Assembly: GCF_009914755.1 (NCBI RefSeq)
Contig: NC_060945.1
Direction: 5' to 3' (one strand)
From: the human T2T-CHM13v2.0 reference genome, Homo sapiens
Length of the DNA: 64,000 nt
Shown: one piece after another, positions 1 to 64,000 of the stretch
How positions within the stretch are numbered: position 1 is the stretch's first letter
How the letters are laid out: each line of letters starts with the position of its first letter
The notes under the pieces: generated by a model
Seen by the model: the letters and a program-made list of their open reading frames with translations, nothing else
Told to the model about the DNA's origin: nothing
Database searches by the model: none
Made by a program: the position numbers and the translations under genes

Positions 1-90
1 TCAACAGTATGCTGTGGTATATTCTACAATGATTCTACACAATTGTAGATTGCATTAGAATAATGTTTTTTAAAATTATTTTCTCGGTAA

Positions 91-437
<347 letters not shown>

Positions 438-587
438 AAAATTTTATTTTTTAATAATGCCAAGTGATTTCATTTTAAATTAAACTGCACCATAAATTGG
501 ATTATTTTCCTGCATGAGTACCTTGCTCTTCAAACAAAAACATTTTTTGAAGACCAAATATATTGCATAGTTTTTTTTAAAAAAGCT

Positions 588-876
588 CTGCCTGTGTGCA
601 TTGGCTTACGCCTGTAATCCCAACACTTTGTGGAGGCTGAGGGAGGAGGACTGTTTGAACCCATGAGTTTGAGACTGGCCTGGGCAACACAGTGAGACAC
701 TGGCTCTACAAAAATCTTTCTTTAAAAGTTAGCCAGGTATGGTGGTGCACAGCCATGGTCCCAGACACTTGGGAGGTTGAGGTGGGAGGATAGCTTGATC
801 CTGGGAGGTTGAGGCTGCAGTGAGCTACGATTGCACTCCCGCCTGGGTGACAGAGCAAGAATCTGTCTCAAAAAAT
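588..876 (+). mobile_element. Alu (J-type)
   Basis: ggcttacgcctgtaatccc ... gaggttgaggctgcagtgagc ... tctcaaaaaaa. Confidence 0.9.
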
Positions 877-1619
877 GTTCTTACTGTATAAGAAATTATG
901 AATGACATTTATTTTGTTAAAACAGTATATTTTATCTACAAAAGGAGTAAAAGACAGTAATAGAAAAATTGGCACATAAAGAAACAAAAATGCTAAAAAA
1001 TTCAAATTTACCAATAATCCTATCACCTAAATTGATAATTTTTAATATAATTAAATGTAGGATTTTAAAATAAATTTCTTTTAATTTATTTATTTAAACA
1101 TATAGATTATTTTTAGACCCTCTTCAGACATCCCCTGTTGAATAAGTTCCATGATTTACAGGCTTACTCTCTCTATTGTTAAATACTGTATTGCTTTCAA
1201 TGAACAACATTTTTTATAAACATATTCACAGAAACAAATTTGGGCACATTGAGACATGTTTTCTTTTCAAAAAGTCCTAGCACTTTAATTACTGTGTAAA
1301 GAGATATTAGTGTATAATTTTCACACATATTGACTAACATCCCTGCAAAATGTTGAATCAATTTATACTTTCAGCACCAATCGGCAAATTAATGTCCATT
1401 ATGCTTTAGCTTCACCAAAACTGATACCTATATTTTATTTTGCTAGACAAAAATACATATTATCTTAATTTGCATAACTGTATTTAATAGAAAGATTAAA
1501 TTTTTTTCAGATGTATCATAGGGCATCATTTTTTCTTGAGTCTGGTGGGTGCTTAGTTCCTTTAAAGCATTAATCATGTATACATTAATTTTATGTGCAA
1601 AACAATCATTAAGTACAAT

Positions 1620-5637
<4,018 letters not shown>

Positions 5638-5948
5638 TGCCAGGTGCAGTGGCTCACACCTGTAATCCCAGCACTTTGGAAGGCAGAGGTGGGGCAATCA
5701 ACAGAGGTCGGGACCAGACTGACCAACATGGAGAAACCCCATTTAGAACTAAAAATGCAAAATTAGCTGGGCGTCGTGGCGCATGCCTGTAATCCCAACT
5801 GCTCAGAAGGCTGAGGCAAAAGAATGGCTTCAACCCGGGAGGTGGAGGTGGCAGTGAGCCAAGATCACACCACTGCACTCCAGCCTGGGCAACGGAGCGA
5901 GACTCCATCTCAAAAAACCAAACCAAACTAAACCAAAACAAAAAAAAC
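5638..5948 (+). mobile_element. Alu (S-type, with an internal deletion), no evident TSD
   Basis: gccaggtgcagtggctcacacctgtaatcccagcac ... gagactccatctc then (CAAAA)-like tail. Confidence 0.9.
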
Positions 5949-6019
5949 CCTGAAATCATATCAATTATTTTTTCTGACCGGAATGGAAGAGTATTAAAAA
6001 ATCAGTAACAGGAGGAATT

Positions 6020-7335
6020 TTTTTCCCGACCGTCTTTGGCTCCCTCTCTCGCCACCCTTTTTCTTCCTCCATCTACCCCAAAACTTTTTCCCCACCATTT
6101 TTTCCCCATTGTCTTTTTGCAAAGCCTTCTATACTATACCGCTCACTTCCGTTTTCCCCACCCATCTACCCCAAAACTTTTCCCCACCGTGTTTTCTCCC
6201 TCTCTCTGGCCACCCTTTTTTCCGCCTCCCGCTCTCATCATCCTCTTTTGCTCCTTCATCTCCCCAAAAACATTTCCCTCATCTTTTCCCAAAGCCTTCT
6301 CCCCACTCCTGCTGCTCGCCACCCTCTCTTTCCCCTTCCGTCTACCCAAAAACTGTTTCCCTATCGTCTTTTTTCCCTTCCTCCTTGCCACCCTTTCCCT
6401 TCTCCATCTACCCAAAAACATTTTCCCGCCGTCTTTTTGCAAAGCCTCTTCTCTACTCCTGCTCACCACGCTCTTTTAACCCATCTACCTCCCCAATTTT
6501 TCCCTGCCATCTTTTCACAAAGCCTTCCCCTCTTCCCGCTCGCCCTCTTCTTTCCTCTATCCTGCTTGCCACCCTCTTTTTGCCCTCCATCTACCCCAAA
6601 CTATTTTCCCCATCGCCTTTTTCCCAGTCCTCTTTCCCCACTTCCTCTGGCCAAACTTTCTATTCTCCCCCCGCTTGTCACCCTCTTTTCCCCCTCCATC
6701 TACCCAAACACTTTTTACCCACTGTCTTTTCTTTCTACACTTTCTTTTCTGCCTATCGTCTTTTCGCAAAACCTTTTCTCTTTCCCGCTCGCCACCCTCT
6801 TTACCCTTCTCCCACTGGCCACCCTCTTTCCCCCCCTCCATCTACCCAAAAGCTTCTCTCCTCACTGTCTTTTTGCAAAACCTTCTCTCCCTCCTGCTCG
6901 CCACTCTCTCTTCCCCCTCCCTCTCTGCAACCTCTTTTCTCCTCCCACTTGTCACCCTTTTGCCCCCTCCATCTACTCAAAATCTTTTTACCCACAGTCT
7001 TCTTTCCCTTTCTTCTCTCCCCACCATATTTTTGCAAACCTTCTCTCTCCTTCCTGCTCATCCCCGTTCCCCTCTCACGACCCTCTCTTACCCCCTTCCA
7101 TCTACCCAAAAACTTTTTCCCCACCATCTTTCTGTGAAACCTTCTCTACCTCCTGTTCACCACCCTGTTTTTCCCCCTCCATCTACCCCCCAATTTTTTT
7201 TTCCCCAACATCTTTTCCTCATCGTCTTTATGCAATGCCTTCTCCGGCTCACCATCCTTTTTTCCTTTTGGCACTAACCACCCTCTTTACCCTTCCATCT
7301 ATCCCGAAACTATTTTCCCCTTCCTACCTTTCCAG
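6020..7335. repeat. Diverged pyrimidine-rich tandem array, core ccatctaccc(c)aaaa
   Basis: Core recurs about 13 times at ~65-140 bp spacing; + strand is C/T-rich and G-poor. Confidence 0.9.
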
Positions 7336-7915
7336 CCACACTACAGTGTCTGTCGCCACCAACTGCAGGGAGGCCAGCCACGGTGCAGCAGGCTACAGCC
7401 TCCAGTCTGTCCTGGTCCTCTAAGCCGGGCTCGGAGCAGCTCGGTGAGCAGACACAGAAGAACCTGGAACAGCCTGACTCTTCTTCAGCCCCATTTATGT
7501 ACTGAAGTTATGAATATGCGGTTCGTGGACTACACGTTCCAGGATTGGATAAGAGAAAGCCCAGAGGCCTACTCTGATTGGACTTTGTTATCATGTTCTG
7601 ATTGGATGAAAGAAAGTCTTAGGACAACCAATCAGTGTATGAAAATAAAGTCCAATCAGAGAAGGCCTAGAGATTTTCTCTCACCCAATCAGAACATGTA
7701 GTCCAGAAACCATGCGCATAACCCCATGTGCATGCTGAGGAGGCCTCACGCCAGTTTAGGGTCTCCGGTATCTCCCGCTGAGCTGCTCTGTTCCCGGCTT
7801 AGAGGACCAGGAGAAGGGGGAGCTGGAGGCTGGAGCCTGTAACACCGTGGCTCATCTCGCTCTGGATGGTGGTGGCAACAGAGATGGCAGTGCGGCTGGA
7901 GTGTTAGGAGAGTGG
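7320..7915. promoter_or_regulatory. BAGE promoter: diverged inverted repeat with 3 ATTGG + 3 CCAAT boxes and mirrored GGACTACA motifs
   Basis: ATTGG at 7544, 7577, 7601; CCAAT at 7628, 7652, 7685; ggactacacgttc (~7527) mirrored by gaacatgtagtcc (~7692); lies directly upstream of and over exon 1. Confidence 0.85.
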
Positions 7916-7948
7916 CCTGAGCAGTAGGATTGGGGCTGGAGCAGTAAG
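7749..7948 (+). other. BAGE: BAGE exon 1 5'UTR, containing uORF 7866-7907 (MVVATEMAVRLEC*)
   Basis: Matches my recollection of the BAGE cDNA 5' end (cgcca.tttagggtctccggtatctcccgctgagctgctctg...); start site is from memory; uORF read directly from sequence. Confidence 0.75.
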
Positions 7949-7963
7949 ATGGCAGCCGGAGCG
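7949..7963 (+). CDS. BAGE: BAGE-family coding exon 1 (MAAGA)
   Basis: aagATGGCAGCCGGAGCG|gtaaga: good Kozak (A at -3, G at +4) and good donor; joins in phase 0 to 9433. Confidence 0.92.
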
Positions 7964-8129
7964 GTAAGAGTGCAGCCTGAGCGGTAGGAGGGTGGCTGGC
8001 AGCTGGAGCTGCTCTTGACCGGCTAGAGGTCTAGGAGAAGGTGGGGACCGTGCCCAACACTGGCGGCTGGAGCCTTGGCCACCGCGGCTCGCCTGGCTGC
8101 AGTTGGAGGTGGCGACGGAGACTGCATCT

Positions 8130-8900
8130 CTGTTAGAGTAGTAGAAAGGTGGCAGGGTAGGTGCGCTCTCTGTGGCTGCACTGCCCGCTTGCGGGGTGGT
8201 GGGGGAGCGGGTTTGGTGTGCTTTTGGAGCTGCACTGCCTGCCGCAGGGGGCTGGTGGGTGGCACTATCAGGTGTTGAATTGCTGGCAGTGGGGCAGGTT
8301 TGCTGCGCTATCAGAGTCTACACTGCCTAAGGTGGTGGGGGGTTGGAGGCAGGTTGTGTGTACCGTCGTGCACTGCCAGCAGCGGGTGGTGGGGGATTAG
8401 GGGCATTATTAGCTGCTACACTGGCTGATGCAGGGGGCGGGTTTGGTGAGCTATCGTGAGCTACAATGTCAGCAACAATGCCAACTGGCAGGCAGTCGGG
8501 GGTGCTTTAGGGGAGCTGTGAAATGTTGCATTGTCTGTGGGGGAAAGGGGAAGGTGGGGTCCAGGGGTTTGTTGGGTGCACTACCCCGGGCGTTCACTGC
8601 CTGCGACAGGAGCAGACTGGGGGCGCTATCTGGGGCTATACTGCTTGTGGTCCGGGTGGGGGGCGGGTTTGATGGGGTGCTATTTGGTGCTGCAACACCC
8701 ATGGTGGGGATAGGTTGTGGACACTATCAAGTGTTACACTGCCAGGAGCAGAGGGGTCATTTGGGGGCGCTATCAGTGTTACACTGCCTGCAGCAGTCTC
8801 TGGGTGTGTTGTGGGCACAATCCGGGGGCTAAGCGTGTGGTGGAGGGGGCAGGTTAGGGGCGCTATGGGGGGAAGCTGCACTGCTGCTTCCAGCGGCAGG
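8130..8900. repeat. Degenerate G-rich ~60-bp tandem array in BAGE intron 1
   Basis: About 10-12 variants of ggg(g)cgctatc..g.tacactgcc followed by G-runs (e.g. ~8262, 8306, 8621, 8720, 8765, 8858). Confidence 0.75.
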
Positions 8901-9432
8901 TTGTGGAGGTGGCCACGACAGTGGTGGCCTCTGAGGAAGGGGCCCTTCTCCTCTTCCCGGATTCAAGGCTCTAGAGTGTGAACAACTTCTGCTCGTGTTG
9001 GAGCGTGGAGGGTGCACAGAGTTTTTGTGGCAATCCTCTGACCACCGCAGGGCCCTCACACCCACCATGGTTACTCGGCCCTTGCCCTCTTGCTCTGTGT
9101 TGTGGGGACCATCTGGGAGCCCCAGGCATGGAGTAGTGGGCACCACGGGGGCTCAGGGTCCTGTGGGTGGAGGAGTAAGGAATGGGAACTGGTAATTGGG
9201 TTGGGAGGACTGGCTGGGTCTGAGTTTCTGCTGTTCTTGCTCCCCAAGGAGCCGCGGACACTGTGGTGTCTCCAGTCCCCACCCCAGGTCAGGAGGCCAG
9301 CTCGGTCTAGGAGGAGAGGCTGGACTTTGGAGGGTGGGTGTAAGTGCCTTCGCTGAAACTGGCCCCAGTCACCCAGTGGGCAGCATGACAGGGTGAGGCT
9401 CTAACACTGCCACTTTCTGCATCCTATTGTAG

Positions 9433-9537
<105 letters not shown>

Positions 9538-10407
9538 TTCATCTTCTGCGGTTGTGGCAGCCACGGTGATGGAGACGGCAGCTCAACAGGAGCAATAGGA
9601 GGGTACCCATGGAGGCCAAGTGGTAGGATCCTTGGAGGGTGGGCAGGTGCATGGAAGGTGACAGCAGCGCTGATTCCTTTGGTGTCGGCGCAATGGTGGC
9701 AGCAGCAGCAAGTCTAGGGGCCAGGAAGGGGAAGTAGGAGAGCTTTGGGGCCCGGCCCGGCCTGGGGTGGGTAAGAAGCTGCTGGTTCTGTACTGCAGGC
9801 CTCAGTGACAGTGGTGGAGGTGCAGCCAGGGCAAGGAGGAGTCCTCCCCCTTCTCCTGTGGTCTCTGGTCTCTGGAGGGTGCCCTCCTTCTGCTAGCATC
9901 TGAGTCAGGTGTGAGTGGCAGCATTGTTTCATTCTTAACAGAATTTAGGGGCTTACTATTTGTGTATCTTTTTGTTTTTGGTTGTGATAACCCTTAAGGG
10001 ACAAAAGGCTTCTTTGGCTGAGTTTTGGTGTCATGGGATCCCCCCATGTAAGACACAGGGTGCTTTCCTGGCAAGCTGTGTGTTGGAGGGAGTTCACCAA
10101 GGGGAAGAAAGGGAACCTCTCAGGAAGGTGGCTGCTGTGGCAGGTCCCCTGCCTCTGGGCACCCTTTAGGCCACCTAGTTTCCCCTGTGGAAGAGGGGAG
10201 GCTTAGACCGTTATCACTTGTATCATCAAAGAGGCATCCTGGCTGGGCCAGTTGATTTGACCTTCCCACTTCTTCAGCCCACCTGCCCATGGTGTCACCT
10301 GGGAAAACTGGAACCTCAGGCCACAGGGGCAGAGGCTTCTCCGGCAGGCTGATTGCTATAGCGGATTCTGTTCTGCCTGCTGCTCAGGAGGGCTTCTATG
10401 GCCACCG

Positions 10408-10985
10408 ATCACTGCAACCTCCGCCTCCTGAGATCAAGCGATTCTCCTGTCTTAGCCTCCCAAGTAGCTGGGATTACAGGCGTGCTACCATGCCCGGCTA
10501 ATTTTTTTTGTTGCTGTTTGTTTTTTTTTAGATGAGTCTCGCTCAAGATGAGTCTCGCTCTGTTGCCCAGGCTGGAGTGCAGTGGCGTGATCTCGGCTCA
10601 CTGCAAACTCCGCCTCCTGGGTTCACGCCATTCTCCTGCCTCAGCCTCCCTCCCGAGTAGCTGGGACTACAGGCGCCTGCCACCATGCCCGGCTAATTTT
10701 TTGTATTTTTAATAGAGATGGGGTTTCACCGTGTTAGCTAGGATGGTCTTGATCTCCTGACCTCGTGATCTGCCCACCTCAGCCTCCTAAAGTGCTGGGA
10801 TTACAGGTGTGAGCCACCACGCCTGGCCTATGCCTGACTAATTTTTGTATTTTTAGTAGAATACTAAAAATACAGGGTTTTGCCATGTTGGCCAGGCTGG
10901 TCTTGAACTCCTGACCTCAAGTGATCTCCCCTGCCTTGGCCTCCCAGAATGCTTGGATTACAGGCATGAGCCACCATGCCCAGCT
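10408..10985 (-). mobile_element. Truncated Alu with a younger Alu (~10503-10828) nested in its linker
   Basis: TSD-like atgcccggctaatttt / atgcctgactaatttt flank the inner Alu; the outer Alu lacks its tail end. Confidence 0.88.
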
Positions 10986-11202
10986 CTGATCTCTTATTTT
11001 TATTAAAGTTTTGAAATGCCACTCCCTAAAAAGGCTGCATCAATTTGTAATGTCATTAGCAATGTGTGATAGGTCTAGTTTTATCAAACCTTTGTCATGT
11101 ATAATATATAAAAATCTTTATCTTAACAACTGAAAAAAAGTACTTTAGTTCTAAGTTTTTGCTTACTTGATTAGTAGGACTAACGAATATTTTGAATTTC
11201 TT

Positions 11203-22838
<11,636 letters not shown>

Positions 22839-23129
22839 TACAGATACCTTTTAAGGTGGTTCTAAAGCCTCAGAAATTATTTATCCTGAAGAGGAAGGTT
22901 AAACTAAAGTTTTATTCATTGCATTATGGGGGAAAGTTTAGGCAGAGTATCTTACGGTTTTGTTTTTCATTAAAAGATCACTATTCTTTCAGATTTTAAG
23001 TCCATTTAAAAACTTCAAATAGTAATATATGTATGTAGTTGAAAAAAGTCTAATAGCCCAGAATGCTTGTAATAAGGATCAAGAATTCTGTTTCACTCCT
23101 TAGTGCCACTCTCCAAACAACTTTTTTGT

Positions 23130-24815
<1,686 letters not shown>

Positions 24816-25057
24816 GGAAACTTTCAAATTATTTCTTCCTGTGGTATTGTTGTGACTATATAGTATACGTATGTTATGATTTATGATTTATGATTGATTT
24901 CTGCTCTGATAAAGGAGGATTTGGCTTCTTTACATCTACTTCTCCAATAGATTTTTAAAAAATCACTTTTAATTTCTTTGCTAGTTATCTCTGCAGTTTA
25001 TATCAGAACTTTCCTTCATGTTATATAGACTGTCGATCTTGATTTACCAATCAGTAA

Positions 25058-33009
<7,952 letters not shown>

Positions 33010-33871
33010 TCAGGCACAATGTGATATCATTTATAAATATTAGAGAATGTAGTTCTAAAAAGTGAAGACTTAAGAAAAACCTAATACCACCATCATACTC
33101 AAAAAAAAAAATTGACAGTTAAATCCATAATATCATCAAATATTCTATGTTCAGGTAAACATGTCTCAGTTTTTAAAAGTATTTGAATAAGGCTTACATA
33201 TTGCGATTAAGTCTCTTAATCTGTAGGTTACCACCTTCCTTTTTATTCTCGCACTTTATTTGTTAAAGAAATGGGTTATTTGCCCTGTAGAGTTCCCGTA
33301 GTCAGGATTTTGCTGATTCCTGAGATTCAATACCAGGTTTATCCCTGATATTTCTCTATTTTCTGTATTTCCAAATGAGTAGTTGGAACCAGAGGCTTGG
33401 TCAGAGTCAGGTTCAGTCTTATTTTACAAGACTGCTTTGTAGTTGTGGTGCATTCGTTCATCAGGAGGCACAAAATGTGATTGTCTCTTTTTGTGACACT
33501 AGCAACTGTTGGTGACTAATGCCTAGATCCATTGATTCATTAAGGGTTGTAAAATGATAATGTTCTAGTTGTGTTACTCCTTTATTTTATTATCTGGAAT
33601 ACTGTTTTATAAAAAGAAAAGTTTCCATCACCTCTTACTTGGTTGCCCAGTGTAACTGTTCATATGGGAAAGGCAGAATAAATGTTTGCTTGTTTACCTT
33701 TCTTTACCAGTTTCCAGTGTAGTCAGTAGGTTCACTGTATTTTCCAGCTGTGATTAATAAATTTTTAAAACTATTATTTTTAATGTATCTGTTACTGTAT
33801 AGGACAGTATCTGGAAATACCCAAAGACAAGATCTCTAAAGAAGTCATTGGCTAGTGGTGGATCAGTGCAG

Positions 33872-34963
33872 TGTGGTGGTGGTGGTAGCGGTGGTGGTGG
33901 TGGTGGTGGTGGTGGTGGTGATGGTGGTGATGGTGGTGGTGGTGGTGATGCTGGTGGTGGTGGTGGTAGTGGTGATGGTGGTGGTGGTGATAGTGGTAGT
34001 GGTGGTGGTGGTGGTAGTGGTGGTGGTGGTAGTGGTGGTGGTGGTAGTGGTGATGGTGGTGGTGGTAGTGGTAGTGGTAGTGGTGGTGGTGGTGGTGGTC
34101 GTGGTGGTAGTGATGGTGGTAGTGGTGGTGGTGGTGGTGGTGGTCATGGTTTTAGTGGTGATAGTGGTGGTGGTGGTGGTGATGGTGGTGGTACTGGTGG
34201 TGGTAGTGGTGGTGGTGGTGGTGATGATGGTGGTAGTGATGGTGGTAGTGGTGGTGGTGGTTTTGGTGGTAGTGGTGGTGGTGGTGGTAGTGGTGGTGGT
34301 GGTGGTGGTGATGGTGGTGGTGGTAGTGGTAGTGGTGGTGGTGGTGGTGGTCGTGGTTTTAGTGGTGATGGTGGTGGTGGTGATGATGGTGCTGGTGCTG
34401 GGGGTGGTGGTGGGAGTGGTAATGGTGGTAGTGGTGGTAGTGATGGTGGTAGTGGTGGTGGTGGTGGTAGTGGTGGTGGTAGTGGTGGTGGTGGTGGTAG
34501 TGGTGGTGGTGGTGGTGGTGGTAGTGGTGTTGGTGGTGGTAGTGGTGATGGTGGTGGTGGTGGTGGTGGTAGTGGTGGTGGTGGTGGTGGTGGTGGTGGT
34601 GGTAGTGGTGGTGGTGGTGGTAGTGGTGATGGTGGTGGTGGTGGTGGTAGTGGTGGTGGTGGTAGTGGTGGTGGTGGTGGTGGTGGTGGTGGTGGTAGTG
34701 GTAGTGGTGATGGTGGTGGTGGTGGTAGTGGTGGTGGTGGTGGTCGTGGTTTTAGTGGTGGTGGTGATGGTGGTGGTGCTGGTGGTGGTGGTAGTGGTGG
34801 TGGTGGTAGTGGTGGTGGTAGTGGTGGTGGTAGTGGTGGTGGTGGTGGTGGTGGTGGTGGTAGTGGTAGTGGTGGTGGTGGTGGTGGTGGTGGTGGTGGT
34901 GGTAGTGGTGGTGGTGGTGGTTGTGGTTTTAGTGGTGATGGTGGTGGTGGTGGTAGTGATGGT
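33872..34963. repeat. Interrupted (GGT)n trinucleotide tract, ~1.09 kb
   Basis: Directly visible; variants AGT, GAT, GCT, CGT and TTT keep the phase. Confidence 0.98.
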
Positions 34964-34999
34964 TTTATGCACAGGGGGGATAATACAGCAGAGGCATTA

Positions 35000-35890
35000 A
35001 GCTTGAAATCAGGAAAGAGCTCTGGAGTTATCCTTGAGCTGTGTTTTGAAGGTTGAGTAGCAGTTTGCTATTGGAGGAGGTAGAGGTTACTTTTCAGGCA
35101 GAGGGAGCAGCATGTGCAAAGGCTCTGAGATGTGAGAGTTTGTTAATGAAGAAATTTGGTAGGGCTGGAAGCTCAGTGAGCTTGGTGCGAGAGAGTCAAG
35201 AGATGAGGCTTTAGAAGTAGTATGGGTTTTAAGTCATTCCAAGGAATAGTTTTGATTTAACTCTGAAGGCCATGGAGAGACATTGAAAGGTTTTATCCAA
35301 GTGAATGATGGAAGGAGCAAACTGTGGAACCCTTGGGGCAGCACTGAGAAGAGCGACTCATGATGCCCCTTTTCTGAACTGCTTATACAGATTTGATTCT
35401 CATTCTTGGCATTACTCCTGATTCCTCCTTCGTTTACATGCACACGCACCTACACACACACAAAGACACACAGAGACACACGTCTGCCTCTCGGATCTCC
35501 TTCTAGAGTCTTAGTTCTTGTTTTTTCAGAATTTGGGCAACTAACAAGGCTAGAAAGGAGGCCATCTAAAAAAGCGATTGGTGTTGAAAAGTTGCTGCTC
35601 CCGTCCTAGCAGCACAACTCTTCACTTCATAGTAATGGGAGTAATGACGATGATGAGTGTGGACAACTAATGAGCACTTAACTGTAGTACCAGGGACTAT
35701 TCTCAGAATTCATTAGTGTGACAACCCTCTAAGGTAGGGTCTGTTATCCCCATTATACAGATGTGGCAGAAACGGCAGGGAGAAGTTAAGTGACTTGCTT
35801 AAGGTAATAAACGTAGTAAGAAGCAGAGGTGGAATTGAACCTGAACAGTTTGCATCTAGAGTTCATGCTCATAACATTCTATTTATTGCC
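35000..35890 (-). mobile_element. L2 fragment (~35000-35320) and MIR (~35660-35890)
   Basis: ggagcagcatgtgcaaaggctctgag (L2); gacaaccctctaaggtagg...cccattatacagatg...agaagttaagtgacttgcttaagg (MIR). Confidence 0.75.
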
Positions 35891-38014
35891 TTTCTGGTTT
35901 TATGACCCCCTTCTTATCTAAGTGTATGCTCTGTGCCCCGCACATACAAACTAGTTCCCATAACATGTGTAATATAATCCCTCCTTTCCCAGGGTTTCCC
36001 GGCTTCCTATCCTTCCCCTTAGCTTTCTGTCATCAGTTTTTCCTAGGATTTCTGGTTCAGCCTATGTCAAAGTGAGAGTCACCAACATAGTTGATGATAA
36101 ATACTGTTTGATTACAGGAATGTAGGAAGATGCGCAAGCATTCTACTAAAAATGCTTTTCCCACAGATAGAGTAAACCAAGGTTGTTTAGGTTTTGTAAG
36201 ACTGGCATTCAACTATAAATAGGCCTTATGTATGTTTACTAAATCAGAAAACATTTAATATAGCTAAATTTTAAATAATCAACAACAGAAAATAAAAATA
36301 TTTTGCCCCACCGTCTTAAGGTTACAAAGACTTAGAGGTATATTTTATTTACATGCATGCATACACACACACAAACACACAAACACAAATCATATATAGA
36401 TGTGTAGAAAATATAGAAAAGTAGAAAAATGTATACAAATATTTGAAATACATTATGTGGAATCATGTTTGTATTTTTTTAGCTTAGGAAAGAAAGCCAT
36501 TAAAAGACTTACATGTCAATAACCATGATACTATAGGATTTTAGTAGTTGCAGAGTATTACATTACTTAAATAAATGATTCATGGAATAGTCTTTTTTTA
36601 TTGGACAAGGGATTTTCCCCTCCCCCTCAATCTTTGAGAGTTAGAAACAATGCAGAGATGAGTGTCTTTATAGTTAAACCTTTGTACATTTCATAATTTA
36701 CTCATGATAAATTTTCAAGTTGAATTCCTAGGCCAAAGGGTATACAGATTTTAAAGACTTTCAATGTTGGCAGATATCACTGTAGGATAATTATACCAAT
36801 TTATACTCTTAACAGTAATATATGAGTGTATATATTTACCTATTCCTTGCCAGTTCTGGAAATTGTGAATTTAACAGAATCTTCCAAAAAGCATTGAAAA
36901 TTGGTCTGGGAATGTAAATATCCTTTTCTTCCCCATTCAGCTTACTAATGAATCTATCATAATCTCAGCTGTCTGAATCTAAAAGAGAACCAGTAAAATT
37001 GAGATAACAAGTTTATTGCAAAATAAATGACCTGAAAGCCACAGGCATTGGGTGAGGTAGGAGAAGGGCAGGTAGTGGTGACTGAGGTGACTCTGTGTTT
37101 GGGTTTTTGAAAAGATTGTAGATTTGAAGGATAATGAGTTCAGAGAAGTAGAAAGGCAAATAGGGGCTGTTATAAATAAGGACAGTGGCATGAGCCAACG
37201 GGGTTATCTCTCATATTTAAAGAACATGGCTAGATCTGGTTTCCCTATAAGTTGATTCCTTACTGTTATTCTGAGTTGAATGCATATCTTTTGTCTCAGT
37301 GAAGCCTGAATGGCTTTTGATGTCTCTGATCTGGAAAGGTTGTTTGTGTATCTCAGAATAAGTCATTTTGCTAAAAAAGGCTACTCCTGAGGGAGAGCAG
37401 TGGAAAAAAGAGTTGGAAAAGTGGATTGTAGCTAGTTGAAAAAAGGATTTGAATGTCAAGCTTTAGGAATTAGGTTCTTATTTGGTATGTTACAGGCAAC
37501 CATATGGACTTTTGAGCAGGTGAAAAGTACAGTATTAATGGGTAGGGATAGCTTGGGAGGGAAGGAGACATGGACATTGAGCTTCAGAAAAACCAGTTAG
37601 TAAAATGTTTCAGATAATACATTGGTAATAGAAAAAGATCCATTGAAATGTGAGGCATTCACATGGAAAGAACTGGCAGAATGTGGTAATTAACAGCTAT
37701 AAGGACCCCAAAATAAAAGGAGTAATCAAACATCACTCAAAGCTTTTAGCACAGTTTTTGAGAACAGTGTCAGAAGGAGAAGACAACTTTGTTCCTAAAA
37801 GTTATATTGTAAAATAAATGTAGCTTATACATTTTTGAAAGTGAAATCTCAGGATTCATGGTATCATTACTTCTACTTGCCAAATTATTAAAATGGTGTT
37901 ATATTTCTTAAGATATTTTAAAGCCTCTATTGTAGAACAGAAATAGTAGAAAATGGAACTAATGTTTATTAACAGTTACTATGGAAGAGGGAATAGAAAT
38001 GTGTTGCTCTTGAA

Positions 38015-38253
38015 CAGGTTTATTCAGCTTTGGCACTATTGACATTTTGGGCTAGCTAATTCCTTGTCACGGGCAGTATGTCCTGTGTGTAGGATGTTAA
38101 GCAGCATTTCTGGCCTCCACCCACTAGATATAGTAGCACACCCGCGCCCCTCCCCTCCTCCCTGCCCCCGTGACAACCAAAAATGTCTTTAGACATTGCC
38201 AGATGTCCCTTGGGCAGCAAAAATTGCTCCCTCTCCCCAGTTAAGAGCCATAG
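38015..38253. mobile_element. MER20 hAT element
   Basis: ggcactattgacattttggg ... gtgacaaccaaaaatgtctttagacattgccagatgtccc ... gttaagagcca. Confidence 0.9.
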
Positions 38254-38769
38254 TTCTAGAGTACAGAATTAGTACCACTAAATAAAAGTTATTGGTGTGT
38301 TTAGAACAGTGCCTAGCACATAGCTGGTACTCAAATATTTGTTGAATAAATGAGTAGTCAGATTTTCATTGTGAATTAAAAACAGAACAAAACTTGATGT
38401 CTGACCTTTCAAGTTGCTTTTACAAAAGAAATGGGATGTCCATTGAACATCTGTTTTAGATCTGATTTCCCAATCTGGATTATTAAAATGAGGAGGCTAT
38501 TTTTTCCCAGTATATAAATGATTCTAATACTTTTTGCTGTAAAACTTTTGGAGTCTCTCTGCTAAATTATGTTCCAGTTTCTTAGCTTGGGATTCAAGTC
38601 ATAAATATACTAGGTCTGTCTTACCTTTCAATGCTTTTATTTGTTCCCTTTTGAACATGGCTGAATTTTACCTTTCTGTCTCCCTGCCCGCCATTCTTGC
38701 TACCCCTCCTTCCTTTTTCCACTCTCATCTTTTTCCCATTTTCCAGTCTGTAAATCCTACCTATCCTTT

Positions 38770-40570
<1,801 letters not shown>

Positions 40571-41147
40571 TAACTACATATTTTTTACATCTGCACAGTG
40601 TTTTGGAAAAAGTGGTTCAACTGAAAGAATGAAAAGTTGGGGGCAGAATTTGCTTTAAAAAAAAATTAAAAAAAGGGCATTGAAAAAAGTTTCAGTGGTG
40701 TTGGGAGGGCCTTGGAACAAGGAGTGAATGGAAGATGAGGGAGTGGAGGGAGGCCATGTATGGACTCTTTCTACAGACCAGGCTGTTGAAGGAGAGAGGG
40801 CTAACAGGAAATGAAGTGCAGGGGGAAGTTTTTTGAAGATGGGAGAAAGAAGACAACTTTTATATATTTCATTTCATTTGATTCCTTATAAATTTGTAAG
40901 GAAGATAGAGCTTGTATTATGTCAGTGAAGTTGAAAATAGAGTACAGAAAAATTAAGATACAGCACCCCCAAAACTGAGAACTTCTGAAATTTCAGAGTG
41001 AAGAAAATATTGGAAGTTAGGCTTGTTAATTGGTCTGCATGGTTCATAATTACTCTTTCTTATTAACTATTTAAGGAACATGAGACCAGGAAGTTAAATA
41101 CCCAGGTATATGCAGATGTATATCTAGAATTGGTACCAAAGTAAATA

Positions 41148-42751
41148 CAGGCATACCTTGGAGATACTGTAGGTTCCATTATAGACTACCACAATAAAGT
41201 GAATATCACCATAAAGCAAGGCACACAAATATTTTGATTTACCAGTGTATGTAAATATTATGTTTATATTCTACTGCAGTCTATTAAATGTTCAATAGCG
41301 TTATATTTAAAAAAACAATGTGCATACTTTAATTTAAAAATACTTTATTGCTAAAAAATGCTACTGATCATCTGAGCTTTCAGTAAATTGTAAGATTTTT
41401 TGCTGATAGAGGATGTTGGTGGCTGCTGACTGATCCCAACAGTGATTGCTGAAGGTTGGGGTGCCTCTGGCAGTTTCTTACAATAAGACAACAATGAAGT
41501 TTGCTACATTGATTGCCTCTTTCTTTCATGAAAGATTTCTCTGTAGCACTTGATGCTGTTTGATAGCATTTTTTACCCAAAAGTAGAACTTTTTTTCAAA
41601 ATTGTAGTCAGCTCAAACCCTGCCACTGCTTTAACAACTAAGGTTATATAGTATTCTAAATCCTTTGTTGTCATTCAATAATTTCACAGCCTTTTCACCA
41701 GGAGTAGTTTCCATCTTTAAGAAACCACTTTCTTGGGTCATCTGTAAGGAACAACTCCTAATCTGTGCAAGTTTTATCATGAGATTGCAGCAATTCAGTC
41801 ACATCTTCAGGCTCCACTTCTAATTCTCTTGCTGTTTCCACTACATCTGCAGTAACTTCCTCCACTTGAGTCTTGAACCTCTCAAAGTCATCCATGAGAG
41901 TTGGAGTCAACTTCTTCCAAACACCTGTTCATGTTGATATTTTGACTTCCTCTCATGAATTATGAATGTTCTTAATGACATCCACGGTGGTGAAATCTTT
42001 CCAAAAGGTTTTCAGTTTATTTTGCCCAAATCTGCTACAGGAATCACTTTTTTTTTTTTTTGAGACAGAGTCTCTCTTTGTCGGCCTGGCTGGAGTGCAG
42101 TGGTGTGATCTTGGTTTACTGCAACCTCTGCCTCCTGGTTCAAGAGATTCTCCTGACTCAGCCCCCCGAGTATCTGGGACTACAGGTGTGTGCCACCACG
42201 CCTGGCTAATTTTTGTATTTTTAGTAGAGATGGGGTTTTGCCATGTTGGCTAGGGTGTTCTCGAACTCCCAGCTTCAAGTGATCCTTCTGCCTTGGCGTC
42301 CCAGAGTGCTGGGATTACAGGCATTAGCCGCCATGCCTGGCCGAAATGTATTTCTTAAACAGTAAGACTTAAAAATTGAAATTACTCATTGATGCATGGG
42401 CTGCAGGATAGATGTTGTATTGTACCTGCAGGCATGAAAGTAACATTCTTCTTTCTGAACATATCCATCAAAGCCCTCGAATGACATGGTCCATTGTTAG
42501 TGAGTGCTAATATTTTGAAATGAATGTTTTTTCCTTAGCAGTAGGTCTTGACAGTGGACTGAAAATATTCAGTAAGCCAACCTCTAAACAGATGTGCTGT
42601 CATCCAGGAGACTGTTGTTCCATATGTAGACAGCAAGCAGATTAGATATAGCATAATTCTTAAGAGCTCTAGGACTTTTTGAGTGGCAAATGAGCATTAG
42701 CTTCAACGTCAAGTTACCAGCTGCATTAGCCCCTAACAAGAGACTCAGTTT

Positions 42752-42788
<37 letters not shown>

Positions 42789-43495
42789 AAGGAGACAAGA
42801 GTCTCACCTTGTTGTCCAGGCTGGCCTTGAACTCCTGGGCTCAAGTGATTCTCTCACCTTGGCCTCTCAAAGTGCTGGAATAACAGGTGTGGCCCCAGCC
42901 TGATCTTTGAAGCAAGGCATTGATTTTCCCTCTCTAGCTGTGAAAGTCCTAGATGGCATCTTCTTCTAATGGAAGGCTCTTTTGTCTACATAAAACATCT
43001 TGTTTAGTATAGCCACCTCCAGCAATGATCTTAGATAGATATTCTGGATAACTTGCTACAGCTTCCATGTCAGCACTTGCTGCTTCACTTTCCACTTTTA
43101 TGTTATGACAAGAGCATTTTTCCTCATGAGCCAACCTTTACTTGCTTCCAGTTTTTCTTCTGCAGTTTTCTCACCTCTCTCAGCCTTCATAGAACTGAAA
43201 AAGATTAGAGCCTTGCTGTGGATTAGGCTTTTTGCCTAAGGGAATGTTGTGGCTGGTTTGATCTTCCATATGGACCACTAAAACTTTCTTCATATTAGCA
43301 ATAAGATTGTTTCATGTTCACTGACATAGTGCTTTTAATTTTATTCAAGAATTTTTCGTTTACATTCATAATTGGCTGAGTGGTACAAGAGGCCTAGTTT
43401 TAGGCCTTTCTCACTTTTTGATATTCCTTCCCCACTAAGATTAATCATTTGTAGCTTTTCAGTTAAAGTGAGAGGCATGTGACTTTTCCTTTCCC
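41148..43495 (-). mobile_element. Tigger1 (TcMar) DNA transposon, one end missing, with Alu 42047-42342 and Alu monomer ~42750-42900
   Basis: TA + TIR caggcatacct at 41146; ORF 42949-43134 [35 protein letters not shown] resembles Tigger1/TIGD1 transposase. Confidence 0.92.
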
Positions 43496-43499
43496 TGAA

Positions 43500-44950
43500 T
43501 TGTTTGGGCATTATATATTACTTCTGTTGCACTACAGTGTCAGAGTTGGTTGCTGCAGAGAGCACATATATTTCAAATTGCTGCTCTGCATGCTACAAAT
43601 CACAATGACATAGTTACTGTTTGTCAGTATGTGTGTGTGTGTGTGCACCACACATATTGCCCTGGCATCTTATTTATTTCTCTCATTACCAGTGCATACC
43701 TACCTATCATGTTAAAACAAGAAAGGGAGAAAAGTGGACTTTATATGTAACACTTTAGAGGCATAGTGGAATGTATATTATTATTAACAAATTAGATAGC
43801 AAAGCATTATATTTGTTATGCTAGAAGACTATGGCTGTGCTAAAAGAATATAATATATGTCAACATTGCCAGACTGGGCACTTCTCACAATATTCCCAAC
43901 CAACAGGAATAAAACTAAAGGTCAGAAAAAAAAAAGTAAATTAAAACAAAATTTTATCACAGCAGAATTTCTTCTCAAAAACAAAAAATGGAAATTAGGC
44001 TATAATTAAAGTAAGTTTTTCAATGGCTTGTTAGCCAAGCAAGGAAAACCATTACCAACAGTAGTTAATTAAATTATGTTTTATTATGGTAACCAAAGAT
44101 GTGTCCATAGAAAATAAACTTTAAAAAAGACTATTAGCCTTTCAGCAAGAGTAATTGCTCTAAAAGTTAAGGACATTGGGAGTAATATCAAGTCATTTTG
44201 GAAAGAAGGGTGAATGATTTTTCATGGTTTTCTTAGGCTTTTGATGGATGAATAGGTGTTACCAGTACTGTTCAGTTGTTACATATTCCAGAAGTCAGTG
44301 CTGAGTTTGAAGTGATTGAAGAATTAGTATTTATGCATAGTCTATGTGAAACAACTACAAGAGAAAATATTTTCAGAAAAGTTGAGCAAACACTAACTTA
44401 GTACAACCTGAAGTGGAATCCGCTAAGATGCGTTACAGTTGATAGTGGCAAAAATAACTGTGGAGCAGAAAGACTTGAGTTGGACAAATTTACAAAGCTT
44501 GTTAAATGTCAGGTGTTTAAAGCCTGATTATTTATTGTATTATTTATTAGCAGGTACTTTGCAGAAAATATTTAAATCTGTCATGTTTTAGTGAACTATT
44601 ATATAATAGTGTCAGCAGTGATTTTGACTTGCATTTGTGGACTTCATCATCATCAAATCCTATGAATTTTTGTTAGATATAGAGGCAGAATATACTGAAT
44701 TGCCATTATACAGAGCAATTTAATGACTTGGCAGTGGTAAAGTTTTATTTCAGTTTTTTGCGCTGAGGAATGAGATTGAAATTTTTCTGAATAATATTGC
44801 CCTCAACTGTTAAGTCAAATGCTTAATAGCTTTGAAAGTTGGCTTTTCCTATAGATTTCATAATATTTTGTAACAAATTCACCTAAAATTACAAGGCAGA
44901 ACAGTGATTATAAGTGAACCTTATACTGTGGTAAGGTCACTTCTACAAGA
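43500..44950 (+). mobile_element. Degraded hAT-Charlie family transposase fragment (GTF2IRD2/SPIN-like)
   Basis: Conceptual peptides AVLKEYNI (~43835), EFEVIEEL...SLCETTTRENIF (~44305-44375), YNLKWNPLRCVTVDSGKN (~44402); subfamily not determined. Confidence 0.75.
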
Positions 44951-45249
44951 ATAATGAATCATGAAAATCAAGAGAAAGAACAAATAGTAGGAAAATATCT
45001 TCCAATTCCTTTTGGCCCTTCATATTTCCACCTAAACTCATAAGCTTTTAAAAAGATAATTATTATTTATACTTAAAAAGATAATATAGGATAATATTTT
45101 TGTAAAAGAGTTCTTGAGATACAGCACTGAATATAAAGAAAATATTGGAGCATTCAACTACATTTGAGAAATAACTTCTGTTTATTAAAAGATACTGTAA
45201 GAATGAAAGCACAAGCCCTAATGAATATTCCTGTTTGATACTAAACCAA

Positions 45250-45642
45250 AGCTTGAGAAGTGGTAGTTTCTCAAGTTTTTCAAGTGGTTTGGTGCAATCT
45301 GAAGACTGCAATCCCATCAATGAACTTTATATCTTTACCCTTTAAAATTATAATTTATGGGCTGGGCGCAGTGGTTCACGCCTGTAATCCCAGCACTTTG
45401 GGAGGCTGAAGCGGGTGGATCACGAGGTCAGGAGCTCAAGACCAGCCTGGCCAAGATTGTGAAACCCCGTCTCTACTAAAAATACAAAAATTAGCCTGGC
45501 ATTATAGCAGTCACCTGCAATCCCACCTATGGGGGAGGCCAAGACAGAGAATCGCTTGAATCCAGGAGGTGGAGGTTGCAATGAGCCGAGATTGTGCCAC
45601 TGCACTCCAGCGTGGGTGACAGAGTGAGACTCCATCTCAGAC

Positions 45643-45715
<73 letters not shown>

Positions 45716-46715
45716 GACTACCTTGCAATTTCAGGGGATCTTTTACCCATATATGATTTTATTAGATTACTAAGTGGTCTTTGGAAAATATTGATTCACT
45801 GAGGGATCCAGATATTCCAACTATTGATACGGTTGTTTTTGTTTGTTTGTTTTGTTTTGTTTGAGACAGAATCTCACTCTGTTGCCCAGGCTGGAATGCA
45901 GTGGTGAGATCTCAGCTCACTTCCATCTCCTGGGTTCAGGTGATGCTCATGCCTCAGCCTCCTGAGTAGCTGGGACTATAGGCATGCACCACCAGGCCCA
46001 GCTAATTTTCATATTTTTAGTAGAGATGGGGTTTCACTATGTTGGCTAGGCTGGTCTTGAACTCCTGACCTCCAGTGATCCCAAAGTGCTGGGATTACAA
46101 GTGTGAGCCACCTTACCTAGTCCTACATATTTTTAATAAATAACAAAATTCACATTTGTTATAATCGACTGATCTCATCAGAAAAGTCTTTAAGTATTGG
46201 AATCAGTTAAGCTTACATTGTTGGTTGTAAGTTTTTCAAATCTTCTTATTGTCCACTCATGTTCTAAGTTGTTTTCCTTGAAGTGACAGGCTCACTTTAT
46301 TCATTTTTGAAGAAATATGTCAGAAAATCAAGTTTTAATAATTGTGGTTTGTTAGTTGTTCTTACATGTAAAAACAGTGTTCCATGAAAAAGCAGTTATT
46401 TCAGTTTATAAATCACATGATCACAAATTCTTTCCTCAAGAAAAACTATGGTGTAACAATTATTTTATGCTTTATTTCTCGTTTTGTCACATAGATAATT
46501 AAAAGATGTGTATTCATGGATCAAGACTTAAAACATTAAAGATTTTTGCTGCTTCATCAGTGATATTCTCAATGATACTCTACATTATTTTTACTGTAGT
46601 TGTAGTGCTAGTTGAGAATGTGACAACTTCTAATACAGCTTGGTGCCAGCTGCCTTCAGTTTTGGAAATGCATCAACAGTATTACCCACCATAGCTTTTG
46701 CACCATGTAACAATT
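45250..46715 (-). mobile_element. Zaphod-like (hAT-Tip100) element, interrupted by Alu 45359-45660+ with (TA)n tail and Alu 45835-46120-
   Basis: gttgttttccttgaagtgacaggctcacttt.ttcattt...gtgttccatgaaaa matches my recollection of the Zaphod consensus. Confidence 0.65.
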
Positions 46716-46719
46716 TTTG

Positions 46720-51650
<4,931 letters not shown>

Positions 51651-53073
51651 TTTGTCTCTCCTTTTACCAAAACCAAACATAAAAAAGATTTTTTTTTCAA
51701 AATCATGAGTTGATATTTATGTTTTCAGTTTAATTCAATAGCAAAATTACATATCTTTAAAACAATTTTATACCTGTAGCTAAGCTATAGTTGTATATTT
51801 TCTTTTAATATCATCTTTCCTATAACTGAAAAAGTCATTAAAAGAAGAAAAGATTATTGTTTTGTTTCAATTTCAAAGTAATCAAAACTAAGTGTACTAG
51901 TATTAAATAGTTAAAGCTAGTAGATCAATAATGAAATTTAATGTTATTGCTTTTTGCTATCTTTTTTGAGTTTACTAGTGATGTAAAAGATTTGAGTTAT
52001 TTGCTGTGATTATATAAATACTCTTTTGATGCATAATTCAGCTGTTAACATCATGTTAATTTGTGGCATTAATAATTTTACTGATAGCCCTTCTGTGATT
52101 CTGATTTTTGGTAGTGGTTTTTACCTGGTAAGTAACGTTTTGTCAGCTGGCAGGTACTGGAAATCTGCTTTATCACTTCTTTTTTAAGAAAAGTGGAAAA
52201 CACAAAGAGTTTGTTCACCAAAGTTATATTTCAAGGATTCCATTCGACCAGAATCTGGTTCACCTTATTAACTTAACTTGGGGGTATATGTACTAGATTT
52301 TTACATACATCTGTTTGGAGAAACTTGTTTTATCTGTGTAATGTTTGTAAGACCAGAAGTTCTTTTACTGTTCTTGAAATAAAACTTTTAAGAAGCTGAG
52401 TATACTTCTGTTAGTTTCAAATATGGACTATAATTACACCAAGGTTTTGGACTAAAGAGGAAGCAAATAATCTGTTCTTATGTTCTTAAAAGACATGATT
52501 TAAGTGTATCCAACTAGATTCTTAGTGTGTCTGTGTTTACTCCTACTCAAATGAAAGCTTTTAAAATTTTTCCCACTTTTTGAAGTATTTAACTCTTCTG
52601 TAATATGCAGTGTCTTCTTATTAACTTTAAAGTTGTGTTAAGCAAATATGTTTAAACTAATATTTCAATTTCAAAAACCCTAATTTGAAACAATAAATTT
52701 TATCATTGTATACATTATGAGCTTTTAAGAATAACCAAAAAAATGGGGGTGGATGTTTTATGTGGAAGTTATGTGTATCCCTTTTCTGCTTTTGGCTGAG
52801 GACAGATATCTTAGAATTAGCTTTATGATGCATTCATCTATCTGATTATTTCAGTTAATATCATCTTAATATAATACAGGTTACTTGAGAAGAAAAACTC
52901 TTAACCCAGTATTGGAGAGATGCCAGGTAGGATACTAACCTTGATATAGGATTTCATGTGAGAAAGAAAAAGGAAAATATTTTCCATTAAAAGTTGAGTT
53001 TTTATCTAAAATTCTCTTAATTTTCTAAAAAAACTTAATTTTTCTAAAAATATGTTGAAGAATTATATATAAA

Positions 53074-53152
53074 ATTCACTTTGCTATATATATAGCTATA
53101 TATAGAGAGAGAGCTATATAGCTCTCTCTCTATATATATAGAGCAAGTGAAT
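53074..53152. repeat. Perfect 42-bp palindrome (53097-53138) inside a longer hairpin
   Basis: tatatatagagagagagctat|atagctctctctctatatata; outer arms attcactttgct / agcaagtgaat. Confidence 0.95.
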
Positions 53153-53537
53153 AATAGGTACACATTTCTAGGAATACCCCAAATATTAGAACCTACATAC
53201 TAAAATCACATCAGGAAACAAATAATAGTGCCCCAGACATTCCATTCAAGCCTCCTGCTGGTTACTATTCCTAACTCCCCAGCGACATGCACTATCATCT
53301 AGTAACAACATAGATGAGTCTTGCCTATGTTTGTACTTTGCGTAATTGGCTTCGTACTTTGTATAATTGAGCTACTAAGTACTGTTTTCTGTCATCTTTC
53401 AGGTATATATTTGTGAGATAAATCCAAATTGTTCCTTCCAGTCATTTATTTTTCTCATTGATATATAGTATTCTGTTGTTAAGAGTACTATAATTTATTT
53501 ATTTTACCATTGGTCATTTTGAGGACTTTCAATTTGA

Positions 53538-59668
<6,131 letters not shown>

Positions 59669-60557
59669 TAAGAGTGTTGACATTTGAGAAGTTCCCTGTA
59701 GAAATCCATTCTTTGATATTGTCTATGATTTTACAAGTACTTTTTATTTGGTTTAGGAAGATACATTCCAGACTGTGTATATATAGTAAACATTTTCTTT
59801 TAATGCCGAGTGCTCTTCATTAGCTATTTAATTGTACCATATGGGTTTGAAGCGTTCCCCTAAATGTAGTGTTTTATTTTCCTTCTTTTATTCACTGATA
59901 TCTTTATATGATATTGTAAATTAGTACGTTAGATATATTCCAGTACTTTTCATAATAGTTTAGCTAATATAATATTTTTCATTGCAGATATGATTAAGAG
60001 AACATATTGGTGTTTCTAAAATGAGAAAGACATTGAGAAGCTGGTCAATTTAAATTATTTTCTGTTATTATATACTTACCTCTCATTATATTTTATCTGC
60101 CAAGATTATTTTTAGTGCAAAAGGCTTCTGCAAAACTTGCCATATAGTATCAAAATAAGCGATTTTAGATTTTAACAATTTAGCAGAAATTAGTTATGTT
60201 AATGAGTTGTTATAAACATTTTTCAACAGATTGATTGTACTTTTTCTTTCGACATTTACGTGACCTTTCTCTTTGGACATTTAGACTACCAAGGTGTTGT
60301 ATTTGCAGTTAATTCTGGGTTCTGTTAATGCACTAAACATATTTAGATACCTTGGGAGTTACAATATAAAAAATTACCTGTTTTGTAAAAGCTGGTTATT
60401 ACACTTTATCAATGAAGACAAATATTTTTTTGTGTTTCTAATGCATTAATACCCTTGAGTGCCAAAATAGCACCGAAATGTTATTCTGTATACTTATAAA
60501 TATTATATAAAATTAAAGTGTCACAACAGTAATTAGTGTTTATGAGTTATTTAGAAG

Positions 60558-60751
60558 CTTCTCCTGCTTCAGCCTCCTGAGTAGCTGGGACTACAGGTGC
60601 CTGCCACCACATCCGGCTAATTTTTTGTATTTTCAGTAGAGATGGAGTTTCACTGTGTCAGCCAGGATGGTCTCGATCTCCTGACCTCGTGATCCGCCCG
60701 CCTTGGCCTTCCAAAGTGCCGAGATTACAGGTGTGAGCCACCGGGCCGGCC
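60558..60751 (-). mobile_element. Antisense Alu lacking its tail and about 100 bp of the right arm
   Basis: Begins abruptly at ttctcctgcttcagcctcc after unique AT-rich DNA. Confidence 0.9.
60640..60730 (+). other. BAGE: Alu-derived 91-bp non-coding exon of BAGE (short-isoform 3'UTR)
   Basis: Acceptor tttcagtag|AGATGGAG and donor GATTACAG|gtgtga, typical antisense-Alu exonization sites; the junctions match my recollection of BAGE cDNA (...aataggagg|agatggag...gattacag|cgatgtgc...). Confidence 0.78.
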
Positions 60752-62137
60752 AGAGTTTTGTATCTCTTTGTTTTCTTCTTTCTGATTCAGCCCTCAGCAG
60801 TCATTTAGCTTTGTTATGTTGATTCAATGCAGTAGACTGATGACAGTGAGGAAGAGTTTGATAGTATGTGAGATACAGATTTACACATAAAACATTGAAA
60901 ACAATTATAATTTTAACTACTGTAGTCCCTGGTTAATTAGCAGAATATAAAGTCAGTGTAGTAACATGTGAAGATATCCACAGTAATGTTAGCAGGGTCC
61001 AACTGTCTCTGCTGCGTGAGGCTCCAGTTATCTCAGCTAAGCTGTTTATGAGCCACACTCACAAACAAGATCACCAAAAGTTAAGTATTTTTGGTATATG
61101 TATAGGAACACCTATCTATTAGGGCCTGTTTGAAGCAGCATTTTTGGTGCTTTGGATACAAAGATAGTATGGTGCATCAACTGAAGGATCTTGGATTAGG
61201 ATGAGAAAAAGGTAAACTGATCATGTAATGGCATAAGCAAGTAGGTACCATGTAACGGTGTAAACAAAAATTTATGTTAGATAGTCATTTCCCACAGAGA
61301 GATTTCATACTGTATAGTACAGGGCCCATCAGACTCTCTTCAAAGAAAATGATGCTCAAAATGGACTTGGGAGAATGAGGAAGAGTTTGTGAATCATTCT
61401 AAGGGAAAACTGAATAAGTAAATGCAACATTTTACATAATTTCTTCCGACTTCTTATGTGTTCACTTGCCCTAGACTGCCCCTCTTGTTTGGGGCTTATT
61501 TCTGTGCATTTTACCACTTGCAAGATAATGGAGGCAGGTTGAAATGGGAAAGATACCAGATGACTAATTTTTTCCCCCACATTTCCATCTTTTGTTAAGA
61601 AATTTGAAGTTGATTGCTACATTGAAGTATGTAGTTTTGTTTTTTTTGTGAGTCTTTAACCATTTGTGTCCCTGTTAACTTATAATTGATGAATTTATTT
61701 TGTATTTATTTTTAGGCAGGGTAAAAAATAGTAATATGTCTTATAAATAATATATGTTCCTATTACTAGTTTTGGTAGGATTTAAAAACTTTATAATAAT
61801 CCTCAATATAGAAACCTGCCCCTTTAACCATATTACTATTTGCTTTTAAAAAATATTTTAGGTTTTGTTTATAAAATGCTTCACAATTTATTTTTGAAAA
61901 TATAAGGAATGAAATTCTAACTTTCTAATTTGAATGGAAGGATGAGTTGGTAGCACACGAAGCACAAAATTGAGTAATGTAGATTTTATTATTTTTAATG
62001 AATCCTTTGTTTAATATTTTGCAGGTTCAATTTGTTTACTTGTGATGTACAGAGAGTTTTTTATACCTTCCCAGCTTATATTTGAATATTCCTTTTCAAG
62101 GTTTTATAAAGAGATTTCTCTCCTTTACCCCTTTCAG

Positions 62138-62300
62138 CGATGTGCATTTTGTAAGCACTTTGGAGCCACTATCAAATGCTGTGAAGAGAAATGTACCCAG
62201 ATGTATCATTATCCTTGTGCTGCAGGAGCCGGCTCCTTTCAGGATTTCAGTCACATCTTCCTGCTTTGTCCAGAACACATTGACCAAGCTCCTGAAAGAT
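62138..62300 (+). pseudogene. KMT2C: Duplicated KMT2C (MLL3) PHD-region exon (163 bp, likely exon 7), reused as a BAGE exon
   Basis: ctttcag|CGA...AGAT|gtaagt; original frame RCAFCKHFGATIKCCEEKCTQMYHYPCAAGAGSFQDFSHIFLLCPEHIDQAPER; shifted frame DVHFVSTLEP...LLKD is the BAGE2/3-type C-terminal part; paralogous copy, not the parent gene. Confidence 0.92.
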
Positions 62301-62519
62301 GTAAGTTTACTACGCATAGACTTTTAAACTTCAACCAATGTATTTACTGAAAATAACAAATGTTGTAAATTCCCTGAGTGTTATTCTACTTGTATTAAAA
62401 GGTAATAATACATAATCATTAAAATCTGAGGGATCATTGCCAGAGATTGTTGGGGAGGGAAATGTTATCAACGGTTTCATTGAAATTAAATCCAAAAAGT
62501 TATTTCCTCAGAAAAATCA

Positions 62520-62546
62520 AATAAAGTTTGCATGTTTTTTATTCTT
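62520..62546 (+). terminator. Intronic polyadenylation signal of the short BAGE transcript
   Basis: AATAAA 62520-62525; from memory the BAGE cDNA ends ...tttattctt(A)n at ~62546. Confidence 0.7.
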
Positions 62547-64000
62547 AAAACATTTTAAAAACCACTGTAGAATGATGTAAATAGGGACTGTGCAGTATTT
62601 CTGACATATACTATAAAATTATTAAAAAGTCAATCAGTATTCAACATCTTTTACACTAAAAAGCCATCCAGTTGAAGAATTAGAAGACAGTTCACTCAGG
62701 TGTTATTTCAGGATTTACGTTAATAGGAACACCAAACACTTCTGAAATTCTTGGAAATTGTGTATCCCTGATAGGTGTGATAGAAATCTCTGCTAGCACC
62801 TTTTCATGATTCATCTATCTTAGTCATCTGTAATCTGCAGTTGTGCTGTTTTTCTTTCTTTTCCAAATAGTATTTTATAATTCAATGAAAATGTTTAAAT
62901 GCTTGAAATTTACATTATACAGGAAATTATAACTCTACTATTGTATCATTAAATAGAGATCTCTCCTTTTTCTTACTAGGTGTTTTCCCAATGAGCATGT
63001 ATATTTTAGGATCTATTCTCTCTTAGTCTATTGAATTTCCAATCTTATTATGAAACCTCCATGATATTTTATTCAGTCTTTTTTATGTCACCTCTTAGTT
63101 ACCTAATGTTAGCTTTTACCTGTTCCTTAGCAATGTTGATAAAAGCTTTTTTTTTCCTATCTTCTCAAGGTCTGTGAAACATAAGTATAGCTACCCCAGG
63201 CTTAAACTAATCTCAAATACGGTTAGTGTACATGATCATTACCCTTTATCTTTGTTGAGTACCCTAATTTCATTTTCCATTAAAATTATTTTGTATCCAC
63301 ATATGTAATCATATCACCCTTAGTAACCTAGTGTACAGACAAATTATAGGTACGGCAAACTAAAATTTTAAATTATATTTAAGCTAATAAGGGATTTAAA
63401 GTTTTAAAATGCTTTAGATTGTACACTCTTCAATCTGGAAGAGAAGAACTTTCATGCACAGCAACTGTTGTGGCTACTATTTATGTACTGAGTTACTTCA
63501 GCAAGTGCATACACTGGCAGTTATCAGAGTGGATTATATTCTGGATGGCATAATAAATATACTTTGTCATCTCAATAAAACAATTTTATGTGTATGTAAG
63601 AATCTGAATTTTATTCAGCCTTTTGTGTAGTCATGCTTTAGACCTCAGTAAACAACATGCAAACTTGTATAAGAATGTTGCTCTAATGTTAGAACGTTTT
63701 TTACTCAATGGCAGTGCTACTTTCTACTGAAAACTGTGTTCTAATAGTGTATACCTTCAGTTACATGTTAGCAATCATAAATCAGTTTGTAAAATAATAA
63801 ACTAAATACTGAAGTGAGATAATTTGCTGTTGTTGATCATGTATATAATGAAAGGTTTATGGCAACATAAAGCTAAAAGACATACTAAAATTATGAGTAC
63901 TCTGCCTTTTTCCAAAATAGACTTATGGAGACTCATAAAAATACATGAGCAATAGGATAAAACTAAAAATAAGTAAGGAAATTTGGCAATGGAAAATTTA

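What the first reader, a model, noticed from the sequence alone, without database searches (positions are those of the whole stretch)
7320..7915. BAGE promoter is a ~600-bp diverged palindrome with mirror-symmetric CCAAT boxes
Seen: ATTGG at 7544, 7577, 7601 and CCAAT at 7685, 7652, 7628 all reflect about the same axis (7616.5). Homology extends through ggactaca/tgtagtcc and outwards: gagctgctc...cccggcttagaggaccagga...ctggaggctg.agcctg...caccgtggct (7780-7852) is the reverse complement of 7376-7442. So a promoter-plus-first-exon unit was duplicated head-to-head. Established: NF-Y CCAAT boxes and ACTACA (ZNF143/THAP11-associated) motifs are typical of bidirectional promoters. Inference: a portable two-way promoter cassette that can switch on whatever duplicated gene fragments land beside it. 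I do not recall this being described for BAGE.
Basis: partly seen in the sequence, partly recalled or inferred. Interest (0 to 1): 0.85.

Follow-up and report, generated by a model that had tools for sequence, protein, structure and literature searches.

The report
BAGE promoter is a REP522 palindrome
The mirror-image BAGE promoter is real, but it is one copy of a known multi-copy human repeat (REP522) whose CCAAT-rich centre marks the start of transcripts on either side at many duplicated loci.

Summary
Window 7322-7909 is a diverged palindrome about axis 7616.5: 221 of 281 ungapped columns match (z 17.6 against shuffles), with three ATTGG and three CCAAT boxes in mirror positions. It is not special to BAGE. 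I verified 60 copies in T2T-CHM13. All 21 sampled left arms form one clade that excludes all right arms, so the head-to-head duplication predates the family's spread. Two published anchors identify the family as REP522. One paper places REP522 in the chr21 BAGE locus. The MIR5701 hairpins, reported to lie in Rep522, match the window core at 76-82%. Of the first 53 copies, 31 carry annotated gene 5' ends 33-165 nt from the axis, pointing outward, and 6 carry both. These include BAGE, POTEE/F and MED15P9; a further copy carries RFPL2 and SLC5A4-AS1. The 10 BAGE-type copies show only rightward starts. The 150-nt CCAAT core changes about three times more slowly than the arms. Verdict: real and functional-looking, but already known. 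The conserved six-box core and the gene list may be new detail.

The parts
7322..7616 (.). Left arm of the palindrome
   Evidence: complementary to 7617-7909, 79% over ungapped columns.
7617..7909 (.). Right arm of the palindrome. It holds the BAGE-type transcription starts and the first part of exon 1.
   Evidence: Curated BAGE, BAGE5 and BAGE2 5' ends lie 133, 145 and 110 nt right of the axis in their own copies, which corresponds to about window 7726-7761.
7540..7693 (.). Conserved core with six CCAAT boxes: ATTGG at 7544, 7577, 7601 and CCAAT at 7628, 7652, 7685. Five of the six read CCAATCAG. The core has no CpG.
   Evidence: Identity of 17 distant copies to this copy is 0.84-0.89 across 7566-7715, against 0.54-0.72 in the arms. 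Parsimony changes per column are 0.84 in the core and 2.54 in the arms. 26 of 53 copies keep all six boxes.
7606..7627 (.). Central 22-nt spacer between the innermost boxes. The axis is at 7616.5.
   Evidence: The spacer lies in the opposite orientation in 6 of 53 copies.
7529..7534 (+). ACTACA hexamer on the left arm
   Evidence: Exact in 23 of 53 copies; 21 copies read ACTGCA.
7697..7702 (-). ACTACA hexamer on the right arm (TGTAGT on the + strand)
   Evidence: Exact in 38 of 53 copies.
7683..7963 (+). Annotated exon 1 of LOC124908139 (BAGE3-like, Gnomon model). Its coding part is 7949-7963.
   Evidence: RefSeq rows supplied with the finding.
7915..7986 (+). 20-nt tandem repeat (3.6 copies) holding the BAGE start codon at 7949 and the exon-1 splice donor. 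It is specific to the BAGE-type subfamily.
   Evidence: tandem repeat; identity to distant copies is 0.01-0.24 across 7866-7965; segment 7885-7990 was found in 12 of 60 loci, namely the 10 BAGE-type copies, L014, and a 27-nt piece in L053.
8006..8124 (+). Second, direct copy of the outer right arm. It is also complementary to 7344-7406.
   Evidence: (pair I3).
6018..7319 (.). Pyrimidine-rich degenerate tandem array that travels with the palindrome, always on this side.
   Evidence: 48 of 53 copies have it, in fixed polarity.
7979..9989 (+). Right-hand part of the co-duplicated module. It contains BAGE exon 2 (9433-9533).
   Evidence: distant copies match query positions 2000-2489 and 2640-4010, about window 7979-9989, at 65-76%..

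Best explanation
Window 7322-7909 is the palindromic centre of one copy of the REP522 repeat family. This is an old head-to-head duplication of a TATA-less promoter-plus-leader unit. Its 150-nt centre carries six NF-Y-type CCAAT boxes, three facing each way.

The copy sits in a block of at least 4 kb that was spread by segmental duplication to pericentromeric, acrocentric and a few euchromatic sites. Wherever the block lands, the core can start transcription about 35-165 nt outward from the axis, roughly 50-90 nt beyond the outermost box, on either side. It thereby supplies a first exon to whatever lies beside it.

In the BAGE lineage the rightward start was joined to two module-derived exons and then to exons of a duplicated KMT2C fragment. 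The start codon arose in a lineage-specific 20-nt tandem repeat.

Shown here: the palindrome, the family, the age of the palindrome, the slow-evolving core, and the outward-facing annotated gene starts. Inferred: NF-Y binding, silencing by DNA methylation with release in testis, embryo and cancer, and leftward activity of this particular copy.
For: Family membership:
- 60 verified copies.
- A 21-nt core string gives 95 hits in 65 places, against 6 hits for the reversed control.

Identity as REP522:
- hsa-miR-5701 is reported to overlap a Rep522 repeat (preprint 10.1101/2021.12.09.471935 passage). Both annotated MIR5701 hairpins lie inside stretches matching window 7520-7725 at 76-82%.
- REP522 is described as about 1.8 kb, largely palindromic, and enriched for cancer-activated CAGE promoters (PMC4896275 passage).

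Age of the palindrome:
- 21 of 21 left arms form one clade (support 0.805). Within-copy arm identity is 0.68, about the same as left-versus-right identity between copies (0.67) and below left-left (0.73) and right-right (0.75).

Promoter use:
- Of 53 copies, 23 have a forward gene 5' end 33-149 nt right of the axis (my median from the rows is 110).
- 14 have a reverse 5' end 42-165 nt left of the axis (median 125.5).
- 6 have both, so 31 of 53 have at least one. A random 1001-nt interval holds a gene 5' end about 1.9% of the time.
- 3 of the 7 later copies also carry gene starts: SLC5A4 and RFPL3; RFPL2 and SLC5A4-AS1; LINC01518.

Constraint on the core:
- Fitch changes per column on 38 full copies are 0.50 in the CCAAT pentamers, 0.92 in the core spacers and 2.54 in the outer arms. 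The pentamers are lower than random core columns (permutation P = 0.014).
- Using only columns that are never CpG in any copy, the figures are 0.68 for the core and 1.70 for the arms.

Other:
- No TATA-like hexamer in 7301-7950.
- The BAGE exon 3 region is 98% identical to an internal stretch of KMT2C, and no family copy was seen near KMT2C.
Against: - I could not align the window to the REP522 consensus because no Dfam or RepeatMasker tool was available. The identification rests on two published statements plus homology.
- The assembly's soft-masking leaves window 5980-10404 unmasked.
- I detect palindromy over only about 590 nt, not 1.8 kb.
- No expression, CAGE, methylation or ChIP data were available. 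NF-Y binding is inferred from sequence alone.
- At this copy and all 10 BAGE-type copies no leftward gene is annotated (0 of 10).
- 22 of 53 copies have no annotated outward-facing gene start.
- The slow core could partly reflect base composition or better alignment, since the gap fraction is 0.011 in the core and 0.089 in the arms.
- Gene 5' ends come from RefSeq gene rows, many of them Gnomon models. Copies related by recent duplication are not independent observations.
- The main paper (Kaczkowski 2016, Cancer Research) was not held.
Confidence: 0.8

Rival explanations
1. One-way promoter at this copy. The family can fire both ways, but in the BAGE lineage only the right arm is a working promoter and the left arm is an inert relic.
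For: 7 of 10 BAGE-type copies have a forward annotated start and 0 of 10 have a reverse one. No minus-strand transcript is annotated near the three BAGE-type chr21 copies checked.
Against: The left arm of the BAGE lineage has not decayed faster than the right. Identity to chr5 copy L011 is 0.829 (left) versus 0.849 (right). Mean tree distance to outgroups is 0.473 (left) versus 0.482 (right). 9-10 of 10 BAGE-type copies keep each of the three left-arm boxes. Annotation in acrocentric heterochromatin is sparse.
Confidence: 0.35
2. The palindrome arose locally, by a head-to-head duplication of the BAGE promoter and first exon.
For: Both arms are present in the window at about 70-79% identity.
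Against: The same two arms, with the same arm-specific differences, occur in copies on chromosomes 2, 5, 7, 9, 10, 13, 14, 15, 17, 18, 20, 21 and 22. Left arms are monophyletic, 21 of 21. Arm divergence within a copy (0.68) is no smaller than between copies (0.67).
Confidence: 0.02
3. It is the inverted-repeat body of a foldback-type mobile element, and the gene starts beside it are incidental.
For: The literature calls REP522 an unclassified interspersed repeat. The centre folds as a strong hairpin: -40 kcal/mol as DNA, z -9.35.
Against: The palindrome is never seen moving alone. The same asymmetric flanks accompany it in 48 of 53 copies (left) and 52 of 53 (right). Homology runs over about 4 kb, as expected of segmental duplication. 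The gene starts are strongly enriched and oriented outward (31 of 53, against about 2% expected). The box-bearing core is the slowest-evolving part. I did not search for target-site duplications.
Confidence: 0.07
4. The centre is a microRNA gene of the MIR5701 type, and the hairpin is what is conserved.
For: MIR5701-1 and MIR5701-2 are annotated on the equivalent hairpin of two chr15 copies. The window hairpin is stable.
Against: No Rfam family reaches its gathering score; there are only sub-threshold hits to plant microRNA models, on both strands. Within the core the CCAAT pentamers change least, which fits protein binding sites better than a stem. A preprint lists miR-5701 among microRNAs that merely overlap known repeats.
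Confidence: 0.03

Closest known systems
REP522 (RepeatMasker/Repbase 'Satellite/telo', an unclassified interspersed repeat)
   Same: A multi-copy, largely palindromic element reported in the chr21 BAGE locus. It overlaps MIR5701 and acts as a promoter source that is silent in normal tissue and active in cancer and at the 8-cell stage (passages read).
   Different: Nothing contradicts membership. I measure only about 590 nt of palindromy, inside a co-duplicated block of at least 4 kb, whereas the abstract gives about 1.8 kb. In the texts I could read I saw no description of the six mirrored CCAAT boxes, their slow evolution, or the symmetric start sites.
NF-Y-dependent bidirectional promoters of mammalian genes
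   Same: TATA-less. Several CCAAT boxes lie 50-100 nt upstream of divergent starts. Divergent pairs of annotated starts lie about 150-300 nt apart at six copies.
   Different: The promoter here is a repeat copy, a true sequence palindrome, with intermediate CpG content (observed/expected 0.38, and none in the core). NF-Y occupancy was not tested. That NF-Y sites are enriched in bidirectional promoters is recalled, not taken from a call.
LTR12-type and other repeat-derived promoters, such as the LTR-driven DSCR4/DSCR8 bidirectional promoter on chr21
   Same: A primate repeat supplies tissue-restricted, methylation-silenced promoters to neighbouring transcripts. DSCR4/DSCR8 is described in PMC3560060.
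   Different: This element is not an LTR. It spreads with segmental duplications rather than by retrotransposition. The LTR12/NF-Y comparison is recalled, not tested.
MIR5701 hairpin loci (chr15)
   Same: These hairpins occupy the same central palindrome in two sister copies, 76-82% identical to window 7520-7725.
   Different: No microRNA is annotated in the window copy. The central spacer is flipped in the chr15 copies.

Membership tests
REP522 repeat family | Sequence match to the REP522 library consensus (a RepeatMasker/Dfam call) | not testable with these tools
   No Dfam or RepeatMasker was available. Indirect evidence: REP522 is reported in the chr21 BAGE locus, and the MIR5701 hairpins said to lie in Rep522 match window 7520-7725 at 76-82%. 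The assembly soft-mask does not cover 5980-10404.
REP522 repeat family | Largely palindromic | tested here: met
   Arms 7322-7616 and 7617-7909 match in 221 of 281 ungapped columns, z 17.6. Every one of the 40 places listed also matched on the opposite strand.
REP522 repeat family | Unit of about 1.8 kb | tested here: inconclusive
   Palindromy is detectable only within about 295 nt of the axis. Homology among copies runs over about 4 kb. The consensus limits are unknown to me.
REP522 repeat family | Interspersed and multi-copy, mostly near chromosome ends or centromeres | tested here: met
   60 verified copies on 13 chromosomes, many pericentromeric or on acrocentric short arms. 'Mostly in telomeric regions' is PMC6545021's wording. 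My copies are mostly pericentromeric.
REP522 repeat family | Source of promoters activated in cancer | not testable with these tools
   No expression data were available. In the annotation, 34 of 60 copies have a gene 5' end at or near the palindrome. This count leaves out PCAT7 at L045, which starts 429 nt right of the axis and runs leftwards.
NF-Y-type bidirectional promoter | Two divergent transcription starts less than 1 kb apart | tested here: not met
   At the window copy only the + strand gene is annotated. In the family the feature is met at 6 of 53 copies and at the RFPL2/SLC5A4-AS1 copy.
NF-Y-type bidirectional promoter | CCAAT boxes with NF-Y-type flanks upstream of the starts | tested here: met
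   There are six boxes and five read CCAATCAG. Starts lie about 50-90 nt beyond the outermost box. That this flank suits NF-Y is recalled.
NF-Y-type bidirectional promoter | NF-Y occupancy | not testable with these tools
   No ChIP data were available.
NF-Y-type bidirectional promoter | CpG-island context, TATA-less | tested here: inconclusive
   No TATA-like hexamer was found. CpG observed/expected is 0.38 over 7320-7915 and 0 in the core. This is below the usual island threshold (recalled as 0.6) and may reflect decay after methylation.
ZNF143/THAP11 'ACTACA' site | ACTACA followed by the rest of the motif (recalled as ACTAYRNNNCCCR) | tested here: not met
   The hexamer is present on both arms at 7529 and 7697. 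The following bases read ..CGTTCCA and ..TGTTCTG and do not give the CCC block. The hexamer is exact in only 23 of 53 copies (left) and 38 of 53 (right).
MIR5701-type microRNA | Homologous hairpin, with a curated RNA family or evidence of processing | tested here: inconclusive
   Homology is met and the hairpin is stable. No Rfam family reaches its gathering score. Processing is not testable.

The most novel reading that the evidence does not exclude
The 150-nt centre of REP522 is not just a decaying repeat. It is a selectively maintained NF-Y pad of six mirrored boxes that works as a methylation-gated two-way promoter. Carried around by segmental duplication, it has repeatedly given first exons to new primate genes. 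On this reading one element explains the shared cancer/testis expression of BAGE and POTEE/POTEF, of many lncRNAs (PCAT7, LINC01189, LINC01193, CCDC144NL-AS1, LINC00408, LINC01518), and the 5' ends of RFPL2, RFPL3 and a long SLC5A4 form.
Probability: 0.45. Interest if true: 0.5.

Novelty: already known. Interest (0 to 1): 0.3.

Why it matters
The finding ties a well-known tumour antigen gene to a named repeat family, and it shows how pericentromeric duplication blocks acquire expression. A ready-made, two-faced, methylation-silenced promoter travels with the duplicated DNA.

For cancer/testis antigens it offers one common cis-element behind BAGE and POTEE/POTEF expression. For genome annotation it flags about 60 places where divergent, multi-mapping transcripts should be expected.

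The new detail here is the slow-evolving six-box core, the symmetric starts and the list of genes fed. This makes NF-Y dependence directly testable. The central claim itself is not new.

Tried and rejected
Checks that led nowhere or were rejected:
- Local origin of the palindrome at BAGE is rejected by the arms tree.
- Extension of the palindrome into the pyrimidine-rich left array and the G-rich right flank was not found in 10 copies. The short complementary pieces (pairs I7, I9, I10 and others) are at chance level.
- Faster decay of the left arm in the BAGE lineage, as an explanation for the missing leftward genes, was not seen.
- Whole-core inversion in the MIR5701 and chr22 copies: the inner arms did not discriminate, so only the central spacer is clearly flipped.
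- Rfam gave only sub-threshold plant microRNA hairpin hits on both strands at 7550-7683, which I take as hairpin artefacts.
- Mapping the junction between the module and the KMT2C-derived DNA with a 20-kb query failed. Common repeats swamped the search: 187,265 candidates, 3 scored.
- The soft-mask table does not mark the element. I do not take this as evidence against a library repeat, because the masking method is not stated.

Literature:
- Searches for BAGE with promoter/CCAAT, juxtacentromeric/MLL3, POTE/bidirectional promoter (swamped by 'potential') and palindrom gave no description of the BAGE promoter's structure. The same holds for MIR5701 and RFPL.
- REP522 occurs in 14 held papers, 13 of them listed. 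'Largely palindromic' together with 'interspersed repeat' occurs in one.
- I read passages only, not whole papers, of PMC3560060, PMC3757347, PMC6545021, PMC11353194, PMC4240582, PMC6925957, PMC4896275, PMC3084872 and preprints 10.1101/2021.12.09.471935 and 10.1101/189753. PMC8524813 had no occurrence in its main text.
- Kaczkowski 2016 (Cancer Research) and Horie 2017 (Molecular Cancer Research) are not held. I know them only through citations. Ruault 2002 and 2003 were seen only as references.
Lists of REP522-overlapping promoters may sit there and could already contain BAGE, POTE or RFPL.

Rows dropped:
- L016 and L018 duplicate the places of L014 and L009 and were left out of all counts.
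- The arms tree used 21 of 53 copies, chosen to span the subfamilies.
- The parsimony test used 38 of 53 copies. Left out were the half copies L014, L020, L040 and L041; the flipped-spacer copies L031, L032 and L037; and the left-deleted or rearranged copies L045, L048-L052, L054 and L055.
- The conservation profile used 18 copies.
- Six single pattern hits with 2 mismatches (chr2 x2, chr6, chr14, chr15, chrX) were not checked and are not counted as copies.
- The orientation of L037 by its flanks is ambiguous (251 versus 161 bits).
Full report
**1.

Reading 7100-8150 and locating the motifs gives ATTGG at 7544, 7577 and 7601 and CCAAT at 7628, 7652 and 7685. Each pair mirrors about 7616.5. The repeat finder reports nested inverted arms from 7543-7608/7625-7690 (79%) out to 7322-7361/7870-7909 (78%).

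Aligned globally, the left arm and the reverse complement of the right arm share 221 of 281 ungapped columns, or 221 of 315 columns counting gaps. The score of 143 lies 17.6 standard deviations above 500 dinucleotide-preserving shuffles, none of which comes near it. The direct, non-complemented comparison scores -211.

Five of the window's seven CCAATCAG octamers lie within 119 nt here. The palindrome stops at about 295 nt from the axis.

**2. It is a family, not a BAGE peculiarity.**

Searching the reference with 7320-7915 found 40 places. Every place matched on both strands, at about 70% on the opposite strand. The unmasked 4.4 kb around it (5980-10404) found further places. A 21-nt core string found 95 hits in 65 places, against 6 hits for the reversed control.

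After fetching and checking I count 60 verified copies. Ten are BAGE-type, at 93-100% identity, on chr21, 13, 22, 15, 18 and 9. This agrees with the twelve BAGE loci mentioned in PMC3084872. The rest are 70-82% identical over the palindrome.

Distant copies align over about 4 kb:
- window 6018-7000, the pyrimidine-rich array;
- the palindrome;
- 7979-8468;
- about 8620-9989, which contains BAGE exon 2.

The flanks are asymmetric and always in the same polarity. The left array is present in 48 of 53 copies and the right flank in 52 of 53. So the 600-nt cassette travels inside a larger block, as expected of segmental duplication.

**3. The palindrome is older than the family's spread.**

I built a tree from 21 left arms and 21 reverse-complemented right arms. 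All 21 left arms form one clade (support 0.805) with no right arm inside. Within-copy arm identity (mean 0.68) equals left-versus-right identity between copies (0.67). It is lower than left-left (0.73) and right-right (0.75) identity. The head-to-head duplication therefore happened once, before dispersal, and the arms have since evolved independently.

**4. What it is called.**

[quoted passage not shown] The region is H3K9me3-marked in human liver, and carries H3K4me3 and Pol II when the chromosome sits in a mouse nucleus (passage).
- A preprint lists hsa-miR-5701 as overlapping a Rep522 repeat. The two annotated MIR5701 hairpins on chr15 lie exactly on the central palindrome of two family copies, which match window 7520-7725 at 76-82%.
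- RepeatMasker's class for REP522 is Satellite/telo.
- Other passages report REP522 RNA rising at the 8-cell stage and in tumours, and its enrichment in lncRNA exons.

I could not run the consensus comparison itself, and the main paper is not held. I put the identification at about 0.85-0.9.

**5. How it most likely works.**

I oriented the first 53 copies by their flanks and placed RefSeq gene 5' ends relative to each copy's axis.

| Configuration | Copies (of 53) | Distance from axis | Median |
|---|---|---|---|
| Forward start, right of axis | 23 | +33 to +149 | 110 |
| Reverse start, left of axis | 14 | -42 to -165 | 125.5 |
| Both | 6 | | |
| At least one outward-facing start | 31 | | |

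The six copies with both are POTEF/MED15P9, a chr15 pair, LOC105373000/AP1B1P1, a chr14 pair, a chr9 pair and a chr2 pair. PCAT7 is an exception: it starts 429 nt right of the axis and runs leftwards. A random 1001-nt interval holds a gene 5' end about 1.9% of the time.

Three of the seven later copies add further starts:
- SLC5A4 and RFPL3;
- RFPL2 and SLC5A4-AS1, divergent and 42 nt apart;
- LINC01518.

The starts lie roughly 50-90 nt beyond the outermost CCAAT box on each side. There is no TATA-like hexamer.

The core is the most conserved part:
- Identity of 17 distant copies to this copy is 0.84-0.89 across 7566-7715, against 0.54-0.72 in the arms.
- On a tree built from non-core columns of 38 full copies, parsimony changes per column are 0.50 in the CCAAT pentamers, 0.92 in the core spacers and 2.54 in the outer arms. 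The pentamers are lower than random core columns (P = 0.014).
- Using only columns that are never CpG in any copy, the core has 0.68 changes per column and the arms 1.70.
- 26 of 53 copies keep all six boxes and 39 of 53 keep at least five.

I therefore read the core as a constrained, NF-Y-type, two-way promoter. NF-Y binding and methylation gating are inferences from sequence and from the cited epigenetic passages.

**6. The BAGE copy specifically.**

- Its rightward start feeds exon 1 (7683-7963 in the Gnomon model). Curated BAGE, BAGE5 and BAGE2 starts correspond to about 7726-7761.
- The start codon (7949) and the exon-1 donor lie in a 20-nt tandem repeat at 7915-7986. This stretch exists only in the BAGE-type subfamily and one chr5 relative: 12 of 60 loci, one of them a 27-nt piece.
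- Exon 2 lies in the shared module.
- The exon 3 region is 98% identical to an internal part of KMT2C on chr7. This fits the published origin of BAGE from an MLL3 fragment, which I know only from reference titles and from recall.
- No leftward gene is annotated at any of the 10 BAGE-type copies or in the chr21 transcript table. Yet the left arm is no more decayed than the right, and 9-10 of 10 BAGE-type copies keep each left-arm box. Whether this copy fires leftwards remains open.

**7. The ACTACA motif.**

The hexamer is present on both arms. The hexamer is exact in only 23 of 53 left arms (21 read ACTGCA) and 38 of 53 right arms. I do not rely on it.

**8. Comparison and verdict.**

The thing works like an NF-Y-type bidirectional promoter carried on a repeat, much as some LTRs do. 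It is, with high probability, a member of REP522, whose palindromic form and promoter activity are already in print.

What I did not see in the texts available to me:
- the six mirrored, slowly evolving boxes;
- the symmetric start sites;
- the single ancient origin of the palindrome;
- the list of genes fed (BAGE, POTEE/F, MED15P9, RFPL2/3, SLC5A4 long form, PCAT7, UBBP4 and others).

These may sit in the unread paper or in closed supplements. Novelty: already known. Interest: 0.3. The boldest reading still open is that one selectively kept NF-Y pad seeds new primate genes and explains shared cancer/testis expression. I give it about 0.45.

Noticed in passing
window 7915-7986: The BAGE start codon (7949) and the exon-1 splice donor lie inside a 20-nt tandem repeat. 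This stretch exists only in the BAGE-type copies and one chr5 relative (12 of 60 loci), so the first five codons are a lineage-specific addition next to the repeat's right arm.
   Followed up: yes
L031 2516-2597 and L032 2554-2635 (chr15:18856815-18856896, chr15:19727853-19727934): The annotated MIR5701-2 and MIR5701-1 hairpins are the central CCAAT palindrome of two family copies. The two stem strands are the two arms.
   Followed up: yes
L019 and L022 (chr2:130563391, chr2:131643359): POTEF and POTEE, also cancer/testis antigens, have their annotated 5' ends 89 and 146 nt right of the axis of family copies. MED15P9 starts divergently at the POTEF copy. The other POTE genes in the table do not start at a copy I found.
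   Followed up: partly
L056, L057, L037 (chr22:32.82, 32.67, 32.59 Mb): Family copies sit at the 5' ends of RFPL3 and a long SLC5A4 form, of RFPL2 and SLC5A4-AS1 (divergent, 42 nt apart), and of AP1B1P1 and a lncRNA. These are euchromatic protein-coding genes fed by the same element.
   Followed up: partly
window 7606-7627; L020, L031, L032, L037, L040, L041: The roughly 22-nt central spacer is in the opposite orientation in 6 of 53 copies, while the arms do not look swapped. This looks like a flip of the loop of the palindrome.
   Followed up: partly
L045, L048-L052, L055 (chr9 x6, chr13): Seven copies share a 59-column deletion that removes the two outer left boxes (window 7532-7590 equivalent). 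Two of them (L048, L052) still have a leftward annotated start. Their right half-core is 88-91% identical to the window, far above the flanks.
   Followed up: no
window 6018-7319: A 1.3-kb pyrimidine-rich degenerate tandem array (periods 14-27 reported) is not soft-masked. It accompanies the palindrome on the same side in 48 of 53 copies. Its CpG observed/expected ratio is 0.84, higher than in the palindrome.
   Followed up: partly
window 8006-8124: A second, direct copy of the outer right arm (matching 7780-7884) is also complementary to 7344-7406. It is present in distant copies as well.
   Followed up: partly
window 61900-62500: The BAGE exon 3 region is 98% identical to chr7:153446395-153446996, inside KMT2C. 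There are ten further near-identical copies on acrocentric chromosomes.
   Followed up: yes
window 5759-5910 and 10409-10616: A pair of inverted, soft-masked repeats (77-90% complementary) brackets the unmasked module. They are probably Alu elements in opposite orientation.
   Followed up: no
L020, L040, L041, L014: Half copies keep only one arm. L020 and L041 still have annotated starts (LINC00408, LOC105372004).
   Followed up: no
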